Origin: an uncultured Methanosarcinales archaeon
GTDB lineage: Archaea; Nanobdellota; Nanobdellia; Woesearchaeales; JAGWAF01
DNA: 64,000 nucleotides
Direction: 5' to 3'
Assembly: GCA_964597775.1 (NCBI GenBank)
Contig: CAZQZJ010000002.1
Span: 357 to 64,356, forward strand
Part shown: positions 1 to 64,000 of the stretch, in pieces
How the letters are laid out: every line of letters begins with the position of its first letter
How positions within the stretch are numbered: position 1 is the stretch's first letter
Notes under the pieces: generated by a model
Database searches by the model: none
What the model was told of the DNA's origin: nothing
The model's input: only the letters and a program-made list of their open reading frames with translations
Made by a program: the position numbers and the translations under genes

Positions 1-1679
1 AGTCGTGCAGAAGATTCAGTAAGTCGTATAAGCCCTTCAAGTTGTCGTGCAGAGATTGGGATTGTTTTTGCATGTCCTTCACCTTTTCCACTAGCCCGCA
101 TTTTGATATAGTAATCTTTTATTTCGTTAAGTGCTTCGTCATTAATACTAGGGAATATGTTTTGTTTGGCATATGCAATGTATTTGCGTAAGAATTTGGT
201 ATCAATTTGGGCTTCGTGTGAACTAACATTTTGGTGTAAGGAAAGGATAAATGATGCAAGTTTTTCATCAGTTGCAGGATCAGGGACGTCCTTAATAATA
301 AAGATTAGGTCAAATCGATTAATAAGTGTTACAGGAAGATTGATTTGTTCAGGAACAGTAAGATAAGGGTCAAAGCGGCCTAGTTTTGGGTTTGCAGCTG
401 CAACTACTGAGGTTTCACATCGTAGTGTAGCTTGGATGTTTGCTTTTGAGATGGACACGCTTTGTTGCTCAAGTGCTTCGTGCATAGATGAGCTATCTTC
501 TTTACTCATTTTATCAAGTTCATCAATAAGGCAAACTCCTTTGTGAGCTAGTACTAATGCTCCTGCCTCAAGACTCCAGCCTTGTAAAAATTCATCTTTG
601 ACAACAGAGGCTGCAAGTCCAGCTCCTGTTGATCCTCTTCCAGTTGTATATCTTGATTTTGGTGCAACTACAGCCAGTCGCTTGAGCATTTGTGATTTTG
701 CAGCACCAGGGTCTCCAATAAGAAGAATGTGTGTGTCTCCTCTTGTAATAACACCATCTGGGCGTTGTTTACGTACACCTCCAAAAAGTTGTAGAAGAAG
801 GCCTTCTTTGATCTTGTCATGGCCATAAATAGTAGGTGCAAGTGATTCTACCATTTTTTTCACGAGTTTAGGATCATTTGATAATGCAAGAACCTGTTCT
901 TTTTCTTCTTCACTAATAATAAGTTCGGTAAAATCTTCTTGTGTTGTTTGAATATGGTTTCCGTCAATGATAATATCATATTTTGTGCTTTGTCCGCCAG
1001 TGCGAAGAAGGGTTGGTACTTCTTTGACAAATCCGGTAATAATAATCTTTGTGCCAGGATTCGTCCTTTTTTCTGAGAGTGGGCTAACAAGATCGTTTTT
1101 GAGTATGGCATTAAGTCGTTTTGGTTGTTCTCCTCCTTCTAATTCTTCTGAGGCTTCTTCAAGAACAAGTCCTTGTGCATCAATAAGTTCTTTAGAAAGA
1201 AGTCTAAACCTTCCTTTGCGTCCACAGCTACATTTTGTTGGTTCTTTAAATTTTTTGTCAAGTTGGAGAATATTGATGACATTTCCGCATGCTGGGCACT
1301 CAAATTTTGCTGATGTTACATGTGGTCGTACTTCTCCTTTATTTCTTACTACACCTGTTGTCCAGATAAGTTTGCCTAAATGTGTGCTTCTAATTTCTCG
1401 CAGAAGGATTTTTTGGCTTCTGGGAAGGTTAAAGATTCTTACTTGGAATGGTTTCCGTTCACCAGGAAGATCCATTTGTCCAATTGCTATTTCAGCTGCT
1501 TTTAGCATTTCTTCTGGTTGGGTAATAAGAGTGTCTGCAATTTCAATGCTAAATTTGCTTAATGTGCTAAAATCAATATCAACCCAGTATTCTTGTTTGC
1601 GCGCATGTTCGAGAAGGTCTGCATAATAATTTTCTCTAAAAAATTCACCCCATGTTCGTATTTGTTCCATAACCTCCAT
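1..1679 (-). CDS. mcm: MCM replicative helicase (N-terminus complete; C-terminus runs off window start)
   Basis: Hand translation of minus strand from ATG at 1679: MEVMEQIRTWGEFF..., C4 zinc finger CPACG..CSCG, Walker A GDPGAAKSQ, Walker B CLIDELDKM, arginine-finger region; not in ORF track because it reaches the window edge. Confidence 0.9.
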   Translation of the reverse strand, partial: MEVMEQIRTWGEFFRENYYADLLEHARKQEYWVDIDFSTLSKFSIEIADTLITQPEEMLKAAEIAIGQMDLPGERKPFQVRIFNLPRSQKILLREIRSTHLGKLIWTTGVVRNKGEVRPHVTSAKFECPACGNVINILQLDKKFKEPTKCSCGRKGRFRLLSKELIDAQGLVLEEASEELEGGEQPKRLNAILKNDLVSPLSEKRTNPGTKIIITGFVKEVPTLLRTGGQSTKYDIIIDGNHIQTTQEDFTELIISEEEKEQVLALSNDPKLVKKMVESLAPTIYGHDKIKEGLLLQLFGGVRKQRPDGVITRGDTHILLIGDPGAAKSQMLKRLAVVAPKSRYTTGRGSTGAGLAASVVKDEFLQGWSLEAGALVLAHKGVCLIDELDKMSKEDSSSMHEALEQQSVSISKANIQATLRCETSVVAAANPKLGRFDPYLTVPEQINLPVTLINRFDLIFIIKDVPDPATDEKLASFILSLHQNVSSHEAQIDTKFLRKYIAYAKQNIFPSINDEALNEIKDYYIKMRASGKGEGHAKTIPISARQLEGLIRLTESSAR

Positions 1680-1703
1680 AGATAGTGGGAGTCTCTCATA
1701 CCT

Positions 1704-1712
1704 TTATATATG
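1704..1712 (-). promoter_or_regulatory. TATA-box-like element (minus-strand ATATATAAAGG) ~25-30 nt upstream of mcm ATG, consistent with a leaderless or short-leader transcript
   Basis: AT-rich TATA-like motif at archaeal promoter distance from the mcm start. Confidence 0.4.
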
Positions 1713-1797
1713 TTATATGTTGTCGACAATCGTCTGGTTATTTCAGAATTGGGTTCAATACTCCGCAGCTCTGCTACGGTTGCACAACACGATTCTG

Positions 1798-1916
1798 AAA
1801 TTATATCAAATCACTTTAATTATCAGATGTTTTACCATTATTAAAGTGATTTGATTATTAGGAAATAACCTTACTTTCGTTTGTGAAATATCCTAAAATT
1901 AAGGTTATTTCCTATA
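1798..1916. repeat. Double-hairpin intergenic repeat, copy 1 (stems tcaaatcactttaat/attaaagtgatttga and aggaaataacctta/taaggttatttcct)
   Basis: Near-identical copy at 27054-27172; both stems conserved while the first loop differs between copies. Confidence 0.6.
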
Positions 1917-2041
1917 GAAATTGACAGTCACAAAGCGAGAAAACTGACCAATAAATCGCAGCTTGCTGCGGAGTGAGTGAAGCGAAGGGTGGGATGGTCA
2001 GTTTTCAGGCAATTTCTTTATTTGTTCAGAAAAATATAGTA

Positions 2042-2626
2042 TCACATAACTTTCTTAAGATTTTTTATTAGTTTGTCTAGCACGCGATGAACATCTTCTT
2101 CTGTTTTAGTTCCAGTGCAAACGATTTTGCCATTTGAGAAAAGGAGAAATGTTGCTTTGTCATCAATAAGTTTGTAGACAAGGCCTGGGAATTGTTCAGG
2201 TTCGTACTCAGTATTGTCAAGTTTCATAGCTAAGGTATTGAGATTCAGATCCATGCCGATGCTTCCTGAGGCTACAATGTTTTGGATCTTAATAACAGGG
2301 TCAACTTTGATCTTAATGCCAATCTTTTCAAGTGATTTAATGATCTTTTTGATAGATTCATTAACCTCTTCCATTGTGCGGCCGCCAGTACAAACTACCT
2401 TTCCTGAACTAAAGATAAGTGCTGAGGTTTTTGGATCTTTAATTCTAATGACTAGTCCAGGGAATTGTTCTGGGTTATATTCTGTATTTGAGAGTGTGGC
2501 TGCCATTTTTTCAAGTGGGATGTCATGTTCTAGTGAAGTAGAAATAACAATATTGACAATTCTAATCTCACGTTTTCCTTCTTGTTTTGCTGGTTGTTTT
2601 TTTGCTGCTGGCATAGTTTCTTCCAA
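2042..2626 (-). CDS. tbp: TATA-box binding protein
   Basis: Two internal TBP repeats (EYNPEQFPGLVIRI / EYEPEQFPGLVYKL, NIVASG), 194 aa. Confidence 0.9.
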   Translation of the reverse strand: MEETMPAAKKQPAKQEGKREIRIVNIVISTSLEHDIPLEKMAATLSNTEYNPEQFPGLVIRIKDPKTSALIFSSGKVVCTGGRTMEEVNESIKKIIKSLEKIGIKIKVDPVIKIQNIVASGSIGMDLNLNTLAMKLDNTEYEPEQFPGLVYKLIDDKATFLLFSNGKIVCTGTKTEEDVHRVLDKLIKNLKKVM

Positions 2627-2725
2627 CCCCTAAGTTTTTTGTTTATAAATGTAGGTTGGTATTTAAATGTGTCTGTTTATAAAGCTCGACGATTGGTGTT
2701 TTGTCAAGAACCACTGCTAATTTCT

Positions 2726-3466
2726 TTAATAAACTTTCAGAACCTTTCGTAGTATCATTGAGAATAGGATAGAGAAGAGTATGTATGTTCCAAGCCATCC
2801 AATCTCCCAGCCAAAAATGTTTAGGAGTTTTAGCTCTGATTGTTCTGTATCAATGCGTTGGATTCCGTCAGCATTAATAGGTGTGCTCACTGGTTCATAT
2901 GAGCGATCTGTTGTTACAAGAATCTTTTTGTGAAAAGTGGTGTTTCCAATGCCTATTGTAATAATATGGTTGCCTGCTTCTGCTTTAAGTCCCCATCTTG
3001 CCTTGTTTGCAGTGATTTTTTTGGTTGGTTCATCAAGTAGGGTTATTCCAAGGGGAGGATAAAGAGTAGCATTGTTGCCATCAATTTCGCCATGTAAAAG
3101 AATAGCAAACTCCTGGCCTGGCTTGATAGGTTCATAGGCATAATGTGCTGAAAGCCATCCAAAGATGATAATAAGTGGGAGGAGGGTTAGAATGGTTGGT
3201 TTGAGGCTTTGCATCATATATTTCATGTTGGTTTCCATAACCTGTTTTTGTACGCTAAGTGCTTTTTGTGGATTATCTCTAAGTGTTTTCATCTCTGTTT
3301 GAAGTGTATTCATTTCATCTTTGAGTTGCTTCATCAGGTTCTGGTCAGTGACGTATTTATAGACGATAGTGATAAATAATGAAATCAGAAATGAGAGTAT
3401 TATAATGGAAATAAGTGGTGAGATGTGTAAGAATGGTAAGAGAATTGGATCAAGGAATGCATACAT
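2726..3466 (-). CDS. DUF106/EMC3-TMCO1-like (Oxa1 superfamily) membrane protein with extra C-terminal domain
   Basis: TM - coiled coil (MKQLKDEMNTLQTEMKTLRDNP) - TM architecture; position immediately after secY as in archaeal secY-(adk)-DUF106 clusters. Confidence 0.5.
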   Translation of the reverse strand: MYAFLDPILLPFLHISPLISIIILSFLISLFITIVYKYVTDQNLMKQLKDEMNTLQTEMKTLRDNPQKALSVQKQVMETNMKYMMQSLKPTILTLLPLIIIFGWLSAHYAYEPIKPGQEFAILLHGEIDGNNATLYPPLGITLLDEPTKKITANKARWGLKAEAGNHIITIGIGNTTFHKKILVTTDRSYEPVSTPINADGIQRIDTEQSELKLLNIFGWEIGWLGTYILFSILFSMILRKVLKVY

Positions 3467-3470
3467 CGTT

Positions 3471-4859
3471 TTATTCCATGAATCTTCGAAGCATGGGATT
3501 CATATCCATCATGTGTTGTTTAGCAATTTCTTCATATAGTTTGTAAATAATCATCACTGCTAAGAGTATTCCTGTTCCTCGTGATAGTGCGCCTGCAAGA
3601 TCAGCAAATGCAGCGATGATTCCTACTGTTACTGCTCCCATAATAGTTAGGGGGGTAATATATCTTTCTAATAATCGTTCAAGGATTCGTTCGTCTTTTC
3701 GAAATCCAGGCACCTGAAGTCCAGCCTTCATAATCTGTTTTGCTTGTGAAGCTGCGTCCATGCCTGATGTTTGGACCCAGAACCAGGCAAATATGACAGA
3801 ACCAATTGTCATAAATAGGATATGTGCAAGTGCTGCTCCTAAATCAATGCTGCTTACGCTTCCTGTGATAATCTTCCGCAGAAGATCTGGTGCATATAGC
3901 CATGCTACAAGGCCTGTTGCAGGTGTGTTTCCAGCAAAGGTGCCAAGAAGTGGATATCCCCAATTTTGAAGAAGTCGTGCCCAGAGTTGGATGTTTGCTT
4001 GGAGTGCTGCAACTAGGATGACTGGGATATTGGATGTGTAAATAAATTGAAGTGGCCAGCGGATGCCGTGTCCTCTCACGCGTCCAAATGAGAGTGGTAT
4101 TTCAACTTTCATACTCTCTGCATATACTGCAATGACAAACACAACAATTGTTGCAAGTAGTGATGAAAGCATGATGCCTGCAGTGGTGGCTTCGCCTACA
4201 GCAAGACTGCGGAAGAGTTCAGGAATTGCTCCAACAAATGCTTCTGGATTTTGTTCTGAATGTAGTGGTGAGAATGCTCGAATAAAGATCTCTTGTGCTA
4301 CTCCTGCTGCGATAAAGAGTGAGATTCCAGAGCCAAAGCCCCATTTGCTAACTACCTCGTCCATGAACATGATAAGAATGCCGCCAAGGATGAGTTGGAA
4401 AATTAGTATTCCTTGGAGATAGGCATAGCTGCTTGTTCCAATAAGGGCTGGGTCTGGGGCTAATCCTCCCATGATTACATAGATTATTGCTTCAAAAAGT
4501 ACAAAGAAGATTCCCATGATTTTTTGAATGCCTTGAAATCGTGCTTTTTCTTCCGGTTTGGTAAGGTCAAATTTCATAATTCCTGAGCCATTTAGAAGTT
4601 GGAGTACAATAGATCCTGTGACAAGTGGGCCTATTCCTAAAGAGATGAGGCTTCCAAAACTTGCTCCGAGGATGATGGATAGGAATTCAAATCGTTGAAG
4701 TTCGTTTTGTCCAAGTCCAAAAAGTGGGATAAGTCCGAGGAAGAAAAATAAGACTAAGGTGATTGATGTCCATTTGAGTTTTTCTTTAAATGGTAGTTTT
4801 TTCTGTGCAGGTCTTGATACTTCAGGTAAGTGTTCAATAATGGTGTTAAGAATGCTCAT
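3471..4859 (-). CDS. secY: Preprotein translocase SecY
   Basis: 462 aa, 10-TM profile, conserved N-terminal GLIPLFGLG and plug region; follows uL15. Confidence 0.95.
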   Translation of the reverse strand: MSILNTIIEHLPEVSRPAQKKLPFKEKLKWTSITLVLFFFLGLIPLFGLGQNELQRFEFLSIILGASFGSLISLGIGPLVTGSIVLQLLNGSGIMKFDLTKPEEKARFQGIQKIMGIFFVLFEAIIYVIMGGLAPDPALIGTSSYAYLQGILIFQLILGGILIMFMDEVVSKWGFGSGISLFIAAGVAQEIFIRAFSPLHSEQNPEAFVGAIPELFRSLAVGEATTAGIMLSSLLATIVVFVIAVYAESMKVEIPLSFGRVRGHGIRWPLQFIYTSNIPVILVAALQANIQLWARLLQNWGYPLLGTFAGNTPATGLVAWLYAPDLLRKIITGSVSSIDLGAALAHILFMTIGSVIFAWFWVQTSGMDAASQAKQIMKAGLQVPGFRKDERILERLLERYITPLTIMGAVTVGIIAAFADLAGALSRGTGILLAVMIIYKLYEEIAKQHMMDMNPMLRRFME

Positions 4860-5302
4860 TGTGATCCTTCAACACTGCCGCCAGCATGTTCGATTTTTGT
4901 GATGGCAGATTTCACAGCATGTGGAATTGTTATTTTCCACTTGCGTGTTGCTTTTCCAGTGCTCAAGAGTTTAGTATATCCAATCTTTTCAAGGTTAAGA
5001 AGTGATAGGTCTCCTTGGATTGTTATCTTTTTTTCTTGCTCCCACATTGTAGCGTGTTGTTCAATAGTTTTGATTGTAATTGGAAGATTTTCTTGTTTAT
5101 TATTTTTTTTCTTAAATCCGTGTTTGCCAAAATAGTTAAGATTTTTCCAGACTGATGGTCTTTTTGCATCACTGCGTGCTCCAGTGCTTGATTTTCCTCG
5201 TCCGCCACGATTTCCTGATCCTCTGTGTTTTTTCTTAGCACCCCATCCATGTGTGTGGCTTCCTCTGTGTCTTGAGGCTTTTGTTCTTTTGTTAATTGTC
5301 AT
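4856..5302 (-). CDS. rpl15: Ribosomal protein uL15
   Basis: Gly/Arg-rich N-terminus HRGSHTHGWGAKKKHRGSGNRGGRG; operon position. Confidence 0.9.
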   Translation of the reverse strand: MTINKRTKASRHRGSHTHGWGAKKKHRGSGNRGGRGKSSTGARSDAKRPSVWKNLNYFGKHGFKKKNNKQENLPITIKTIEQHATMWEQEKKITIQGDLSLLNLEKIGYTKLLSTGKATRKWKITIPHAVKSAITKIEHAGGSVEGSQ

Positions 5303-5314
5303 GTTGTAATGCTC

Positions 5315-5680
5315 CTATATCATTCTTTCAATAAGGGCGTTAATTGCCTCTCCTCTGTAGCCAAGTGCCCCGCCTGCATCATACGATTTCTTAATGCCTT
5401 TTCTCTCGAATCCTTTTGTTGGAGGTGCAAGTCTAAAGTAGGGTTTTGATTTGCCGTCACCTCTTTTTTTAATGAGGTTATTATAGGTTGTATCATCTAT
5501 TTCTCCCCATGTGATGTAATCTTTTAGTTTGTGAATCATGCCAATCATGCTTGGTACTGCAGGTACAACAGTGCAGTAATGTTTGCGATAAAGATGGAGT
5601 CCTTGGAATGTTCTTTTGATGGGTTCAGAGAGGTTAACTTCTCCACGTATTCTAATAACTGCCAGTTGTTTTGTGGTCAT
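5315..5680 (-). CDS. rpl30: Ribosomal protein uL30
   Basis: LAVIRIRG... ferredoxin-like L30 fold signature, operon position. Confidence 0.85.
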   Translation of the reverse strand: MTTKQLAVIRIRGEVNLSEPIKRTFQGLHLYRKHYCTVVPAVPSMIGMIHKLKDYITWGEIDDTTYNNLIKKRGDGKSKPYFRLAPPTKGFERKGIKKSYDAGGALGYRGEAINALIERMI

Positions 5681-5682
5681 GA

Positions 5683-6573
5683 TTATGCACTCCGGATAGG
5701 TCCTTCACAAATGCCAATTTGTTCGATATATTCTTCACGTAATTTTACTTTCATAAGTTTGTGGAGTGCATTTATGCAGGCTTCGATAAGGTTAACTTTT
5801 GTTCTGGTTTGTCCAAAGCTTTTACTCCAAACATCTTTAATTCCAGCTAATCGCAGAATCTTTGCACACTCACCATCAACAACTAATCCCTTACCTTTTG
5901 GAGCTGGCATAAGGATAATGGTTGTGCTTCCGCATTTTCCCATTACTTTAAATGGGATAGTGTGTGGTTCACGGCATCCACATTCCCAGGATCCACAGCC
6001 GCGGCTAATTTTAAAAATGCGTAGTTTTGCATTACGTAGTGATTTTTCTCTTGCAGGTACAGTTTCTCTGCTTTTGCCATATCCTGCGCCAACGTAGCCA
6101 TTAAGGTTTCCGACAATAGCAACTGTTGCAAAACTTGGTTTGTTACCTTCACTTGTTTTTCGTTGGGTTTGTCTAAACACGCGTCGCTGTCCTCCGCCAA
6201 ATTTTCCTTTGCTTTGTCCAATTAGGAGTAGGTCAGTTTCAAGATTTGGAAGTAGGGCATCAACTATTTGTTCTTCGAGAATAGGGATATTGTTGTCAAG
6301 TAGGTAGTCGATTTGGGTAATGTTTCCAGCCTTTACCTCTTTGCCAATAGTTGTTTTTGGTGTCCAGGAGCTAAGGTCAATTTTTGTTTTTCCTATGGCG
6401 GCAACAATCTCTTCTTCAAGAGGAATTTCTGTAATAACATCTCCCTTAGCTTCAATGCGTTCTTCCTCTCCTAAGCTTATGATAAGAGGTTCTGCATTTG
6501 TTGCTGGTGAAGTGTGTTCTTCTTTTATTTGTTGTTCTTCTTTGCTTTGTGTATTTTTTTTTCGTGTTGTCAT
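5683..6573 (-). CDS. rps5: Ribosomal protein uS5 with ~80-aa acidic N-terminal extension
   Basis: S5 dsRBD and C-terminal domains (GKFGGGQRR...VGNLNGYVGAGYGKS...GLVVDGE). Confidence 0.9.
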   Translation of the reverse strand: MTTRKKNTQSKEEQQIKEEHTSPATNAEPLIISLGEEERIEAKGDVITEIPLEEEIVAAIGKTKIDLSSWTPKTTIGKEVKAGNITQIDYLLDNNIPILEEQIVDALLPNLETDLLLIGQSKGKFGGGQRRVFRQTQRKTSEGNKPSFATVAIVGNLNGYVGAGYGKSRETVPAREKSLRNAKLRIFKISRGCGSWECGCREPHTIPFKVMGKCGSTTIILMPAPKGKGLVVDGECAKILRLAGIKDVWSKSFGQTRTKVNLIEACINALHKLMKVKLREEYIEQIGICEGPIRSA

Positions 6574-6574
6574 G

Positions 6575-7129
6575 TTATCGTGATTCCATAATTTTTTTCT
6601 TAACCATTTCTATTTCTGTAGAAAGATTTTTGCTTGGGTGTAAACTAAATTGGTTTTTGTTATGGCAGTCTGTTTGGGCATACTTGATTATATGGATTCC
6701 ACTAATACGTTCAGATGTTGGTAGGCTTGAGGGGTCATGAGGTATGCTAATTCCGCCATCAATTGTTCCTTTGAGTGCTGCATATATTTTTGAGCCTGAA
6801 ATTGAGGGGTATAACCCGCTGTCAAGGATTGCTTTGGTAATTTTAGCTTTCTTTGCTTTTTGTGCAAGAAGTAGTCCTGTAAGGTATGCTGCAGGTATAT
6901 TTTTTGGTGATCCAGTATATCCAAAAGTGGTGAGCTCTTTTGAGTGTGCGCTTGTTGATACGTGATCGCCTTGTTGGTTGTAAGTAATGAGTTGTGTACT
7001 AATGTATTTTAGTGTTTTTCGTACAACTAATCGTGGTGTTTTAGCTATTAGGAGTTTTAATCGTTTCTTGTAGTTTGTGATACGGTGCAGCTTGCGTCGC
7101 ATCAATATGGTTTGTTGTGTGGTTCTCAT
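6575..7129 (-). CDS. rpl18: Ribosomal protein uL18
   Basis: Operon position between uS5 and eL19; conserved L18 C-terminal block. Confidence 0.8.
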   Translation of the reverse strand: MRTTQQTILMRRKLHRITNYKKRLKLLIAKTPRLVVRKTLKYISTQLITYNQQGDHVSTSAHSKELTTFGYTGSPKNIPAAYLTGLLLAQKAKKAKITKAILDSGLYPSISGSKIYAALKGTIDGGISIPHDPSSLPTSERISGIHIIKYAQTDCHNKNQFSLHPSKNLSTEIEMVKKKIMESR

Positions 7130-7584
7130 GGTCTTAGAAATTTGTTTTCTTCAAGGTAAAGTTTGATATGGCGTTTACTTCGAAAAAATCCTCCTTTGGC
7201 TTTTTGGCAGATTGTGCGGAAATCTTTTGGAGAAAGTTTATTTTTATTTTTGAGATGTACAAGCAGTTTGCGTTGGAGTCTAATCCGTGCCATCCAGGCA
7301 TCCTTTGTATTTGTTCGCGCACTTGCAAGTCCTTTATGTGAGCCGTGTCCTCTTCTTCGTCCTTTTTGTTTTTGGAGATGTATGATGCGAGCATGACCTC
7401 GTGATGTGTTAACAAGTGGTGCACGGTGGATATATCCTTTTTTGATAAGTGTACGTAGGTCGAATTTTGTAATAGCTTCTTTGATATCTGTGAGGTGTTC
7501 AACATTAAATATTACGCGTGATTCTCCGCAATGGAGTAGTTGTGCACAGAGTCTTTTTTGGACTGATAGGTTCATGGTGTTCAA
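7126..7584 (-). CDS. rpl19e: Ribosomal protein eL19
   Basis: KRLCAQLLHCGESRV..., basic C-terminus; archaeal operon position. Confidence 0.85.
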   Translation of the reverse strand: MNTMNLSVQKRLCAQLLHCGESRVIFNVEHLTDIKEAITKFDLRTLIKKGYIHRAPLVNTSRGHARIIHLQKQKGRRRGHGSHKGLASARTNTKDAWMARIRLQRKLLVHLKNKNKLSPKDFRTICQKAKGGFFRSKRHIKLYLEENKFLRP

Positions 7585-8141
7585 CTTTTTTGTGTTAGGA
7601 TTTTATCCTTTTCTTTTTTCTCGTCTTCTCGTTTTGTTTCGATTGCTTGCTTAGCTTCTTTGGTTGTTTTGATTCTTGTTTTTGTTTTTTCTTGTGATAA
7701 TGCTAATCTCTCAGCTACTCTCTTTTTACGCTGCTCAAGCAAGTCCTTAACCATGGTAAGATAATTTGAGTTGTTCTTAAGGTTAAGGATGGTGAGTGTA
7801 CCTGCAGATTTAATGATTTCTGCTCGTTTACGCATACCAACTCCTGCAGCGATAATGATTCCTTGTGTTTTGGAATTAATGGTGAGAAGTTGGTTTTTGT
7901 TGCTAACAAGAACTGGTTCAAGTCCGCTAGGATCAAGTCCTCGTACTGCTGTTGGTGACTTGTATCCTATCTGGATTTTTTTGTTGTAACTCCATTTATT
8001 ATGTCTTATTTTGGAGTGAACTCCTCGTGGTCTGCGCCATGCAGATTCTACGCGTTTCTTTTTATGGTGGTCTTGTTTGTGAAATTCTGGTTTGCGTGCC
8101 TTTATCACTTTTCTGATGTTGAGAAGGTTCATGTCAGCCAT
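7581..8141 (-). CDS. rpl32e: Ribosomal protein eL32 with K/E-rich C-terminal tail (start set to internal Met MADMNLLNIRKV, because the longer ORF overlaps uL6)
   Basis: HKQDHHKKKRV.SWRRPRG..SKIR motif; the upstream 45 codons overlap the uL6 gene. Confidence 0.75.
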   Translation of the reverse strand: MADMNLLNIRKVIKARKPEFHKQDHHKKKRVESAWRRPRGVHSKIRHNKWSYNKKIQIGYKSPTAVRGLDPSGLEPVLVSNKNQLLTINSKTQGIIIAAGVGMRKRAEIIKSAGTLTILNLKNNSNYLTMVKDLLEQRKKRVAERLALSQEKTKTRIKTTKEAKQAIETKREDEKKEKDKILTQKS

Positions 8142-8142
8142 G

Positions 8143-8685
8143 CTATACAGCCTCTCCACATTTTTTGGTAATATAGATTCCATCCTGGAATATTCTGCGA
8201 TCTCTGTTGCTAATGCGACAAATTTGTTCAATATCACTTGCTGTTTTTCCTGCGCATTCAATGTCAATACTTTCAATGTTAATCTTATCTCCGGCTAGTG
8301 TTACCTTGACACCAGAGCTAATGGTCACTTTTCGTGGTATTTTTTCTCCAAGAAAATTTTTGACTAAGAGTACGTTTCCTTGGAGTGTTATGTTCATTGG
8401 AAAGTGTCCGTTACAAATCTTGAGTTCATATCTAAATAGGTCCTGGACTCCTTTAATCATATTTTTTATGTGTGCAAGAGTGCTGTATAGCATGGTTTTC
8501 TCTTTTTTAGTTCCTTGTTTCGTATAGATTTTTATTGTGGTGTCTTCAATGTTAAGGTGAATATTTGGTTTTGTGAAGATGCGTTTATTTTCTCCATGTA
8601 ATCCTTTAATACTAAGGAGTCCGTTTGTATAGGTTGCGCTAACACCGCTTGGAAGTGGTATTTGTTCAGTAATGTCGATTTTCAT
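8143..8685 (-). CDS. rpl6: Ribosomal protein uL6
   Basis: Two-domain L6 pattern, 180 aa, operon position. Confidence 0.9.
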   Translation of the reverse strand: MKIDITEQIPLPSGVSATYTNGLLSIKGLHGENKRIFTKPNIHLNIEDTTIKIYTKQGTKKEKTMLYSTLAHIKNMIKGVQDLFRYELKICNGHFPMNITLQGNVLLVKNFLGEKIPRKVTISSGVKVTLAGDKINIESIDIECAGKTASDIEQICRISNRDRRIFQDGIYITKKCGEAV

Positions 8686-8687
8686 GG

Positions 8688-9077
8688 TTAGTAGCAGTAG
8701 GCAAGCAGTTTGCCGCCTACATGTTGTTTTTTTGCTTCGATGTGGGTCATAATTCCTTTTGGTGTGCTTACAAGGAGTACTCCCATATCTTGTGCAGGGA
8801 GAAATCTTTTTTCAAATTTTTCAAATTCGTTGACTGAAACTGCGAATCTTGGTTTGATAACTCCTATATTATTGATTGTGCCAAGTAAGTTGATGCGAAG
8901 ATAGCCTCCTTTTGCTGGTGTTATTTCTTCATAGCTTCCAACATAGCGGTGTTTGGAAAGGGTGGTGAGTACGCGTTTGAGAAGGCTGCTTGCTGGATGA
9001 ATAAGGCATTCTTTTTTCCCTGTTTGTTCATTGTTAAGAACATTTGATAATGCATTTGCAAGTGGGTCGTTGAGCAT
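8688..9077 (-). CDS. rps8: Ribosomal protein uS8
   Basis: MLNDPLANALSNV...N-terminus typical of S8; 129 aa. Confidence 0.9.
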   Translation of the reverse strand: MLNDPLANALSNVLNNEQTGKKECLIHPASSLLKRVLTTLSKHRYVGSYEEITPAKGGYLRINLLGTINNIGVIKPRFAVSVNEFEKFEKRFLPAQDMGVLLVSTPKGIMTHIEAKKQHVGGKLLAYCY

Positions 9078-9086
9078 TGTTTCACC

Positions 9087-9317
9087 TTAGCTATACTTTT
9101 TAAATCCTATTTTGAGTGCGATTTCGCGAAAGCAGTGTCTGCATAAATCCAGTTTGTACTTTCTAATGTGTCCGCCTAAACGCCAGCAACGTCGGCAGTG
9201 ATATAAGTTTATGCCTGTTGCTCTTTTTTTTGGGGCGTTATGTTTGATATACTTTTGCATGATATTCGGTTTTGTTTTGAGTTGTTTGAATGCTTTGCGG
9301 TAATCACTTGTTGTCAT
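9087..9317 (-). CDS. rps14: Ribosomal protein uS14 (zinc-binding type Z)
   Basis: CRRC...CRHC zinc ribbon, 76 aa. Confidence 0.85.
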
Positions 9318-9325
9318 AATTCCAC

Positions 9326-9835
9326 CTATTCAATTATTGTTCCGAATGTTTTGCTCAAGTATGTAAGTGCTTCTTGTTTGCTTATTTGTTGGCGTTTTCC
9401 AATACTAGCTCGTTTGATTTTGCGTTTTTTTATATGAAATCCAGCCTTTTGAAGTGTGATCGCAACATCAAGTCCTAGAATGCCAATTTGTGGGTTATAT
9501 TTAGCTCCTTGTATGTCGATATATTCAGGAATTCCAAATGAAAGATTGCCTTGTTCATCAAAGTTATCTGTCTTTAATTTATTGTCTTTTGAATGTAGCA
9601 ATCTCTTAAGGATGTTACTTGCGTCTTCTCTTCGTAAGGTTACTTTGCATCCGATAGGAAGTCCTGGTCTAAGGCCCCAGGTTGGGATACGTTTGTGAGT
9701 AACAGTTTTAACAGGGTTTTTTCCAGTAATTTCTTTGAGTAAAACAAGAGCCTTGTCAAGTCTAGACTGTTCTTTTCCTGCCCCAATATTAAGGGTTATT
9801 TTCTCAATCCGAATATCGTGTTGAAGGTTGCTCAT
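9326..9835 (-). CDS. rpl5: Ribosomal protein uL5
   Basis: ITLNIGAGK...KRASIGKRQ, operon position. Confidence 0.9.
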
Positions 9836-10512
9836 GGTAGTGTAATGCTTGCAGGTTTTCCTAGTGCAAGTGCATAGGTTCGTGATGTTGTAGTAATTTT
9901 GCCTGTTGTAGTCTTGTAGGTGATGGTGTTGCCTTCAATATGTTCGACAAAGCCGTGATCTCCAACATGTTTGCCATCAGTAAGGTAAATACAGGTTCCT
10001 TTTTCCAGTTTGATATATGTAATCATTTTTTGTGATGGTATCTCAATAAGTATTGTGTCACCAACACAAGTCTTTTTTTCCTTGGTAAGAATGGTGCGGC
10101 CATCTGAGAGCCCAAGTTGATATATATCTGTGGCATGGGCTTTTTTGTTGATAATTTTAAGTGGTTTGGTCTTACTTTCGTCATCACTTATTTTAATTGG
10201 TGTCAGTCTTTTATTTTTATCAATAAATAATCTGTAGTTGCCAAGATCTGGTAAGCTGATTACATCAAGGATTCCGATGCTATGTTTATATGTTTTGATT
10301 CTCTTACCATCTACAATAATCTGTTTTTTTTGAAGTAGGCGTTTTACTTCAGTTGTTGTGTTAGCTACATGAAGAACGTGTTTAAGAATGCTTGAAGCTG
10401 CCATGCCATGTTCTAGAGTGTGTTTTCCTGGAAGAGGTACGGCAATAAATTTCTCTTCTTTGCGCAGTAAGTTCCACGAAGCTGGTGCTGCTAATCTTTT
10501 TATGTGGCTCAT
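9832..10512 (-). CDS. rps4e: Ribosomal protein eS4
   Basis: MSHIKRLAAPASW... S4e N-terminus and KOW-like region. Confidence 0.9.
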   Translation of the reverse strand: MSHIKRLAAPASWNLLRKEEKFIAVPLPGKHTLEHGMAASSILKHVLHVANTTTEVKRLLQKKQIIVDGKRIKTYKHSIGILDVISLPDLGNYRLFIDKNKRLTPIKISDDESKTKPLKIINKKAHATDIYQLGLSDGRTILTKEKKTCVGDTILIEIPSQKMITYIKLEKGTCIYLTDGKHVGDHGFVEHIEGNTITYKTTTGKITTTSRTYALALGKPASITLP

Positions 10513-10886
10513 GGTATAGCCCCTATTTTTTTAAATCGTCTTTTATCTTCTGTTAATGCAGTAATAAGCACATTACTTGTAATGGTGGGAATAAATGATT
10601 TTGATCCATCTCTTTTTGTCATTTCTATGCCATTAATGTATGCAACAAATCGTTTTGTATTAACACGTTCAACAACACCGCTTTTTCCTTTGTGATTACC
10701 GCGCATAATCTTAACTGTATCTCCCTTTCTTATGGGAAGTGATCTGTGTTTGTGTAGTATACGAAGCTCTTTTGAGAGGTGTGCACTAAGGAATGTATGT
10801 TTAATATGGTGTGGTGATTGTGCTTTGTACTTTCTTTGTTTTCCAGGATCCTTGCTGCTTTTCCATGATTTACTAAATTTTTTCAT
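10509..10886 (-). CDS. rpl24: Ribosomal protein uL24
   Basis: KOW motif KGDTVKIMRGNHKGKSGVV. Confidence 0.9.
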   Translation of the reverse strand: MKKFSKSWKSSKDPGKQRKYKAQSPHHIKHTFLSAHLSKELRILHKHRSLPIRKGDTVKIMRGNHKGKSGVVERVNTKRFVAYINGIEMTKRDGSKSFIPTITSNVLITALTEDKRRFKKIGAIP

Positions 10887-11284
10887 ACAATAATCCTCCC
10901 TAATTTAATGACCATTGGCCAGCGATCTCCTATCTCTTTTGCCATTGGACCTTTGAAAAGTGTTCCTTTTGGATTTCCTTGTTCATCTTTGAGAACCACA
11001 ACTGCATTTTCTTCAAAGCTAACACGTATGCCGTCTCTTCTTCGGTAAGGGCGTTTTTGTCGTACGATAACTACAGGAACAACGGTTTTTCTCATATCAG
11101 GTTTGCCTTTAACAACGCTTGCATAGCACATATCTCCAATTCCAGCACTTGGTTTTCTTCCATGTACTCCTTTGTAATTTACCACGCTGATAAGTTTCAC
11201 GAGTTTTGCTCCTGAGTTATCAGCAGCCTCAATGCGTGCTCCTAATGGCAGTCCTCTGGTGATACGTGCTTTAATACCTTTCAT
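10883..11284 (-). CDS. rpl14: Ribosomal protein uL14
   Basis: ADNSGAK...VVIVRQKRPYRRRDG conserved L14 blocks. Confidence 0.95.
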   Translation of the reverse strand: MKGIKARITRGLPLGARIEAADNSGAKLVKLISVVNYKGVHGRKPSAGIGDMCYASVVKGKPDMRKTVVPVVIVRQKRPYRRRDGIRVSFEENAVVVLKDEQGNPKGTLFKGPMAKEIGDRWPMVIKLGRIIV

Positions 11285-11658
11285 GCTTCTTCCTCTGTGT
11301 TACGTTTTCCTTTGCCTTCATATTTTTTCGTCTTTTCTTCTTTCTCGATTGTTTCTAGTGCAATTCCTGTTTTTTTGAGAATGCAAAATGCCTTTGTTTT
11401 GGATATCTTGCGTATTTCAGCAATCTCAACCACGTCTCCTGGTTTGGCGTCAATGCATTCAGGATTATGTGCATGAACTCTGCTCCTTCTCACTTCATAT
11501 CGTTCGAATTTTGGGATATACATTCTTCGTGTCCATTCAACTGTGGCGGTTTTTTGTGATTTTGATTCAAGAACAACTCCATTAAAGAGTCTGCCTCGTA
11601 TCATGATATGGTTGTGTGTTCCACAATGTGGATCTGTGCATGGTTGTTGTGTTGTCAT
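11281..11658 (-). CDS. rps17: Ribosomal protein uS17
   Basis: OB-fold S17 motifs (GDVVEIAEIRKISKTK), operon position. Confidence 0.9.
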   Translation of the reverse strand: MTTQQPCTDPHCGTHNHIMIRGRLFNGVVLESKSQKTATVEWTRRMYIPKFERYEVRRSRVHAHNPECIDAKPGDVVEIAEIRKISKTKAFCILKKTGIALETIEKEEKTKKYEGKGKRNTEEEA

Positions 11659-11891
11659 TCTTTGTTTCCTTTTATTCGTTCATGGGGTTTGTGTGCCAAG
11701 TTTTTGCCTTGTATGGTTATGTCTCCATTAGGTGTTTTGAGATTGAATATGTGTCCTTTTTTTTGGATCAAGCGTTCACCTTGTGTTGTTTTGATTGTAA
11801 TTGTGTATTCTGTTTCGTCAATAATTGTGCCACTTATTTTGCTATGGGTAACGCTTATTGGCATGCCAATAAGTTCTCCTGTATATGTCAT
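11655..11891 (-). CDS. rnp1: RNase P protein subunit Rpp29/Pop4-like (small, 78 aa)
   Basis: Sm-like small beta protein in the L29-SUI1-Rpp29-S17 position that is conserved in archaeal ribosomal superoperons. Confidence 0.55.
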   Translation of the reverse strand: MTYTGELIGMPISVTHSKISGTIIDETEYTITIKTTQGERLIQKKGHIFNLKTPNGDITIQGKNLAHKPHERIKGNKE

Positions 11892-12196
11892 GTTACAATG
11901 ATGGTTTCTTGTAAAAACCCTAGTTTGATAAGCGTGTCGCGGACAGCTGTTTTGTGATCACCTTGTAGTTCTATCTTTCCCTCTTTTATTGTTCCTCCGC
12001 ATGCAAGTTTTGCTTTGAGGTCTCGTATAAGGTCTTTGGTGTTGATTTCTTTTTCATCAATGCCTTCAATTATTGTGTACTTTCTACCAAATTTTTTCTT
12101 TTCAATATAGACACTGATTTTTTGGCTCTCTTTTGCGATTGTTTCGCAAACACATAGTTCTTTTGGTAATCCGCAAGTGTCACAAATTTCGCTCAT
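11888..12196 (-). CDS. Translation initiation factor aSUI1/eIF1
   Basis: SUI1 fold: N-terminal CxxC..C pattern and KLACGGTIKEG motif. Confidence 0.85.
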   Translation of the reverse strand: MSEICDTCGLPKELCVCETIAKESQKISVYIEKKKFGRKYTIIEGIDEKEINTKDLIRDLKAKLACGGTIKEGKIELQGDHKTAVRDTLIKLGFLQETIIVT

Positions 12197-12387
12197 TCAG
12201 CCTCCACTAAACGTAGGATTGTTTTAATCCGCGCTAAGGTTTTTTTGGTGTTATTGATTTTGCCTGGACTTTTTGGTATTGTCCCAGTGGCAACTTGTGC
12301 ATAATCTTTGATAAGTTCGGTGCAAAGTTCTGCGTGTTTTGCCTCTAGTTCAATTTTTGCAAGTCCTTTAATTTCTTTGAATTTCAT
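12193..12387 (-). CDS. rpl29: Ribosomal protein uL29
   Basis: 64-aa helical protein in L29 position. Confidence 0.8.
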   Translation of the reverse strand: MKFKEIKGLAKIELEAKHAELCTELIKDYAQVATGTIPKSPGKINNTKKTLARIKTILRLVEAE

Positions 12388-13106
12388 GTTTCACTTTCCT
12401 TTGTTTTCTGTTTTCGTGTGCGTTTTGGTTTTTGTGTTGTACTATCTCTTCTCTTTGTTTTTTCAGGTGTTTTTTCTGGAGTAGGTGTTTGTGGTGGTGA
12501 ATTATCTTCTTCTTTCTTGAAGCGTACATCATCAGGAAGGCGAAGATCAGGTGGCATAATACGTACCTTAACTCCGATGGTTCCTGTTTTAAGTTGGGCA
12601 TAGGCATATGCAATTCTGACGCCATGCATTGCAGTGTCTCCGCATTTTTTAAGATATCCTCTGTAGAATCTCCATGATTTTGCTCGTGCGCCAGGTATCT
12701 TGCCGCTAATATTAATCTCAACTCCTCTGGCTCCAGCACTCATTACTTCTTCCATTGTTTTATGGCCAATGCCTTTAAATCGATCACTGCCAAACCTCTC
12801 TAAGGTGCTTGCTATTTTTTCTGCAATAATTTGTGGTTCTAATCCTATAATTTCTACTTCAGCAATTTCTATTTGTGGATTTTCAAGGTTAAATCTTTTT
12901 TTGAGTGTGCTTGTCAATTTTTTGATATTTTCACCTTTGCGTCCAACAATAAGGCCTGGTCTTGAAGCATAAATAACAATTTTTTCTCCAAGAGGTGTGC
13001 GTTGCATCTTGGTGTGTGAGTGTCCTACATTTTTGAGTGTACTTGAGATGTATTCTCCAATCTCAAACTCTTTGATGTTTTCTGCTATAAATTTGCGTTC
13101 AATCAT
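12384..13106 (-). CDS. rps3: Ribosomal protein uS3 with K/T/P-rich C-terminal tail
   Basis: KH domain (GRKGENIKKL) and S3 C-terminal domain. Confidence 0.95.
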   Translation of the reverse strand: MIERKFIAENIKEFEIGEYISSTLKNVGHSHTKMQRTPLGEKIVIYASRPGLIVGRKGENIKKLTSTLKKRFNLENPQIEIAEVEIIGLEPQIIAEKIASTLERFGSDRFKGIGHKTMEEVMSAGARGVEINISGKIPGARAKSWRFYRGYLKKCGDTAMHGVRIAYAYAQLKTGTIGVKVRIMPPDLRLPDDVRFKKEEDNSPPQTPTPEKTPEKTKRRDSTTQKPKRTRKQKTKESET

Positions 13107-13585
13107 TGTGTCACACTTGGTTTGGTTAGTTGTTTAATTGGTTTAATCTTTTTAGGTTCGTCTTTTCCTGCTACAAGCACAACCTCAATATGGGTTCGTT
13201 TTGCATGGTGTCCCATGCGTCGAAGCACTTTTGGTCCTTCTTGTGCAATAATGTGTTTGATAATAAGGTTGCTGCCAAGGCCGTTATGTGCAGCATTAGT
13301 TTCTGCTGATGTAAGGATGGTGCGTATTTCCTTGCATGCAAGGATTGGATAGCGTCCAGGACCAATTTTTCCTTTTCTGTGTCCAACATTGGTGTAGTGG
13401 TGTTTAAATGGAATCGCTTCTTTAAGGTTCATAGTTTTAGATAAGAGTTCTTTTGCTTTGGTTACTGGCATTCCTCGCAAAACTCTGCAAATCTCTTGTG
13501 ATTGTTTTGGTGAGATAGATAGTGATCTGCCAAGTGCCTTTGCATGTGGTTCTTGTGGTTTATAACTAAATCTGTAGTCGCTCAT
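13103..13585 (-). CDS. rpl22: Ribosomal protein uL22
   Basis: L22 fold; operon position. Confidence 0.9.
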   Translation of the reverse strand: MSDYRFSYKPQEPHAKALGRSLSISPKQSQEICRVLRGMPVTKAKELLSKTMNLKEAIPFKHHYTNVGHRKGKIGPGRYPILACKEIRTILTSAETNAAHNGLGSNLIIKHIIAQEGPKVLRRMGHHAKRTHIEVVLVAGKDEPKKIKPIKQLTKPSVTQ

Positions 13586-13586
13586 A

Positions 13587-13970
13587 TTACTTCACGCTCG
13601 CTGATGCACTTGATCTGCTTGCTCCTATTCCTGGCGAGCCATGTGAAACTCTTCGGCGTGTAAGTGCAAATTCTCCTAAATAGTGGCCAAGCATATCTTC
13701 AGTAATCTCAACTGGAACAAACTCTTTTCCTGTATGAACTTTGATAAGGTGTCCAAACATTGTAGGAAGTATAATCATGCTTCTGCAGTGTGTTTCAATA
13801 TTCTTTTTGTTTTTTTTGATATTTACAAGAATCTTTTTTTCAGCTTCAGTAAATCCACGTTTGATCTTTCGTCGAGCACGTGCACCAAGTAAAGGTGATA
13901 ATTCAGTAAGACTCATCTGCATGAGTTCAGGCGTGTTTTTTCCTCTATAACAAAATTCCTTTCGTGCCAT
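13587..13970 (-). CDS. rps19: Ribosomal protein uS19
   Basis: GHYLGEF...RRVSHGSPG conserved S19 C-terminus. Confidence 0.9.
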
Positions 13971-13981
13971 TTTTTTTTTAA

Positions 13982-14695
13982 TTACCTCTTATAACCAACT
14001 CTTCTTGGTCTTAGTTTACCTACATTACGTCCTGGTGGGGCATTGTGTGGTGCTTGTGTTGGTCTTCCTTTCTTTGCTGATCGTGACTTTCCAAAAGGAT
14101 GGTCTACAGCATTTTGTGATGTTCCTGATATTTTAGGGTAGAGTTTGTTCTTTGCTCTGTGTTTATGGTATGCAACACCTGCTTTAAGAATTGGTTTTTC
14201 TGTTCTACCTCCTCCTGCAATGATTCCAATGGTTGCGCGGCAAGTTGATCCAACTGCTTTCTGTTTTTTGCTTGGAAGTAGAACAAGTACTTTGTTGTCG
14301 TTGCGTGCAATAATCTTGGCAAATGTGCCTGAGGCGCGGCAAAACTTTCCTCCATCACCTGGTCTGTTTTCAATGTTAAATATAAGAGTGCCTTCAGGGA
14401 TTTGTGAGATAGGTAAGGTATTTCCTGGTTTTATTTCTGCATTTGGTCCAAACTCAACACTTTGTCCTTCTCGAATCCCTTCTGCTGCACTTGTGAGTGT
14501 ATGAATGCCATCCTGATATGCAGTATGGATAAGTGGTGCAGAGTGTCCTGGGCATTTGATGATCTCTTTAACACATCCCAAAATAGTCTGGTCTGTAAGT
14601 GGGTAAAGTTTGATTTCTCCTGCATATCTAAAGCTTGGTGAACGATATGTTGGTCCGCCCTTGCCTCGTGCTTGTTGAATAAGGTTTTTTCCCAT
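13982..14695 (-). CDS. rpl2: Ribosomal protein uL2
   Basis: [12 protein letters not shown]..., GGGRTEKP conserved L2 blocks. Confidence 0.95.
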
Positions 14696-14697
14696 TG

Positions 14698-14994
14698 TTA
14701 CATCATTCCTAGATTTGTTGCAATATTAATTGCTGGTGTTTGTGTGCTAAATGTGATATATGCGCGTTTTTCTCCATATTGAATAAATGTGTTTACTTGA
14801 GTTATTTTTGCAGAATAAAGGGATTCGATGGCTGTTTTAATTTGGTGTTTTGTTGCTTTAATATGGACTACAAAGAGTAGTTTGTTTTCAGCTTCCATGA
14901 GTCTAATGCCTTTTTCAGTAGAAAGAGGATACTTGATAATCTGGTATGTATTTAGAGTTCTATTTTTTTTGGTTTCTGTGTTGTGCTGTGCCAT
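14698..14994 (-). CDS. rpl23: Ribosomal protein uL23
   Basis: KYPLSTEK...KNKLLFVV; operon position. Confidence 0.9.
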
Positions 14995-14996
14995 AG

Positions 14997-15800
14997 TTAG
15001 ATGAATAATCTTTCTTTATTAAGCTTGTCGATTGCTGCCTCTGTGTAGAGTGTTAGGCGTCCAGGATGTCCTCCTGGTGCAAGGATGTGTGCATTTAGTT
15101 TGTTAATGGTAATAACATTCATGCCAGGGATATTTCCTACTGCTTGTATAACAGGGCAAGGGTCGCTTACAACAAGGAGTGGTCCAACTGCTTGTTTGTA
15201 TGGTCTGCCTCGTGTTTTTCCTCTTCCTGCTCGTATTGTTCGTTTTGCTGCTCGCATAAGTTCAGCTTCAAGACCACTGAGTTTAAGAATGTCAAGAACA
15301 TCTTGGGTTTTAGTGATAGTTTGAATATCTGATGATATAAGAAAGGGGTATGTTGGTGGTATGATATGGCCTCTTGTAGTAGTAAAGATTTTGTCAAGGC
15401 TTGCTGCCATGGCAGATCGTGTTGCTTTACGATGTTCTGTTTTGTTTATTTTTTGATCCCAGATCTTCCATGATTTTGGAGGGTGAGCCTCACGTCCACC
15501 TACTGTTCCTGGAGCAACTGCTCCTACCCAGGTCATTCGTTCTCCGCGTCTATTAAGTGTTTTTCTTGGAACACGGGAGATGCCGTGGCTGTATGCTCCT
15601 TTGTATTTTCTTCTTCTGCGGCTTAATTTTCCCACGTATCGTTGTCCTGCACCGATTTTTGCGCCGTATGCTTGTCTTAAGTGTGATTGGATAGCGAGCA
15701 TTGCTCGTTTAATTAGATCTGGGCGTATTGGTTCATTAAACTGTTGAGGAAGTTTCTTTGTTCCTGTTGTTTTTCCTTGCGAAAGTATTGTTAGTTCCAT
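14997..15800 (-). CDS. rpl4: Ribosomal protein uL4
   Basis: Archaeal L4/L1e pattern, 267 aa. Confidence 0.9.
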
Positions 15801-15802
15801 GA

Positions 15803-16762
15803 TTAAAGTACCAATTCATCTATTTTTGGTGCATCTTTAGGTAGAATCTTGTGAGGGCGTATGGCTGGTGTGAGTCTGATTAGTCGTTTTGTACTGCCGC
15901 CTACTGATCCTTTGACAAGCATGTACTGGTTCTTGATTATGCCATAATGTGGTATGCCGCCAGGTCGTGTTACGTCGCTGCCTTTATCACCTATTTGAAT
16001 GATAAGTGAGTTATGTTGAAATCGTTGATGATATCCATCCTGTCCTGCGTGTGAAACTGTCCAACTTCTATTTCCTGCCCATGGTCCAACATTTCCAGGT
16101 CCACGTTTTGTTTTTTCTGATTTGTGTGAGCGCAGTCCTATGCCAAAGCGTTTTACAGGTCCTTGAATTCCATGACCTCTTGTAATAGCATGGATATCAA
16201 CCTGGTTTCCTTCTGTAAATATATCACGAACACTAATCTCCTTTCCAAGAAGTTGTTGTGCTGCACTCAGTTTGTCCTGGATTGTTTTTCCTCCAATGGC
16301 AAGTTCAAAAATTTCTGGTTTTTTCTTAAGTTGTGCTAGTTTTGGTTGTGTGTGGACAAGTAGTCTTATTTCACTAATATCTGTTGGCATTGTTTTTGTT
16401 TGCGTTTTTTTTGGGAGGATAATTGTGCGTCCAAGATCCTTGTCCATTTTTTCTGCGTTGATCTGTCCTATTTTAGTAAGCCCATATGGTGTAGAATAAT
16501 ATAGGATAATGCTTGCAACGCGTAGTGGAGGGCATTCGAGAATAGTGAATGGGATAGCAATCTTTTGTTTGTTTGTTGGAGAATTAGGTCGATTGTCAGT
16601 AACCATTGCATGTCCCATACCAGCCTTGTATCCAGCAAATCCTAATGGTTTTGGGTCAGGATGTGCAAATATGTAGCTACGCACACGTGCATAGGCTCGT
16701 TTAGCTCTGGCGCGATGCCAGAATTGCATGCTTCCTTTTCTTGGGTTTCTGACGGTTGGCAT
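15803..16762 (-). CDS. rpl3: Ribosomal protein uL3 (start set to internal MPTVRNPRKGSMQFW, the canonical archaeal L3 N-terminus; longer ORF to 16921 possible)
   Basis: MPTVRNPRKGSMQFWHRARA..., FAGYKAGMGH conserved blocks. Confidence 0.9.
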   Translation of the reverse strand: MPTVRNPRKGSMQFWHRARAKRAYARVRSYIFAHPDPKPLGFAGYKAGMGHAMVTDNRPNSPTNKQKIAIPFTILECPPLRVASIILYYSTPYGLTKIGQINAEKMDKDLGRTIILPKKTQTKTMPTDISEIRLLVHTQPKLAQLKKKPEIFELAIGGKTIQDKLSAAQQLLGKEISVRDIFTEGNQVDIHAITRGHGIQGPVKRFGIGLRSHKSEKTKRGPGNVGPWAGNRSWTVSHAGQDGYHQRFQHNSLIIQIGDKGSDVTRPGGIPHYGIIKNQYMLVKGSVGGSTKRLIRLTPAIRPHKILPKDAPKIDELVL

Positions 16763-17221
16763 ATTCGGTAAAAAGGAATTGTTCCTTTTTTCGGGCACGG
16801 TTGTATTATCAGAGCCGTGTCTCCCTTTCTTGGGAATCGAGGTGAGAACAGGTTCGTTTATAAATGTATGGGTGGAATTTTGACTTGTTGTTTTATTGAT
16901 CTGTACCAACTTTTTAAACAAACCATATAAGTATCTATTGATTCAGCAATGGCTTGTCTCGATCTGTATAAAGAGGCCAACCCAAAAGGCAATCTGGTGA
17001 TCAACGTCAAGCCAGCATCATTTCCATTGTAAATCTCCAACCAGGGTTGACTAAGAAGGAGATATCTAAACAGGTTGGAATTCCTTGCAAAAAATACCTT
17101 ACAACCCTTTATCAAAGAGGAGTTTTATTTGTTGAGGGTCAAGGAATAGGGTATGATGCATTCAAATAATATATAATGCGCACTATTCCATTAGATAAAT
17201 GATATCCAATTGTTTTTGGTT

Positions 17222-18643
17222 TTAATTTGTTTCAACAAGACCAAGATTATTCTTGTTTTCCTTTTGATTCACTTCTCGCTTCATGCGAATCCGCAGATGT
17301 GCATAATTAGCAGGGTTCTTAATTCTCTTACAAAGAGAATCTGGCATGCAAATGCCTAGATCTTTGTAATATGGCTGGTTGTCACAATTTGGTGGAAGTA
17401 TAGTGCCTTGTGTTTTAAAATGGTGGTTCAGGTGTCCTTTGATAATAACTTCTCTAAGCGGATCTGGGTTTTTCTTATTCCAGTTTTCAATAAGTAGTTC
17501 TATCTGTGCCTGACTCCAACCTGTTGAGCTAAGGAAATTAGTAAGAATAAAGAGTGCTCTTTTTTTACCATCTTGCATGCCTCCTAAGATGTTCATGATG
17601 CATGGTGGAAAATGTTCAAGAGGGATTGCTTCTTGTGGTGTGTCAAAAGCTTTTTTGATTCCGTCAATTCTTTCTTTATCAGGTGGAAGTTTGTAATCAA
17701 ATGCATTGACAAGTAATCGTCTTGCTTCTCCTTGTGCTACTTTAGTACGATCAAGAAATTTTTCTTTTCCAAGATTAATTGATTCTGGTGTTGCCATTGT
17801 CTTATCAAAAGTGATGATTTGAGATGGGTTAATTGGAATTGAAACCAGTCCACTTTTTTCATTAAGCGAGTATGGCATGCGGTAGAGGTGTCTAGAGGAG
17901 ATAAGGACTGTGTCAATAATAAGGACTTTGAATGGATCAAATTCTTTATTTGTCATTAGATCTTCAGGTTTTTTGTTAAGGATTCCACAGATAGTTGATA
18001 GTTGTTGAAATTCAAGAAGTGCTTGTGCAAGTGGTTCACGAATCATTTCACTAAGATATGCAGCAATACGTCTAGGTCCTTGAGGAAACAGGTGTTGTGT
18101 TGGAATGCTATTAATTTCAGATGGAAATGCCTCAAATGGTACAGCAATGTGGAATCCGTGATTTCCTGAGAATTTGATTGTTGTAGAATTAATGCCGTGA
18201 TAAATAAGGACATTATAAAGGATTTGTGCTGCAATTTGTGAATAAGAAAGGATTGGGCAGTCAATGTCTAAGATAAGATCCCAGCCAATGCGAAGGGTGT
18301 CAAGTTCTTGGCGATGCATTTGTGTGGTGAGGTACATAGGGTTTGTCCATAGTTCTTCTGAGCAATGAAATGATGTGGCGCCTTGTTGAACAAGGGTGAT
18401 CACATCGTTTGCAAATTGTAGGGTGTCTGGTCTTTTTCCATAGTTTCCATCTTTGTATCGGATTGCGATTTCCTTTCCATAGGCAAAATCTACAATTATT
18501 TTTTGTATTTCTGGTCTTTTGTAATATTTGAGAATTGTAGAGGTGCTAAGATCCATAAGCCTAGTAGTGTAGATAATCTTCTTAATTCTTGTGATAAGCA
18601 AAGGCGAGCAGTCGGTTTCAAAAGTGGCGTTCTCCTTTGTCAT
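17222..18643 (-). CDS. Fused DNA primase: PriS catalytic domain + PriL C-terminal 4-Cys (Fe-S) domain
   Basis: PriS motifs LILDIDCPI and FSGNHGFHIAV; C-terminal region with 4 spaced Cys (PPCIMN, PNCDN, GICMP, SLCKR) resembling PriL-CTD. Confidence 0.7.
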   Translation of the reverse strand: MTKENATFETDCSPLLITRIKKIIYTTRLMDLSTSTILKYYKRPEIQKIIVDFAYGKEIAIRYKDGNYGKRPDTLQFANDVITLVQQGATSFHCSEELWTNPMYLTTQMHRQELDTLRIGWDLILDIDCPILSYSQIAAQILYNVLIYHGINSTTIKFSGNHGFHIAVPFEAFPSEINSIPTQHLFPQGPRRIAAYLSEMIREPLAQALLEFQQLSTICGILNKKPEDLMTNKEFDPFKVLIIDTVLISSRHLYRMPYSLNEKSGLVSIPINPSQIITFDKTMATPESINLGKEKFLDRTKVAQGEARRLLVNAFDYKLPPDKERIDGIKKAFDTPQEAIPLEHFPPCIMNILGGMQDGKKRALFILTNFLSSTGWSQAQIELLIENWNKKNPDPLREVIIKGHLNHHFKTQGTILPPNCDNQPYYKDLGICMPDSLCKRIKNPANYAHLRIRMKREVNQKENKNNLGLVETN

Positions 18644-18646
18644 CTC

Positions 18647-18850
18647 GTACTTGTTAAGCCAGGTGTTATACAGAGGCGCTGGCGTGGGACGTCAAGATGC
18701 GAGCACTATTATGAAGTTCTACGCAAACCCGAGGAGGTTCCAGATAGGAGGGTTTCTTTGAATAGTTCTGTGAAGTGCGAGCGACGTCCCATTTTTGCGC
18801 AAGCAAAAATAAGCCAGTGCCTCTGCAATAGGTGTGGGCTTAACAAGTAC
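18647..18850 (+). ncRNA. Structured repeat element E, copy 1: 14-bp terminal helix gtacttgttaagcc/ggcttaacaagtac plus internal helices. Candidate ncRNA or MITE-like element
   Basis: Second copy at 35380-35638 with conserved core and compensatory stem change (cagaggcgctggc pairs gccagTgcctctg here and gccagCgcctctg in copy 2). Confidence 0.45.
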
Positions 18851-18867
18851 GTCATCTCCAAACCTTT

Positions 18868-18882
18868 AAATAATATATAGCA
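18868..18882 (+). promoter_or_regulatory. BRE/TATA-like motif CCAAACCTTTAAATA upstream of the P-type ATPase gene
   Basis: Same 15-mer recurs at 50398-50412; archaeal TATA consensus TTTAAATA. Confidence 0.45.
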
Positions 18883-18894
18883 TGGTTCTCTTGT

Positions 18895-21516
18895 ATGGTT
18901 GAGGTGTATCAGTACTCTATTAATGATATTCTTACCATCTTCAAAACCCAAAGAAATGGACTAAATGATAGTGAAGTTCAGGCAAGACTTGTTATATATG
19001 GAAAGAATCTTATTGAGCGTACACACATAATTAATCCATGGGTAATCCTTTTTATGCAATTTGCAAATCCTGTGGTATGGGTGCTTTTTGGAGCAGGTTT
19101 GATTACAGCAGTGCTTAAAGAGTATATTGATAGTATAGTAATTGGGATTGTGATTTTTGTTAACACTATTTTTGGTTTTGTGCAAGAATATCATGCTGAA
19201 AAGTCAATTGAGGCATTGCGTAAAACATTGGGTTTACAGGCTCGCGTGTTTCGTAATGGTAATGTTGTAGTAATTGATGCTACTAATCTGGTGCCTGGTG
19301 ATATTGTTTTGTTAGATACTGGGGATAAGATTCCGGCAGATTGCAGGCTTATTGAATGTGTGAATCTTAAAATTCAGGAAGCGAGTTTGACTGGTGAAAG
19401 TATGCCTGTGAAAAAAACTCTTGAAGCACTCAAGTTTGTTACTGGCGTTGCAAATCAGCAAAATATGGTTTTTGCAAGTACTGTTGTGGTTATGGGTAGG
19501 GGTGTTGGTGTGGTTACTTCAACAGGATTCTCAACCCAGGTTGGTAAGATTGCACATCTTATTGAGGAAGCATTGCCAAATCTAACTCCACTTCAGAAGC
19601 GTCTTAAAGCATTAAGTGTACATGTAACAATTGGTACTATCTTGGTCTGTTTAGTAGTTTTTGTTACTGGTGTGTTTTATAATCAAAATTTGTTCGATGT
19701 TTTTTTGCAATCAGTTTCTCTTGCTGTTGCTGCAATTCCTGAGGGTTTGCCAGCAGTTGTGACAATAACATTAGCATTAGGAGTGCGTATTATGGCTGCA
19801 AATAAGGCTCTTGTTAGAAAACTACCAAGTGTCGAAACCCTTGGTGCATGTACTGTTATTTGTTCTGATAAAACTGGAACTCTTACTCATAATGAAATGA
19901 CTGTGCAGCATCTGTATGTAGATCAGAAGATAATTCATGTAAGCGGAACAGGATACAGATCACAAGGTACACTCTCCTCTCACCCAAAAGAGGTTGATCT
20001 GCTTGTAACCATAGGAGCATTATGCAATAATGCACGATTGGAAAAGAAAGAAAAATTAGGGGTTATTGGAGATCCTACTGAGGCTGCCCTTTTAGTAAGC
20101 AGTGAAAAAGCCGGATTGAATCTAGATATATTGCAAAAACAGTATCCTCGTGTAGATGAAATCTCTTTTTCTAGTGAACGAAAATGTATGACCACAATTC
20201 ATGGCAAAAACGGAAGGTACACATCGTTTATGAAAGGTGCCTCTGAGATTGTGCTTGCGTGTTGCACACATGTTCTTGAGCATGGAACAAAGCAGGTTTT
20301 AAGTGTACAGATGCGTAAGAATATTTTGTCAGTGAATGAGGCTTTTGCCAATCAGGGTTTGCGTGTTCTAGGTTTTGCATACAAAAACATGGCAACAAAG
20401 GCTCATCCTGAAGAAGGGCTTGTATTTGTGGGATTACAAGCTATGATAGATCCTCCAAGGCCAGAGGTAAGAGAAGCAATCAAGATGTGTCATAAAGCAG
20501 GGATTAAGGTTGTTATGATTACAGGTGATCATATAAGCACTGCAGTTGCTATTAGTAAGGAGATTGGAATTTTAGGTAAAGCTGTGAGTGGTGATGAATT
20601 AAGCACATTAAATTTGGATTGTATCATTGATGAAGTTGGGGTATATGCTAGAGTTGATCCAGTGCATAAATTGCGTATTGTTGAGGCACTTAAGAAAAAA
20701 GGGCATGTTGTAGCTATGACTGGTGATGGTGTTAATGATGCGCCGGCGCTTAAATCAGCAGATATTGGTATTGCAATGGGAATGACTGGGACTGATGTTG
20801 CAAAGGAAGCAAGTGTTATGGTTCTTGCTGATGATAATTTTGCCACAATTGTTTCAGCGATAAAACAAGGTCGTAAGATCTATGATAATATTAAGAAGTT
20901 TGTTGTGTATTTGTTAAGTTCAAATATGGGAGAGGTATTAACAGTTTTTGTAGGAGCACTGCTTGGTTTGCCGCTGATCTTGATTGCACGCCAGATCTTG
21001 TGGGTGAATCTCGTGACAGATTTATTGCCAGCACTTGCATTAGGGCAAGAACCAGAAGAGCCTTCACTTATGGAGCGACCACCTCAAAAAGCATCAGATG
21101 AAATACTCTCTTCTAAACAAGGAGTCATCTTAGGTAGTATAGGATTATATATTATGGCAGGTACGCTCCTCGCATTCATGTTAGGTGAACCGTCTACAAA
21201 TCTTCTTAAATCACAGACATTGGCATTTACCACTCTTGTCTTTTTCCAGCTTTTTAATGTATTTTTATTGCGAAGTCAACACCATCATATTTGGGAATTA
21301 AAGATAAATTGGATGTTAATTTTTGGAGTTGGATTAAGTGTGGTACTCCAAATTGCAGTAGTTATGATACCATCATTTTCAGTTATATTTGGTACAACAT
21401 CACTTAATGCATTTGAATGGTTATTTGTTTTAGCATGTTCAAGCAGTTTATTTATTGTAGGAGAATTGTCAAAAGGATTCATTAATCATTGGCAAGCAAG
21501 ATCTCAGGTTCTTTGA
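18895..21516 (+). CDS. P2-type cation-transporting ATPase (SERCA/PMCA-like)
   Basis: DKTGTLT phosphorylation motif, PEGLP in M4, MTGDGVNDAPAL, 873 aa with 10 TM. Confidence 0.9.
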   Translation: MVEVYQYSINDILTIFKTQRNGLNDSEVQARLVIYGKNLIERTHIINPWVILFMQFANPVVWVLFGAGLITAVLKEYIDSIVIGIVIFVNTIFGFVQEYHAEKSIEALRKTLGLQARVFRNGNVVVIDATNLVPGDIVLLDTGDKIPADCRLIECVNLKIQEASLTGESMPVKKTLEALKFVTGVANQQNMVFASTVVVMGRGVGVVTSTGFSTQVGKIAHLIEEALPNLTPLQKRLKALSVHVTIGTILVCLVVFVTGVFYNQNLFDVFLQSVSLAVAAIPEGLPAVVTITLALGVRIMAANKALVRKLPSVETLGACTVICSDKTGTLTHNEMTVQHLYVDQKIIHVSGTGYRSQGTLSSHPKEVDLLVTIGALCNNARLEKKEKLGVIGDPTEAALLVSSEKAGLNLDILQKQYPRVDEISFSSERKCMTTIHGKNGRYTSFMKGASEIVLACCTHVLEHGTKQVLSVQMRKNILSVNEAFANQGLRVLGFAYKNMATKAHPEEGLVFVGLQAMIDPPRPEVREAIKMCHKAGIKVVMITGDHISTAVAISKEIGILGKAVSGDELSTLNLDCIIDEVGVYARVDPVHKLRIVEALKKKGHVVAMTGDGVNDAPALKSADIGIAMGMTGTDVAKEASVMVLADDNFATIVSAIKQGRKIYDNIKKFVVYLLSSNMGEVLTVFVGALLGLPLILIARQILWVNLVTDLLPALALGQEPEEPSLMERPPQKASDEILSSKQGVILGSIGLYIMAGTLLAFMLGEPSTNLLKSQTLAFTTLVFFQLFNVFLLRSQHHHIWELKINWMLIFGVGLSVVLQIAVVMIPSFSVIFGTTSLNAFEWLFVLACSSSLFIVGELSKGFINHWQARSQVL

Positions 21517-21592
21517 GTAGACATTCTAATAATCTTGGTTTTACAATTGTTTAATGCATAATCTTTAAAAATTGGGTGAATATTAGGTTATT

Positions 21593-22432
21593 ATGATCCA
21601 CAATCAACTCAAAACTGTTCTGTTGCTAGGTGCACTTACAGCATTGTTAATGGTAGTTGGTGGCATCTTGGGTGGTTCTGGTGGGTTATTATTAGGGTTA
21701 ATAATGGCTTTTTTGATGAATATTCTAACCTTCTGGTTTTCTGATAAGATTGTGTTGTGGATGTATGGTGCAAAAGAAGTAAATCCAAAAAATGCGCCTC
21801 GTTTGCATAAATTAGTTGATAAGGCAGTGCATGCAGTAGGAATTCCTAAGCCAAAGGTTTATATGATACATTCTCAAGCCCCAAATGCCTTTGCTACTGG
21901 ACGATCTCCAAGTCATGCAGCTATTGCAGCAACAGAGGGAATCTTAATGCTTCTTGATGATGAGGAATTGGTTGGTGTGCTTGCGCATGAGGCATCGCAT
22001 ATTAGGAATAGGGATACCTTGGTAGCAACTATTGCAGCCTGTATTGCAGGGCTTATTTTATATGTTGGTTCAATAGTGAGGTGGACTGCTTTGTTTGGTT
22101 CAGATCGTGATGATAAGGGAAGTGGTTTGGAATTGTTGGTTCTTGGAATTCTTACTCCCTTGCTTGCATTACTCTTGCAGTTGGCAATCTCAAGAAGTAG
22201 GGAGTATCTTGCTGATGAAACTGGTGCAAGGGCTATTAAGAATCCTAAGGCGCTTGCTCATGCTCTTCAAAAGTTGCATAAGGGTGTTGCAATGGTTCCG
22301 TGGATGGGAAATAGTACTGCAGCATCACTTTTTATTGTTAATCCATTTAGTGGTCAAGCATTGCTAAGCTTATTGTCTACTCATCCACCAATGGAGAAGC
22401 GCATTGCGCGTCTTAATGAGATAAAATTTTAG
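21593..22432 (+). CDS. htpX: M48 zinc metalloprotease HtpX
   Basis: HEASH (HExxH) motif, N-terminal TM helices, HtpX-like size. Confidence 0.85.
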   Translation: MIHNQLKTVLLLGALTALLMVVGGILGGSGGLLLGLIMAFLMNILTFWFSDKIVLWMYGAKEVNPKNAPRLHKLVDKAVHAVGIPKPKVYMIHSQAPNAFATGRSPSHAAIAATEGILMLLDDEELVGVLAHEASHIRNRDTLVATIAACIAGLILYVGSIVRWTALFGSDRDDKGSGLELLVLGILTPLLALLLQLAISRSREYLADETGARAIKNPKALAHALQKLHKGVAMVPWMGNSTAASLFIVNPFSGQALLSLLSTHPPMEKRIARLNEIKF

Positions 22433-22461
22433 TGTGGGTTCAAAAGGGCTGCACCCTTTTT

Positions 22462-24666
22462 TCATTCATGCCATTCCTCTTCAATAATGCGTTTAATCAT
22501 TGTTGCTTTGGTATCGCCAATATGTTCGATTTCTTTAAGTTCGTTAATACTTGCATGTGTAATAGCCTGTATTGTTTTGAATTTTCGTAGTAAAGGTTTG
22601 GCTAGTTGCATTCCAATTCCTGGAAATGCAGAGAGGATGTATTCTTGTGCTTCTTTGATTGTTTGTGCCTTTCGTTCACCATGCGGATTAAAAGTGTCTG
22701 ATAAAGATTCTTGTTCTCGTTTAGCAAGTGCAAGAATAATGTGTGCAGTCTCAGTACTATTTGCTGTCATAATTAAGGGAATGTTGAATCCAGCAGTTAT
22801 TGTTGCGATCATTCCATTGATTGCAGAGGCATGAACCTTGCGTATTTCATAAAGACTTTGTTTTCCTTCGATTATAAGAATAGGTCTCCAGTAGTTTCTT
22901 TTTAGTTCGCGTAGTTGTGAGATAAGTCTTCCATCAACAATAGAGTTAACAAAATCATCGCATGTTTTGTATTCGATAACTACACGCTCTGATACAGCAA
23001 AATCGCCAATCTGCAGTTGTTTAAGTTGTAGGTCAATGTCCATCTCAAGTAGGGATTTGATAACATTGCTTCCTTTTTCTCGAAAATCAGCATATATACA
23101 AATGCGTTTTGTACCTGTCTCTTCTTTAAATGATGTGAGTGAACGTTGTGTAGAATCAGGTACTTGGTTAAGGATGATGTTTTTCTTAAAGTGTTTAAGT
23201 AGTTGGTGCATGCGTTTTTCTTTATAGTGTGCACTCCATCTGTAGGCTTCATCGCGTGTTTGTCTTGTTAGTAGCATAATTACATTGCCTTGTTCTGATC
23301 TGCCAGTGCGGCCGCGTCTCTGAATTGAACGAATTGCTGATGGGATTGGTTCATAAAAGATAACACTATCAACTGAGGGGATATCAAGGCCTTCTTCAGC
23401 AACTGATGTAGCTACAAGTGTTGAGAATGCTCTGTTTCGAAAGTCATTAAGTGTTTGAATCTGGACTTTCTGGCTCATCCCTGTTTCGCCTTTTTTTGCC
23501 TGTCCTACAAAGAGTGTAGCACGTATTCCTTTATTTTCTATGGCATTAACAATGGTTGTTCCTGTTTCACGAAATTGTGTAAAAATAATAATCTTAGCAA
23601 GTGGCTTTTTTTTGATAATATCTTCTACTAAGTTTACTATTTTAGGAAGTTTTGGATGGATAATCCCATTGTTAACACAGATACGAGTTTTGGTAAGTGC
23701 TTCTCGAAAAAGAGGGTCGCTAACTAGGTTTTTTACTGCTTTTATTTTGGTGGTATGTGATTCATCATCAAGTCTTTGAAAGTAAGTGAGAAGTTGTGTT
23801 AATCCTTGAGTTTCAAGAAGTTCTAGGCCATGTTGGATCTTAAGTGCTTGAGCAAGAGTTGATATCGCACTAAGTTTGTCTGGTTCTTTGTTGGTTGCAA
23901 TCTCTGCAAACAGGTGTTTTTGTAGTGCAATAAGTTCGCCTTTATGCAGTTGTGTAGTATTGGTATATCCTAATTCCTTGATTTGTTTGAGTTTTGTGTG
24001 GCAGCACTCTTCAAGCAGAACTTTGATTTCTATAATTTGTGGTGGAAGGTCAACAAATTCCCAGTTTATTTCGACATGGTGTAGGTATGGTTTGACATCA
24101 GGGTCAGTTGTAGTTCTGAGTTCAACATTCTCAATTCCAAGGTTTTGGCATACCTCATTAAGAGTCTCTATCTTTTCTCCTGGTGATGCAGTAAGGGCAA
24201 GGATTCGTGGCCAGGTGGCTGTTTTTATATACTCTTTTGCTAAGTATACATAGGCATAATTTCCTACAGCTCGGTGTGCTTCATCAATAATAAGTAAGCT
24301 CACGGTATTAAGAGATATAGCTTTATTGATGATGTCATTTTCTAATCCTTGTGGTGTAGAAATAATGATCTGGCTTTTATTCCAGTCTTCTGCACGTTTT
24401 TGTGGTTTGATATTGCCAGTAAAAAGGCTGTAGCTCATCTGTGGAAGATGGTGTTGAAAGGTTTGGTAATGTTGTTCTGCAAGTGGTTTGGTTGGCGTAA
24501 CCATAAGTACTTTAGAGTTTGGATGCAGTGTAATTCTGTGTGCAGCAAGCATAATAGCGATAAGTGTTTTTCCCATACCAGTTGGTAATACAACAATGGT
24601 GTTTTTAGTAGAGGCTGTTGCAAGTATGGTTTCTTGGTAAATCCTTGGTGAGATCCCAACTAGCAT
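22462..24666 (-). CDS. hef: Hef-like helicase/nuclease (SF2 helicase + ERCC4/XPF nuclease + HhH2)
   Basis: Walker A PTGMGKT, DEAH box IIDEAHRA, C-terminal ERCC4 motif (GDF..SERV..ERK-like) and HhH region. Confidence 0.85.
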   Translation of the reverse strand: MLVGISPRIYQETILATASTKNTIVVLPTGMGKTLIAIMLAAHRITLHPNSKVLMVTPTKPLAEQHYQTFQHHLPQMSYSLFTGNIKPQKRAEDWNKSQIIISTPQGLENDIINKAISLNTVSLLIIDEAHRAVGNYAYVYLAKEYIKTATWPRILALTASPGEKIETLNEVCQNLGIENVELRTTTDPDVKPYLHHVEINWEFVDLPPQIIEIKVLLEECCHTKLKQIKELGYTNTTQLHKGELIALQKHLFAEIATNKEPDKLSAISTLAQALKIQHGLELLETQGLTQLLTYFQRLDDESHTTKIKAVKNLVSDPLFREALTKTRICVNNGIIHPKLPKIVNLVEDIIKKKPLAKIIIFTQFRETGTTIVNAIENKGIRATLFVGQAKKGETGMSQKVQIQTLNDFRNRAFSTLVATSVAEEGLDIPSVDSVIFYEPIPSAIRSIQRRGRTGRSEQGNVIMLLTRQTRDEAYRWSAHYKEKRMHQLLKHFKKNIILNQVPDSTQRSLTSFKEETGTKRICIYADFREKGSNVIKSLLEMDIDLQLKQLQIGDFAVSERVVIEYKTCDDFVNSIVDGRLISQLRELKRNYWRPILIIEGKQSLYEIRKVHASAINGMIATITAGFNIPLIMTANSTETAHIILALAKREQESLSDTFNPHGERKAQTIKEAQEYILSAFPGIGMQLAKPLLRKFKTIQAITHASINELKEIEHIGDTKATMIKRIIEEEWHE

Positions 24667-24865
24667 ATGCTAAGTATCGTGGTTCAGTTTTTAATCATTA
24701 TGCCTATCTGACGTGTGTGGGAAGTGCAGAACATTGTGGTAATTAGTGTAATATGTCATCCTCATTCCTCAAAGCAACATGCAAGAGCAGTTTCAAGAGC
24801 CTTCTTGATCTTTGATTCGCCTATCTTTTCTTTGAGTTCTTCAAGTAGCATATGTAATCACCAGT

Positions 24866-25069
24866 TTAATGACATGGATGATCCTTCTTCTTATCAGATT
24901 TGTGAGTGTCGTGGTGACTCTTTCCCATATGTAACAAGTGCATAAGTGGGCATGCTAATATAATAATCCACCAAATCCAAGAGCTTGTGATACCAAATAT
25001 GGAGATGAACGCTAGCAAAGCAATGGGTATAGCCATGCAGGCAATCATCTTCCAATTGTTTTGGTTCAT
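24866..25069 (-). CDS. Small membrane protein with His-rich C-terminus (HHDTHKSD..HPCH)
   Basis: 1-2 TM then His/Cys-rich tail; ATGA overlap with upstream gene. Confidence 0.3.
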   Translation of the reverse strand: MNQNNWKMIACMAIPIALLAFISIFGITSSWIWWIIILACPLMHLLHMGKSHHDTHKSDKKKDHPCH

Positions 25070-25386
25070 TGTTTAGGGTGGTGGCTCTCATGTTCAGTTT
25101 GAGACATACCATTAGCAGTTCCACTATCAGACAATCCTGAGTTAGGCATCATTCCATTCATCATAGATCCCATATTGTCCATCATAGAAGTCATACCATT
25201 CATCATTTTTTCGCAGTTCTCCATCATTGTAGTCATCATATCTTGAGTAGCTATTGCCTTTTTTTCAGCTGTATCTGCTGTTGATCGTACTTTACCAACT
25301 TCGTCTACTAATGCAATCGCAAAACTTACAGTTGCGACAATGGCCAATGCGATTACCATAATTAATGTTATTTTCTTTTGTTTCAT
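25066..25386 (-). CDS. Membrane-anchored Met-rich protein (MxxM/MM repeats), putative Cu(I)-binding
   Basis: N-terminal TM anchor; MMTTMMENCEKMMNGMTSMMDNMGSMMNGMMP Met-rich region. Confidence 0.5.
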   Translation of the reverse strand: MKQKKITLIMVIALAIVATVSFAIALVDEVGKVRSTADTAEKKAIATQDMMTTMMENCEKMMNGMTSMMDNMGSMMNGMMPNSGLSDSGTANGMSQTEHESHHPKQ

Positions 25387-25778
25387 GTCTTTGCCTCCGC
25401 AGCATGTGCTGCATCTTTGTTTTCTTTAGGTATATCTTGTAAAAGCCAGAACAAGCTGTACAAGTCAAAGCCGGCCTTTTCCAATTCCTGAGCAGTTGCC
25501 AGATCTGTTTCCAGATATTTAGTTGCTGTTTCCATCATTCGCATGCAGGCAGCAAGAAGGTGTTTGCTAATACACCAAACCTCTCCTTCAGAATCAACAA
25601 CAAGTCTCTTCAGTAGTTTGATACGAAGTTTGCGCACTGCAGCAAGAATATGTAGGTATTTTGGATTGTCTGTCTTTACTGATGTCATGGCTAGATGTTC
25701 TTCAATGCTTACAATGTTCATGATTGCAAAACTCAAGTCCTCCTTATTGGTGAGATCAGCTGAATTTGTCAAGTTCAT
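25383..25778 (-). CDS. Hypothetical helical protein
   Basis: ORF in 5-gene overlapping operon; no recognisable motif. Confidence 0.35.
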   Translation of the reverse strand: MNLTNSADLTNKEDLSFAIMNIVSIEEHLAMTSVKTDNPKYLHILAAVRKLRIKLLKRLVVDSEGEVWCISKHLLAACMRMMETATKYLETDLATAQELEKAGFDLYSLFWLLQDIPKENKDAAHAAEAKT

Positions 25779-26272
25779 ACAAATCCCCCAATAATTAGCA
25801 CAGTGCTGGCTAATAATAAAGATCCTATTAAGATGCTAGTGCCCTGTAGACTAATAAAATTCTTGCCATTGTTCTTTGCTCTTAGTAATCCATGTACTCT
25901 GTGTCCTGTGGTTGACACAAATATGCCAATAACCATTCCACTTAACAATCGAGGAAGACCAAAGAGTAGGCTGTTTGTTTCAAACAATCCACTAATCTTA
26001 AATCCAATAATAGTGATTACTGTAGCAAGTAGGATAAATACTATATCCTGGTTGTACACAAAGTTTTTGTCTTGTTTCTTAAGTGTATTGTCAGCCCATA
26101 AAGCTGTGGAGACTATGAATCCGCCTATGAGTACACCTACTAAGGAATCATCTACACCATACCAGCGTGCAACACTAACAGCAGCACCTGCAGCTGCTGT
26201 GCAGACTGGACAGTGAGCCATTACAGATGGCACTATTCCAAGACTTGTACCAATACCAACAGGCCATCGCAT
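25775..26272 (-). CDS. Integral membrane protein with intramembrane CPVC motif (start at MRWPVGIG; longer ORF rejected because it crosses repeat X1)
   Basis: Multi-TM, CPxC motif typical of metal-translocating sites. Confidence 0.45.
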   Translation of the reverse strand: MRWPVGIGTSLGIVPSVMAHCPVCTAAAGAAVSVARWYGVDDSLVGVLIGGFIVSTALWADNTLKKQDKNFVYNQDIVFILLATVITIIGFKISGLFETNSLLFGLPRLLSGMVIGIFVSTTGHRVHGLLRAKNNGKNFISLQGTSILIGSLLLASTVLIIGGFV

Positions 26273-26281
26273 CCATTGATG

Positions 26282-26380
26282 TCTCAAATGGGTTCTATCC
26301 CGATGCTCTGCATCGGATATATTTGCCAATTTGAGATTAAAAAATACTCCTGGGCTCTTCCCAGGTTGGGATTTTTTATT
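26282..26380. repeat. Intergenic module X, copy 1: TATA-like GGATATATTT(minus AAATATATCC) + A6-hairpin(cctgggc/gcccagg)-T6
   Basis: ~90% identical copy at 43521-43621 immediately upstream of tRNA-Leu; partial copy at 31806-31900. Confidence 0.6.
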
Positions 26381-26384
26381 CATC

Positions 26385-26957
26385 TTAGCACGCTCCAGTT
26401 GCACTCTGCGTTCCTTGTGGGTAGAAAATCTTTTTCCACAACTCAAGTTCTTGCTGGATCTGACTTGAGTTGTAGCCCTTTGTAGTCATGAGTTTAGCCA
26501 AACCAAACATTGCTACATGGTGGCCGCATTCGCAATTATCTTTTGCTTGTAGCTGTTTAACTCCGCAACAAGGCAATTCTACATCAAGGCCAACAAATAT
26601 CCTTTCTTGAGCCAAGGTAGGAATAATTTCTTTTGCATCTTTGAGCAGTTGATCATATCCTGCAGTATCCATTGTTATGCCGTATTCAGTCATCTCGCCT
26701 GTGGCTTTAGCATCATCTATCCCTCCACAGCCAGGGCCGTCCATTTCTGATAATTTTGGATGATGTGTTTTCATCATCTCTTCATTAGAACTAAATCCTT
26801 CGGTTGACATGTCCCCAGCATTTCCTTGTTGTGTCTTAAGAACTACTGCGTCACTTGCTTCCTGGCGACCTGCCCATATCACTGTGAAGATTAGGCTTCC
26901 AACCAGGAATAGTAATACAACAATACCGATTATCTTCTTGTTTTCCATGATAACCAC
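26385..26957 (-). CDS. Membrane-anchored Cys-rich protein (GPGCGG, PCCG, CECGHH motifs)
   Basis: N-terminal TM, multiple Cys/His clusters, first gene of putative metal-handling operon. Confidence 0.45.
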   Translation of the reverse strand: MVIMENKKIIGIVVLLFLVGSLIFTVIWAGRQEASDAVVLKTQQGNAGDMSTEGFSSNEEMMKTHHPKLSEMDGPGCGGIDDAKATGEMTEYGITMDTAGYDQLLKDAKEIIPTLAQERIFVGLDVELPCCGVKQLQAKDNCECGHHVAMFGLAKLMTTKGYNSSQIQQELELWKKIFYPQGTQSATGAC

Positions 26958-27053
26958 TTATCCGCAGCAAGCATGTCCTTGTGTTTTGGCATCTTTATTT
27001 TTGCGTTTGTTTCTTTTTTCCATATAATGACCTCCATTGGTTTATACAAATAT

Positions 27054-27172
27054 AATTATATCAAATCACTTTAATTATAGGATATTTTTCCCAGATTAAA
27101 GTGATTTGATTATTAGGAAATAACCTTACTTTCATTTTTGAAATATCCTAAAATTAAGGCTATTTCCTATAG
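27054..27172. repeat. Double-hairpin intergenic repeat, copy 2
   Basis: Matches 1798-1916; stems identical, loop 1 differs. Confidence 0.6.
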
Positions 27173-27324
27173 GTAGGAATATGAAACATCATAAAACAAT
27201 GATTGTGAAACTAGTTACAAGAGAATAAACAAATTCACATCAAAGCAGATACGCTGACCCCAGCACAGATAGTCGAGTAAGAAAGGAAGAAGATGGTTTA
27301 AACAGGGCTCTTAGTCCTTTTTTC

Positions 27325-27819
27325 TCATTTGAGTATAACTGCATTTGTCATGCCGCGTCTTCTGCGTTCAATAAGGTTTTTTCCTTCAAGTTTATCCAGG
27401 ATGCGCGTGATCTTAACCTTGGAAAGTGCTGTCTTGGTTACCAAGTCGCTTTGAAATATCATACCTTCAGATTGGCGCAGGATGTCAAATATCAATGCTT
27501 CCTCGCCATCTAAACTTTTGGTAGTAACAGCAGCTTTCTCACGTATCTTCTCTTGCGGCTGTTTCTTAAGATATAGTAAAAGTCCTACAATAAACAAGAA
27601 GGTAATCACTCCCAAGCCGATAAATTTAGGCAATGCCAATCTGTTGAGTTCTTGATATGGGCAAGTTAATCCTTGTTGGTGAACACATTCACCCTCTGGT
27701 CCAGTGTCATGGCCAGCAAGTAAGGCTTTTTCAGCAGAGTTAATATAGTTAAAACCAATAATAAGTAATATAGTAGCGATTGTCATGTTTGCAATTCCAA
27801 AAAAGCGGAGAGTTTCCAT
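27325..27819 (-). CDS. Membrane-anchored winged-helix (MarR/TrmB-like) transcription regulator
   Basis: Two TM segments followed by C-terminal wHTH (LVTKTALSKVKITRILDKLEGKNLIERRRRG). Confidence 0.5.
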   Translation of the reverse strand: METLRFFGIANMTIATILLIIGFNYINSAEKALLAGHDTGPEGECVHQQGLTCPYQELNRLALPKFIGLGVITFLFIVGLLLYLKKQPQEKIREKAAVTTKSLDGEEALIFDILRQSEGMIFQSDLVTKTALSKVKITRILDKLEGKNLIERRRRGMTNAVILK

Positions 27820-27874
27820 TATAATATTGTAAAATGTATGCCTTATTATAGGTTATGAAATGTGTGCAATATTT

Positions 27875-28180
27875 TTACAAGTATCCTTTTTGATGTGATA
27901 CTAGCATGCTTATATATCCTATAATATAAAAAAATATAGAGAGTTTAAGTCTGTCAAAATCTGTTCCAAGCATGTATCCTAGGAGAAAGGAGAAACTCAT
28001 CAAAATTAGTGGCCATGATGCTGTTTTTTTATGAAGCCACCATAGGTGTGCAAAAAGGCATCCAGCAATAAACACAGTAAATAAAGAAAGCCATAATGCT
28101 TGTGTGTTGATTGCAAGAAGTCCTCCTAGTAGAATAAGGATAAGGGAGAGGAGTTCTGGCCAGGAATGAAAAAGATTCAT
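27875..28180 (-). CDS. Small integral membrane protein (start at MNLFHSWPELL)
   Basis: 3 TM, TAATG overlap with upstream gene. Confidence 0.35.
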   Translation of the reverse strand: MNLFHSWPELLSLILILLGGLLAINTQALWLSLFTVFIAGCLFAHLWWLHKKTASWPLILMSFSFLLGYMLGTDFDRLKLSIFFYIIGYISMLVSHQKGYL

Positions 28181-28917
28181 TACGTAGCCTCCCAGAATGT
28201 GTAAAAAAGCCACCATGCAACGCATCCTGTGATAATTGAGAGAATAATACTGCCTGCAATTTGTATGCCAGAAAGCGACCATAATACATAGCCAAGCAAC
28301 ATTCCAAAGACAAAGATATAGGTAAGTCGTGAATAGAAAAAGTATATAAGTCCATCCAATGTAGGAAGGGGAAGGAAACTCATGATTGCAAATGCAAATG
28401 AGAATCGTGCAAGAGTCCCTAAAATAGGTATGTTTGGCAGGAGTTGAGCAAGGCCATAAGCAAAGCCGCCAAGCAAGAGGCTTGCAATAGGGCCGGCAAT
28501 TGCCACTGCCGCAAGGTCATCACCACTTTCATGATATCTAAAGTGCCCAAGTCTATGTGCTGAAAGGATTTTAATACTAAAATATTCTCCAAAGTAGAGT
28601 TTGATGTTTCCTTTGGAAATAATTGCTATAAGAAGTGAGAAGAATATCCAGTAATAATTAATGCTAATCTCTGGTTTGAGTCGTCGCTTAAGTGCAACAA
28701 TTCTATGTGCTGCATCATGTATAAAAAGCGAGATAGCGATAATGATGCTAGCAGATCCAAAATTAAGAATGCCTTGGCTAAATGAAAATATTTCAGTTCC
28801 CCATTGGTCAAAGGAGAGAATAAATGCAAAGATAAGAATAAGTGTTAATAGGTGATAGCATTCACGTCTGGTAATATAATAGTGTTTGAAAAGATCATTC
28901 CATTCTTTATTTATCAT
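28180..28917 (-). CDS. M50/site-2-protease-like intramembrane metalloprotease with HDxxH variant of HExxH
   Basis: FIHDAAHRIV in a TM helix plus downstream FLPLPTLDGL (M50 LDG motif). Confidence 0.45.
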   Translation of the reverse strand: MINKEWNDLFKHYYITRRECYHLLTLILIFAFILSFDQWGTEIFSFSQGILNFGSASIIIAISLFIHDAAHRIVALKRRLKPEISINYYWIFFSLLIAIISKGNIKLYFGEYFSIKILSAHRLGHFRYHESGDDLAAVAIAGPIASLLLGGFAYGLAQLLPNIPILGTLARFSFAFAIMSFLPLPTLDGLIYFFYSRLTYIFVFGMLLGYVLWSLSGIQIAGSIILSIITGCVAWWLFYTFWEAT

Positions 28918-29618
28918 AGTACCTTTGGTGTTACTATCCTATTTAAATGCTGGTGATATTTTTTTAATAGGTTTATAACTTCTTTTTTGTGTCCTGCACC
29001 TATAATTGCAAGGATATATTTTTCAGGGTGTTTGTGTGTAAGGTGAGCAAGGCGTTGTGCCATTATCTGGTTTCGTTCAACAATAAGTACTTGGTAAACA
29101 TTAGGGTATCTTGTTTTGAGTTGGGTTATTAGTTTTTGTATAAGATGTTGTGGTGGGACTTTGTTTAGGTCAAAAGAGGCAATGGAATTCTTGAATTTTG
29201 ATGCAAAAAGGATGTCATATAAAAAATGGAATTTTTCTTTCCAGGTAAGTGTGTTTGAAAATCGTTTAAGAGTGATAGTGATATCCTGGTCAATAAGTGC
29301 AATAGGAATATGATATTTGTGTGCAAGTTCAATTGCATACTTCATTTCTAAGCCAGGGTTTACCCCAATGCTCTTTCCCATTTTTTCCTCTGCCCATGCG
29401 CCAATTCGTGCAAAAAGATACCCTTTGATGCCTACAGTGCGTATATCAGATAATCTAATTTTATGCTTAGTCGGGTTCAGAAGTGCATGAAATCGGTTGC
29501 TGTCAAGTTCAAGACCTATAATATCAGGTTTATTCTTTTCTATGCTTTTTTGAATAGTATGGATACTTTCTTTAGCAATATGGGATGTACCAAGAATGGT
29601 AATATTTGGGTAGTTCAT
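28914..29618 (-). CDS. TraB/GumN family protein
   Basis: ITILGTSHIAKESI N-terminal motif and ~230-aa size typical of TraB family. Confidence 0.6.
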   Translation of the reverse strand: MNYPNITILGTSHIAKESIHTIQKSIEKNKPDIIGLELDSNRFHALLNPTKHKIRLSDIRTVGIKGYLFARIGAWAEEKMGKSIGVNPGLEMKYAIELAHKYHIPIALIDQDITITLKRFSNTLTWKEKFHFLYDILFASKFKNSIASFDLNKVPPQHLIQKLITQLKTRYPNVYQVLIVERNQIMAQRLAHLTHKHPEKYILAIIGAGHKKEVINLLKKYHQHLNRIVTPKVL

Positions 29619-29694
29619 GATTTAACTACCCTTTGGTTTACAACAAGATTTATATAGATATGCTATGTAGTCAAATCTGTGGAGGAATGTACTC

Positions 29695-29967
29695 ATGCTT
29701 AAACTCAAAAAAGTTTCTGAATGTTATGATATGAAAGTATTTACAGATGCAGGGGAATATTTTGGTGATGTTGAAGAAGCACTTCTTACACAAACCAAAG
29801 TGTCAGGCTGGCGTGTTAGGGCAACAAAGAATTCTATGCTTATCAAATATCTAGGTTCTGCAAAAGGAGTGATTGTGCCGCATCAGCTTGTAAAGAGTAT
29901 AGGAGATATCTTTATAATTAGTAAGGCTGCAGTTCCTAATTATTCAGGAGAATCGGAAGCTGAGTAA
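29695..29967 (+). CDS. PRC-barrel domain protein
   Basis: Short beta-barrel with G.V..G..IG.V.D signature (FGDVEEALL...GWRVR). Confidence 0.5.
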   Translation: MLKLKKVSECYDMKVFTDAGEYFGDVEEALLTQTKVSGWRVRATKNSMLIKYLGSAKGVIVPHQLVKSIGDIFIISKAAVPNYSGESEAE

Positions 29968-30360
29968 ATGAACGCTTTTCTTATCTCTGTTTTTTTTGCG
30001 TGGTTCTTAGCACAGGTTGTAGGAAAGATTATTGCAGCAAGTATTGTAAGACGCAAGTTTTATCTTCGTGCTGCTCTGTTTCAAGCTGGTATGCCTTCAG
30101 CACATGCAGCCTTAGTAAGCGCAGTTTCTGTGGCAACAGGATTTGATCAAGGATTTTATTCAACTCTTTTTTATATTTCATTAGTTTTTGCTATCTTGAT
30201 TATTTATGATGTTTTATTTGTTCGTGCCATGTTTATTCGTAACTCAAATCATACTCTTGTTGATGAGATGTTTCATATTGGTCATCGTCCTGCTGAAGTT
30301 GCTGTTGGAATCCTTATTGGTATACTGACTGTGATACTCATGCAACCATTTTTAACATGA
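29968..30360 (+). CDS. Divergent PAP2 (DUF212/YuiD-like) membrane protein
   Basis: GMPSAHAA motif and 3-4 TM. Confidence 0.55.
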   Translation: MNAFLISVFFAWFLAQVVGKIIAASIVRRKFYLRAALFQAGMPSAHAALVSAVSVATGFDQGFYSTLFYISLVFAILIIYDVLFVRAMFIRNSNHTLVDEMFHIGHRPAEVAVGILIGILTVILMQPFLT

Positions 30361-30364
30361 GTTT

Positions 30365-30943
30365 TTAAGCCTTTTTTTCTTCAGATTTTGGTGCAGGTTC
30401 TTCAGTGATCCAGCGCATGAAAAGAATAATACCAATAATAAGGATTAGTGATGCAACAGCTGTACTTGACCACTGTTTTGCAAGATAGTCTAGTCCGTAC
30501 TCAAGCCAGCTTTCCCGTGTGCCTTCAAATTTGATGGCGTTGAGGAAAATAAGAACAACTCCAATAAACATAATCCATACAAATGCTGTGCGCCAGCCTC
30601 CTTGGAGTGCAACGTCTTCTCCTTCTTTGTAAAAGCTGCCAATAAGAAGTAGGAACAAAATTGAGAGCATAAGCAGGATAACTACTTGTGAGGATACTGT
30701 TGTAATAATCTCAACAAGTTGTGCAGATGCAATAACTAAGAATGAGATAACAAATGCAGTCATACTGTTAAGGTTTTTGTTAGGATATTTTTCTCCTTTG
30801 ACACTTACTGTTCCAAGAATCCTAGTTTTTTCAAGGATAGCAAAAACAATGGTAAAAACAAGGAGGAATGGAAGCACGACATCATATATTCCTATTTTAA
30901 TAAAAAAATCAATAATTCCTCCAAAAACAGATTCGCGCACCAT
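30365..30943 (-). CDS. Integral membrane protein, hypothetical
   Basis: 5-6 TM ORF, 192 aa. Confidence 0.35.
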   Translation of the reverse strand: MVRESVFGGIIDFFIKIGIYDVVLPFLLVFTIVFAILEKTRILGTVSVKGEKYPNKNLNSMTAFVISFLVIASAQLVEIITTVSSQVVILLMLSILFLLLIGSFYKEGEDVALQGGWRTAFVWIMFIGVVLIFLNAIKFEGTRESWLEYGLDYLAKQWSSTAVASLILIIGIILFMRWITEEPAPKSEEKKA

Positions 30944-30996
30944 CTCTAATCTCTGCCTAGTGCTCTATATAAATCTTTTCGCAACTGCGTTAAGAT

Positions 30997-31395
30997 ATGG
31001 GCTTTATTTTGGGTTTTGCGAAAGCAAAAATCATGGGAACATTTAAATATGTAATTATAGGGGATTCAGGTATGGTATTAACATTGTATGATTGGGCATA
31101 TGGTATTGGGCAACTTTCTGCAGTCTTTTTATCAATTATTGCTGGTCTTATTGCTATTTCTATGTTTCGTCTCGCGCGCAGACAACCTTTGTTACGTGGT
31201 TGGAAGTTTTTAATCTGGTCACTAGTGCTCTTTGCAGTTGAGGAAGTTGTTGGGGCTCTGCGAACCTTTGGTGTGTCTTGGTATTTTTCTGATTCTCCTT
31301 GGCTTACGCATGTTATTCCAACCTTTGTATTAGCGCTTCTTATTGTTGCATTATCAAATCAAATTAATATTAACAAAGGGTGGTATCATGAGTGA
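30997..31395 (+). CDS. Small integral membrane protein, hypothetical (paralog of next gene)
   Basis: 4 TM; ATGAGTGA overlap with downstream paralog. Confidence 0.35.
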   Translation: MGFILGFAKAKIMGTFKYVIIGDSGMVLTLYDWAYGIGQLSAVFLSIIAGLIAISMFRLARRQPLLRGWKFLIWSLVLFAVEEVVGALRTFGVSWYFSDSPWLTHVIPTFVLALLIVALSNQININKGWYHE

Positions 31396-31786
31396 TATTG
31401 GCGTTGCTCTAGGAATGACAGCACCGTATTATAATCTTGGCTTTGTTATTGTGGTAGTATATCTTTTTATTGAATTATTTAGGACAGCGCAGGAGAATGA
31501 GAATGTGTATATTGCGCCATGGGTGTATTTATTTGGTGCTGTTATTACTTTTGTAATAGAAGAGGCACTTACTGTGTTACGTGCTGTTGGTGGAGTGCAA
31601 ATAGGACGGCAGATTAATGGATTCTTTGAATTAGTGATAATTATACTATTCTTGTATGCTCTTATGTTGCAGCATCAATATGTTAAGAATGTGTTTACGC
31701 ATCCGTCAGTAAATGCCTCAAGTGTATTAACTTCATCACCAGTTAACAGTTCAAAAACTGTTAAGGCAAAATCATCAAGCCGATAA
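31388..31786 (+). CDS. Small integral membrane protein, hypothetical (paralog of previous gene)
   Basis: 4 TM, shared EE(A/V)..LR motif. Confidence 0.35.
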   Translation: MSDIGVALGMTAPYYNLGFVIVVVYLFIELFRTAQENENVYIAPWVYLFGAVITFVIEEALTVLRAVGGVQIGRQINGFFELVIIILFLYALMLQHQYVKNVFTHPSVNASSVLTSSPVNSSKTVKAKSSSR

Positions 31787-31805
31787 TCTTCGGTGATTGC
31801 TTATG

Positions 31806-31900
31806 TTCTGCATTGGATATATTTACCAATTTCGGGTTTAAAAAATAAGAATTATGCTCCCTAAATGTGAGCAGATCTGTTGCGGTTCTAATTTTTTATT
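31806..31900. repeat. Intergenic module X, degenerate copy 3 (TATA-like part conserved, hairpin diverged), in convergent gap
   Basis: ttctgcattggatatatttaccaattt...tttaaaaaata...aattttttatt aligns to X1/X2. Confidence 0.4.
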
Positions 31901-32187
31901 CGTGTGTATTTTTTGCAGGAAAAGCATGTTATAATAACTGTTCCTTTTCTGGTTCTGATTCTTGCATTAATCCCGCTAATAAGATAGTGATAGCAATGTT
32001 TGCAAAATCTTCGTTTGTATAGTGCTGGAATACGTACATTGAATCGTGTGGAAATGTTGCGTGCAAGTTGAACATATCTATTGGCAAGATCAATTCTATT
32101 TGATGATATCACTGCTGCTTCTTCAAATAATGTATGGATTCGTTCTCGTGCAATAGCACGTTCTTTTGATTTTTGTTGTGGTTTCAT
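31888..32187 (-). CDS. rnp4: RNase P protein subunit Rpp21/Rpr2 (zinc ribbon)
   Basis: RYVQLARNISTRFNVRIPALYKRRFCKHC...ITCFSCKKY matches Rpr2 family pattern. Confidence 0.75.
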   Translation of the reverse strand: MKPQQKSKERAIARERIHTLFEEAAVISSNRIDLANRYVQLARNISTRFNVRIPALYKRRFCKHCYHYLISGINARIRTRKGTVIITCFSCKKYTRIKN

Positions 32188-33314
32188 CTTTGTAGTGCAG
32201 TGATTCCAGGGAGTTTTTTCCCCTCTAAGTATTCAATACTTGCGCCGCCTCCTGTTGAGATGTATGTGATGTTATTCTCAAGTCCTAGTTTGTATAATAT
32301 TGTTGCAGAATCTCCTCCTCCCACAATAGTTGTTGCAGGTGATTGTGCAAGTGCTTGTGCAATTCTTTGTGTTCCAGTAAGAAATGCTTTGTGTTCATAT
32401 GCTCCAAGAGGTCCTGCCCAGAGAATGGTTTTTGTTTTTTTAATTATCTTTTTTAGTAAAGAAACAGTTGCTGGTCCAATATCAAGGATTTTTTCTTTTG
32501 GTTTAATCTCATTGATATAACATGTTCTTGGTATTGCATTTATATTTGTAGCAACTACAGCATCAATAGGGAGAATAATGCGTTGGTCGTGTGCAAAATG
32601 TTTAGCAAGAGAGATTGCTTGTAGATCTATTGTAGATGATCCTATTTGTTTACCGCGTGCTGCAAGAAGTATGTTTCCAAGTATTCCTCCAACAAATATC
32701 CAGTCAGCCTTATTTAAAAGTCCTTTGAGCAAAGAAATTTTGTCTGGCTTTCCACCGCCAATGATGGCAAGGTATGGTTTTTTTGGATGAATTGCAATAG
32801 AGAGGTTATCCATTTCTTTTTTAAGAAGAAGTCCTGCAAAGCTTGGTATGTATTTAGTGATTGCATAGATGCTTGCATGTGGTCTATGGCAACTGCCAAA
32901 GGCGTCGTTGACATATATATCTGCAAGTGATGCAAGTTGTTTTGCAAATTGTTTATTATTTTGTTCTTCTTCTGGGTAGAATCTAAGATTTTCAAGTAAC
33001 ACTACTGGTTTTGTACTAATCTTGATTCCAATGCAACTGGGTGCAGCATAAACTTTTTGGTGAAGGAGTCTTGTGAGTTGTGTTGCAATGGGTTTCATCC
33101 GTAGGTTGTTTCTTATTTTTCCATCTGGTCTGCCAAGGTGGCTCATTATAATAAGTTGTTTTGGTTTTTTAGAAAGAATGTATTTGAGTGTTGGTAGTGC
33201 AGCTCTTATGCGTGAATTGTTTAGGATGTGTTGGTTTTGTATAGGGACATTAAAATCTGTGCGAACAAGAACTCGTTTTCCTTTGATTGGTGCTTTGAGA
33301 ATACTGTGTATCAT
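32184..33314 (-). CDS. pgk: Phosphoglycerate kinase
   Basis: N-terminal RVDFNVP, C-terminal GGGDS and STGGGASIEYLEGKKLPGI motifs. Confidence 0.9.
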   Translation of the reverse strand: MIHSILKAPIKGKRVLVRTDFNVPIQNQHILNNSRIRAALPTLKYILSKKPKQLIIMSHLGRPDGKIRNNLRMKPIATQLTRLLHQKVYAAPSCIGIKISTKPVVLLENLRFYPEEEQNNKQFAKQLASLADIYVNDAFGSCHRPHASIYAITKYIPSFAGLLLKKEMDNLSIAIHPKKPYLAIIGGGKPDKISLLKGLLNKADWIFVGGILGNILLAARGKQIGSSTIDLQAISLAKHFAHDQRIILPIDAVVATNINAIPRTCYINEIKPKEKILDIGPATVSLLKKIIKKTKTILWAGPLGAYEHKAFLTGTQRIAQALAQSPATTIVGGGDSATILYKLGLENNITYISTGGGASIEYLEGKKLPGITALQR

Positions 33315-33359
33315 ATGAGAAATGATTAGGGATAGTGATATATCTGTGTTTCGTAAGTT

Positions 33360-34577
33360 CTAGGTATCATTCTCTTGTTTATCTTTAACCTTGTATATAG
33401 CAGTTGTGTCGTCATGATAAACTAGTTCAAATCCTTTAATAGTACGTAATGTGTTCATCTGATTAAGCAGTGGGTCTTCAGAGGTTTGGGCAAGTAGTTC
33501 ATAAAGAGGTATAGTGTGGATATCGCTTATTGTTACAAGTACGTATGATACATTTTTTTCTAGGAGAGTCTGTGCAGCAGTGTTTGGATCAGATGTAGTA
33601 AAAAAACTAGCAATAAGTGTTCCTGTGTGTTGAGATGATTGTGGTCCATATCTTTCTTCATCCCAGTATGGTTTATCTTGGATAGTATAGTCACCTAATG
33701 AAAACACTGTTTTATTATCTGCATCATCTGGTTGAATATTTATAGGGACTGTTGTTGCAACAACATTTCTTTTAGTTGTGGCGCGGATTATGTGTCCAAG
33801 TTCCCAATTGGTGATAAATACATCGTTTGGCAGTGTGTGTTTGGTAATCCAGGAAAATGCTTGATCAAGATCTGGTCTGCGTAGGATCCAAGAATATGTG
33901 TGTTCTTCTGTTGTATAGGATATTGTTGGAGCAAATATAAGGTCACAGGCACCAGGAAGATCGGTTTGGTAACAGCGTGTACTATCATTTGTTGTAATAC
34001 CTTGGCATATGCTTTGAAGAGAATAATTTGAAAATGCACAATCCTTAGTGTTCATCTTGTGTGTTGTTCTGCATGGATAATTTGTGGCAATACAGTCAAT
34101 GGTCCTATCAAGAAATCCATAAAGGCAAATGTCTTTGAGTTCAGGATTCTGTATAGAATTACATTGGGTAATATCATCATAAGTAAATGATAAATAAATC
34201 TTGCAATGATCACTAATACTGGTGTTGCTTATCAGGTTGCAGGTATGAGTGTCTGTCTGTTTTGATTCATGACATCCAAATCCTTGGTTGTCCTGAATGC
34301 ATGAGGCATAGTTTCTATTTCTTTGGCAAAGGTTGTTTTTTTCAATACAAGTATTGGTTTGAATTGTGTTATTGACAACCTGTTCAAACAAGCATAGCTG
34401 TTTTTGTGATTCTGTGAGATTATCACAAGAAGGTGTGGGAAATGTTAAAATAGTTTTAGAATCTTGTAGATTCCCTAATAGAATCGTTGGTTCTGATTTA
34501 GTTGCTGCTTGTTCAGATGTACATGCTGCTATAAATATGAGTAGTATACTTATTGTGATAGTAATATAATGTGGCAT
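33360..34577 (-). CDS. Secreted/lipoprotein-like Cys-rich protein, hypothetical
   Basis: Signal peptide with FIAACTS lipobox-like site; >20 Cys. Confidence 0.4.
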   Translation of the reverse strand: MPHYITITISILLIFIAACTSEQAATKSEPTILLGNLQDSKTILTFPTPSCDNLTESQKQLCLFEQVVNNTIQTNTCIEKNNLCQRNRNYASCIQDNQGFGCHESKQTDTHTCNLISNTSISDHCKIYLSFTYDDITQCNSIQNPELKDICLYGFLDRTIDCIATNYPCRTTHKMNTKDCAFSNYSLQSICQGITTNDSTRCYQTDLPGACDLIFAPTISYTTEEHTYSWILRRPDLDQAFSWITKHTLPNDVFITNWELGHIIRATTKRNVVATTVPINIQPDDADNKTVFSLGDYTIQDKPYWDEERYGPQSSQHTGTLIASFFTTSDPNTAAQTLLEKNVSYVLVTISDIHTIPLYELLAQTSEDPLLNQMNTLRTIKGFELVYHDDTTAIYKVKDKQENDT

Positions 34578-34587
34578 GGTAGGTTAT

Positions 34588-35331
34588 TTAGTCATCTTCT
34601 ACTCTTGGTGCGAGAATAAATGCAAGTAATACACGGTCAACAACCTTATAATCAAGTCTAAGAGGGTAATCTTGGTTAAAACTGATTTCGACTGTTTCAG
34701 CAAGTTTGCTGCCGTTCATCATTTTTTTGAGGTATTCAATAGAATATCTGGCACGTAATCTTTCATGTGATGTAGTAATGATTGTATCTTTTGATGCAGG
34801 AATATCAACATTTGCTTTGGATAGGTCTCCTTCAGCGCGAATAACTAGTTTGTCTGGATGTGCAGTAAAGGCAACGCTTTCAGCTACTATTCCAACATCC
34901 TCGATAGCATCATTAAGTGTGTTGCATAGCATTTTGATACTAACAGGAAGATCAAGTTGTGGCACACGTTGTTCTCTTTTATCCATTTCAATGATTGGTA
35001 CAGAGAATGTTCGTGTTGAGCTTGATGCGAGAATGATGTGAAGCATGTTATCCTCTTCTAAGGAGAGTGTAAGTTGGTCGCTTGGTTTTACCCTGCGCAG
35101 AATTTGTTTAAGATTATTAAGATCAATGCAGATTTCAGTATCCTTTTCAAGTGTGTATTCAGAGAAGCAGGATGCAAGAAGTTTAAATACAACCATGGCA
35201 ACATTGGCAGGATCCATAGCAACAAGTTCAATGCTATTTTTCGTGATTTTAAAGCGTGCTTCATTAACAAGTTCTGAGATAACTGCTATGCTATCTTTAA
35301 GATATGCTGGATCAATAAGTGTAAGTTTCAT
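34588..35331 (-). CDS. pcn: DNA polymerase sliding clamp PCNA
   Basis: 247 aa, two-domain PCNA pattern, C-terminal acidic tail. Confidence 0.9.
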   Translation of the reverse strand: MKLTLIDPAYLKDSIAVISELVNEARFKITKNSIELVAMDPANVAMVVFKLLASCFSEYTLEKDTEICIDLNNLKQILRRVKPSDQLTLSLEEDNMLHIILASSSTRTFSVPIIEMDKREQRVPQLDLPVSIKMLCNTLNDAIEDVGIVAESVAFTAHPDKLVIRAEGDLSKANVDIPASKDTIITTSHERLRARYSIEYLKKMMNGSKLAETVEISFNQDYPLRLDYKVVDRVLLAFILAPRVEDD

Positions 35332-35379
35332 GCTTATACCGCGGGATTATTAGTTATTATTTAAAATCTTCGTTCAGGT

Positions 35380-35638
35380 GTACTTGTTAAGTCTGGTGTT
35401 ATGCAGAGGCGCTGGCGTGGAACGCAACAATGTCGCATTTCTACCTTGTGCACAGCGAAAGCCGAAGGACTCGATTGTGCCAAGATGCGAGCACTATTAT
35501 GAATTTCTACGCAAACCTAAGGAGGTTCCAGATACAAGGGTTTCTTTGAATAGTTCTGTGAAGTGCGAGCGGCGTTGTGTGTTTGCGAGTGCAAAAACAA
35601 GCCAGCGCCTCTGCAATCGATGGGGGTCTAACAAGTAC
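35380..35638 (+). ncRNA. Structured repeat element E, copy 2 (with ~50-nt internal insertion relative to copy 1)
   Basis: Terminal helix gtacttgtta.../...taacaagtac, conserved 90-nt core, compensatory stem change vs copy 1. Confidence 0.45.
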
Positions 35639-35640
35639 GT

Positions 35641-37026
35641 TCAGGTGAGGCGTAGTGTTTCTCCATTATTCATTGGGTGTATTGTTTGGTCTATATGGTA
35701 TCCTAGTTCGTCACTAAGTTTGTGGAATGAATCCATCATGATATGTCCTCCATGTGAAGGGATTAGGTGTTGTGGTTTGAGGTATTTGAGAAGGTCGCGA
35801 AGATCCTCTTTGCTTGCATGTCCTGATACATGAACATCCTTAAAAATGCGTACACCAAATTTTTTAAGATCTGCTTCAAGTTCAGCTCTATTTTGTTCAT
35901 TAATTTGTGTTGGGATTACTTTGCAAGAAAAGATGATGTGGTCTTCTGTTTTAAAAGTGAATGGTAACACTCCATGTGTCATTCTGTGTAGTACAGATTT
36001 TGGTTCTCCTTGGTGGCCAGTAGCAACAATGACGTATTTGTCTCGTTTTTTATTAATTTTAGTAAGAATTTGTGCAACATGTTTTGGATATTTGACAATT
36101 TCAACAGTATCAAAATGTATAAGTCCGCAGGCTATTGCAGCTTCCACATATTTTGAAAGTGAGCGTCCAAGAAAAACAACCTTGCGATTAAGTTTTCGTG
36201 AAAATTCCACAATTGATTTAAGTCTGGCAATATGGCTTGAGAATGTGGTAACAATGATTGCCTTGCCTTTACTATTTACAGAAAGCATAACTTCTTGTAG
36301 CATTTGTCGTGCTACACTTTCTGATGGCGTTTTTCCTTCTAATGGTGCATAAAGGCATTCTGAAATAAGTAAAGCAACGCCTTTGTTTCCAATAGATTCA
36401 AGTAGTTGATATGGTGGTTTTTTGCCTATGATAGGTGTATTATCAAGTTTGAAATCATTTGCATATACAATTGCGCCGTATGGTGTGTGAAGTACAACAA
36501 GGCATGAGTGTGGGGTTGAATGTGTGATTTCTATTAATTGTATTGCAAGAGTAGTTGTGAGTTGAATAAGTTTATTCATATCAGTTACAATCAATTCATT
36601 AGGAAGATGAATATGTTCGTCAGATAATATGCGTTTTATGACTTCTAGTGTGAATGGTGATGCTATAATTGGTGCATTGTATTTAGCAGCAAGGTATGGA
36701 ATAGCTCCAATATGGTCAAGATGTGCATGAGAAGGAATAATCGCGCGTACCTGATTCTTCCAATCAGCAATAATTGAGTCATCTGGTATTGCTTGGGCAT
36801 TAATAAGTTGTTGAGTAGAGATTTTAACAAGATCCTCTTCTTCAGTAATATTGATATAGTTGGGAAGATGAATCCCCATATCAATAATGATTACATCATT
36901 ATCAATCTTAATAGCAGTCATATTTTTGCCAATTTCACCATATCCTCCAATTGCACGCACTTCAATTCCCATAGAATACTGTTGAAAAGTCAGCTTAATA
37001 ATCCTATCGTTCAAAGAAAAAATCAT
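35641..37026 (-). CDS. Archaeal RNase J-like beta-CASP metallo-beta-lactamase ribonuclease
   Basis: HxHxDH motif (PSHAHLDHIGA), beta-CASP region, ~460 aa. Confidence 0.75.
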   Translation of the reverse strand: MIFSLNDRIIKLTFQQYSMGIEVRAIGGYGEIGKNMTAIKIDNDVIIIDMGIHLPNYINITEEEDLVKISTQQLINAQAIPDDSIIADWKNQVRAIIPSHAHLDHIGAIPYLAAKYNAPIIASPFTLEVIKRILSDEHIHLPNELIVTDMNKLIQLTTTLAIQLIEITHSTPHSCLVVLHTPYGAIVYANDFKLDNTPIIGKKPPYQLLESIGNKGVALLISECLYAPLEGKTPSESVARQMLQEVMLSVNSKGKAIIVTTFSSHIARLKSIVEFSRKLNRKVVFLGRSLSKYVEAAIACGLIHFDTVEIVKYPKHVAQILTKINKKRDKYVIVATGHQGEPKSVLHRMTHGVLPFTFKTEDHIIFSCKVIPTQINEQNRAELEADLKKFGVRIFKDVHVSGHASKEDLRDLLKYLKPQHLIPSHGGHIMMDSFHKLSDELGYHIDQTIHPMNNGETLRLT

Positions 37027-37079
37027 TCTCAGATAATATCGGTGGTAATGAGAATGGGAATAATGATAGTAAGATGTGG

Positions 37080-40067
37080 TTAAGCAATTTTAACATATTG
37101 TTTGTTTACAAAAGCTGTGTCACTTCCATATCGTATTTGATACCAATCTCCAGATTCACCTACAATAGAAACTTGTGTATCACGGTTCAATGCGCCAATT
37201 CTATTGTTCCCTATCTTAGCTGAACTTCTCACATTCAGTCTACCACCTTGTGTTGTAACTACACCTAAATAAGGTGTCAAAACTGGAAGATTAATATGCT
37301 CTGTTTGGGATTGTGATGCCAATTCTTCCTTTTCAGCTTGTTTTGTGTTTGGAAACCATCTTCGTATTTGATATTCACCATTCCTAATGCCTTGGTTTAG
37401 TTTTGCAGTGCTGATAAGGTTGGTATATCTTCTGGGTACAATGGCAGGATCTGAGCCTGCAAATCTATCAACAAATCTTTTTCCATTAATCTCAATGACT
37501 CCCAAAACACCTTCTGTATGGCCATATCCTTGTTTATTAGGCTTTTTTAGTATGACATCTCCAGATTGAATATCCTCTGCATTTTTGATAAGTGGAAGAT
37601 CTCGGGATGACATCTTCCACAGAGAGCCTGTTGCAAAAGACGCATAAGTTCCTCTTAAATATTCTGTGAAATCCTCTTCAGAGTTTGGTGTCCAGGTAGG
37701 TTTGTATCCTGGAAGTGCTATCTTATCTCTTCCTCCTTTTTTTATCTCTGATTTTTGGAACTCAGTATAACATCTTATCTGAACATCTGAACAGGTTTCA
37801 CTTCCTGAAATAATAGTATAGGCATTATTATCAAATCCTCCGATATTGTATTGTGTTCCCTCTCCAGGGTTGTAAAGTGGGATATCAAACCTTCTTCCGC
37901 TTACAGTGTTTGAGAGTTCAGATGAATGTATTTGTAATGCTGTTTCATATGGTTGCGTTTTGACTCCTGGAACCCTGTGAAGACCAAGGTTTTCTATATA
38001 ATTTGCAAAGGCATTTGTTCCCTGTGGTGTTGTTATTCTTTCTCCGAAATATCCTACTACGTTCTGGCCTGCATCTAACATAAGCAGCTCTCCAGCATTG
38101 TTTATTTCATTCTCAAGAATTTCTAATTCACTTCTCAATCGTACAGCTGGGTGTTGCTGTTTCAAATTCCCAATTTGATTTTCTGTTATTCTTATTTGTT
38201 GGTCTAAATCTTCAACTTTTTTTCGAAAAGTGGTTTCTCTTTGTTGAATTTGACGATTGTTTTCTGATGTTTGAGTCAAGACACTTCTTGCTCTCTCTAA
38301 TTCCTTTTCTGCTTTTTCTTTTGATTTTTTAAGATCCTTTAATATACTGAGTTGTTGTTCATAATTTGTTAGATAAGAGGATAATTGACGGTCAGTAGAA
38401 GTCATATGTGAAATCTGGGCTCTTTTTTGTTGTACAAGCTCTGTTTTCTGTGCTATTTGAGAACGTAGTTCTGAGATTTTCTCAGCAGGAATTCTAGAGT
38501 CATAGAATATATTTGTATTATATTCATATTTTCTGGTTTTTCCATCATCTGTTTTGTAGTCAAGCATCATGTCTGTGCCAGCGTATGTTGGAAGAGTTCC
38601 AAATATCTTAGAAAGCAAAGATGGGGTTTTGAAAGGAGTGAGCAGAATCTCTTTACCATTGGTCACAGTTTCCCAATTACCATTTTTTATCCTCAATCTA
38701 CCTTCTGCTGTAGCATGTATTGTTTGGGGTGTTCCTTCTTCTGACCCAGGTTCAAGTATGACTTTTCCTCCTTCAAGATTAATAGATAATCTTGTAGGAA
38801 TGTTTTCTTCAGGACGATCAGGTGATAATTGGTGCATATCTTTAAATCCAGAAAATACTAAATTTCTTTGTTTAAGTTCTGATGTAAAACCTGTTCCAGA
38901 GGCGATAACAATGTCAGAACCCTGCATGAAATAGTTTGCATGTACAGGTAGGTGTTGTTGTGAGATAAATGAGTGGTATATTTCATTCCTTTCTGATCTA
39001 TATCTTCTCTGAATTTCTGCAATCTTATCACGAAGGAAAAACTCATTATCCCTTAACCTTGAAGCTTTCTCCAACAAATCTCTCGCTTCTATTTTAAGAT
39101 CTGATTCCTTAGCTGGATTAAGCTCTCTTTCCATTTCCTGTTCTTTCTCTTTAGCTTGTGTTATCATTTGTGAAGCTTGTTCTCTATTTTTTTTTGCCTT
39201 TGTGTACTGGAGTAACAGCGGTTCTAATATTTCTTTTTCTCTTTGCACAGAAGCCATTATCTGATTATTAGAGATATATCTAATATAAAGTGGATTATCT
39301 GTTGTTGTGTGATGCCAATAACTTACCAATGCATCAGAGTATGGGTCAAGTAGTGTGGGAATTCCTTGTGTAAATCGAATTGATCCCTTGTTGAGGATAT
39401 CTCCTTTTGGAAGATTTATCCTCTCCCCTTTGATAGTGATATCTCTATCAATCTTTGAAATTGTTGTGTCGCTGACAAGTAAGACATTTTCTGTTCTATC
39501 ATAATGAGCTTCTGTTGGTTTATCAAAAGTCACTCCATTGATGGAAGTAAATATTCCATAGATTTTCCCATTCTCAAAAGATAATTCTGTTCCACGTATC
39601 AGAACTCCGTCAATTGATGTTTCTTTATTTTCATCTGCAAAAAGTTCAAATCCAGAACTAGTAGATATCAATTCTCCAGAAAACGAATGGGGATTGTTAT
39701 TATTATCTATAATGTGGAGGTGTCCTGATTCGTCTATTTTAAAAGAAAAGAGGTGTTTTGTATCATAGATGTTAATACGATATTTATCTGATGTGATCCA
39801 TCCCCGTGTATCGAATCTAAAGTCAAACTGTGCATTGCCTGATTGGGATATTTTGACACCTTCTTCGTTAAGCATCTTGATAAATATGTCATTATGTTCA
39901 TTCATATGTTGTGGGTCTTTTGCAAAGAATTTCTTTAAAGCTTCTCTATGATTTTCATTGGTATAATCAATTTCATTCAGATTAAGCTCGATAGATTCTT
40001 CTTGTGCCTGGACTATTCTAAGGAGGAGGATAATCACTAAAATTGTGACAAAGCTACCTTGTTTCAT
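37080..40067 (-). CDS. Large secreted protein: signal peptide, two coiled-coil regions, NlpC/P60-like papain-fold domain, C-terminal SH3b domain
   Basis: SH3b signature (RLNVRSSAKIGNNRIGALNRDTQVSIVGESGDWYQIRYGSDTAFV); Cys...GDVIL...GHTEGVLGV pattern. Confidence 0.6.
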   Translation of the reverse strand: MKQGSFVTILVIILLLRIVQAQEESIELNLNEIDYTNENHREALKKFFAKDPQHMNEHNDIFIKMLNEEGVKISQSGNAQFDFRFDTRGWITSDKYRINIYDTKHLFSFKIDESGHLHIIDNNNNPHSFSGELISTSSGFELFADENKETSIDGVLIRGTELSFENGKIYGIFTSINGVTFDKPTEAHYDRTENVLLVSDTTISKIDRDITIKGERINLPKGDILNKGSIRFTQGIPTLLDPYSDALVSYWHHTTTDNPLYIRYISNNQIMASVQREKEILEPLLLQYTKAKKNREQASQMITQAKEKEQEMERELNPAKESDLKIEARDLLEKASRLRDNEFFLRDKIAEIQRRYRSERNEIYHSFISQQHLPVHANYFMQGSDIVIASGTGFTSELKQRNLVFSGFKDMHQLSPDRPEENIPTRLSINLEGGKVILEPGSEEGTPQTIHATAEGRLRIKNGNWETVTNGKEILLTPFKTPSLLSKIFGTLPTYAGTDMMLDYKTDDGKTRKYEYNTNIFYDSRIPAEKISELRSQIAQKTELVQQKRAQISHMTSTDRQLSSYLTNYEQQLSILKDLKKSKEKAEKELERARSVLTQTSENNRQIQQRETTFRKKVEDLDQQIRITENQIGNLKQQHPAVRLRSELEILENEINNAGELLMLDAGQNVVGYFGERITTPQGTNAFANYIENLGLHRVPGVKTQPYETALQIHSSELSNTVSGRRFDIPLYNPGEGTQYNIGGFDNNAYTIISGSETCSDVQIRCYTEFQKSEIKKGGRDKIALPGYKPTWTPNSEEDFTEYLRGTYASFATGSLWKMSSRDLPLIKNAEDIQSGDVILKKPNKQGYGHTEGVLGVIEINGKRFVDRFAGSDPAIVPRRYTNLISTAKLNQGIRNGEYQIRRWFPNTKQAEKEELASQSQTEHINLPVLTPYLGVVTTQGGRLNVRSSAKIGNNRIGALNRDTQVSIVGESGDWYQIRYGSDTAFVNKQYVKIA

Positions 40068-40609
40068 ATATTGCCAACCTCTTCTGGTATTGCTATGGCA
40101 AATCTTAAGGAGTTATTGTATGTAGTACTGAGATCCTGGATTGAGATAAGGTAATAGTAACTTCCTTCGTCTGAGAGATAAGGTGTTGTGGTAATCCTGG
40201 TAAGATTGTCTGCAAGATCGTCAAGACAGCTTAGGCAGAGATAACCAGGCATTGTGTCATATTTGTCTACGATTTTTGATGCTATTGATAGGAACTTTTG
40301 TAAGTGAGATCTTATTCTAATGTCAAAAGACGAGATTCGCTCTTCTTTTCCTTGGCTCTTGATTGAGATGGGATATGAGAGCATAATAATGACATCAGGG
40401 TCTGTTATCATAACCTCTGCTGCAGGTTTGCCTACATTTGCAATAAGGTATTTATCTGGAAATGTCTCTTGTACAGCATCTACACATCGTGGAACTGTAT
40501 TAATAATACCACGTCGTATCTCATCTGCTATAAGGTCTATGCTTGGTAGAAATGCTCTATTTCTCCAATAAACAGGTAAGGTTAGGGTGGACAGTTCAAG
40601 GCCATCCAT
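40064..40609 (-). CDS. Hypothetical protein, co-operonic with large secreted protein (ATGA overlap)
   Basis: 181-aa ORF, no motif recognised. Confidence 0.35.
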   Translation of the reverse strand: MDGLELSTLTLPVYWRNRAFLPSIDLIADEIRRGIINTVPRCVDAVQETFPDKYLIANVGKPAAEVMITDPDVIIMLSYPISIKSQGKEERISSFDIRIRSHLQKFLSIASKIVDKYDTMPGYLCLSCLDDLADNLTRITTTPYLSDEGSYYYLISIQDLSTTYNNSLRFAIAIPEEVGNI

Positions 40610-40633
40610 AGGGATTCCATCATAAAATCCTCC

Positions 40634-40831
40634 TTACCATCCAACAAAAGCAATTGTTTCAGATGCTGCATATTCAAAGCATGTATCAAGGAATGTGTAA
40701 ACTTCAGTGGATGTGTCAGGATCTGTGTTCAGAATCTTTCTTGTTATAGGAGATTCTGTATAAAAAATAAGCATCAAAATAATGATAAAGCATGTTCCAA
40801 AGATAAGATAGATAGAAATCTGCCCTTTCAT
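40634..40831 (-). CDS. Small membrane protein, hypothetical
   Basis: 65 aa with N-terminal TM; first ORF of the minus-strand gene string. Confidence 0.3.
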   Translation of the reverse strand: MKGQISIYLIFGTCFIIILMLIFYTESPITRKILNTDPDTSTEVYTFLDTCFEYAASETIAFVGW

Positions 40832-40963
40832 ATTTAAAATTGTAGTTTCAGGAAGTTTTAAATGTTGTCAAAACAACACACACAACTTCTAACAATTAAA
40901 TATAACTACTATCAAGTTACAAAATAAGCAACATTTAAAAGGCAAGACATATTTGTATGATAA

Positions 40964-41803
40964 ATGTTTCCCAAAAAGTCACCTTGCTCAAAGATGTTGC
41001 AGTATTTATTGTTTGCTGTAGCATCACTTTCAGGTTGTTCACAAGGAAATGTTGGAGAGGTGTACAGGGTAAAGGAGTTCTATCATAATGATAGGCAGTA
41101 TGTGGTGCATATTCCTAATAAGGGGTTTGAAGAGAAAGATGTATTGATCTGGTCTCTTTTTGGAAGAGAGCGCATAACAACAAGCCAGCATGTGGATAAA
41201 AGAAAGACCACGTACACAGGAAGGCGTGATCCGTATAACACAGAAAGAGAGGAAAATGAAGATAGATACAATCTTCCGAATCCAGTTGTCCATATTGAAT
41301 TATTTGATGATAATCATAATCAAATTCCTGAAAAAATGATCTATAGAAACCCATACCCTTTTGTATTGAATTGGGGATCTGAGGATAATACAGTAGGTTA
41401 TGTATGCATCAAAGGAAGGGTTGTTGAGGGTAGTAACAATCATCAAGATATTGATCCAAGCAAGGCATTTGTTCTCAATCACAAAACAGATCAATCCTTT
41501 TCAGTTGTATGTAGTGATACTAGCGCATTTGGTTTGGCTCAAATCATGACGACATGTTATGGCTTTACAGGCACAAATCTTTTTCCTGGAATAAAGATAT
41601 CTACTCCAGAGGAAGGTTCAGACATTCCTAAATTTGAGGATGGGTCATCCTTGCGTGACAGGGCAAAGAGTGGCTTTGAAAGATCTTATCCTAATCAGGA
41701 AGCAAAAATGCGTGTTTTAGAGGATACTGTTAATTTGATGGCACGTCAGGGATGCAAGACCCTTAATTATATTGGTGGAGTAGAAACAGCAGTAAAAGAC
41801 TGA
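40964..41803 (+). CDS. Lipoprotein, hypothetical
   Basis: Signal peptide with SLSGC lipobox-like site. Confidence 0.45.
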   Translation: MFPKKSPCSKMLQYLLFAVASLSGCSQGNVGEVYRVKEFYHNDRQYVVHIPNKGFEEKDVLIWSLFGRERITTSQHVDKRKTTYTGRRDPYNTEREENEDRYNLPNPVVHIELFDDNHNQIPEKMIYRNPYPFVLNWGSEDNTVGYVCIKGRVVEGSNNHQDIDPSKAFVLNHKTDQSFSVVCSDTSAFGLAQIMTTCYGFTGTNLFPGIKISTPEEGSDIPKFEDGSSLRDRAKSGFERSYPNQEAKMRVLEDTVNLMARQGCKTLNYIGGVETAVKD

Positions 41804-41807
41804 TAAC

Positions 41808-43166
41808 ATGAAACAAATATTCTATGCATTGATTCTTGCTGTTGCAGGATGTGGTATTCAGGATAGATTGGTTGATAAGAAAGAGTATAGAAAACCTGTT
41901 ATTAAAGACAGTATAATATATTCCATTGATAAAAATAGTGATAGATCATTCACTCCTCTTGAAATCAGGATTATTGCAGCTAGCAAAAATAAAACAAAAT
42001 TGTTAAAACCCCCTATTCTTTCACAGATTACAGATCCTGTGACAATGTATGCTGTTCTCAGAGCAAGAACTGGTTCAGGGGAATTGATTATCGCTGATAA
42101 TGATATATTTTCTCTGATGGCACAGGAAGGTGGTGTCTCAGCTAATGATGAAAATCTTCCATGGGATTCAATGCTTGAAGAATGTCTTACATGGTACAAA
42201 GTAGAACCAAGATCATACAATTTTAGTAATACTGGTTCAAGTAGAGAATTCAAGGGTTTTGTGAACATGCCTTTTACAGAAACCATCTGTCGTTCAAGAG
42301 CATCTGAATACCAGGCAGATTCAAATCCTACAAACATCTATCTTTCTGTTATTCCCTCTCTTGTGCCAAGAGAGATCCAACAAGGATTTGGAACAATGAG
42401 GTATAAGGTAGAATTTAATGATGGGAGGAGATGTGTCAAGACAGCTGGTGCAGATGATATGCATCCAACAACGGGTTATGATAATGTTTTCAGAATATCA
42501 AGTGCAATAACAAATATGCATCCTTTGATAAACGCAGCAACATTATGGGGAAATGTGCCTTATTGTTACGGTTCTGCAAGTCCTGTTCATGATGTTAAAC
42601 ACGGAAAAGATGAAAAACTCTGTAAAGAATGTAGCAATCATCAGAGTGAGAATTTTTATTCTGCAGACTGTGCAGATATGGTTAGCGCTGCATTGCGAAA
42701 AAGAGGAATAAAAATTGGATATGATGGAACAGGGTTCTTTGATCCGGCAAGAGGCAACACCTTCCTTATTGCATCAATTCGTCAACAGAGGATAACAGGG
42801 GAGTATCTTGATGTAAACAACCGAATTATTAGATTTGGGCAGGAGGGGGTAAGAGAAGGTGATCTTGTGTTGTGGGATAAGCATATTGGTATCCTTGCAC
42901 TTGACAGCAGTCATATACAGGTTCTTCCTGAGAAAAATAATTTAGAGAGAGATGGTTTATACAACTTTTTTAGTCAATATATCTTAGATTATTTCCTATC
43001 AAGAAAGCAGAAGGTGGCTAAGATTAATAGGCCACTTCCAAATAATGTGCTTGATACGTCAGATATTGTTTATCATCATTTAGCAAAAAATCCATGTTTT
43101 GAATATCTAGGTTCTGCATTCTCTAATATATTTAGGGTTGTAAGAATAAAAGAAAGACGTATATGA
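41808..43166 (+). CDS. Lipoprotein with C-terminal NlpC/P60-like cysteine peptidase domain
   Basis: LAVAGC lipobox; SADCADMVSAAL (Cys nucleophile context) and GDLVLWDKHIGILALDSSHIQV (His motifs) in NlpC/P60 order. Confidence 0.5.
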   Translation: MKQIFYALILAVAGCGIQDRLVDKKEYRKPVIKDSIIYSIDKNSDRSFTPLEIRIIAASKNKTKLLKPPILSQITDPVTMYAVLRARTGSGELIIADNDIFSLMAQEGGVSANDENLPWDSMLEECLTWYKVEPRSYNFSNTGSSREFKGFVNMPFTETICRSRASEYQADSNPTNIYLSVIPSLVPREIQQGFGTMRYKVEFNDGRRCVKTAGADDMHPTTGYDNVFRISSAITNMHPLINAATLWGNVPYCYGSASPVHDVKHGKDEKLCKECSNHQSENFYSADCADMVSAALRKRGIKIGYDGTGFFDPARGNTFLIASIRQQRITGEYLDVNNRIIRFGQEGVREGDLVLWDKHIGILALDSSHIQVLPEKNNLERDGLYNFFSQYILDYFLSRKQKVAKINRPLPNNVLDTSDIVYHHLAKNPCFEYLGSAFSNIFRVVRIKERRI

Positions 43167-43430
43167 TCTTTGAATCAACGATAAGTATGTGATAAATATG
43201 TGGTCCTAATATAGTTTAATATTTCAATTACCTTTCCAGGATTTCCTCTTCCAACAGGGAAATAACAAGGAATTACAAGGTATTCCATCCCAAAAATAGG
43301 TTTGCGTTAAAAATATCTTCCAAATCTCTTTTGTTCCAACAAATGGGAATCTTACTCAGTTATATTCTAGAGATGAGGTGGTTAAATCACTCATTAAACC
43401 CTCTAAGTGTAACTTATTCAATAGGTTTAG

Positions 43431-43514
43431 TGCAAGGAGCAGGATTCGAACCTGCGAACGCACTAAGCGAACAGCTCTTGAGGCTGCCCCGTTTGACCAC
43501 TCCGGAATCCTTGC
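43431..43514 (-). tRNA. tRNA-Leu (anticodon CAA), class II with long variable arm
   Basis: Hand-folded: acceptor GCAAGGA/UCCUUGC, anticodon loop CUCAAGA, 15-nt variable arm, T-arm GCAGGUUCGAAUCCUGC; CCA not encoded. Confidence 0.85.
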
Positions 43515-43520
43515 ATGGTT

Positions 43521-43621
43521 TCTCAAATGGGTTCATACCCCATATGCTCTGCATAGGATATATTTACCCATTTGAGATTAAAAAATACCCCTGGGCTCTG
43601 CCCAGGTTGGGATTTTTTATT
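43521..43621. repeat. Intergenic module X, copy 2, immediately upstream of tRNA-Leu; contains the probable tRNA promoter TATA
   Basis: ~90% identity to 26282-26380 including the A6-hairpin-T6 structure. Confidence 0.6.
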
Positions 43622-43732
43622 TCTGGTGTTGAAGTATGGATATGGATTTATAAAACTAGAGATTGTGTGTGTAAAAATACACTCATAAAAAACAGCATCG
43701 TTACAGTTAGAATAGTGCTATTTAAATAATGT

Positions 43733-44101
43733 TTACTCTAATCCTTTGAGTTCAGCCTCAATCTTTGCAAGTTCTGTTTCAAGCACTGTGACTTTATCAG
43801 GTTCTGTTTTTTGTTGTGCAGTTGCTCTTCGATCTTCAATGATTTTTTTTACCTGTGTTGCAGGAGCTGCTTTAAGTGGGGCTTTTGGCATAGCATTTTT
43901 AAGGCGTTTGTTAAGAACAATGATCTCTTCTGCTATGCGTTTGTATTCATTAGTAAGTTCATGTTTTTCTTGGCGTAGTAATCCAATCTGGTCATATGAT
44001 TTAAGTGATCCAATAATCTCTTTGATTGAGAGAAGAATTTCTCTTCTAATAAGTGATGGATTAGGTACACCTACATAGAGTGGGTTTTGTTCCTGTGCCA
44101 T
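43733..44101 (-). CDS. Small coiled-coil protein, member of a tandem paralog trio
   Basis: N-terminal LYVGVPNPSLIRREILLSIKEI block similar to the N-terminal/C-terminal blocks of the next two genes. Confidence 0.35.
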   Translation of the reverse strand: MAQEQNPLYVGVPNPSLIRREILLSIKEIIGSLKSYDQIGLLRQEKHELTNEYKRIAEEIIVLNKRLKNAMPKAPLKAAPATQVKKIIEDRRATAQQKTEPDKVTVLETELAKIEAELKGLE

Positions 44102-44322
44102 TATTCTTCAAAGAGTTTTTTGTCAATAAGTTTGATTCTCTCTTCTACAGCTTCAAGATCTCTTTTCCATGATGCAACAGCAGCATCTTCCTGGTTTTTG
44201 AGGTCGTTGATACGTTCTAAAATCTGGTGTGCTCGTTTAATTTTGTCTTTGGTAAGATTAAGGATGTCAACAATATCTGTGCAATCCTCAATTTTCACAA
44301 AAACAGGCATTGCTTTATCCAT
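44101..44322 (-). CDS. Small coiled-coil protein, paralog (start at MDKAMPVFVKIED)
   Basis: VFVKIEDCTDIVDILNLTKDKIKR block; the longer ORF overlaps the upstream gene. Confidence 0.35.
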   Translation of the reverse strand: MDKAMPVFVKIEDCTDIVDILNLTKDKIKRAHQILERINDLKNQEDAAVASWKRDLEAVEERIKLIDKKLFEE

Positions 44323-44326
44323 AGAT

Positions 44327-44851
44327 TCACTCTCCGCTAAATATAACTGTGTCGATGTAATTGAGTTTTTTTTCCATGTCTGATAATTGGATTTTCCAAT
44401 CTGAAAAAATACGATCTTGTGCTGTTTTAATTTCTCCAAGTCTGATAATGGTGTTTTCGCTATCAGCTAGTGTAGTGCGCATAGCTTGAATACTGCTAAG
44501 AATAAGGTTATAGTCATGAGCACTGACAAAGACAGGTGTTGTGACTGGTGGGCGTGGTACAAGTTCTTCTTGAACCTGGATTGTTCTATCAGCCACATGT
44601 TTAGATGTTTCAATTGGTTGTTCTCGGAGTGTTGGCGTGCTTGGTGATGGTGTTTGAAGATCTGCAGCAGTGATTGTTGGGATTTCTGGTTGTTGTTCTA
44701 AAGATGCTGGTATCTTGAGTTCAGAAGAGATCTCCTCAAACCTAAGTGGTGGTGGAGGAGGTGGTAGTTCTGATGCAGACTTTTCCTTCTTGAATAAGTT
44801 TAATATTCCCACAACATCACCCCAAATGTAGTATATCTTCAGCAAGAACAC
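44327..44851 (-). CDS. Pro-rich linker protein with C-terminal paralog domain (start uncertain)
   Basis: PPPPPP linker, then VFVSAHDYNLILSSIQAMR block homologous to neighbours. Confidence 0.35.
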   Translation of the reverse strand: MFLLKIYYIWGDVVGILNLFKKEKSASELPPPPPPLRFEEISSELKIPASLEQQPEIPTITAADLQTPSPSTPTLREQPIETSKHVADRTIQVQEELVPRPPVTTPVFVSAHDYNLILSSIQAMRTTLADSENTIIRLGEIKTAQDRIFSDWKIQLSDMEKKLNYIDTVIFSGE

Positions 44852-44939
44852 CTTTTAAATCTTATTTACCACTAAAAAAGGGTCACAAAAGATCATAAGA
44901 TTCAGATACCTTTAAAATAAGCTACCACCAATCAATGTT

Positions 44940-45494
44940 ATGGCTCTGATAACACGTTCTATTATTGAGATGCTAGGAAAACCTAAAGAGCATATAGAAG
45001 AGACACTGCACAATTATGTAAATAAGCTCAAGCAAGAAAAGCTCAAGATCTTGCATGAGGAATATGCTGATGCAAAAGAACAAGGTCTTTTTTTCTCTGT
45101 TTTTGTAGAACTAGAAATCGAATTTGATTCGATAACTGACTTAATCAATTTTTGTATAGACTCATTGCCCTCATCTGTTGAAATAATCGAACCAGAGTCA
45201 GTTACTATTGAAGCTGCAAATCTCACAGCTGCACTTACAGATTTACAAGGGCATTTGCATGAACTTGATATGGTTATCAAGGAATTGCATGCAAAGACAG
45301 ATTTAATTGATAGAAATGCAGTGGCTTTGTTCCGTAATATCATTGTACATCTTCTGCACCAAAAACCTTATTCAAAAGAAGAGCTTTCAGCGATCTTAGG
45401 CATTAAAGCAAACGAATTGGAGCCATTTCTTGATAGAATGGTTGAAATGAATCTTATTATCCCTAAAGATAATCTTTATACATCTGTTAGTTAA
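44940..45494 (+). CDS. Hypothetical protein with C-terminal winged-helix-like region (possible kleisin/ScpA-like partner; speculative)
   Basis: Immediately upstream of scpB; TATA CCTTTAAAATA ~25 nt upstream. Confidence 0.35.
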   Translation: MALITRSIIEMLGKPKEHIEETLHNYVNKLKQEKLKILHEEYADAKEQGLFFSVFVELEIEFDSITDLINFCIDSLPSSVEIIEPESVTIEAANLTAALTDLQGHLHELDMVIKELHAKTDLIDRNAVALFRNIIVHLLHQKPYSKEELSAILGIKANELEPFLDRMVEMNLIIPKDNLYTSVS

Positions 45495-45541
45495 AGAAAC
45501 AATTACAGAAACAATGTATTTAATATAACCTTATGTTTTAA

Positions 45542-46684
45542 ATGGTAATTATGATAGATAATGAACTCAAAAAAAAAGTAGAATCCATACTATTCACATC
45601 AGGTAAAAAACTTAGATTAGATGACATTGCCAAGCTTCTTGGCATGCGCGAACATGAACATCTTCTGATTATTCTCAAAGAATTACAAGGAGAATATGAA
45701 TCTGGAGATCATGCCTTTACTTTATTACAAGATGGTGAATCTTGGAAATTAAGTGTTCGTGATAGGTATGCGCCAGTTGTTTCCAAAATGATGATACAAA
45801 CAGAGCTTACAAAAACAGTGATGGAGACCCTTGCTGTGATTGCATACAAAGCACCAATGTTGCAGTCAGATCTTATTAAGATTCGAACAAATAAGGCTTA
45901 TGATCATCTTCTAGAGCTTGAAAAGTTTGGTTATATTATTCGAAAGAAGAAAGGCAGGACAAAAGAGATAGGTCTTGCAGGAAAATTCTTTGAGTATTTT
46001 GATGTGCCTGCAGAACGTCTCAAAGAAAGATTTCGTTCTGTCGAGGAACTTGAAACTGCTGTCAAGCAACAAGAGATTAAAGCAGCACAAATTCGAAAAG
46101 AGATTGCATCAACACTCTCACAAACAAGGATAAATGAAGAAGAGCACAAACAAGCAGTGCAACAAGAGATACAACTAATTGAAGATCATATAGAAAATAT
46201 TCCTGTTATAGAACTTATTGATAATAAAGGGCATGTGCATCCTCTTGTTATAGTTGATGAGGTTGAATCATACAAACAAGAACCTCTTGGAACAACTCAA
46301 TTAAAGATTTTTAAAGAAGAGCTTGCAGGTCTTGAAGTTGTCCAAACTACAACAAAGCCTGAACAAGGAGAGCCACAATTTTTAGGTGAGATGCAAGTGT
46401 ATGAGAGAAAAGTAAGAAAGAAGAAAACTGTTAAACAAGATCAAGAAGCCAAAACAATTTCTCCAGAATTTGAAGAGTCTATAGAATCTACTACAGAAAG
46501 TACACATCCCTCAATAACTCAGGAAGCACCTCTTTTGTTTGGTGAGAAACCATCAAAAGAGATTGCGCAGATTATTGAGCGTCGTGCGAATGAACTAATG
46601 ACAAAGGTAGAATCTTTTGAAGAAGAAGCAATCAATGAAAAGAGAGTGGATAAAGGCATATCAGATAAATCAGCAGGGGAATAA
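45542..46684 (+). CDS. scpB: ScpB-like segregation/condensation protein with ~200-aa acidic C-terminal extension
   Basis: Tandem winged helices: ESILFTSGKKLRLDDIAKLLG... and METLAVIAYKAPMLQSDLIKIRTNKAYDHLLELEKFGYI. Confidence 0.65.
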   Translation: MVIMIDNELKKKVESILFTSGKKLRLDDIAKLLGMREHEHLLIILKELQGEYESGDHAFTLLQDGESWKLSVRDRYAPVVSKMMIQTELTKTVMETLAVIAYKAPMLQSDLIKIRTNKAYDHLLELEKFGYIIRKKKGRTKEIGLAGKFFEYFDVPAERLKERFRSVEELETAVKQQEIKAAQIRKEIASTLSQTRINEEEHKQAVQQEIQLIEDHIENIPVIELIDNKGHVHPLVIVDEVESYKQEPLGTTQLKIFKEELAGLEVVQTTTKPEQGEPQFLGEMQVYERKVRKKKTVKQDQEAKTISPEFEESIESTTESTHPSITQEAPLLFGEKPSKEIAQIIERRANELMTKVESFEEEAINEKRVDKGISDKSAGE

Positions 46685-46773
46685 ACATGCGCTTGTTTGT
46701 GTTGTTTTATCGTCTATAAGATCAACCCACAATCCTTATAAAGCATCTGCCTTTGTAGTCTATCGCGAATCTC

Positions 46774-49239
46774 ATGGCACAAACACAGTCAGAAAACAGG
46801 GTTGTTGCACGTCTTATTGAAGAGGAGATGCAGGTCTCTTATCTCAATTATTCAATGAGTGTGATTGTAGGTAGAGCTCTGCCTGATGTGCGTGACGGTC
46901 TCAAGCCTGTTCATCGTCGGGTCTTGTATACTATGTTTGAAACAGGCTTGTTGCATAATAAACAAACTAAGAAATCAGCCAATGTTGTAGGTAATTGTAT
47001 GGCAAGGTATCATCCGCATGGTGATACTGCGATTTATGATACCTTAGTTCGTCTTGCTCAAGACTTTTCAATGAGATATCCACTTATTATTGGTCAAGGA
47101 AACTTTGGTTCAATTGATGGCGACGCAGCTGCTGCCATGAGATATACTGAAGCAAAATTACATGCTCTTGCTGAAGAACTTATTGAAGATATTGATAAAG
47201 AAACAGTTTTGTTTACACCTAATTTTGATGGGTCAGCAAAGGAACCAACAGTGTTTCCTTCAAAGGTTCCTAATCTTCTTGTTAATGGTTCATCAGGTAT
47301 TGCTGTAGGTATGGCTACAAATATGCCGCCGCATAATCTCAAAGAGGTTTGTGCAGCTATCATAAAGCGAATTGAGAATCCGAATAACACGATACAGGAG
47401 TTGATGGATATCATTATTGCACCAGATTTTCCTACTGGTGGAATTATCTGTAGCAGAGCAGGAATTATAGAAGCATACAATACTGGTAAAGGTAAATTAT
47501 TATTACGAGCAAAAACACATGCTGAAGAAGTTAAAAATAATCGTCAGGATCTGATTGTTGATGAAATACCCTATCAAGTAAACAAGACGCAGCTTATTGA
47601 AGATATCGCTGTACTGGTTCGGGATAAGGTAGTGCAAGGTATTACTGACATACGTGATGAATCAGATCGTGATGGAATGCGTATTGTTTTCGAATTAAAA
47701 AATGGTGCTAATCCTGACGTTGTGCTCAACCAGCTATTTAAGCATTCGCGGTTGCAAACAACCTTTGGTATTATCAATTTGGCTTTGGTTGATAATCAGC
47801 CAAAAATACTGAGCCTACCCCAATTATTAGATTATCATATTGAGCATCGTGTGGCAATCGTCAGAAAACGTTCTGAATTTGGTCTTGTAAAAGCAAAGGA
47901 ACGTCTCCACATCCTTAACGGTTTTATTGTGGCATTAGATGATATCGACAGCGTGGTAAAAATAATTAAGGCAGCAAAGAGTCCGCAACAAGCTGCTCAG
48001 TATCTTATGGAACAATTTAGGTTAAGTGAGATCCAAGCCCAATCCATTCTTGATATGAAATTGCAGCGTATTACAAGTTTAGAACAAGATAAGATTCGTG
48101 AGGAGCAAAAAAATGTTACTATAAGAATCAGCGAGTTAGAGATTCTGCTTTCTTCTCGCAAGAATATTCTTGATGTTATCTGTATTGAGGTTGTGGATTT
48201 GGCACAGCGATTTGGTGATGCTAGAAAAACTCAGGTAATTGAGAGCGAAGGCGATCTTGAGGTTGAAGATCTTATAAAACCTGAGGATGTTGTTGTTACA
48301 TTTACTCATTCAGGATATGTTAAGCGCTTGCCTATTGATACGTATAAACAGCAGCGTCGTGGTGGGAGAGGGGTCATTGCTGCTGAAGCAACAGAAGAGG
48401 ACTTCTTAGATCATCTTTTTGTAGCAAATACGCATTCCTGGTTGCTTGTCTTTACTGATACAGGTAAAGTTCATTGGTTAAAGGTGTATCAGATTCCAGC
48501 TGCATCCAGAACAGCGCGGGGTACATCAATTGTAAACCTGGTTGAAATGCAATCTGCTGAAAAGGTAACTGCAGTGCTTCCAGTCAAAACATTTAGTGAT
48601 GAGCAGCTTGTCTTTTTAGGAACACAGGATGGAACAGTCAAGAAATTATCGCTTAGCCATTTTTCAAATCCTCGTCGTGGTGGTATTGTTGCAATGAAAC
48701 TCGAGGATGGTGATCGTTTAGTTAATGCCCTAATTACCAATGGAGATAAGGATATTATTGTTGGTACAAAAAAAGGTCTTGCGATCAGGTTCCACGAATC
48801 TAATGTTCGAGAGATGGGAAGAACTGCAATTGGTGTAAGGGGTGTTAAACTAAGGCAAACTGATGCAGTTATTGGGGTAGAAATTGCAGATAATGCAAAA
48901 TATCTTCTTACTATTTCAAGAAATGGAATTGGGAAGAAAACACAGATGGGAGAGTATAATCGCACTAATAGGGGTGGCATTGGTGTAATTAATATGAAAG
49001 TCACTGATAAGTCAGGTGAAGTTGTAGCTGTTCTGTCTGTGGATGATGAGGATGAAATCATGTTTATCTCAAAGATGGGGATTGCTATTAGGATTCCAGT
49101 TTCTGGAGTATCAAGTATTGGCAGAAACACCCAAGGTGTAAGAGTGATGAAGCTTGAAAATAATGATGAGGTTGTTGCTGCTGCAAAGATTGCAAAGAGC
49201 AAGGCTAATGGTTCTGATGAAAGCAATAGCAGTCTGTAA
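46774..49239 (+). CDS. gyrA: DNA gyrase subunit A
   Basis: HPHGD, active-site AAMRYTEAKL, GyrA-box-like region and C-terminal beta-pinwheel repeats; 821 aa. Confidence 0.9.
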   Translation: MAQTQSENRVVARLIEEEMQVSYLNYSMSVIVGRALPDVRDGLKPVHRRVLYTMFETGLLHNKQTKKSANVVGNCMARYHPHGDTAIYDTLVRLAQDFSMRYPLIIGQGNFGSIDGDAAAAMRYTEAKLHALAEELIEDIDKETVLFTPNFDGSAKEPTVFPSKVPNLLVNGSSGIAVGMATNMPPHNLKEVCAAIIKRIENPNNTIQELMDIIIAPDFPTGGIICSRAGIIEAYNTGKGKLLLRAKTHAEEVKNNRQDLIVDEIPYQVNKTQLIEDIAVLVRDKVVQGITDIRDESDRDGMRIVFELKNGANPDVVLNQLFKHSRLQTTFGIINLALVDNQPKILSLPQLLDYHIEHRVAIVRKRSEFGLVKAKERLHILNGFIVALDDIDSVVKIIKAAKSPQQAAQYLMEQFRLSEIQAQSILDMKLQRITSLEQDKIREEQKNVTIRISELEILLSSRKNILDVICIEVVDLAQRFGDARKTQVIESEGDLEVEDLIKPEDVVVTFTHSGYVKRLPIDTYKQQRRGGRGVIAAEATEEDFLDHLFVANTHSWLLVFTDTGKVHWLKVYQIPAASRTARGTSIVNLVEMQSAEKVTAVLPVKTFSDEQLVFLGTQDGTVKKLSLSHFSNPRRGGIVAMKLEDGDRLVNALITNGDKDIIVGTKKGLAIRFHESNVREMGRTAIGVRGVKLRQTDAVIGVEIADNAKYLLTISRNGIGKKTQMGEYNRTNRGGIGVINMKVTDKSGEVVAVLSVDDEDEIMFISKMGIAIRIPVSGVSSIGRNTQGVRVMKLENNDEVVAAAKIAKSKANGSDESNSSL

Positions 49240-50362
49240 TAAAGGTCTTGAGGCATATTGTGCTCAAGAATTAAAAGCGATTCTTCATACAAAACTAAGT
49301 ATGTTGGATCGAATTATTCTTTTTGAATCTGATCTTGTATCAATTGCATTGTATGCGTATCGATCTCAGGTTGCTAAAAGAGTACTTCTACTTTTAGGTC
49401 ATATAGGGCATCACGGTAATCTTGAAGAGGCTCTTGAAAATCTTATTAAGAATATAGATTTCTCGCCTTATTTTATAAATGGAGTAACCTTTTGTGTTCG
49501 CACTGACAAGCTTGATTATAAAATATATCCAAGTCAAGAAATAGAGCAGCTTGCAGGTGAATTAATTTTTACTAAAACACAGGCAACAGTTTCGCTTAAG
49601 GATCCAGGTCTTCTTATACGAATTATTGTTACACCAGGCGATATTTTTATCACTCTTGACACTGCAAAAGAAGAGCTTACTAAAAGAGATTACAAGATAT
49701 TTGCAGGATCAGATCCATTCAATGCTTCCACCTCTGCAGCCTTTGCCTTATTTTCAGGATTTAATGCAAAGAAATCATGTCTTGATATTTCATGTGGTGC
49801 TGGTCTGCTTGTTATAGAGTCTGCTCTTATAGCAACAAATCGTTCACCGCATTATTTTCGCAAGGAGAAGTTTCTCTTTCCGCAATGGACCTGGTCAGGT
49901 GTTGATTGGAATAAAAAGTTTGAGCTGTGGGATAAAAAGATTAATAGTGCCAAGCCTAAATTGCAGGCAATTGATACTCAGAATGTTCATGTTGAGGCAA
50001 CTAAGAAAAATGCAAAAATTGCTGGGGTAATCAAATCACTAATTATTGCCAGAATCGATATAGAATGGCTTGATACTAAATTCAACAAATCAAGTATTGA
50101 TCTTGTTATGTCAATGCTCCACTTTCCTGCTACTTCGCTAAATAAGATTGAAGCATGGATTTCTAAGTCTTCTCATCAAGCTGCATATATTCTTAAGCCA
50201 GGGGGAATAATAACTCTTCTTACAAAATATCCATCCCAAGCTAAATTACTTGTTTCAAAACAAGGGTTTAAGCTTTGTAATGAAGTCCAATTCTTTCAAG
50301 GCGATGATTGTTGGACTGCGCTTGCATGGGAAAACACAAAAAGTGATTATAAAAACGCTTAA
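49217..50362 (+). CDS. THUMP-domain SAM-dependent RNA methyltransferase (Trm14/RlmL/COG0116-like), motif IV degenerate
   Basis: N-terminal ferredoxin-like+THUMP architecture, motif I DISCGAGLLVIESAL; HFPA in place of DPPY. Confidence 0.55.
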   Translation: MKAIAVCNKGLEAYCAQELKAILHTKLSMLDRIILFESDLVSIALYAYRSQVAKRVLLLLGHIGHHGNLEEALENLIKNIDFSPYFINGVTFCVRTDKLDYKIYPSQEIEQLAGELIFTKTQATVSLKDPGLLIRIIVTPGDIFITLDTAKEELTKRDYKIFAGSDPFNASTSAAFALFSGFNAKKSCLDISCGAGLLVIESALIATNRSPHYFRKEKFLFPQWTWSGVDWNKKFELWDKKINSAKPKLQAIDTQNVHVEATKKNAKIAGVIKSLIIARIDIEWLDTKFNKSSIDLVMSMLHFPATSLNKIEAWISKSSHQAAYILKPGGIITLLTKYPSQAKLLVSKQGFKLCNEVQFFQGDDCWTALAWENTKSDYKNA

Positions 50363-50402
50363 AATGGGGTTTAAAAGGGGCAACCACTTTTCTCATGCCA
50401 AA

Positions 50403-50412
50403 CCTTTAAATA
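50403..50412 (+). promoter_or_regulatory. TATA box CCTTTAAATA (with CCAAA BRE-like) upstream of candidate RNase P RNA
   Basis: Same 15-mer as the ATPase promoter. Confidence 0.4.
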
Positions 50413-50439
50413 TGATCTAACTCTTACTGTCTTATCCAG

Positions 50440-50800
50440 GGTGCAGACGAAGCCAACGGTAACATCATATTGTTTGGTGTCTCTGAGGAAAGTCTGCCCA
50501 CATCCAGGATCTTTAGTTCAAATCTAAAGATTCTGCAGACAAGCGGTACCTATCCAAACAATAGGATCCAGTAATGGATGGCAACATCACCGAAACGACA
50601 CGGCCATATGCAGATGAGAATGACGCAGTGAAGTCCTTGGTAACAGGGATGAGTTAACCTGTAGAATGATGCATAATGGATGCGATGAAACGGATAGCCC
50701 TATCGTGTGCAAGGCAAACAAGATGCAAGTAGTTCATAAAAACATGTCTGCGTGCTCTTCACATGCCGCTTAGTTGAATGCTTCGGCAGATCATCGGAAG
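50440..50800 (+). ncRNA. rnpB: Candidate RNase P RNA
   Basis: Non-coding 480-bp gap with TATA; CR-I-like GAGGAAAGUCUGCCC at 50485-50499; distal GGCAGAU (50785-50791) can pair with GUCUGCC to form a P4-like helix. Confidence 0.35.
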
Positions 50801-50877
50801 GATGTTATAATCTTTCTTTGGGTCTGACAAAAGGCAGCTTATATGCGCCCTGGATCTTTTTTAAGGTGAGGAAGAGT

Positions 50878-51051
50878 ATGGCACAAGATAGGATCACACT
50901 ACCATCAAGTACAGCTGGTTTGACAAGATTTAATGAGGCATCTCTATCCAAAATAGAGTTTTCACCAGGTGGTGTGATTGTCTTAACACTGATCATTGTT
51001 CTTATTATTGTGATACTGCACTCTTTTGGCAATGCGTGGTTTGGATTATGA
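50878..51051 (+). CDS. Sec61-beta/SecG-like translocon subunit (57 aa)
   Basis: SSTAGLTRFNEAS...single C-terminal TM; characteristic GL.RF motif. Confidence 0.7.
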   Translation: MAQDRITLPSSTAGLTRFNEASLSKIEFSPGGVIVLTLIIVLIIVILHSFGNAWFGL

Positions 51052-51392
51052 TGCCCAAAGTAAATCCTCGTCAAATGCAGCAGATGATGCAGAAAATGGG
51101 AATATCACAAAATGAGATTCCAGCAACACAAGTTATTATTCGTTGTGAGGATAAGGATCTTATTGTTGAGAATCCTACTGTTCTTATTATTGATATGATG
51201 GGGCAAAAGATGTTCCAAATCTCTGGCGCGATCAGCGAGCAAAGGCGTGAGGTTGAGTTAAGTAAGGAGGATATTGAAACAGTAATGGATCAAACAGGTG
51301 TAGATAGAGCAGTAGCAATCAATGCTATTACAGAGGCTCATTATGATCTTGCAAAAGCTATTCTTAATCTTAAAAAAATTTTTAGCCCATAA
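51048..51392 (+). CDS. nac: Nascent polypeptide-associated complex protein (NAC alpha)
   Basis: MMPKVNPRQMQQMMQKMGI NAC-domain start and C-terminal UBA-like helix bundle. Confidence 0.8.
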   Translation: MMPKVNPRQMQQMMQKMGISQNEIPATQVIIRCEDKDLIVENPTVLIIDMMGQKMFQISGAISEQRREVELSKEDIETVMDQTGVDRAVAINAITEAHYDLAKAILNLKKIFSP

Positions 51393-51498
51393 CCTATTTA
51401 TACCAGCCTTATATACTATCTTTGAGGAGTAAAGACTATAGACAATGATATTACTAACAGCCATAAGTAGACCATTTGCTCTAATAGGGGATTTCTAA

Positions 51499-51960
51499 AT
51501 GGTGTGGGAAGAGTTTTTAGAAGATGCAAAAGAAGAGCTTAAACGTGCTGATCATCTTATGTATGTCTCGTTAAAATACACGCGAACTGTTGATGTTATC
51601 AAATCCATTGTTGAACGCTTGATTAACACGTATGATTTTGCAATGCAGGCAATGCTCTGTCTTAAAGATATAAAGAATATTCCTAAGATTCCGCGTTTGC
51701 AAGTAGAAGCTATCAAAAAAGAGTATTCGTCTCATCCTGATAATGAGCGTATAAAGACATATCTTAATCTATATCTGCTCCTACGTTCTATTGATAAAGC
51801 AAGTTTTGAGCGGTCATTAGAATTTCGTAGGCACGTAACTATGACAGCACATTTGGATGATAAAGACATTGAAGTATCAATTGATATTATTGAGGATTAT
51901 TTTAATAAGGCCAAAGAGTTTTTAAACTTTGTTGAGCAGCTAACTGTTCAGAATGAGTAA
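51499..51960 (+). CDS. Hypothetical protein
   Basis: 153-aa ORF overlapping minD-like start by 8 nt. Confidence 0.35.
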   Translation: MVWEEFLEDAKEELKRADHLMYVSLKYTRTVDVIKSIVERLINTYDFAMQAMLCLKDIKNIPKIPRLQVEAIKKEYSSHPDNERIKTYLNLYLLLRSIDKASFERSLEFRRHVTMTAHLDDKDIEVSIDIIEDYFNKAKEFLNFVEQLTVQNE

Positions 51961-52660
51961 ACTTATTGGTATTATTGGAGCAAAAGGAGGTGTAGGTAAA
52001 ACCACATTAGCGCTCAATCTAGGATGTTCCTTTACCCAGGCTGGTCGTTCTGTAGTTATTGTAGATGGAGATCTGCACACGCCGCATATATCTTTATATT
52101 TGGGTTATATGCATCCACCACGCTCAATTCATGATGTGTTATCTTGTAAATCCCAGCTCAAAGAAGCTTTGTATATTCACGCATCTGGGGTTAGGGTAAT
52201 TCCAGGTTCTATTTCCTATGATGCTATTACTCGTGTTTCTTATACAGAATTTGGTATGCTTCTTACTCAGCTCAAGGAGGTAGGGGAGTTGATCCTTGTT
52301 GATACTTCATCAGGGTTTGGTCCCCAATTAGACGCAGTTCTTAAGGGTGTAGATGCTGTTATTGTAGTTACAACCCCTGATCTTGTGTCTCAAGCTGATG
52401 CACTCAAATCAGTACTTCACGCAAAACAGATGGGAAAAGAGATTCTTGGGTTAGTGGTTAATAGAACAAAATCATCAACAGATCTCAAGAGTTGTGCAGC
52501 CTTTATCGGAGTTCCAGTACTAGGGGAAATTCCAGATGATCCGCTTATGGAAAACGCTGTAGCTGTATATCATCCTCTTATTTTTGCTTATCCAGAAGCA
52601 CCAGCCTCAAAGTCATTTAGTCTTATCGCATCACGTCTTAGGGGGGTTTATTATGGTTGA
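51953..52660 (+). CDS. MinD/ParA-family P-loop ATPase
   Basis: Deviant Walker A GAKGGVGKTT, 235 aa. Confidence 0.8.
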   Translation: MSKLIGIIGAKGGVGKTTLALNLGCSFTQAGRSVVIVDGDLHTPHISLYLGYMHPPRSIHDVLSCKSQLKEALYIHASGVRVIPGSISYDAITRVSYTEFGMLLTQLKEVGELILVDTSSGFGPQLDAVLKGVDAVIVVTTPDLVSQADALKSVLHAKQMGKEILGLVVNRTKSSTDLKSCAAFIGVPVLGEIPDDPLMENAVAVYHPLIFAYPEAPASKSFSLIASRLRGVYYG

Positions 52661-53171
52661 AAATTTAATTGAAAAATTAAGATCAAAAGGTTGGACTCCT
52701 GATGAAATTGCACAGGCACTGCGAGTCATGACTGAAGCTCAATCACAGAAGACAGATCTTGTTCGTTTTATGGACCGTATTGTGTATTGGGCACTGCTTT
52801 TTGCAATCTTAGTTGGTAATTTTGTGATTTCTATTATGATTATTCCATTTATTGTTTTTGCACCGCAAATCTTCTTGTATCCAATGGTGTTTCTTATTGC
52901 AGCAACCTTTGGTGCATTATATGATTTGATTCTTTTTGATATTAACAAGATTGAAGGAGTCAAACAGTTTATGTCTGGATTATTATTGCCATCACTAGCA
53001 TTAATTAATATTATTATTTCTATTCGATTAGCATATATCTTGGCATCAATAATTGGTATACAGTTAAATGTTTATATGCCTGTACTTATTGGTGTTGTTT
53101 ATGTTAGTGGTTTTATGGCGCCGTTTTGGTTTACACAGCGAACCAATTTTTGGGAAAGGGTTTTTAAATAA
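52653..53171 (+). CDS. Integral membrane protein co-transcribed with MinD-like ATPase (start MVENLIEK)
   Basis: ATGGTTGA overlap with upstream stop; 4 TM. Confidence 0.4.
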   Translation: MVENLIEKLRSKGWTPDEIAQALRVMTEAQSQKTDLVRFMDRIVYWALLFAILVGNFVISIMIIPFIVFAPQIFLYPMVFLIAATFGALYDLILFDINKIEGVKQFMSGLLLPSLALINIIISIRLAYILASIIGIQLNVYMPVLIGVVYVSGFMAPFWFTQRTNFWERVFK

Positions 53172-53193
53172 AGCTAATCTTCTCCGTCGATAT

Positions 53194-53265
53194 GGCGGCT
53201 GTAGTATAATGGTAGTATTCGGGACTGTGGATCCCGAGAACCGGGTTCGATCCCCGGCAGTCGCC
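53194..53265 (+). tRNA. tRNA-His (anticodon GUG) with genome-encoded G-1 pairing C73
   Basis: Hand-folded: G-1 + GCGGCUG/CAGUCGC acceptor, anticodon loop CUGUGGA, T-arm CCGGGUUCGAUCCCCGG, followed by T7. Confidence 0.85.
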
Positions 53266-53276
53266 TTTTTTTAGGG

Positions 53277-54596
53277 CTAAAGTTTTTGAAAATATGCTTG
53301 AAGTTCTTCTTGTTGTGGGGAATCGTACAAAAGTGCTTCTGCAATAATCTCTCGTGCACGATCATTCTTGCCTTGTTTTTCAAAAACAACTGCCAAATTT
53401 GAAAGCGCCCAAATATCATCTGATTTTTTGTAAATCATATCTTGGAGATATAGTTCTGCTGCTCCATATTTGTGGTCTGCAATAAGTTCTGCAAGATGTA
53501 TTTGTGCAGGGTATCTTTTGTGAAGTGAAGCAAGTACTGCCTTAAAATTAGCAAGTTCTGTGCTTCGGTATGCACGACGAGCAGCAAAGAAAAGTCTTTG
53601 GATGTTTTTGGTTCTAGTAAGGGATGCAACGATGTTGGTATGAGCTGCAGCATTATGTGGGTTGATGCGCAGTGCTGCTTCAAAACATTCAATTGCTGTT
53701 GCATAATCTTGACGTTTGATAAAGATAAGCCCTTTGTTAATAAATGCATTTTCATTGTATGGTTTGAGTTGTATTGCGCGGTCATATGCTTTTATTGCAT
53801 CAGCATCTTGTCCTAACTTTACTAAAACATCTCCAAGATTTGTATAAACAAGTTTATAAAAAGGGTCTAGGCTTGCTGCGTGCGTGAGCATCTGAAGTGC
53901 TTGAGGAAATCGTCCTAATGTTTTGTAAATTTTTCCAACTTCATAGTATCCTTTTGGATTATTAGGTCTTTCTTGCATATCCTTGATTCCAAGTTCAAGA
54001 TAAAGATCACGTTTTTTGCTAAGAATATCCTCTCCTTTAAGATAGCCATAGTGGTGAATAGGGATATGTCCTAATCCAATGCTTCCTCCAATAGATGTGA
54101 TTGCAGTATCAATCTCTTCATGAACTTTGTTAATAAATCTGATTCTTTTGTCATTGCGAAAAAGTCTGGTAATTGGAGAAATAAAGAACCCTTTTGCTCG
54201 GCATTCAGGATATGTATCGCATGGTTGCCAGCTGTAATAGGTTGTGTTATCAGTATAATTGCGTTGGTCAAGAATCCAGCCCATCATTGTTTGGTGGTTT
54301 GTGAGTTGTTTAATTTTCTCAAAATCTTGTGGTGAAATTACTTCATCTGCATCAATATAAAGAATCCAATCTCCTGTTGCATGTTTGATTGCTTCGTTCC
54401 TTGCTGATGAAAAGTCATTTGTCCAAGGAATCTGGAATATTTGTGCTCCTTTTTTTGCTGCAAGATTCATGGTGTTATCAGTACTTCCTGTATCAACAAG
54501 AATGATCTCAGAAACAAGGGATTTTACAGAGTCTATGGCAGTTTCAATTCTATCTGCCTCATTCTTTGCAATCATACATAATGAGATTGTTGTCAT
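53277..54596 (-). CDS. Family-2 glycosyltransferase with C-terminal TPR repeats
   Basis: N-terminal GT-A fold motifs (SLCMIAKNEADRI..., DAD), then multiple 34-aa TPR-like repeats. Confidence 0.7.
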   Translation of the reverse strand: MTTISLCMIAKNEADRIETAIDSVKSLVSEIILVDTGSTDNTMNLAAKKGAQIFQIPWTNDFSSARNEAIKHATGDWILYIDADEVISPQDFEKIKQLTNHQTMMGWILDQRNYTDNTTYYSWQPCDTYPECRAKGFFISPITRLFRNDKRIRFINKVHEEIDTAITSIGGSIGLGHIPIHHYGYLKGEDILSKKRDLYLELGIKDMQERPNNPKGYYEVGKIYKTLGRFPQALQMLTHAASLDPFYKLVYTNLGDVLVKLGQDADAIKAYDRAIQLKPYNENAFINKGLIFIKRQDYATAIECFEAALRINPHNAAAHTNIVASLTRTKNIQRLFFAARRAYRSTELANFKAVLASLHKRYPAQIHLAELIADHKYGAAELYLQDMIYKKSDDIWALSNLAVVFEKQGKNDRAREIIAEALLYDSPQQEELQAYFQKL

Positions 54597-54748
54597 ATCT
54601 AGGTAAAAAGAGCAAGCCTTTTTAAGTGTTACACCAGAAAAGGAGAATCACGTTAAAGCCAGTCATGTCACACCACAGGATTTTGAAAAAAAGAGGTCGC
54701 AACCGGCTTTTTCAAAATCCTTAATAGATAATCCTTAAAAAGCATCTG

Positions 54749-55471
54749 GTGTTATTCTCGCGAATGATAGGTATTTCCATTGTCATTCCTGCATATAATG
54801 AGGAAGCCCGTATCATATCTACATTGAATAGAATAGATTCATATTGTAAATCAAACCAATTTGATTATGAGATTATTGTTGTGGATGATGGCAGCACAGA
54901 CAAAACCAGAGAGGTGGTTATGAAATTACATAATCCTAAAGTTTCTATTATTTCCTATGGTGAAAATAAGGGTAAGGGTTTTGCTGTGCGCACAGGAGTG
55001 CTTACTGCAAAAAAATCGCATATACTATTCTCAGATGCTGATTTATCAACACCTATTGAAGAGTTAAGTAAGTTCTTATCTGAATCTGCTGATATTGTCA
55101 TTGGTTCACGAAATCTACAAGATTCAAAAATTACAGTAAAACAGCCATATATACGTCAATCCTTAGGTAAAGCGTTTCCGATTATTGTGGAGTGGATTCT
55201 GCTCTTGCACATTAAAGACACACAATGTGGGTTTAAGCTTTTTACAAAGAAGGCTGCTCATACCATTTTTAGAAGGCAATATACTAACGGTTTTGGTTTT
55301 GATGTAGAGGTGCTTTTCCTTGCGCGTAAAAAAGGTTATGTGGTTAAGGAGGTTCCTGTAGAATGGAGAAATGCTGTTGGTTCAAAGGTAAGGTTATTTC
55401 GAGATGTGCCTCGAATGCTTATGGACGTATTATGGATTCGTTGGAGGGATTTTTGTGGATGTTACAACTAA
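54749..55471 (+). CDS. Dolichol/polyprenol-phosphate mannosyl(glycosyl)transferase, Dpm1-like GT2
   Basis: ISIVIPAYNEE...VVDDGSTD...DADLS GT2 motifs, 240 aa. Confidence 0.75.
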   Translation: MLFSRMIGISIVIPAYNEEARIISTLNRIDSYCKSNQFDYEIIVVDDGSTDKTREVVMKLHNPKVSIISYGENKGKGFAVRTGVLTAKKSHILFSDADLSTPIEELSKFLSESADIVIGSRNLQDSKITVKQPYIRQSLGKAFPIIVEWILLLHIKDTQCGFKLFTKKAAHTIFRRQYTNGFGFDVEVLFLARKKGYVVKEVPVEWRNAVGSKVRLFRDVPRMLMDVLWIRWRDFCGCYN

Positions 55472-57128
55472 ATCAGTATATGCTGCCTTGTTATTATTTA
55501 GTATATTTTTTGTAGTCATATCACTCTCTGCAGTTTCGCAAAAAGGGCTAACCAATGATGAAATTGTGCATATTACTGCTGGATATTCTTATTGGAAAAC
55601 CTTTGATTTTAGGTTAAACACTGAACATCCTCCTCTTATCAAGTTGATAGCATCAGTTCCTTTATTAGTGTTAAGTCCTTTTTTTGATATGGCTAATAGT
55701 GCATGGAAGAATAATAAGGAATGGGAGTTAGCATCAAATTTTTTCTTTGTGCAGAATCAAAATGCTGATCAGATCCTTTGGTGGTCACGCATTCCAATGG
55801 TATTTGTTGCACTCCTTGGTTTATTGTATATTTTTTGGTGGTCGCAGGAATTATATGGAAATAAGGCAGCTGTGTTTGCAGCGTTTTTATTTGCTGTCTC
55901 TCCAAGTATGCTTGCACATGCTCCTTTGGTAACAACAGATATTGGTTTAATGGTTTTTGTTTTAATGACCTGTTATTATGTTAGGAGGTTTTGTGAGCAT
56001 AAGTATAAACAGTGGTTATATGCAGCAGGAATATCTGCAGGGCTTGCACTTGCATCTAAATTTTCTTCCCTTTATCTTATTCCTACTTTGATAGGATTAG
56101 CAGCAGCGTATGAGTATAGTGTACGGGAAAATAAAAAGTTTTGGACATTGGTAAGTTTTTGGAAGTTGTGCGTGTGGATTGGTGTTATTCTGGCTATTGG
56201 TCTTGTTGTTGTTGTTTTGGTTTATGGTGTAGGTGGTTCGCCGATGTTTATAACTGGTTTGTTTAGGGTATTGCTTCATGGAGAATTGGGTCATCGTGCA
56301 TTCTTATTAGGTGAGCATAGTGAAAATGGTTGGTGGTGGTATTTTATTATTGCATTTTTGGTTAAGGAACCAATTGCATTGCTTATCCTGCTCAGTATTG
56401 GGGTGTATTCTGTATACGTGCAGAGGAATAGATTGCAATTAGTTGATGAGCTCTTTTTGTTGATTCCTGCCATTATTTTTATTCTTGCTTTTTCTGTTGG
56501 TAAGATTGATATTGGTATTCGTCATATTTTCCCAGCATATCCTTTTCTTATGATCTGGGTATCTAAGGTAGTTAATCTTAATTGGAATACAATCCTTAAA
56601 AAAGGGTTCTTTAGTATATTGATTCTCTGGTATGTTTATGCAGCTTTTGCTTCGTATCCTAATTATCTTGCTTATTTTAATGAATTTGTCGGTCCAGAAA
56701 ATGGTTATAATGTGCTTATGGACTCAAATCTTGATTGGGGTCAAGATCTTAAGTCACTTAGTAAGTATCTTCATGAGCAAGGTAATCCTATAGTAAAACT
56801 TGCTTATTTTGGAACAGATAACAAGGATTATAGAAATATTACTCATGAAGAACTTAAGTGTGGTCCACAAACTGGGTTGCTTGCTATCTCAGTAAATATG
56901 TTGAATGGTTTTACTGATTTGGATGCAGGATGCAGTCGTTGGTTAAAAAGTCATGATCCAATTGCTAAAATTGGATATTCTATCTTTGTGTATAATATTA
57001 CAGATAGTGATATTGTAAATGATCGTGAGATCTATTGCAAAGATAAATGTAGGGACAATTGTAAGCAAAAGAATCTTATCTTTGCAAAGAGTTCTTTTAA
57101 TAAGACATGCAGATGCAGGTGTGCATAA
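55404..57128 (+). CDS. GT39/PMT- or ArnT-like lipid-carrier-dependent membrane glycosyltransferase (alternative GTG start at 55455)
   Basis: 12+ TM; N-terminal loop with DE motif (LTNDEIVHITAGY) and EHPPL block typical of PMT/ArnT family. Confidence 0.65.
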   Translation: MCLECLWTYYGFVGGIFVDVTTKSVYAALLLFSIFFVVISLSAVSQKGLTNDEIVHITAGYSYWKTFDFRLNTEHPPLIKLIASVPLLVLSPFFDMANSAWKNNKEWELASNFFFVQNQNADQILWWSRIPMVFVALLGLLYIFWWSQELYGNKAAVFAAFLFAVSPSMLAHAPLVTTDIGLMVFVLMTCYYVRRFCEHKYKQWLYAAGISAGLALASKFSSLYLIPTLIGLAAAYEYSVRENKKFWTLVSFWKLCVWIGVILAIGLVVVVLVYGVGGSPMFITGLFRVLLHGELGHRAFLLGEHSENGWWWYFIIAFLVKEPIALLILLSIGVYSVYVQRNRLQLVDELFLLIPAIIFILAFSVGKIDIGIRHIFPAYPFLMIWVSKVVNLNWNTILKKGFFSILILWYVYAAFASYPNYLAYFNEFVGPENGYNVLMDSNLDWGQDLKSLSKYLHEQGNPIVKLAYFGTDNKDYRNITHEELKCGPQTGLLAISVNMLNGFTDLDAGCSRWLKSHDPIAKIGYSIFVYNITDSDIVNDREIYCKDKCRDNCKQKNLIFAKSSFNKTCRCRCA

Positions 57129-57317
57129 TCTAGATGTTAAAATATCTTGCAGTATCTGTCAAAAGTTCGCACCAACCACAGGTGATAGTACTGCTGCCTC
57201 TCAACACCAATGGCATGCTTGTTCTGCTGGACTCGGGGTGCTCACAAGCGAACTTTTGACTCCCGAATAAAACAGGTGTCCGAACCACAGGTGAGGACAC
57301 CGGTGGAATAAGTGCAT

Positions 57318-57668
57318 TTAACGACCAAGATTTAATTCTATACATTTATATCTACAATATTTGCATTCTGGATCTGAATACCAAGAAGGACGATTTGGTT
57401 CATGAGCATTTATTTCTGTTACTTCACTGCACTGGTTATTACGGCATTTAAGTTTTTTAAATAAAATTTCAGATCCTCCATAAAGAGAATCAAATTCAGT
57501 AGCAATGCAACGATATTCTATTTGTGCTACATATCCTCTAGGTACTCTAGTCGATCTGGCAACCTCTGCTCCATTTAGACTAGGAGATAAGGCAAACATG
57601 CTTAAACCAAAAACTGCAACAATGCCTAGAACTGCCATAATAAGGATGTGATGTATGTCATTATCCAT
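57318..57668 (-). CDS. Small secreted Cys-containing protein, hypothetical
   Basis: N-terminal hydrophobic signal; 8 Cys. Confidence 0.3.
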   Translation of the reverse strand: MDNDIHHILIMAVLGIVAVFGLSMFALSPSLNGAEVARSTRVPRGYVAQIEYRCIATEFDSLYGGSEILFKKLKCRNNQCSEVTEINAHEPNRPSWYSDPECKYCRYKCIELNLGR

Positions 57669-57744
57669 GTGATCTAATCTTTATTTCATGTACATAAAAT
57701 TTTCTATCCAATAAGGATAATTTTCCATTTTTTTATAATTTTAA

Positions 57745-58776
57745 TTATATAAGTATGTCTAGAAGTGGGTTGTTTGGATGCATTTCCTGTGCAAGGCTAA
57801 GTAGTCTTTTTGCTTCATCTTTTTTCCCAAGTTTGATGTAGGTGTCTATTAGTGCTTTAAAGAGTCGTGGATCTTTTCTGTCGATACTTAGGGCTTGTTG
57901 ATAGATCTGTTCTGCTCGCTGATATTTGCCACTCATGAAGAAAACTGCAGCAAGGTTGTTGAGTGCCATAAGATCCTTAGGATTATCCTTTAATGCACTA
58001 AGAAATGTTTGTGCTGCTCCTTTTAGGTCTCCTATATTAAGTTTGCAAACACCCAAGTTTGTGAGTGTGTTGCGATATAGTGCATGATATTTGGAGAGGT
58101 GAGTAAGAATCTGATGCGCTTCCTGCCATTGTTTATGGTGGATAAGTGTTAGTGCATAGTTATATGATATTTTAATATCAGAGGGTTTTTGGATATAATG
58201 ATCTCGAAGAATTTCAATGTTAAGAGGTTCTATAGTATACTTGTAGATTTTGACATCATTGATATGTTTTATCTCTATTTTCCTGTTCTGATCTGTAATC
58301 TCTATTTTAGGGTATGGCGAATCTACAAATCTGTATAAGTTATTATGTTTCCAGATCCTAATTCCATCATAGCTTGTGTAACCAGTGTATCCTGCAACAG
58401 CATGTGATGGTTTCCATCCACTAAGGTTGTAAGTATTTGTAAATGTGTGAATAGAAATGCTAAATCCATGCGTTGTGGTAGTAGCAAGCAGTGTTTTGAG
58501 TTTGGTAAGTTTTGGTTGGTATATAACTTCATCGCTGTTAAGGAAAATAATCCATTCAGAACTTACACACTCAAGTGCGTTATTAAGGCTTGATAAAGGG
58601 TTTTTTAGGTCACCAGGTAATAGTAAACACTTTTCTTGATAAGCACTATTACCAACCTCTTGTTTATTTGTTAGATTAACACAAATAATCTGGTTAACCA
58701 TCAAGTGTAGTGGTGTAAGGCAGCGAATAAGATCATCTATGTTATGGACAAGAATTATTGCAGTAATACTGGTCAT
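57745..58776 (-). CDS. Degenerate GT2-like domain + C-terminal TPR repeats
   Basis: N-terminal ITAIILVHN..., NSDE in place of DxD; TPR repeats in C-terminal half. Confidence 0.5.
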   Translation of the reverse strand: MTSITAIILVHNIDDLIRCLTPLHLMVNQIICVNLTNKQEVGNSAYQEKCLLLPGDLKNPLSSLNNALECVSSEWIIFLNSDEVIYQPKLTKLKTLLATTTTHGFSISIHTFTNTYNLSGWKPSHAVAGYTGYTSYDGIRIWKHNNLYRFVDSPYPKIEITDQNRKIEIKHINDVKIYKYTIEPLNIEILRDHYIQKPSDIKISYNYALTLIHHKQWQEAHQILTHLSKYHALYRNTLTNLGVCKLNIGDLKGAAQTFLSALKDNPKDLMALNNLAAVFFMSGKYQRAEQIYQQALSIDRKDPRLFKALIDTYIKLGKKDEAKRLLSLAQEMHPNNPLLDILI

Positions 58777-58803
58777 GGGGTTAGAGGCATTAGATCTACT
58801 TTA

Positions 58804-59604
58804 TTAATTTGTAAGATTTGTTGGCTCGTTAAAGCTTACAACATCTCTTTTATTACAATCTCCTCCTGTTTCTTTAATAGGGCTTAAAATCATTCCTATT
58901 TCTTTATCAACTTCCTTTTTATTGCCAGGAGTGATGGAATAAATGTTATTTCCTACTGCTACTTGTGCATTTGTTGTGTAATTATATTTCATGACCAGAA
59001 CATCATAAATCTTGTTATCTGTCTCAACAGTTTTGCTTCGTCCTTCATCATAGTATTTACAAGATTTTTTGTTTGAACTAAAAAGACATATTTCTGATGA
59101 TGTTACAGTGGCGCTGCAGCGATTTTCAGAGCCCCTGCCGCAATCAAATGCTGTGCAACAGTGATCATTAGGGATACATTTATTTTGTAGATTGCAGAAT
59201 CGATACTTTGATGGGCATGTGCATCCTTTGAAATCTTCTTCACATACCTTATTTGATGGGCAAATAACACTTTTGCAGCTAAAGACACAAGTTCCGCTTA
59301 TACAATTTTCATTCTGGTTACAATCTAAGTTTGTGCAACAATCTTTTTTATTAATACATAAATTATTACAATTCTTTTTGTTAGGTTCACAACTACATAC
59401 TCCATTTACACAAATCTTATCTGATTCGCATACAACACCTGTACATGGATTAGAGAGGTTTTGGGAGTTAGATAGGTTTGATCTATTCTGGGTATGGTTT
59501 GGTAAAGGAGGTTCTTCAATTGGTTCAGAGAGACTGACTCGCTGTGTACAGGCAGTAAGAAGAATAGTAACAAAGAGTAGTATACTTAGGGTAATCTTGT
59601 TCAT
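58804..59604 (-). CDS. Cys-rich lipoprotein with tandem EGF-like/Cys-knot-like repeats
   Basis: LLTAC lipobox; repeated C..x..C.NG.C.C patterns. Confidence 0.4.
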   Translation of the reverse strand: MNKITLSILLFVTILLTACTQRVSLSEPIEEPPLPNHTQNRSNLSNSQNLSNPCTGVVCESDKICVNGVCSCEPNKKNCNNLCINKKDCCTNLDCNQNENCISGTCVFSCKSVICPSNKVCEEDFKGCTCPSKYRFCNLQNKCIPNDHCCTAFDCGRGSENRCSATVTSSEICLFSSNKKSCKYYDEGRSKTVETDNKIYDVLVMKYNYTTNAQVAVGNNIYSITPGNKKEVDKEIGMILSPIKETGGDCNKRDVVSFNEPTNLTN

Positions 59605-59640
59605 GTGGTAATCACGTAGCTACTAGCTAGGGGTTAGTCC

Positions 59641-60243
59641 TTATAAATTTGAGCCTTGGATAGCGCAATAAACAGCATATCCATCTTTTCTCCCTACAAC
59701 ACAAACAGATCCAATTCGCTCTTCCATACGCTTGCACAGGGTTTTGCCACCCTTAGATGGTCGTGCAACTACATAAAAACATCCTCCACTATAAAGGTGT
59801 GATGATGCTTGATCAATCATAGCAAAGCAGATGGTTTTTCCTGCTGTCTGTGGTGGGTTAAGTAAGATTACATCAAATCTTTCTGGTGTTGTATCATACA
59901 GGTTTCCCTGGCGTACATCAATTTCAACACAATTAACCTCAGCGTTTTTCTTTGTGAGTTCTACAGCACGTTCATTAATATCTACTGCAACAATGTTGCA
60001 TTTTAGAAATGCTTTTTTAACTGCAATTCCAACAATGCCGTATCCGCATCCAAGGTCAAGAATATGCATTCCATCCCTAATGCTGCATCTTTGTGCAAGG
60101 AGTCTGCTGCCTTGATCAATATGTTGTTTGGAAAAAATACTAGAACTGGTGTAGAATATCAGTTTGTTTCCACGAACTGTATCTTTAATAAGATAATCCT
60201 TCTTTTTTGAGATAGGATGTTGGGTAAAATAGTGTTCTATCAT
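59641..60243 (-). CDS. Class I SAM-dependent methyltransferase (RsmC/METTL5-like, NPPQ motif)
   Basis: Motif I ILDLGCGYGIVG and motif IV LLNPPQTAG. Confidence 0.7.
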   Translation of the reverse strand: MIEHYFTQHPISKKKDYLIKDTVRGNKLIFYTSSSIFSKQHIDQGSRLLAQRCSIRDGMHILDLGCGYGIVGIAVKKAFLKCNIVAVDINERAVELTKKNAEVNCVEIDVRQGNLYDTTPERFDVILLNPPQTAGKTICFAMIDQASSHLYSGGCFYVVARPSKGGKTLCKRMEERIGSVCVVGRKDGYAVYCAIQGSNL

Positions 60244-60246
60244 ATA

Positions 60247-60855
60247 TCATCTTACTGATGTTACTGGCATTATATTGTACCATGCATATAAGAGTCGATC
60301 TACTGATTTGAGTAACTCCAGTCCTTCGCCAAGCAGGATAATACACGTTCCTCTTGCTGCAATGCCGCTTTCTCCTTGTCCTAGAAGATAGATAACTGAT
60401 TTGTTTGTATCTCCACATTTAATAATTGGTCGTTCTGTGCAGATATCTGTTATATTGGTTGCGCATGCAGCAATAGGTGTTATGCCAATAGCCTGAACCA
60501 TATTGATAGAGAGTTCAGCTGCAGCAAGGCTCATTGTTGTAAAATTACCAGCTTCTGGATCAAAGGTGATATAAATAGTTGGTTTGTTAAAACCTGGATC
60601 AAAGATACCACTTACACTTACATTTTTAACATCATATGGGTTAAAGCGAAGTCTAATATTAAAAATAGTATTGCCTTTTTGCCATTCTGTGTTCCACAAT
60701 CCTCCAGCTTTAATAAAATCAAAGTGGTTATAGCTTACTGTCTGATATCTATTTGGTTTGTAGGTTTGGAAAAGGGTGTAGAATCCAAGAATAATAAGGA
60801 TGATAAGAATTCCTGACCATATCAATGCATTGTGGTACCAGCATTTTTCATTCAT
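60247..60855 (-). CDS. Membrane-anchored extracytoplasmic protein, paralog A
   Basis: N-terminal TM; shares ITFDP / C.N.T...I.C / LxYAWYNI blocks with the next gene. Confidence 0.4.
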   Translation of the reverse strand: MNEKCWYHNALIWSGILIILIILGFYTLFQTYKPNRYQTVSYNHFDFIKAGGLWNTEWQKGNTIFNIRLRFNPYDVKNVSVSGIFDPGFNKPTIYITFDPEAGNFTTMSLAAAELSINMVQAIGITPIAACATNITDICTERPIIKCGDTNKSVIYLLGQGESGIAARGTCIILLGEGLELLKSVDRLLYAWYNIMPVTSVR

Positions 60856-61484
60856 TGCATAACTCCTAATATAGAGTACATGAGTCTTTCATTAAGCTTA
60901 AGAAAATCTTCATCATTAGCTGCGCTGATGATGATACAACTTTTATCAATATTTAAATTAGTTTCATTTGCTTGCATAAACATCAGTACAGGTTCTGTTA
61001 CTGTTGCATTTCCACAATTGATCTGTGGTAGATCAGGATACTCGCTATTATTAAGAAGTGCACGTTGCACATACATCTGTTTGCCAAGTTTTAAGAGGTC
61101 ATCATTGGTATATTGTATTCCTCCAAGAAGATCACTAAATTCTGAATAAGGGTCATAGGTAATCCAGAACACACGTGTACTTTGCAGGATTTGTATAGCA
61201 TCTAAGCTTATATTGGTATGTTCAAGCTGTTCTGGTAAGTATGTAAATGTAAGGTCATTTCCATTAATCTCTGTTTTCCACTTGTTCTGAGCTGGAGTAA
61301 ATGTATAATTTCCATAGGTTGATGTGGCAACATTTTGTGTTGATTTATAATCAAGAACAAAGGCAAAACTAGATAACAGCATAAGTCCAATCATGAATAA
61401 TCCAAACCAAACAGCAAGTTTAATTCTTGGTTTAGGGTGATTTCTTGGTAATATATGGCCTATACTGCTCATTGACAGGTTCAA
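60852..61484 (-). CDS. Membrane-anchored extracytoplasmic protein, paralog B
   Basis: ATGA overlap with paralog A; conserved blocks as above. Confidence 0.4.
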   Translation of the reverse strand: MNLSMSSIGHILPRNHPKPRIKLAVWFGLFMIGLMLLSSFAFVLDYKSTQNVATSTYGNYTFTPAQNKWKTEINGNDLTFTYLPEQLEHTNISLDAIQILQSTRVFWITYDPYSEFSDLLGGIQYTNDDLLKLGKQMYVQRALLNNSEYPDLPQINCGNATVTEPVLMFMQANETNLNIDKSCIIISAANDEDFLKLNERLMYSILGVMQ

Positions 61485-61621
61485 AATTAACTGAATTTAA
61501 AAGTCTTCTGTATTAATAGGTTGCATCCAAATAATGGGTCGCCAGCAGCCTCAGGTCGAGCGTTGTGATGAATCTATCAAAAGCGACAAGTGGGTTCAAA
61601 ATGGGTGCTCCCCTTTTTTCA

Positions 61622-62101
61622 TTAAACAAGTTGGATAAGGTGGTCTTCCATCTTCTTAATATTGGTAAGAACCTCTCCAAGTTTAACAAAATCAATCTCT
61701 TCATGTTGATTATATAAGATATCTGCATTATGTGCTTCAGAAAGTGCGTGAAGTAGTGTTCGTACATCTCCAATCTGTTTTTTGATAAGTAAAACCTGCT
61801 CACGAAGTAATGAAACAAACTCCTTACGTAGTATAAGGTTCTGAGAATTGTATTCTTCATTGTTTAGGAGTTTATCAAAATCGTTTTGTAATCGATTAAG
61901 AAGATTCATTAGGATTTCTTCTTTTGCTACAACCTTGCGATGCTTAGCTTGCCATACCACTTCTTCACGCCAAGCAAGATGCACAAGATCCTTTGTTTTT
62001 TTAATTTCTTGTATAATCTGCGCAACTCTGATCTTTTGTGCAGGTTCCATACTTCTTTTCCGTTGTATCTTCCTTTTATACGTTATGGCTTCAAAACGCA
62101 T
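61622..62101 (-). CDS. Hypothetical coiled-coil protein
   Basis: 159-aa ORF with heptad-like basic/acidic pattern; overlapping alternative-frame ORF 61513-61860 considered less likely. Confidence 0.3.
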   Translation of the reverse strand: MRFEAITYKRKIQRKRSMEPAQKIRVAQIIQEIKKTKDLVHLAWREEVVWQAKHRKVVAKEEILMNLLNRLQNDFDKLLNNEEYNSQNLILRKEFVSLLREQVLLIKKQIGDVRTLLHALSEAHNADILYNQHEEIDFVKLGEVLTNIKKMEDHLIQLV

Positions 62102-62128
62102 AAATAGTACTGTGTACAGTAACGAGCA

Positions 62129-63286
62129 ATGGTGCAGGATATTCGATCATATATTAGAAGAAGTCTTAGGTCAGGATACACTCCACAATTAATTCGTGCA
62201 GTATTAGCTCAGAACTATCAATCAGAGGATATTGAACGAATCTTGCGTGAAGAAATAAATTTATTACAGGGAGAACAGCCACAGTTTCCTATTCAATGGA
62301 TAATTCTTATTAGTGCAATCTTTCTTGCAATATTATTAATTTCCTTAGCATTTCGAACATATAAACTTGAACAAGCACAGATTGTGCAATCCCAAAAATC
62401 TTCTCAGAAACCAGCACTTCAAACTATTCCTAATCAAACCCTGCAAAAGATTCCAGCATCAGTCTCCTCAGGTGCACTTAGTTGTGATGAATACTGTGGA
62501 AAAATTCAAGCTGCGTGTAAGAATAATATCCAATATGATTCTGAGTTGGAATGTATTAGATATTGTGAACAATCTGGTGTATTTCATTTAGGGAGTAGAG
62601 GAGAAACATCAGGAAACACTCTTGCTTGTCGAATCTATCATGCAGAGGTTGCTGCAGCAACAAATCCAGATCTTCACTGCATTCACGCAGGTACTTCTGG
62701 TGGAAATGTCTGTGGAACCTACTGTGATAATTACTGTGCATTGGCACTTAATAATTGTAAAGACAAGCTTTTTTCTTCATTTCAGGAGTGTGAAACTGCA
62801 TGCAAACAGCTTTCAACACAAGGTATTCCTGGTGATACATTAGGAGACAGCGTGCAATGTCGTTTGTATCATCTTGGAGTTGCTGGTTCACAGCCTCCGC
62901 TTTCTCAAAATATACATTGTCCGCATGGATCTATACACAATAGTAAGGTTTGTGTAAGCAATACTCTAGCAACAACGCAACAGTCTCCATCACTCCAAGT
63001 ACAGGTTATACCTTCTAAATTAAATATATTAAATATATCTATCAGTTCATTTGCATTTGTTCCTAATACAATCAACCTTTCTGTTGGAAGCACTCTTGTC
63101 TGGACAAATGAAGATACAGTACCACATACTGTAGTAAGTACTGATGGCGAACTAAACTCTTCAGTGTTATCATTAGGACAAAGCTTTGAACACACATTTA
63201 CCAAACCAGGAACATATACCTATGCATGTGGTATTCATCCAGAAATGATAGGAACTATTGTTGTGACTCAAGTTGTGACTCAATAA
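62129..63286 (+). CDS. Membrane-anchored protein with three Cys-rich repeats and C-terminal type-1 copper (cupredoxin) domain
   Basis: Cupredoxin ligands PHT(V)...YACGIHPEM; three repeats of C..YC...C...C..CR(I/L)YH..VA. Confidence 0.65.
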   Translation: MVQDIRSYIRRSLRSGYTPQLIRAVLAQNYQSEDIERILREEINLLQGEQPQFPIQWIILISAIFLAILLISLAFRTYKLEQAQIVQSQKSSQKPALQTIPNQTLQKIPASVSSGALSCDEYCGKIQAACKNNIQYDSELECIRYCEQSGVFHLGSRGETSGNTLACRIYHAEVAAATNPDLHCIHAGTSGGNVCGTYCDNYCALALNNCKDKLFSSFQECETACKQLSTQGIPGDTLGDSVQCRLYHLGVAGSQPPLSQNIHCPHGSIHNSKVCVSNTLATTQQSPSLQVQVIPSKLNILNISISSFAFVPNTINLSVGSTLVWTNEDTVPHTVVSTDGELNSSVLSLGQSFEHTFTKPGTYTYACGIHPEMIGTIVVTQVVTQ

Positions 63287-63542
63287 GCTTTAAAAGCATG
63301 ATCTGTTTAGATACTCTTATGATCTCCCAACCCAATCCAGAACTAACGCATATTCCCGATTCTGTAAAAGGCACTGTATGTGAAAATTGTACATCATTTA
63401 GGCGATTTGGAGAAAAATGTTGGTTTTTTTGGAAAAGCAAGAAAGCATGCACTCAGTTTGTGCGTTCTGAATTTGCTGAACCTGAGTATGTAGAGCTTTA
63501 TACCTGGCCAAAGTTATTATATTAAAAAGATGGTTGTGTCCT

Positions 63543-64000
63543 GTGAAATCAGTTATATTATCTGAAAGGGAGATTCGATTTTGGGGTTTTACTCCACAAA
63601 AGATCTCTTCAGCAATGCCGCTGTTCTATAATCCAGCTATGATAACAAATCGTGATATTGCAATTCTTTTTTTGAAGGCATGGGGTAAGAAAAACCTTCA
63701 GATCTGTGATCCTCTTGCAGGAACAGGGGTTCGCTCATTGCGATTTCTTAAAGAAGCTGGAGAGTATAGTAAAATAGTGTATGCCAATGATAAGTCTCAT
63801 TTTTTTATTAGATCGATGAAGAAGAATCTTCTTTTGAATAATATTCCATCAACAAAACTTTCTCTTTCGCATAAAGAAGCCTCGGTGTGGATGTTAGAAT
63901 CCTCAGGATTTGATTATATTGATATTGATCCTTTTGGTTCTCCAAACCCATTTTTGGATGCATCCATACGGCGCTTGAGTCGTCGTGGTATCCTAGCTGT
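63543..64000 (+). CDS. trm1: tRNA (guanine26-N2)-dimethyltransferase Trm1 (5' part; runs off window end; GTG start inferred)
   Basis: VFYNP-like PLFYNPAMITNRDIAIL, DPLAGTGVRSLRFLKE, DIDPFGSPNPFLDASIRRL match Trm1. Confidence 0.8.
   Translation, partial: MKSVILSEREIRFWGFTPQKISSAMPLFYNPAMITNRDIAILFLKAWGKKNLQICDPLAGTGVRSLRFLKEAGEYSKIVYANDKSHFFIRSMKKNLLLNNIPSTKLSLSHKEASVWMLESSGFDYIDIDPFGSPNPFLDASIRRLSRRGILA

Follow-up and report, generated by a model that had tools for sequence, protein, structure and literature searches.

A TA-flanked double-hairpin repeat of 111 bp in groundwater DPANN archaea, very probably a miniature mobile element

Two intergenic blocks of repeated DNA, each able to form a pair of hairpins and each lying shortly upstream of a gene, raise the question of whether their stems serve the host, as a structured RNA or an operator, or belong to a piece of DNA that moves. 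The window, i.e. the whole stretch of 64,000 nt analysed here, has 36–40 % GC and contains an archaeal RNase P RNA and a ribosomal-protein operon; the homologs of its TBP and MarR proteins come from sources labelled Woesearchaeota or Nanoarchaeota. A repeat search of the window, followed by pairwise alignment, identified a direct repeat of 119 nt (1799–1917 and 27054–27172) with 92 % identity (109/119), whose similarity drops sharply at either end. A previous reading made from the sequence only had proposed a two-copy repeat of ca. 118 bp, which is indeed present, one base away from where it had been placed. Copy A (plus strand) is situated between the minus-strand gene tbp (2042–2614) and mcm (up to 1679), and copy B (plus strand) between a minus-strand gene of the MarR family (27325–27819) and an ORF ending at 26948. 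As had been noted, both have the same orientation and lie between minus-strand genes, upstream of a gene start (122 nt from the start codon for copy A and 108 nt for copy B). We argue below that the repeat is very probably a non-autonomous mobile element of the MITE type, non-coding and 111–112 bp long, with imperfect terminal inverted repeats of ca. 31 nt and two near-perfect hairpins, that inserts at TA.

The element proper, whose limits were set from family alignments and from the comparison of filled and empty sites, spans 111 bp in both copies and has a TA on either side (Table 1). Hairpin 1, with arms ATCAAATCACTTTAAT and ATTAAAGTGATTTGAT, has 16 bp and no mismatch in either copy, and hairpin 2, with arms TAGGAAATAACCTTA and TAAGGTTATTTCCTA, has 15 bp. 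Both stems had been described as perfect and as 15 and 14 bp long; two stems do exist, but these lengths are too short and hairpin 2 of copy B contains a mismatch. Nor are the two sequences of loop 1 completely different, as had been claimed: 9 of 16 positions are identical, and the loop accounts for 7 of the 10 differences between the copies. The folding energy was well below that of shuffled sequences for copies A and B on either strand (z = −7.4 to −9.3), with none of 200 shuffles being as low. Each element comprises four copies of a 16–19-bp motif in alternating orientation, and no ORF of at least 40 aa is confined to the element.

Table 1. Positions of the two window copies and their parts, of related palindromic families and of nested insertions (window numbering for copies A and B; locus:positions elsewhere).
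Feature	Position	Strand	Description
Left TA flank, copy A	1802–1803	.	Target-site duplication; read from sequence
Copy A, 111 bp	1804–1914	+	TATCAAATCAC...GGTTATTTCCTA; covariance model 113.8 bits
Hairpin 1, copy A	1805–1855	+	Perfect 16-bp stem 1805–1820/1840–1855, 19-nt loop
Hairpin 2, copy A	1859–1914	+	Perfect 15-bp stem 1859–1873/1900–1914, 26-nt loop
Right TA flank, copy A	1915–1916	.	Target-site duplication; read from sequence
Left TA flank, copy B	27057–27058	.	
Copy B, 111 bp	27059–27169	+	Covariance model 113.4 bits
Hairpin 1, copy B	27060–27110	+	Perfect 16-bp stem 27060–27075/27095–27110
Hairpin 2, copy B	27114–27169	+	15-bp stem 27114–27128/27155–27169, one A.C mismatch 27123/27160
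Right TA flank, copy B	27170–27171	.	
Other palindromic family, Woesearchaeota contig	L030:8254–8361		
Other palindromic family, Woesearchaeota contig	L089:2391–2497		
Other palindromic family, Woesearchaeota contig	L046:319–426		
Other palindromic family, Woesearchaeota contig	L015:7213–7317		
Other palindromic family, Woesearchaeota contig	L006:3200–3445		
Other palindromic family, Woesearchaeota contig	L065:3036–3085		
Other palindromic family, Woesearchaeota contig	L066:2225–2272		
Nested insertion	L014:77–287		
Nested insertion	L070:1818–2026		
Nested insertion	L046:1–280		
Nested insertion	L043:5563–5875		
Nested insertion	L021:5551–5996		

The sequence-only reading had proposed a genome-wide search for the stems; exact-word scans and profile searches of MAGs and metagenomes recovered dozens of copies across many genomes. 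The 20-mer at the junction of the hairpins occurs in 14 contigs from six species-representative MAGs, whose taxonomic labels are those of their depositors: the Woesearchaeota MAG RIFCSPHIGHO2_02_FULL_33_21 (7 contigs), a MAG labelled Aenigmatarchaeota (4 contigs), two further Nanoarchaeota/Nanoarchaeia MAGs, another Woesearchaeota MAG and one MAG labelled Methanosarcinales. In metagenomes, a 19-mer taken from this element's left end matched 82 contigs, of which ca. 45 carry the full element according to nhmmer or the covariance model, the rest being chance matches or related variants. The family is thus present on ca. 45 further contigs, in at least six other groundwater DPANN MAGs and many metagenomes, with an identity of 77–92 % between MAGs and a GC content of 21–30 % in the element and of 31–46 % in the host contigs. 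The junction 20-mer had no viral match, none of the 13 viral matches to the left-end 19-mer carries the element, and a BLAST search against plasmids and phages yielded no match. Many copies are located at contig ends; among them, five independent short assemblies of the window's population (L118–L122) stop 195–210 nt past the stop codon of the MarR gene, inside copy B. This is the expected behavior of a dispersed repeat, which breaks short-read assemblies.

All copies share a conserved block, 5′-TATCAAATCAC...TTATTTCCTA-3′, with a TA before and after it. The word used for searching metagenomes imposes the left TA, whereas that of the genome scan does not, and the left TA was present in all 15 copies from the latter; the right TA, which no search pattern imposed, was present in 25 of 26 distinct right flanks. 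The target context approximates Y-TA-R: a T precedes the TA in ca. 85 % of the sites, while the base after the right TA is G in 17 cases, A in 8 and T in one (purine in 25/26), so that the flanks are not perfectly symmetric. The ends themselves are imperfect terminal inverted repeats of ca. 31 nt, starting with 5′-TATATCAAATCACTTTAAT..., the outer 31 nt being 81 % complementary in copy B (27057–27087 and 27141–27171) and ca. 71 % complementary, by hand count, in copy A; across the family, the terminal 19 nt match at 16 positions. Additionally, the outer sides of the two loops mirror each other: loop 1 has AATAATCGGA there and loop 2 has TCCGAAAATT, and the motif AATWWTCGNA occurs at both places in inverted relative orientation.

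Sites with and without the element could also be compared. The sequence GAGAAATGCGTTGAT-TA-GTGTAAAG (also written GAGAAATGCGTTGAT-TA-GTGTAAAGAATTACGC) is uninterrupted in loci L065 and L022 and has a filled counterpart in L031 and L080, which reads ...GAT-TA-(element)-TA-GTGTAAAG; likewise, five loci have ACTAAATGGAAT-TA-GTTTTCGAAC without the element, which is inserted at this TA in L015, L056 and L076. From these paralogous sites it follows that each insertion adds the element plus one TA. Because TA also forms the first and the last two bases of the element itself, a duplication of this dinucleotide is formally indistinguishable from an insertion beside a TA without duplication. The search for target-site duplications around the copies, which had also been suggested, thus revealed a TA on either side, and the filled and empty sites back it.

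The host sites of the element are often other small palindromic repeats, which also occur free of it, and the element is in turn interrupted by others. At least three unrelated hairpin families share one insertion site, the TA of GGAAA-TA-ACTTT within the 5′ arm of hairpin 2 (L014/L094, L070/L095 and L046/L081), another hairpin element is inserted at the TA of the linker (L043, L054), and in L021 inserted elements are themselves interrupted by further ones; the inserted elements have two or more hairpins. That one TA out of ca. 14 is used repeatedly suggests a target specificity beyond the dinucleotide.

ORFs span none of the copies, the element being always intergenic, and all classes of relative gene orientation were observed; the adjoining genes are unrelated and of housekeeping type, including those for enolase, a class II aminoacyl-tRNA synthetase, TGT, iPGM, CTP synthase and a radical-SAM protein. 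Given these unrelated neighbors and the varied orientation elsewhere, the shared orientation and promoter-proximal site of the two window copies are best read as a coincidence. The tbp-mcm spacer can be followed in relatives of the window's organism. In a sister genome (Hainich H52, with a TBP 91 % identical) this spacer has 232 nt and contains a copy of the subfamily in the opposite orientation, flanked by C-TA...TA-G and with stems that differ from those of the window at three pairs, all of them compensated; this copy may reflect an independent insertion or an inversion in situ. Relatives with 85 % TBP identity have a spacer of 215 nt and no copy. The spacer of the window, with 362 nt, comprises ca. 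119 nt of ancestral sequence, the element with one TA (113 nt) and two hairpin repeats (1740–1801 and 1939–2006). For copy B, the closest homologs of the neighboring MarR protein are 57–58 % identical.

The two hairpin repeats that flank copy A have outer stems ATTTCAGAAT/ATTCTGAAAT and GAAAACTGACCA/TGGTCAGTTTTC and enclose small GC-rich inner hairpins (CCGCAGC-TCT-GCTACGG and CGCAGC-TTG-CTGCG). The same plan, with a variable outer stem and an inner ...GC-TTGC-GC... hairpin, is seen in L043, L012 and L014, and no close sequence relatives of either repeat were found among the element-bearing loci compared. In the sister genome, a gene for an RVT_1 reverse transcriptase (361 aa) with small flanking ORFs is located just upstream of tbp (L112:1680–2765 and L113:626–1711), a position occupied in the window by EMC3-like and secY genes. 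An apparent insertion of 260 bp splitting mcm in an ENA contig (L001:9627–9886) turned out to be a scaffold join with a run of N and was discarded as not biological.

We read the repeat as a MITE on the following grounds: it is present in multiple copies across many genomes, has TA flanks and inverted-repeat ends, shows filled and empty sites as well as nesting, and is not linked to any particular gene. The sequence-only reading had itself stated that many copies bounded by TA or another short duplication would favor a simple MITE, and it is dozens of copies with TA flanks, together with filled and empty sites, that were found. The element would insert at TA dinucleotides, preferentially in the context Y-TA-R, leaving a TA on either side, and would rely for its movement on a transposase that acts in trans and is encoded elsewhere. 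Its landing sites would be intergenic DNA and, very often, the inside of other small palindromic elements, and it would have spread through groundwater DPANN archaea, in part horizontally, copies A and B probably representing two insertions of one local subfamily. Any effect on tbp, mcm or the neighboring operon would then be incidental; for example, the TATA-rich ends may come to lie beside the promoter of a small ORF downstream of copy B. There is in fact a putative ORF of 21 codons, MEKRNKRKNKDAKTQGHACCG, between copy B and an ORF of 187 aa (26958–27023, minus strand), with GGAGGT 7 nt upstream and a TATA-like box beside the end of the element.

As for the enzyme, a DDE transposase of the IS630/Tc1-mariner type appears the likeliest candidate, an assignment that we make tentatively. 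TA duplication is the hallmark of these transposases (ISY100, PMC2170065), and IS630 elements are present in archaea (PMC13343696). Neither the window nor ca. 0.7 Mb of related DNA yielded an autonomous partner combining these ends with a transposase gene; the long-range pairs of terminal motifs consisted solely of single-hairpin modules and of cross-pairs between separate small elements. Likewise, clustering of the ORFs from 56 element-bearing loci and a Pfam search with ten neighboring genes yielded only housekeeping genes and no transposase. Additionally, the inner arms of both hairpins show conservation as well as covariation with the outer arms, and a plain model of a DDE transposase binding the ends requires neither.

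Across 20 distinct copies, 99.1 % of the stem cells are paired and 18 of the 28 stem pairs never vary, the invariance of hairpin 1 being in part a selection effect of both search words. In hairpin 2, both bases of two pairs are replaced, G-C by A-U in six sequences and U-A by C-G in two. The more diverged relatives L036, L041, L071 and L112 either keep the arm of hairpin 1 or change it with compensation, and have stems for hairpin 2 that are different yet complementary. Hairpin formation is therefore maintained in this group of elements, beyond what a plain end-binding transposase explains. The earlier choice between selection on structure and a MITE consequently receives a split answer: the stems do stay paired, with compensatory changes, but a host RNA gene finds no support, since conserved promoters, Rfam matches and associations with particular genes are all lacking, and the paired stems fit the requirements of the mobile element itself.

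The covariance model also matches families unrelated in sequence, of ca. 105 nt, that have two perfect stems of 11–17 bp and are bounded by TATA, and versions with a single hairpin (ca. 48 bp) and with four hairpins also occur. In Woesearchaeota contigs, such families (Table 1) are bounded by TATA and have one, two or four perfect hairpins of 11–17 bp, several of them with AATWWTCGNA in the loops. It is conceivable, if rather doubtful, that all these form a DPANN-wide superfamily of TA-bounded single (ca. 48 bp), double (ca. 105–112 bp) and quadruple hairpins with unrelated stems, in several families with AATWWTCGNA loops, whose hairpins would be recognised by the mobilising machinery and whose members would home preferentially into one another and be transferred between DPANN lineages. 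If true, such structure-dependent mobilisation would be new to archaea and comparable to the 'enigmatic' SMR-A repeats of Haloquadratum.

Paired hairpins near the ends also bring to mind a derivative of the IS200/IS605 family reduced to its ends (PATE), in which the hairpins would be the LE and RE recognised as single-stranded DNA by a Y1 (HUH) TnpA, and the element, ending in TATA, would have been inserted without duplication 3′ of a short target that ends in TA. Mobilisation as single-stranded DNA would account for the hairpins, which are two, similar, sub-terminal and kept paired by compensatory changes. Nevertheless, hairpins and loops show inverted instead of direct symmetry (AATAATCGGA in loop 1 versus TCCGAAAATT in loop 2), whereas IS200/IS605 ends read on the same strand, and the feet of the hairpins are only 1–3 nt from the ends, leaving no room for the guide tetranucleotides or the longer 5′ distance that the description of PATEs entails (PMC3119063). 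Insertion beside a TA is formally the same as TA duplication, and the T that precedes the TA in ca. 85 % of the sites makes the flanks somewhat asymmetric, as would suit a PATE, but the target is invariant at TA only and not over 4–6 nt, and a purine follows the right TA in 25/26 flanks, a constraint not called for by insertion 3′ of a target. IS200/IS605 is the most widespread IS family of archaea (PMC13343696) and terminal-only PATEs of ca. 52 bp are known in Haloquadratum (PMC3119063); against this, tnpA or tnpB were not found near any copy. On balance, we consider an origin as a PATE improbable.

A small structured RNA gene, or a cis-regulatory RNA with two structure-selected stem-loops acting on the downstream gene, is very unlikely. 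The predicted fold is very stable on either strand, which could suit an RNA, but an equal fold on both strands is what a DNA palindrome gives. Stem conservation combined with variation in the distal loop regions would likewise agree with an RNA, yet the stems are conserved in sequence and not in pairing alone (18/28 pairs invariant), and copies split by other elements persist. Although copies A and B both lie ca. 110–120 nt upstream of a start codon, the family has unrelated neighbors in every relative orientation. The TATA-like sequence present ca. 30 nt upstream of several copies elsewhere is expected by chance in AT-rich spacers, and conservation ends exactly at the flanking TAs, so that no promoter travels with the element. 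For the same reason, and because the flanks differ between insertions, a candidate sRNA with its own promoter was dropped, and a promoter-like flank shared by L006 and L011 merely reflects an orthologous locus. Finally, no Rfam family matched at its gathering score, the best sub-threshold match having 22.8 bits against a cut-off of 50. A pair of palindromic operators in double-stranded DNA, recognised by a regulator of the host (for example, the MarR-family protein encoded next to copy B), is hardly credible: four 16–19-bp motif copies in alternating orientation and the location of copy B between a MarR-family gene and the downstream operon would agree with it, but the same sequence lies beside unrelated genes in many genomes with no linked regulator, is inverted in the tbp-mcm spacer of the sister genome and absent from it in other relatives, and shows TA-bounded insertion and nesting, which are not properties of operators.

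Other repeated sequences were observed in the course of this work. An intergenic repeat in two copies (18647–18852 and 35380–35640) consists of a block of 160 nt with 87 % identity and another of 45 nt with 91 % identity, either copy being upstream of a minus-strand gene. A repeat of ca. 105 nt (43516–43621) abuts a tRNA gene (43431–43514, minus strand) and recurs 17 kb away (26277–26380), with 94 % identity over 78 nt and overlapping the predicted start of an ORF, with a partial third copy at 31802–31844; these copies may represent a common promoter or leader or, alternatively, the termini of an integrated element. An ORF-free stretch of 2 kb beside a copy of the element in L018/L016 was neither rRNA or another Rfam RNA nor a hairpin array.

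Among known systems, the Correia elements of Neisseria, the ERIC/MITEEc1 elements of enterobacteria and the RUP elements of Streptococcus pneumoniae (IS630-Spn1) are imperfect palindromes that end in inverted repeats and have a duplicated TA at their flanks. Like the element described here, they are ca. 100–150 bp long, non-coding, intergenic and present in multiple copies; it differs from them in its archaeal host and in having two separate perfect hairpins instead of a long imperfect one, the likeness being one of behavior. In Sulfolobus, the MITE SM1 is linked to an IS of the IS630 family. MITEEc1 has been classed under IS630 (PMC11602168), and the repeats of pneumococci likewise form clusters and nest in each other, as reviewed in PMC10969869. 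The Sulfolobus MITEs SM1 to SM4, with 25–44 copies (PMC10969869), resemble the element in being archaeal, short and multi-copy and are moved in trans by resident IS transposases, but they belong to a different phylum, have different sequences and have not been described as having a modular double-hairpin architecture.

In behavior, the element most resembles, among archaeal repeats, the SMR-A of Haloquadratum walsbyi, which are ca. [quoted passage not shown] Compared by description only, both target palindromic elements and nest, but the TA-flanked, inverted-repeat ends set the element apart from SMR-A, which are reported to make no target duplications, and from PATEs, which lack inverted terminal repeats and have a target of 4–5 nt (PMC3119063). 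A census of prokaryotic MITEs placed a woesearchaeal genome among the most MITE-dense of the archaea (PMC11602168). No description of this particular family was found in the literature, and we regard it as a previously undescribed member of a well-known kind of element, the TA-duplicating palindromic MITE.

In genome annotation, it is advisable to mask the 111-bp blocks and related sequences as mobile repeats, so that they are not mistaken for sRNA genes or operators, or for parts of the promoters of tbp, mcm or the neighboring operon. More generally, the tiny, streamlined genomes of DPANN archaea carry active and partly shared miniature transposable elements that nest, break assemblies and cross lineages of different GC content. 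Identifying the enzyme that moves them, and the reason for their perfect hairpins, would be a modest but real gain for the biology of archaeal mobile elements.

Follow-up and report, generated by a model that had tools for sequence, protein, structure and literature searches.

The gene on the minus strand at positions 17222..18556 of the window (the whole 64,000-nucleotide stretch of DNA analysed here) very likely encodes the replicative DNA primase of its host cell in the single-polypeptide form of the DPANN archaea, in which a PriS-type archaeo-eukaryotic primase (AEP) domain is tethered to the C-terminal domain of PriL (PriL-CTD). The protein is an ordinary ortholog within a family that has already been described, analysed phylogenetically, and characterised biochemically through the Nanoarchaeum equitans enzyme NEQ395. 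Both domains exceed their curated Pfam cut-offs in this single chain, and PF01896-type and PF04104-type domains were both matched in all 33 family members, which places the fused architecture far beyond chance. The combination of a PriS core with a PriL-CTD-like four-cysteine module, which the earlier note had read from the letters of the sequence, is thereby confirmed. Residues are numbered below from the beginning of the maximal open reading frame (ORF), and the gene and its N-terminal half are placed as follows.

17222..18556, minus strand: most probable coding sequence of the fused primase, 444 amino acids plus stop, from M30 of the maximal ORF (which runs to 18643), checked by translation
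17744..18556, minus strand: PriS-type AEP catalytic domain, residues 30-300
18260..18268, minus strand: AEP motif I, D126-I-D128 (LILDID), the metal-binding acidic pair, invariant in 33/33 homologs
18149..18169, minus strand: AEP motif II (sxH), S159-G-N-H-G-F-H165, the nucleotide-binding serine and catalytic histidine, invariant in 33/33 homologs
17879..17914, minus strand: AEP motif III region, D244-TVLISS-R251-H252-LY-R255, the third acidic residue and the elongating-nucleotide binders

The ORF listing of the 64-kb window contains an uninterrupted frame of 473 codons at 17222..18643 on the minus strand. This span had been given correctly in the earlier note, which omitted the strand and let the gene run to 18643. 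The true start is very probably M30 (18556), with a product of 444 amino acids, as judged from four features of the sequence and its model. A 100%-identical database protein (P0001) is 444 amino acids long; all 32 aligned homologs start at or near M30, with nothing conserved upstream; the ORF of the closest relative (locus L004, 70% protein identity) is blocked from extending upstream; and residues 1-29 have a pLDDT below 50 in an AlphaFold2 model of the primase whose mean pLDDT is 83.7 (input alignment of 33 sequences). All motifs quoted earlier were recovered in the translation (DIDC at 126, FSGNHGFH at 158, PPCI at 346, PNCDN at 418, GICMP at 430, and SLCK at 436).

The catalytic core is supported as PriS type, with the hhhDhD, sxH, and hD motifs intact in the sequence. 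The Pfam scan matched PF01896 (DNA_primase_S) at 29.6 bits over residues 138-272 (curated cut-off, 26.8), and the NCBIfam PriS equivalog model NF001641 matched the same N-terminal region (E 2e-5). The catalytic domain was modelled with pLDDT mostly above 85, and Foldseek matches of the model comprised the Mycobacterium smegmatis Prim-PolC, human Pri1, and the PriS of Pyrococcus furiosus, P. abyssi, and Sulfolobus solfataricus, at E values of 1e-7 to 1e-4. In the family profile alignment, motif II aligns with FSGNRGFH and motif III with 'ID..V.ID.KRLIRIPNSLHGKSGL' of S. solfataricus PriS (1zt2_A). Within the motif III region, D244 (in IID), R251, H252, and R255 are invariant in 33/33 homologs. 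In the 33-sequence alignment the catalytic domain lacks a conserved zinc-knuckle cluster of Cys/His residues; C129 is the sole invariant cysteine of the N-terminal half.

The structural matches also bear on whether this protein could be a repair-type Prim-Pol, resembling the LigD polymerase or Prim-PolC and acting in nonhomologous end joining (NHEJ) or gap filling, instead of a replicative primase. The best Foldseek matches of the full-length model are indeed the M. smegmatis Prim-PolC (E 9e-8) and LigD polymerase domains, and PF21686 (LigD_Prim-Pol) is weakly matched in 22 of the 33 family members. Resemblance in the AEP catalytic core is, however, expected superfamily-wide, and in the window protein PF21686 reaches 16.3 bits, short of its cut-off of 27.4, whereas PF01896 lies above its own. 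Repair Prim-Pols also have no PriL Fe-S domain, which the window protein does possess, and neither a Ku gene nor a ligase gene lies next to it. Finally, the genome that encodes NEQ395, the characterised family member, has no other AEP, and NEQ395 functions as a primase (PMC10250227). A repair enzyme is thus very unlikely, and the assignment as a replicative primase is retained.

The second half of the protein carries the features of the PriL Fe-S domain, followed by a basic tail.

17303..17626, minus strand: PriL C-terminal (Fe-S) domain, residues 340-447, with no PriL N-terminal domain in the protein
17600..17602, minus strand: C348 (FPPC), predicted first [4Fe-4S] ligand, invariant; aligns with FPPC of 9f26_B PriL
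17384..17386, minus strand: C420 (PPNC), predicted second [4Fe-4S] ligand, invariant; aligns with PPNCD of 9f26_B
17348..17350, minus strand: C432 (GIC), predicted third [4Fe-4S] ligand, invariant; aligns with the LCTPD cysteine of 9f26_B
17330..17332, minus strand: C438 (SLC), predicted fourth [4Fe-4S] ligand, invariant; aligns with the HCK cysteine of 9f26_B
17549..17566, minus strand: basic/aromatic patch K360-K361-R362-A-L-F365, predicted binding site of the initiating NTP and the primer 5' end
17225..17302, minus strand: Lys/Arg-rich C-terminal tail, of variable length and partly helical in the model

The C-terminal module has the all-helical PriL-CTD fold (PF04104/p58C). PF04104 was matched at 25.2 bits over residues 338-442 (curated cut-off, 22.4), and this match together with the alignment to 9f26_B PriL answers in the affirmative the question, raised when the module was first proposed, of whether any PriL-CTD similarity exists. 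When the model of this domain was searched alone with Foldseek, PriL Fe-S domains ranked first at a nonsignificant E value of about 3. The four cysteines are invariant in 33/33 aligned homologs, with spacing of 72/12/6 in the window protein. Across the same homologs, K361 and R362 are invariant and F365 is nearly so, while the C-terminal tail is unconserved in sequence and length, with pLDDT below 60 after about residue 460. PriL models match the protein only from about position 206 of 360 onward, and the PriL N-terminal (PriS-docking) domain is accordingly absent.

Searches for further primase subunits covered the entire window. Profile hidden Markov models of the PriS half and the PriL half, run against a six-frame translation of the window, found only the fused gene (next best E values, 0.046 and 0.13), and Pfam scans of 20 other window ORFs, including the nonribosomal ones of PriL size, identified no primase domain. 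The earlier statement that no separate priL is adjacent therefore extends to the full 64 kb, and the fused protein may be the sole primase of its host, by analogy with the characterised family member.

The canonical two-subunit enzymes (P. abyssi 9f26, S. solfataricus 1zt2/5of3, and human 4rr2) share with the window protein the catalytic fold and motifs, as well as the four-cysteine Fe-S CTD of PriL with its FPPC and PPNCD…C.PD..C signatures. The window protein differs from them in being one chain and not two, in the absence of the PriL N-terminal domain and of a zinc-knuckle cluster, and in an identity of about 14-16% over structural alignments. The PriL N-terminal domain is the part that docks PriL onto PriS in two-subunit primases. 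In place of it, the window protein has about 55 residues between its two domains.

17627..17788, minus strand: inter-domain connector, residues 286-339, a conserved short helix followed by a variable low-confidence hinge

The connector helix spans E306-D316 ('EARRLLVNAFD'), in which L310 and D316 are invariant and E306, A307, A314, and F315 nearly invariant among the 33 homologs. The hinge at residues 323-332 is modelled with pLDDT below 50. The distance from R255 to C348 is 93 residues in the window protein and ranges from 90 to 105 residues across the 33 homologs.

NEQ395 is the closest reference for function within the family. It is a monomeric, brown [4Fe-4S] protein with Mn2+-dependent primase activity (Schneider, Bergsch & Lipps 2023, PMC10250227), which makes RNA primers of about 9 nucleotides at a triplet with a central T. 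Its PriL domain is required for initiation and dispensable for elongation; the separated domains do not complement each other in trans, and a shortened linker yields abortive products of 4-5 nucleotides (PMC10250227). Mutagenesis of the same enzyme found the D87/D89 double mutant inactive, D194, H202, and R205 all essential, with H58 and S119/H125 likewise counted among its essential residues, and priming lost with elongation kept in the R301, R303, and F306 mutants; the four Cys-to-Ala mutants were still active in vitro (PMC10250227).

The window protein resembles NEQ395 as a single chain with an N-terminal AEP domain bearing DxD, SxxxxxH, and D…H..R motifs, a four-cysteine PriL-CTD, and no PriL N-terminal domain. 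Placed by spacing and not by alignment, D126/D128 of motif I correspond to D87/D89 of NEQ395, and H93, C348, and C420/C432/C438 correspond to H58, C289, and C364/C376/C384. The serine-to-histidine spacing of 6 in motif II is that of S119/H125, and the D-H-R spacing of 8 and 3 in motif III is identical to that of D194/H202/R205. The basic/aromatic patch is likewise shared, K360, R362, and F365 standing at +12, +14, and +17 from the first cysteine as do R301, R303, and F306 (a correspondence of spacing only), although the first of these positions is lysine here and arginine in NEQ395. The cysteine spacing is 72/12/6 here against 75/12/8, and the window protein is about 50 residues longer (444 versus 393 amino acids). 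It has 79 residues between H165 and D244, compared with 69 in NEQ395, reflecting a longer helical insert (helices 188-229), and 93 residues between R255 and the first cysteine, compared with 84. For the connector, the prediction is a short conserved helix followed by coil, in contrast to the single 30-residue helix modelled for NEQ395, and the hosts differ as well, a mesophilic groundwater Woesearchaeote here and a marine hyperthermophile there.

By homology with NEQ395 and with eukaryotic and archaeal primases, a working cycle can be proposed for the window protein. In this model, D126, D128, and D244 would hold two divalent metal ions, and the incoming (elongating) NTP would be bound by S159, H165, H252, and R255. 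The covalent connector of about 55 residues would take over the docking role of the missing PriL N-terminal domain, and the PriL-CTD would swing on the hinge at residues 323-332, carrying the initiating NTP and the template to the active site by means of K360/K361/R362 and F365. Delivery of the initiating NTP would allow the first dinucleotide to form, after which the CTD would keep hold of the primer 5' end, and the tether length would cap the primer at roughly 9 nucleotides. The mechanics of this tether may differ from those of NEQ395, given that the modelled connector is a short helix plus coil and not one long helix. The four cysteines are predicted to hold a [4Fe-4S] cluster with a probably structural or regulatory role; the cluster of NEQ395 is dispensable in vitro.

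The continuity of the connector is also relevant to the idea that the fusion is an artefact of assembly or gene calling, in which a sequencing or frameshift error merged adjacent priS and short priL genes. Such a layout has a precedent in one nanohaloarchaeon, where two adjacent genes jointly align to the fused primase (Raymann et al. 2014, PMC3914693), and some database entries contain one half only (e.g., P0217, 293 amino acids, marked partial). Five contigs nevertheless encode the identical 444-amino-acid protein, one ENA assembly and two separate Logan run assemblies being among their sources, and hundreds of independent assemblies have the same continuous architecture over query positions of about 5-435. 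Moreover, a connector helix with invariant residues is unexpected for a misread intergenic spacer. We regard a merging artefact as having a negligible probability, and the single-chain primase as genuine.

The fused family is large. A word-indexed protein search brought up over 4000 clusters at 90% identity, and the best 120 of these clusters are all 427-623 amino acids long, the source-named ones belonging to Woesearchaeota, Nanoarchaeota, and Nanoarchaeia. An exhaustive search of 1.84 billion 50%-identity representatives identified 739 clusters with E ≤ 1e-3 (325 with E ≤ 1e-30), nearly all of which span both domains. Species-representative genomes contained 197 confirmed stretches encoding a relative. 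These counts indicate that the fused arrangement is not rare, contrary to what the earlier note had stated. The DPANN affiliation that it had drawn from the fusion agrees with the taxonomy of the relatives, since the best 80 of the 197 genomic stretches derive from Woesearchaeota, Nanoarchaeota, and Nanoarchaeia metagenome-assembled genomes (MAGs), some with placeholder titles, and farther family members, full-length and 37-40% identical (E 1e-77 to 1e-97), are named Aenigmarchaeota or Aenigmatarchaeota.

Both Iyer et al. 2005 (according to Raymann et al. 2014, PMC3914693) and Berthon et al. 2008 remarked on the N. equitans fusion, which Raymann et al. themselves put forward as a derived trait shared by nanosized archaea (PMC3914693). 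All Cluster 2 DPANN, Woesearchaeota included, are reported to encode the fused primase (Dombrowski et al. 2020, PMC7414124), and it is described as the sole AEP of N. equitans and of Cluster 2 generally (PMC10250227; PMC7414124). The window protein has the same architecture and taxonomic group as these fused primases of Undinarchaeota and DPANN Cluster 2 (PMC3914693; PMC7414124), and nothing substantive differs. Its value is that of a taxonomic marker, as a contig with the fusion can be assigned to DPANN Cluster 2 or Undinarchaeota (here Woesearchaeota), together with the gain of a correct annotation. The family as a whole is of interest as a minimal archaeo-eukaryotic primase and a tractable model for the part played by the PriL-CTD and its Fe-S cluster in initiation and length counting. 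The argument for this has been put forward and tested with NEQ395 already, and the present sequence hints at no new mechanism; as a mesophilic ortholog from Woesearchaeota whose connector differs, the protein could serve for comparison.

Several side observations were made within the family. Many species-representative MAGs titled 'uncultured Methanosarcinales archaeon' (L005, L007-L009, L011, and others) carry a Woesearchaeota-type fused primase in the same synteny; they are third-party assemblies, and the isolate name of some contains 'binchicken'; the organism names on those MAGs appear to be placeholders or mislabels. Four proteins of 883-1019 amino acids (P0135, P0141, P0161, and P0237) contain an intein with a LAGLIDADG homing endonuclease inside the PriS catalytic domain (Intein_splicing and LAGLIDADG_3), and the window primase has no intein. 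An extra insertion of about 60-90 amino acids occurs near query positions 175-205 in many other representatives.

The window as a whole is a piece of archaeal chromosome, carrying an RNase P RNA, a ribosomal-protein operon with SecY, and genes for TBP, PCNA, ScpB, GyrA, and Hef, with a flat GC content of 35-41% throughout. An identical contig is present in the Hainich groundwater metagenome assembly ENA ERZ1292641. Landmarks located in the window are listed below.

2042-2626, minus strand: TBP, from the Pfam scan
15803..16762, minus strand: rpl3 (ribosomal protein L3), first gene of the ribosomal-protein operon; start placed at MPTVRNPRKGS by comparison with the L3 of locus L004; PF00297 on the identical contig
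34588-35331, minus strand: PCNA, 247 amino acids
45542-46684, plus strand: ScpB, 380 amino acids, with a long C-terminal extension, the ScpB domain occupying only residues 12-155
50439-50850, plus strand: archaeal RNase P RNA, 96.7 bits

Among the related loci with enough flanking sequence, 57 of 67 encode L3 and then rpl4 directly downstream of the primase on the same strand. Upstream of the primase there is usually the Hef helicase-nuclease together with an M48 peptidase, and the resulting order Hef, M48, primase, rpl3, rpl4 is conserved across Woesearchaeota and Nanoarchaeia. This setting is difficult to reconcile with the gene being a primase-polymerase of a plasmid or virus, comparable to PolpTN2 of the Thermococcus plasmid pTN2 or to pRN1 ORF904, that replicates a mobile element and not the chromosome. 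The analogy has some basis, in that PolpTN2 and pRN1 ORF904/RepB' are likewise monomeric AEPs, with a catalytic domain linked to a helical domain that binds the initiating nucleotide, and their principle of action is the same. A PriL-CTD-like or helix-bundle domain accompanies the AEP domain in those enzymes too. They are, however, plasmid-borne and of independent origin, whereas the gene in the window lies on the chromosome, in synteny with the ribosomal operon. The helix bundles of pRN1 and RepB' are not known to hold an Fe-S cluster. Within the window, the conserved chromosomal neighbourhood from Hef/M48 to rpl3-rpl4, the flat GC content, and the lack of an integrase or other element gene alongside all argue against a mobile origin, as does the fact that the family tracks the DPANN Cluster 2 phylogeny. 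In addition, Raymann et al. 2014 (PMC3914693) found the pTN2 fusion to be unrelated to the DPANN fused primases and to share no similarity with them in sequence. A mobile-element enzyme is therefore extremely improbable, and the gene is best read as the chromosomal replicative primase.

We found no description of the primase-rpl3 adjacency in the literature examined; Berthon et al. 2008 linked PriS, PCNA, and Gins15 to a different set of ribosomal genes. The adjacency could conceivably reflect co-regulation, or even read-through co-transcription, that couples the capacity for lagging-strand priming to ribosome synthesis in these minimal cells, and variation in the tether together with the 'EAxxLxxxAFD' helix could set lineage-specific primer lengths, although we consider this combined proposal speculative and rather unlikely. 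If it were true, the primase-rpl3 pair would add a further case to the replication-translation gene linkage that Berthon et al. 2008 put forward. The suggestion about the tether (90-105 residues in the homologs versus 84 in NEQ395) draws on NEQ395, in which the length of the primer is tuned by that of the linker. Since the primase stop and the likely rpl3 start are separated by an unusually long gap of 459 nucleotides (16763-17221, minus strand), which is not conserved in relatives, co-transcription stays at the level of a possibility. An Rfam search of this gap gave only a sub-threshold C/D-box-like match (SNORD35, 16934-17026, 18.8 bits versus a threshold of 36, E 0.24). In the relative L004, a two-gene cassette of 79- and 128-amino-acid ORFs lies between primase and rpl3 (5416-6038) and resembles a VapBC-type toxin-antitoxin pair by eye.

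On the upstream side, a P-type cation-transporting ATPase of 873 amino acids (18895-21516, plus strand; E1-E2_ATPase and Cation_ATPase_N/C domains) lies between the M48 peptidase and the primase. A homolog at that position was found in none of 80 related loci (the best 80 of 197), and the gene looks like a lineage-specific insertion.

Elsewhere in the window, a full-length DNA gyrase subunit A is encoded at 46774-49239 on the plus strand (PF00521, E 3e-163, plus six GyrA C-terminal repeats), and the next ORF 3' of gyrA (49154-50362, 402 amino acids) overlaps its end. No gyrB was recognised beside it among the scanned ORFs. Gyrase was reported as absent from the fused-primase lineages then known, namely Nanohaloarchaea and ARMAN-4/5 (Raymann et al. 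2014, PMC3914693). Three large proteins are predicted to be secreted or lipoproteins, with 405 amino acids (33360-34577, minus strand), 452 amino acids (41808-43166, plus strand), and 995 amino acids (37080-40067, minus strand), the first two having no Pfam match. Proteins of this kind are typical of DPANN surface proteomes.

Follow-up and report, generated by a model that had tools for sequence, protein, structure and literature searches.

The closest known counterparts of the element described here are the prokaryotic MITEs, non-autonomous cut-and-paste DNA transposons represented, for example, by the SM elements of Sulfolobus, the MITEs of halophiles and those of the MITE-Tracker census, which includes DPANN and Woesearchaeal genomes (PMC11602168, PMC10969869). 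Prokaryotic MITEs are recognised by a size of 50-800 bp, terminal inverted repeats (TIRs) of at least 10-15 bp and target-site duplications (TSDs) of 2-10 bp (PMC11602168); TIRs and TSDs together with a lack of coding capacity make a textbook MITE (PMC11602168, PMC10969869). They are usually described as AT-rich (PMC10969869). MITEs have been catalogued in the DPANN archaea as well, including a Woesearchaeal genome that is dense in them (PMC11602168). The Correia elements of Neisseria and the ERIC/IRU-type MITEs of enterobacteria form hairpins just upstream of genes; they are present in hundreds of copies, and their effect on neighbouring genes has been shown experimentally.

We analysed a 64-kb stretch of DNA (the window) from a Woesearchaeota/Nanoarchaeota (DPANN) genome. 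Two copies of a structured repeat in equal orientation had been described here by the initial annotation, and both were found where it had placed them (Table 1). We consider it very likely that this repeat is a MITE, because it ends in 14-bp terminal repeats, is flanked by 8-bp duplications that are distinct for each copy, has no coding capacity and is situated between genes. The element agrees with the MITE definition in every point tested. With 204 and 259 nt both copies lie within the size range; the TSDs are perfect over 8 bp and different at each insertion; neither copy holds a transposase gene or other coding capacity; and in a related species the orthologous RNase J-PCNA junction is without the element. 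As to dispersal in the genome, the two copies seen both lie within these 64 kb. Further features in common with prokaryotic MITEs are the TIR of at least 10 bp, the intergenic position, the long stable stem-loop and the occurrence of size variants that probably go back to internal deletion. Unlike other prokaryotic MITEs, it belongs to a sequence family that none of the collections searched contained elsewhere, and only two copies are seen. It also differs from the usual AT-rich MITEs (PMC10969869) in being G+C-rich relative to its host (48.5% G+C versus 37.5% in the window). The element is a new sequence family of an already known kind.

Table 1. Position of the two copies of the putative MITE, their repeats and the adjoining genes in the window
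Feature	Position	Strand	Remarks
Putative MITE, copy 1 (short form, 204 nt)	18647-18850		between P-type ATPase and PriS-PriL primase genes
Left TSD, copy 1	18639-18646		GTCATCTC; holds the spurious primase ATG at 18643
Right TSD, copy 1	18851-18858		GTCATCTC
Left TIR, copy 1	18647-18660	+	GTACTTGTTAAGCC
Right TIR, copy 1	18837-18850	-	14/14 versus left
Left subterminal inverted repeat, copy 1	18671-18683	+	CAGAGGCGCTGGC; partner 18813-18825
Right subterminal inverted repeat, copy 1	18813-18825	-	reads GCCAGTGCCTCTG on + strand
Putative MITE, copy 2 (long form, 259 nt)	35380-35638		between RNase J-like stop codon and PCNA TATA-like box/start
Left TSD, copy 2	35372-35379		GTTCAGGT
Right TSD, copy 2	35639-35646		GTTCAGGT; holds last sense codon and TGA (35643-35641, -) of RNase J-like gene
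Left TIR, copy 2	35380-35393	+	GTACTTGTTAAGTC
Right TIR, copy 2	35625-35638	-	GTACTTGTTAGACC; 11/14 versus left, first 10 perfect
Left subterminal inverted repeat, copy 2	35404-35416	+	partner 35601-35613
Right subterminal inverted repeat, copy 2	35601-35613	-	reads GCCAGCGCCTCTG on + strand
Internal 55-nt segment	35424-35478		copy 2 only; own small hairpin and pairing with 3' arm
Fused PriS-PriL primase gene	ORF 17222-18643	-	homologue-supported ATG 18556 (Met30)
P-type ATPase gene	ATG 18895	+	divergent from primase
PCNA gene	34588-35331	-	
RNase J-like beta-CASP gene	35641-37026	-	ends ACC TGA within duplicated octamer

The decisive feature is found at the ends. A direct repeat of 8 bp, perfect in both cases, flanks each copy on its two sides; the empirical chance of such a flanking 8-mer match in this window is ~3e-5 to 3.5e-5 per site. 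Since the two octamers differ between the copies, they are part of the targets and not of the element. The initial annotation had overlooked these repeats at both copies. It had listed a TIR-bounded MITE among its candidates and had named flanking target-site duplications as the observation that would speak against a replication-linked or RNA function; the presence of such duplications at both copies bears out the former candidate and speaks against the latter readings.

A common 14-bp terminal helix had also been claimed. This helix is perfect in copy 1, whereas in copy 2 only 11 of 14 positions pair, among them the first 10 without interruption. In each copy a 13-bp subterminal inverted repeat is situated 10-11 bp inward of the terminal repeat; this is the second helix described before, CAGAGGCGCTGGC / GCCAG(T/C)GCCTCTG, and it is indeed present in both copies. 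The third helix, GGGACGTC (18686-18693) / GACGTCCC (18783-18790), was likewise found in copy 1. Copy 2 had been reported to carry an insertion of about 50 nt that preserves the helices. The segment exists and comprises 55 nt, but the third helix is kept only partly.

Outside this segment the two copies are 87% identical, with 26 substitutions in 204 aligned positions, 17 of which are transitions. A 23-nt core word occurs twice, compared with 0.01 occurrences expected by chance. The 55-nt segment completes the pairing of the 3' arm in copy 2. It was probably lost from copy 1, which would make copy 1 an internal-deletion derivative of a form resembling copy 2. The copies diverge by 13% although their duplications are intact, and they may therefore derive from separate source copies. 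Statistically this is weak, as under equal drift the absence of any mismatch in the 16 duplicated positions has an estimated P of about 0.11.

Open reading frames run through both copies. They match no Pfam family, and a six-frame peptide search for gene calls on other copies gave no matches. Owing to the 55-nt indel the copies are read in different frames, and no frame is common to both. The earlier opinion that the element is unlikely to code for protein thus holds, and the unshared frame and the lack of family matches rule out a protein-coding reading.

The window matches a Nanoarchaeota/Woesearchaeota metagenome-assembled genome from Hainich groundwater well H51 (GCA_038044785.1; ENA Hain_H51_02um assemblies), and the same copy 1 sequence is present in GCA_038044785.1 and in ENA ERZ1292641. 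In the window and in all fetched loci, blastn with a word size of 7, nhmmer --max and a covariance model derived from the pair picked up nothing beyond the two copies and the palindromic reverse strand of each. Neither a further copy nor a full-length relative was found in species-representative genomes, JGI metagenomes, viral contigs, plasmids or phages. The end pattern GTACTTGTTA N14-15 CAGAGGCRCTGGC had 0 matches in genome and metagenome contigs, 20-23-mers of the core gave no matches in metagenome or viral contigs, and blastn against plasmids and phages gave no match. A relaxed version of the end pattern was found once in bacteria and twice in viral sequences. None of these similarities extended beyond the pattern itself, and we regard them as chance matches. 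A partner transposase was not found among the 30 window ORFs scanned with Pfam and NCBIfam.

Nine independent, shorter short-read contigs with the flanking genes break off within the element without exception. Assemblers typically stop in this way at repeats, and two copies alone suffice for it. One Logan contig (its positions 1-54 compared with window positions 35485-35535) follows copy 2 but, near its end, has the CTCGGG of copy 1 instead of CTTAGG; it is either an assembly chimera of both copies or a real population variant.

We then considered the insertion sites. According to the initial annotation copy 1 begins four nucleotides from the start codon of the primase gene. This start codon is spurious. 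As drawn, the ORF of the primase is 29 codons too long (18557-18643, - strand), and the protein accordingly has 473 aa in GCA_038044785.1 and 444 aa elsewhere. Nine homologues, including a 444-aa gene call for the identical protein, support Met30, that is ATG 18556, as the start: eight begin within 1-2 residues of Met30, and two have short unconserved N-terminal extensions. The apparent gap of 3 nt between primase and element is an artefact, because ATG 18643 lies within the duplicated octamer. As the homologues start at Met30, copy 1 is situated 90 nt upstream of the real primase start.

A box, AATTAAGA, was identified 24-31 nt upstream of ATG 18556, and in a primase orthologue with 70% identity ATTAATAC is found at the corresponding position. 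The upstream spacer of this orthologue comprises 130 nt and lacks the element. When the element and one duplicate are subtracted, the spacer between the primase and ATPase genes in the window is reconstructed as 126 nt. At the second site, the same subtraction leaves 42 nt from the RNase J stop codon to the PCNA ATG; both spacers are compact once restored. The PCNA ATG (35331) is preceded at a distance of 26-35 nt by a TATA-like box, TTTTAAATAA (35357-35366). GCA_964359785.1, a related species whose PCNA is 77% identical and the closest relative reachable, has RNase J and PCNA in the same order, separated by 58 nt that do not contain the element; the empty site is from a different species. An empty allele was not found in the same population, where every contig with the flanking genes either contains the element or ends inside it. 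At both sites the adjoining coding sequences with their start codons, and the likely promoters (TATA-like boxes), seem to have stayed intact, as is expected of the few surviving insertions in a gene-dense genome.

The surroundings of the two sites contain some further features. The primase stop codon and the ribosomal protein L3 operon are about 300-460 nt apart (16763-17221), the exact distance varying with the true L3 start. Such a spacer is unusually long in this compact genome; the one ORF within it (16858-17115, 85 aa) matches no Pfam family, and one relative carries a VapBC toxin-antitoxin pair at this position. PCNA is adjoined by a gene for a 405-aa protein (33360-34577, - strand) with no match in Pfam or NCBIfam; in one relative a 398-aa gene, also without a Pfam match, is found in the same place. 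Directly upstream of the RNase J-like gene a 995-aa protein is encoded (37080-40067, - strand). A C-terminal bacterial SH3 domain is its sole recognisable domain, and it may be a large surface or attachment protein. Elsewhere the window contains a full-length DNA gyrase subunit A gene (46774-49239, + strand; Pfam DNA_topoisoIV and six GyrA C-terminal repeats) and an archaeal RNase P RNA (50439-50850, + strand; Rfam RF00373, 96.7 bits) which, with 412 nt against the 288 positions of the model, has several large insertions. Neither of the two tRNA genes, tRNA-Leu(CAA) at 43430-43514 (-) and tRNA-His(GTG) at 53194-53266 (+), adjoins a copy of the element.

The element folds into a very stable structure on either strand. 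For copy 1 the folding energies are -92.3 kcal/mol (z = -8.2 compared with shuffled sequences) on the + strand and -85.3 kcal/mol (z = -9.0) on the - strand; for copy 2 they are -99.9 kcal/mol (z = -4.9) and -89.9 kcal/mol (z = -5.9), respectively. The + strand is hence more stable by 7-10 kcal/mol, a gap for which a few G-U pairs account. The candidacy as a novel family of noncoding RNA had been linked to a G-U to G-C compensatory difference in the second helix. This difference is a one-sided T/C change and not a double change.

To score the changed pairs, copy 2 was projected onto the minimum-energy structure of copy 1, so that the counts come from two sequences only. On the + strand a change on one side preserves 6 pairs, changes on both sides preserve 2, and 7 pairs are broken; on the - strand these classes comprise 3, 3 and 7 pairs. 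When the observed substitutions were re-placed at random, broken pairs proved to be somewhat fewer than expected (P = 0.045 for the + and 0.010 for the - strand), and double-compensated pairs somewhat more frequent (P = 0.12 and 0.013, respectively). This points weakly, on both strands and in two sequences only, to complementarity being maintained between the arms. It fits the recognition of both arms by one transposase, or descent from two different master copies. The complementarity gives no indication of a strand-specific RNA: because the compensated pairs are Watson-Crick pairs on both strands, and because both strands fold comparably, the element resembles a palindrome at the DNA level. 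Some selection may have acted on the fold, given that compensated pairs are in mild excess (P about 0.01-0.1). A search of Rfam returned no match at the gathering thresholds and nothing credible at E <= 10. With a one-sided change in the second helix, equal folding of the strands, about half of the changed pairs broken and no Rfam match, the proposal of a novel noncoding RNA family finds no support.

The alternative that survives best accepts the MITE but has it co-opted, the hairpin acting either as a stable small RNA or in cis on the promoters of primase and PCNA, for instance by binding a protein upstream of them or by insulating them, and thereby coupling the expression of the two genes. 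Taking both forms together we consider this improbable. Both copies are situated upstream of replication genes on the - strand and in equal orientation; with two copies only, however, equal orientation has a chance of 0.5, and each copy also borders a gene outside replication (P-type ATPase and RNase J, respectively). The link to replication genes rests on these two insertions, and one of the distances came from the spurious start codon. The greater stability of the + strand through G-U pairs would suit an RNA, but the z-scores give this strand no advantage. Likewise, the mild excess of compensated pairs and the deficit of broken ones would agree with a conserved fold, but these compensated changes give Watson-Crick pairs whichever strand is read, and it is the - strand that shows the signal, if anything, more strongly. 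The high G+C content relative to the host and the documented regulatory and small-RNA roles of some bacterial MITEs (PMC10969869) favour co-option; against it stand the relatives that have the same genes without the element, the lack of an Rfam family match and, on inspection of the sequence, the absence of a conserved TATA-like box common to both copies. As with the Correia and ERIC/IRU-type elements, promoters, terminators or processing sites might conceivably be present in the element. The effects of those elements have been demonstrated by experiment; in the present one no outward promoter is conserved between the two copies. A MITE domesticated in this lineage, whose hairpin serves as a shared cis-regulatory structure or small RNA in front of PriS-PriL and PCNA, likewise seems improbable to us. 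If this were true, a reduced DPANN genome would have gained a way to co-regulate its replication genes.

We regard it as very improbable that the repeat is another kind of small mobile element, be it a palindromic element of the IS200/IS605 type (Y1/HUH) or the remnant ends of a larger integrated element. The long hairpin-forming sequence and the lack of a transposase among the window ORFs scanned would be in line with both. The element has, however, terminal inverted repeats as well as 8-bp duplications, which speak against an IS200/IS605-derived palindrome; to our knowledge elements of that type have neither. Since each copy is complete and its ends match, the copies are not fragments.

A structured origin-associated element with initiator-binding repeats beside replication genes, also among the original candidates, is ruled out for practical purposes: the copies do adjoin the primase and PCNA genes, and their core word TTCCAG presumably recalls archaeal ORB boxes, if faintly, but the target-site duplications mark both copies as insertions, the cumulative GC skew keeps rising monotonically across the two sites and does not turn, no Orc1/Cdc6 was found among the 30 window ORFs scanned, and the orthologous loci of relatives lack the element.

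For the MITE, the following course of events can be proposed. A DDE-type transposase encoded elsewhere would bind the 14-bp terminal and the 13-bp subterminal repeats and cut the target with a stagger of 8 bp, and repair would then yield the duplication. The long hairpin would represent the extended inverted-repeat architecture of the element, and the two arms would stay alike because one transposase has to recognise both. That the copies are found beside primase and PCNA may be a matter of survivorship, as only promoter-proximal spacers would tolerate 200-260 bp in a gene-dense genome.

Duplications of 8 bp are made by the IS6, IS256, IS1595 and IS66/ISBst12 families and by the archaeal ISM1 and ISA1214 groups, which may give a lead to the parent family. 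The element resembles these in combining an 8-bp duplication with terminal inverted repeats; unlike them, it is not accompanied by a transposase gene with these ends in the window ORFs and collections scanned. The GTA with which the repeat starts recalls, as far as we may assume, the GTAA ends of IS66.

Identified as a MITE, the element reveals neither a new RNA nor a new mechanism of replication control. It accounts for the breaks of short-read assemblies at both loci in this population, and the ATG inside the duplicated target explains the spurious 29-residue N-terminal extension of the primase in one annotation. For the organism it means that a small DPANN genome densely packed with genes has had at least one active family of cut-and-paste transposons, whose insertions persist only a few bases away from promoters and the ends of genes.

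Follow-up and report, generated by a model that had tools for sequence, protein, structure and literature searches.

The stretch of DNA analysed here, 64,000 nucleotides long and referred to below as the window, comes from a tiny DPANN archaeon and carries on its minus strand an eight-gene unit (24762-27819). Judging from its motifs and from the genomic context of its relatives, and with somewhat less than even confidence, we are inclined to read this operon as an envelope system for handling copper(I) through thiol, methionine and histidine ligands. The unit comprises a membrane-anchored winged-helix regulator (reg), a Lys-rich peptide ending in a CC motif, the genes g1 to g5 and a 29-residue peptide ending in CCFEE. 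Its core is the pair g2-g3, which is widespread in ultra-small archaea and bacteria (DPANN and CPR).

Organization of the operon

A preliminary description of this region had recognized five minus-strand genes chained by ATGA overlaps. All five reading frames are present in the sequence, but the unit also takes in the regulator upstream (27325-27819) and an overlooked 29-aa frame (24762-24851). The ATGA overlaps join g2 to g3, g3 to g4 and g4 to g5, but not g1 to g2, where a TAA is followed after one base by an ATG. The Cys motifs reported for g1 (GPGCGG, LPCCG and CECGHH) and g2 (AHCPVC) were all found, as were the Met-rich run (14 Met in 33 residues), the His-rich tail of g5 and a 21-aa frame ending in CCG, the last lying one base away from the coordinates first given.

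The genes also occur together elsewhere. About 20 DPANN loci show synteny for reg-g1-g2-g3, reg lying directly upstream of g1; g5 is found in 14 related loci (about 10 without duplicate contigs) and g4 in several. Conservation of this order in some 20 independent DPANN loci, and of the small leader peptide, alone or fused to g1, in other loci, shows that the arrangement is more than chance. A tblastn search of plasmids with g3 and g5 gave no match, and we found no literature on CPR or DPANN organisms that covers the module.

The two repeats described earlier are both genuine. The first, of 119 nt (27054-27172), lies between reg and the leader peptide; sequence comparison shows it to be 92% identical to a second copy at 1799-1917, and two 14-nt inverted-repeat hairpins can be read in it. 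The second, of 78 nt (about 26302-26380), is inserted between g1 and g2. It is 94% identical to 43544-43621, and a core of 43 nt recurs a third time at 31802-31844. Read on the minus strand, the repeat presents a GC hairpin and a T-run followed by a TATA-like box (AAATATATCC), and the same element also occurs upstream of tRNA-Leu; we infer a putative terminator or promoter. An Rfam scan of the window gave no match in the operon or its repeats.

None of the five genes had been placed in an obvious described family. This stands for g1 to g4, which have no Pfam family, but not for g5, which belongs to Pfam DUF2933. In profile searches against Pfam and NCBIfam only g5 of the five was matched; g1, g2 and g3 matched nothing, with 57 homologues taken into the Pfam and NCBIfam scans for g3, the CPR versions scanned as well, and 16 homologues of g1 run against Pfam at E values up to 10. 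PDB profile searches with the alignments of these three proteins returned chance-level matches only.

The g2-g3 pair

In 50 of 57 loci g2 immediately precedes g3, and both families extend over DPANN archaea and CPR bacteria, with 505 cluster representatives for g2 and 5,130 homologues for g3. The database start of g2 is 26383, and the first 37 residues of the annotated N-terminus are translated from the inserted repeat. Because the orthologues begin about 20 residues ahead of the CPxC motif, the likely start is the ATG at 26272, giving a gene at 25775-26272 and a protein of about 166 aa. The alignments reveal a signal peptide with an AxA site; therefore, the mature N-terminus of g2 is probably H-C-P-V-C, exposed on the outer face. 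Past the CPxC motif, hydropathy and charge indicate an Ala/Gly-rich helix and then four transmembrane helices; the two cytoplasmic loops are positively charged. The family pattern across 145 members is small-x-Ala followed by (H/V/I/F)-C-P-x-C, and in 90 of these no other Cys occurs within 146 residues after the motif.

Several known membrane proteins were compared with g2. It is not a lipoprotein, the Cys being at +2 rather than +1 of the cleavage site, and it is unlikely to be a Cu(I) channel, since its transmembrane helices contain no conserved Cys, Met or His, a point that counts against the copper reading. An assignment to DsbB or VKOR finds no Pfam, NCBIfam or PDB sequence match, and the two Cys pairs of those proteins are absent, CPxC alone being conserved. 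There is also no match to CcdA/DsbD_TM (PF02683), and both Cys of g2 sit in one N-terminal CPxC, not in separate helices. MerT is resembled in the Cys pair of the first helix; however, g2 is devoid of the cytoplasmic Cys pair, and no mer genes were present in the loci examined.

The protein encoded by g3 (25383-25778, 131 aa) is a cytoplasmic four-helix bundle whose invariant residues are E26, E27 and H28, R49 and R52, W68, C69, S71, K72 and H73, and R80 and E83. The Cys lining of the bundle core that marks a copper storage protein (Csp) was not found in it.

The slot upstream of g2 varies. It is occupied by g1, by a CPHC thioredoxin-like protein (TrxM, sometimes fused to g2), by CopG/DUF411 or by a DsbA-like protein; CopG/DUF411 fills the place of g1 in two loci and adjoins g1 in others. 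That partners of g2 carry folds or motifs of the thiol-oxidoreductase type (CPHC thioredoxin-like, DsbA-like, and a possible CcmH-like fold of g1) speaks against a copper role.

Such partners suggest a second reading, which we regard as possible though rather unlikely, namely an extracytoplasmic thiol-disulfide system in which the outer CPxC of g2 would swap disulfides with the protein encoded upstream, be it g1, TrxM with its CPHC, the DsbA-like protein or CopG. In such a system g2 would act as a DsbB/VKOR-like re-oxidiser, or as the partner of a reductant or isomerase, in hosts mostly without quinones, and the link to copper would be indirect, since thiols of the envelope are damaged under copper stress. 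Among the top 150 g2 family members, about 13 are indeed fusions in the order signal peptide, thioredoxin/glutaredoxin-like CxxC domain, transmembrane helix and g2. In 27 of 43 loci the gene immediately upstream of g2 encodes TrxM. Of 31 TrxM CxxC motifs, 24 read CPHC, the DsbA motif. DsbA-like thioredoxins are found in nine neighbours and DsbD_TM in three, and paralogous loci of Aenigmatarchaeota encode a weak CcmH-like plus redoxin protein beside CcdA. As in DsbA-DsbB, VKOR-Trx and CcdA-ResA, the neighbour or fusion partner of a thioredoxin-like CxxC protein is a small membrane protein whose CxxC lies on the outer face. However, g2 has no sequence similarity to DsbB, VKOR, CcdA or CcmH; it has a single Cys pair, with no second pair or recognizable cofactor site, and its motif is placed at the processed N-terminus, not within a loop or the core of a helix. 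Those relays also offer no counterpart to the conserved cytoplasmic partner g3. Vicinal CC pairs, moreover, are poor redox couples, and a thiol-disulfide function leaves unexplained the Met-rich g4, DUF2933, the cytoplasmic g3, the CC peptides and the operons shared with CopZ, CsoR and CopA.

Membrane-anchored partners g1, g4 and g5

The gene g1 (26385-26948) encodes 187 aa counted from its ATG, the ORF list starting upstream at GTG 26957. The protein is anchored by an N-terminal transmembrane segment; a disordered linker with GFSSxEEMMxxHH comes next, and then an outside helical domain in which C74, C127-C128, C139, C141 and H143-H144 are invariant and the C-terminal GxC is nearly so. The six conserved Cys could simply form structural disulfides.

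A possible CcmH-like fold was noted for g1, and the relationship was pursued at several levels. A Foldseek search of the g1 model against the PDB found no match. By sequence, the 16 members searched at E up to 10 gave no Pfam match to CcmH (PF03918), and hhalign gave a probability of 0.3% against the CcmH sequences 2kw0 and 2hl7. When the g1 domain was aligned by hhalign with CcmH and the weak CcmH-like neighbours, only the local PCCG...NC motif was shared. The periplasmic domain of CcmH/NrfF (PDB 2hl7, 2kw0) carries LRCxxC, which is absent from g1; in its place g1 has LPCCG...NCxCGHH, a CC...CxC-HH arrangement with an additional terminal Cys. The organisms that carry these genes are not known for c-type cytochromes. 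The PCYCGC-motif family (PF13798), which we had taken to be a lead for g1, was not matched by the same 16 members at E up to 10. Nor does g1 match CopG/DUF411 (PF04214), and the genuine DUF411 proteins are encoded by separate neighbouring genes.

The protein g4 (25066-25386, 106 aa) has a transmembrane anchor and a Met-rich outside segment with a conserved C-E-x-M-M and a GMSQxEHESHH end, and no Pfam family scores above the cut-off. Orthologues were found in four other loci, and the g4 profile also matched two more. A Met/His-rich composition of this kind is typical of periplasmic Cu(I) binders. Together with the EEMMxAHH and EEHESHH motifs, the Met-rich g4 provides ligand chemistry that favors copper. 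Compared with the Met-rich Cu(I) binders CusF, PcoE and CopC, and with CopG, neither g1 nor g4 matches any of them; the likeness is one of composition and position.

For g5 (24866-25069, 67 aa) the match to DUF2933 (PF11666) scores 31.8 bits (E 1.5e-7; cut-off 21), and a relative in another locus matches DUF2933 too. The g5 product is a membrane protein of two helices, the second of which contains CPLMH, and its His/Lys-rich tail closes with CH; in the hydropathy scan the first helix alone rose above the threshold, and the second was recognized as a hydrophobic stretch on inspection of the sequence. The motif C-P-x-x-H is invariant in 11 g5 orthologues. In proteobacteria, DUF2933 is found in MerR-CopA-cupredoxin clusters (PMC8478169).

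A membrane-tethered regulator

The product of reg (27325-27819, 164 aa) matches both DUF7343 (PF24034; 36.6 bits, cut-off 27.6) and MarR (30.4 bits, cut-off 24.6) in Pfam. From hydropathy and charge, two transmembrane helices flank an outside loop (GECVH...CPY) with conserved Cys and His, the first Cys of which is invariant in the alignment, and the C-terminal half is a cytoplasmic winged helix of MarR/DUF7343 type. The archaeal copper regulators CopR and CopT combine an HTH with a TRASH domain (PMC7830388). Like them, reg is a winged-helix regulator encoded beside genes for metal handling, here putative ones. Unlike them, it has no TRASH domain, is tethered to the membrane by two helices and exposes a Cys/His loop to the outside; the CopR/CopT-like trait here consists of weak TRASH/YHS-like ribbons in relatives of the leader peptide. 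As a membrane-tethered winged helix, reg would be a rare archaeal one-component sensor that reads the cell exterior.

Copper genes around g1 and g2-g3 homologues

A copper or metal role had been proposed for the operon at the outset. Comparative genomics does support a link of the unit to copper, although the window contains no P1B ATPase and a thiol-disulfide role fits the partners of g2 equally well. In the DNA retrieved around each of 25 species-level g1 loci, a P1B ATPase was present in 12. Around 21 large g3 loci, a P1B ATPase lay within 8 kb in 7, and 13 had no copper marker within that distance. The Cu(I) signature of the P1B-1 class (CPC, YN(x)4P and M(x)2SS) is found in 18 of the 23 neighbouring P1B ATPases and is incomplete in the other 5. 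CsoR-like neighbours carry C-x(20-30)-H-x3-C in 10 of 12 cases, one of the two exceptions being truncated, and in two loci the CsoR has Pfam Trns_repr_metal on record. In the g2-g3 loci of CPR bacteria one strand carries CsoR-CopA-Trx and the opposite strand CcdA/cupredoxin-CopZ-TrxM-g2-g3. In one locus g3 overlaps the start of CopA, and in another CopA is fused to a g1-like domain via an extra transmembrane helix. No further fusion of this type was seen among the longer neighbouring ATPases, and its single occurrence speaks against a copper role.

Among bacterial copper-resistance clusters, the MerR-CopA-cupredoxin-DUF2933 kind shares DUF2933, as g5, with the unit, and CsoR/CopZ/CopA clusters enclose g2-g3 homologues; neighbouring ATPases have the P1B-1 signature. 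In contrast, the window has no CsoR, CopZ, CopA or other P1B ATPase, which argues against the copper reading. It also has no DUF411 gene, and its sole P-type ATPase (18895-21516) is of the P2 type. The unit also differs from bacterial copper clusters in that its regulator is a membrane-anchored winged helix and that g1 to g4 and the two micro-proteins are in no described family.

A relay of the Mer type could instead import a different soft metal, for example Hg(II), Ag(I), Cd or Zn, passing it from the outside Cys protein to the Cys pair of the first g2 helix and on to cytoplasmic Cys pairs, as through MerP, MerT and MerA. We consider this improbable. The layout is formally parallel to that of MerP-MerT, with an outside Cys-motif protein, a CPxC at the outer start of the first g2 helix and CC tails as vicinal-Cys acceptors in the cytoplasm; YHS domains occur in three neighbouring proteins, and the five ATPases without the full Cu(I) signature are consistent with a different metal. 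But there is no homology to MerP or MerT, g2 does not have the cytoplasmic Cys pair of MerT, the loci examined contain no MerA, MerB, MerR or ArsR-type partner, and the Cu(I) signatures in most neighbouring ATPases and CsoR proteins point to copper.

Two micro-proteins with vicinal cysteines

The leader micro-protein (26958-27023, minus strand; MEKRNKRKNKDAKTQGHACCG) has 21 aa and a GGAGGT 6 nt upstream of its ATG. It is Lys-rich, has no transmembrane helix and is predicted to be cytoplasmic. Five other loci have Lys-rich frames ending in CCH, CCQ or CCCG at the same position, and in three g1 itself bears the leader sequence, joined to its cytoplasmic N-terminus. Longer relatives show a weak TRASH/YHS-like (PF04945) zinc ribbon before the same CCH tail, with E values of 0.001-0.2 that fall below the cut-off, while the 21-aa peptide of the window has no such ribbon and no match to TRASH or YHS. 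The tail micro-protein (24762-24851, minus strand, 29 aa; MLLEELKEKIGESKIKKALETALACCFEE) has a GGTGAT upstream of its ATG and stands as a frame of its own in about 15 DPANN loci. One locus has it as a C-terminal fusion to g3, and 71 of 104 g3 homologues, CPR ones included, end in a CC tail. Vicinal CC in cytoplasmic peptides, where disulfide chemistry is unexpected, fits a copper role, as do the weak ribbons in the longer relatives of the leader.

With two very small Cys-containing frames flanking the operon, one might take the locus for a RiPP-like peptide-maturation locus, or else for a set of unrelated small membrane proteins whose Cys, Met and His stretches have no metal or redox role. This seems to us very improbable indeed. 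The locus contains no modification enzyme, no protease and no exporter; its Cys and His positions do not vary between archaea and bacteria; both micro-proteins are also found as fusions, one with g1 and the other with g3; and the linkage to copper genes is strong.

A possible mechanism and its implications

If the operon does handle copper(I), the following scheme can be drawn from sequence and genomic context for every step. On the outside, g1 (with its CC, CxC-HH, terminal Cys and MMxxHH) and g4 (Met-rich, with HH) would bind Cu(I) or Cu(II), supplied for example through expulsion by a CopA-type ATPase, and would exchange it with the CPxC at the processed N-terminus of g2 on the outer face. 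On the inside, g3, which has an invariant cluster of Cys and His, would dock onto g2 at its two basic loops, and g3, the two CC micro-proteins and the CH tail of the DUF2933 protein would form cytoplasmic thiolate sites beside the membrane. The regulator would sense copper or thiol status via its outside Cys/His loop and control the operon. The net flow of copper might be sequestration, hand-off to or from an ATPase, or uptake.

More broadly, and as a rather doubtful proposal, g2-g3 would be an unrecognised envelope machine specific to CPR and DPANN organisms that serves interchangeable outside Cys partners (g1, TrxM, CopG or DsbA-like). Its parts would be two, a membrane protein whose processed N-terminus displays xCPxC and a conserved Cys/His protein of the cytoplasm that forms four helices and ends in a CC tail. 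Such a machine could work as a quinone-independent, possibly copper-coupled, disulfide catalyst, or as a Mer-style transmembrane Cu(I) relay. Either function, if true, would explain how extracytoplasmic cysteine and copper chemistry is managed in ultra-small cells that lack respiratory quinones.

A large share of microbial diversity falls to CPR bacteria and DPANN archaea, and most of their conserved genes have no assigned function. The present analysis links one large family, g3, whose homologues exceed 5,000 and for which neither Pfam nor NCBIfam has a model, to partners and a likely role. Its membrane partner g2 is obligate, the outside cysteine protein is interchangeable, two micro-proteins are conserved, and the set as a whole is linked to copper-export genes. 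If confirmed, this would provide a new set of parts for copper homeostasis, and it might show how extracytoplasmic thiols are controlled in quinone-poor, monoderm ultra-small cells.

Organization and extent of the operon

All five minus-strand ORFs of the preliminary description, g1 (26385-26948), g2 (25775-26383 as annotated), g3 (25383-25778), g4 (25066-25386) and g5 (24866-25069), are found in the window with their quoted motifs, and the 21-aa ORF ahead of them (26958-27023) is likewise real. The ATGA overlaps said to chain the genes occur at the g2/g3, g3/g4 and g4/g5 junctions; at the fourth, a 78-nt repeat (26303-26380) stands between g1 and g2. The unit itself is larger than the five genes proposed. 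On the contigs of the 16 g1 homologues, which are exclusively from DPANN, and in 25 species-level loci of the genome collection, the order of a membrane-anchored MarR/DUF7343 regulator (here 27325-27819, minus strand), g1, g2 and g3 is fixed, with g5 following in 14 fetched loci (about ten without duplicate contigs) and g4 in a few. Because this order is fixed and two micro-proteins are conserved, the operon comprises eight genes spanning 24762-27819. Two further membrane-protein ORFs lie upstream of the regulator (27875-28917, minus strand), one of 135 aa without a family and one of 245 aa that resembles M50 peptidases weakly, below the threshold; this pair is not conserved beside the operon in other loci.

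The first micro-protein is the 21-aa leader. Its position in the gap between regulator and g1 is filled in five loci by Lys-rich ORFs ending CCH, CCQ or CCCG, and in three further loci its sequence forms the cytoplasmic N-terminus of g1. The second, of 29 aa (24762-24851, minus strand; sequence …ALETALACCFEE), had been overlooked; it stands as an ORF of its own in about 15 DPANN loci and is joined to the C-terminus of g3 in one locus (L019). A CC tail is carried by 71 of 104 g3 homologues, CPR ones included.

Repeats and surrounding features

Both repeats reported earlier at the operon are real. The family of the 78-nt repeat (26302-26380, 43543-43621 and 31802-31844), read on the minus strand, consists of a GC hairpin (CCTGGG...CCCAGG) with a T-run, then a TATA-like box, AAATATATCC; two copies have the hairpin and TATA parts and the third the TATA part alone. 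Of these copies, one precedes tRNA-Leu (43430-43514) by about 30 nt and another is the insertion in the g1-g2 gap. The family may act as a portable cassette of terminator and promoter, supplying g2 and the later genes with a promoter of their own. The 119-nt repeat (27054-27172 and 1799-1917; copies 92% identical) contains two inverted repeats of 14 nt, perfect or nearly so, AGGAAATAnCCTTA / TAAGGTTATTTCCT and ATCAAATCACTTTA / TAAAGTGATTTGAT, and each copy is located just downstream of a minus-strand gene. It had no match in an Rfam scan of the window; candidate identities are a small RNA, a terminator and a MITE. Two more direct repeats, of 45 nt (91%) and 160 nt (87%), adjoin at both 18647-18852 and 35380-35640, one set being just upstream of a P2-type cation ATPase gene at 18895.

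The window is DPANN archaeal DNA. In a homologue search the g1 sequence was found unchanged in a 'Nanoarchaeota archaeon' MAG, annotated as a hypothetical protein, and archaeal genes surround the operon in the window: a Hef helicase-nuclease, a fused primase and an archaeal RNase P RNA (50439-50850, plus strand; RF00373, 96.7 bits). The primase looks like a fused PriS-PriL, since a single 473-aa ORF (17222-18643, minus strand) matches both the small and large archaeal subunits. A tRNA-His is found at 53194-53266.

The g2-g3 core and its partners

The statement that none of the five proteins has a family fails for g5, which matches Pfam DUF2933. The regulator crosses the membrane twice, exposing between its two transmembrane helices an outside loop in which Cys and His are conserved; a winged helix on the cytoplasmic side follows. 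The Met-rich, transmembrane-anchored g4 carries conserved CExMM and GMSQEEHESHH. For g2, neither a Pfam scan nor a PDB profile search matched a family or solved structure. Residues 1-37 of annotated g2 are translated from the 78-nt repeat, and the ATG at 26272 is the more likely start because orthologues begin about 20 residues ahead of the CPxC motif. Across 145 family members small-x-Ala precedes [H/V/I/F]-C-P-x-C, and 90 of these have no further Cys in the following 146 residues. The small-x-Ala is, by its sequence, a canonical signal-peptidase site, so mature g2 probably begins xCPxC at the outer face; hydropathy and charge predict that its two basic loops are cytoplasmic.

Homologues of g3 number 5,130 in the protein collection, 170-180-aa versions named Patescibacteria or Microgenomates among them, and none has a Pfam domain; a profile search yielded 505 cluster representatives of the g2 family. 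Among 80 g3-anchored metagenome loci, 57 had enough upstream sequence, and g2 stands directly upstream of g3 in 50. The g2-g3 pair is thus a widespread core. Just upstream of g2, 27 of 43 loci encode TrxM, a membrane-anchored thioredoxin-like protein (CPHC in 24 of 31 CxxC motifs); g1 fills this slot in DPANN, and CopG/DUF411, a DsbA-like protein or another transmembrane-anchored Cys protein in the remaining loci. In about 13 of the top 150 g2-family members, g2 is fused to a signal peptide, a Trx/Grx-like CxxC domain and a transmembrane helix. Given the stable g2-g3 pairing and the variable or fused Cys-motif partner, the conserved design combines a Cys-motif protein outside with the CPxC of g2 and, in the cytoplasm, a CC-tailed g3. 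Since each of the alternative g2 partners resembles thiol oxidoreductases in fold or motif, a disulfide system confined to the extracytoplasmic side remains a serious, if rather unlikely, explanation.

Several variants were observed. Four fusions (P0172, P0179, P0199 and P0231), with a signal peptide, thioredoxin-like CxxC domain, transmembrane helix and Lys-rich linker before g2, may be split by signal peptidase into two polypeptides, because the AxA site ahead of xCPxC is kept; P0224 instead has an N-terminal Nitro_FeMo-Co (NifX/NifB-like) domain. In Aenigmatarchaeota (L014, L015, L024-L029) g1 is split into a small transmembrane-anchored protein carrying only GFSSxEEMMxAHH and a terminal GGC, and a Cys-domain protein; nearby are a weak CcmH-like and AhpC/TSA redoxin fusion and CcdA, and the terminal GGC is common to all these proteins.

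Copper context and proposed function

The putative copper or metal role draws support from linkage in homologous loci; the absence of any P1B ATPase, CsoR or CopZ from the window itself counts against it. In CPR loci one strand reads CsoR-CopA-thioredoxin and the opposite strand CcdA/cupredoxin-CopZ-TrxM-g2-g3. Of 12 CsoR-like neighbours, 10 show the C-H-C pattern of Cu(I) type, and 18 of 23 neighbouring P1B ATPases have CPC, YN(x)4P and M(x)2SS, which we take to be the Cu(I)/Ag(I) signature of the P1B classification. Among 136 neighbouring proteins of 22 further loci, Pfam identified E1-E2 ATPase (10), HMA (6), YHS (3), DsbA-like thioredoxin (9) and DsbD_TM (3). Of 21 large g3 loci, 7 have a P1B ATPase no more than 8 kb away, many times the few percent that we estimate for chance, assuming one such gene per ~1 Mb genome; 13 of the 21 have no copper marker nearby, which again counts against the link. 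In L045, g3 overlaps the start of CopA; directly upstream of both, a 327-aa multi-pass membrane protein (L045:721-1704) with CCAHH in a hydrophobic segment replaces g2. A patescibacterial CopA-type ATPase (L031:5470-8163) has a Met/His-rich N-terminal stretch, and its C-terminus adds one more transmembrane helix and a Cys domain resembling g1 (PCCGF...NCQCGHH...GGC). As one extra helix follows the last CopA helix, this domain is predicted to sit outside, beside the pump; no further CopA-g1 fusion was found among the longer neighbouring ATPases. Proteobacterial DUF2933 occurs in MerR-CopA-cupredoxin clusters (PMC8478169).

We tentatively propose that the operon encodes a copper(I)-handling envelope system. 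The conservation, fusions, topology signals and genomic linkage are observed, whereas every step of copper binding or transfer, and any direction of flow, is our inference. In this model g1 and g4 would serve as external copper ligands that trade the metal with the CPxC of g2, and g3, together with both CC micro-proteins and the DUF2933 tail, would present thiolates on the cytoplasmic side of the membrane. The state of copper or of thiols outside the cell would be the signal read by the regulator. We prefer this to the disulfide system because the latter, if purely extracytoplasmic, accounts neither for the Met-rich g4 nor for a conserved Cys/His protein (g3) and vicinal-CC peptides in the cytoplasm, nor for the membership of CopZ and CsoR in these operons. 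Less likely than either are a Mer-like relay for another soft metal, which seems improbable, and a non-metal role, which we regard as very improbable.

We found no description of this module in the literature. Envelope copper and thiol homeostasis is a known class of function; what is new is the parts, namely g1, g2, g3, g4, the two micro-proteins and the membrane-tethered regulator, which are without a described family. The g2-g3 pair might even, though we consider this doubtful, represent a genuinely new kind of envelope thiol/copper machine.
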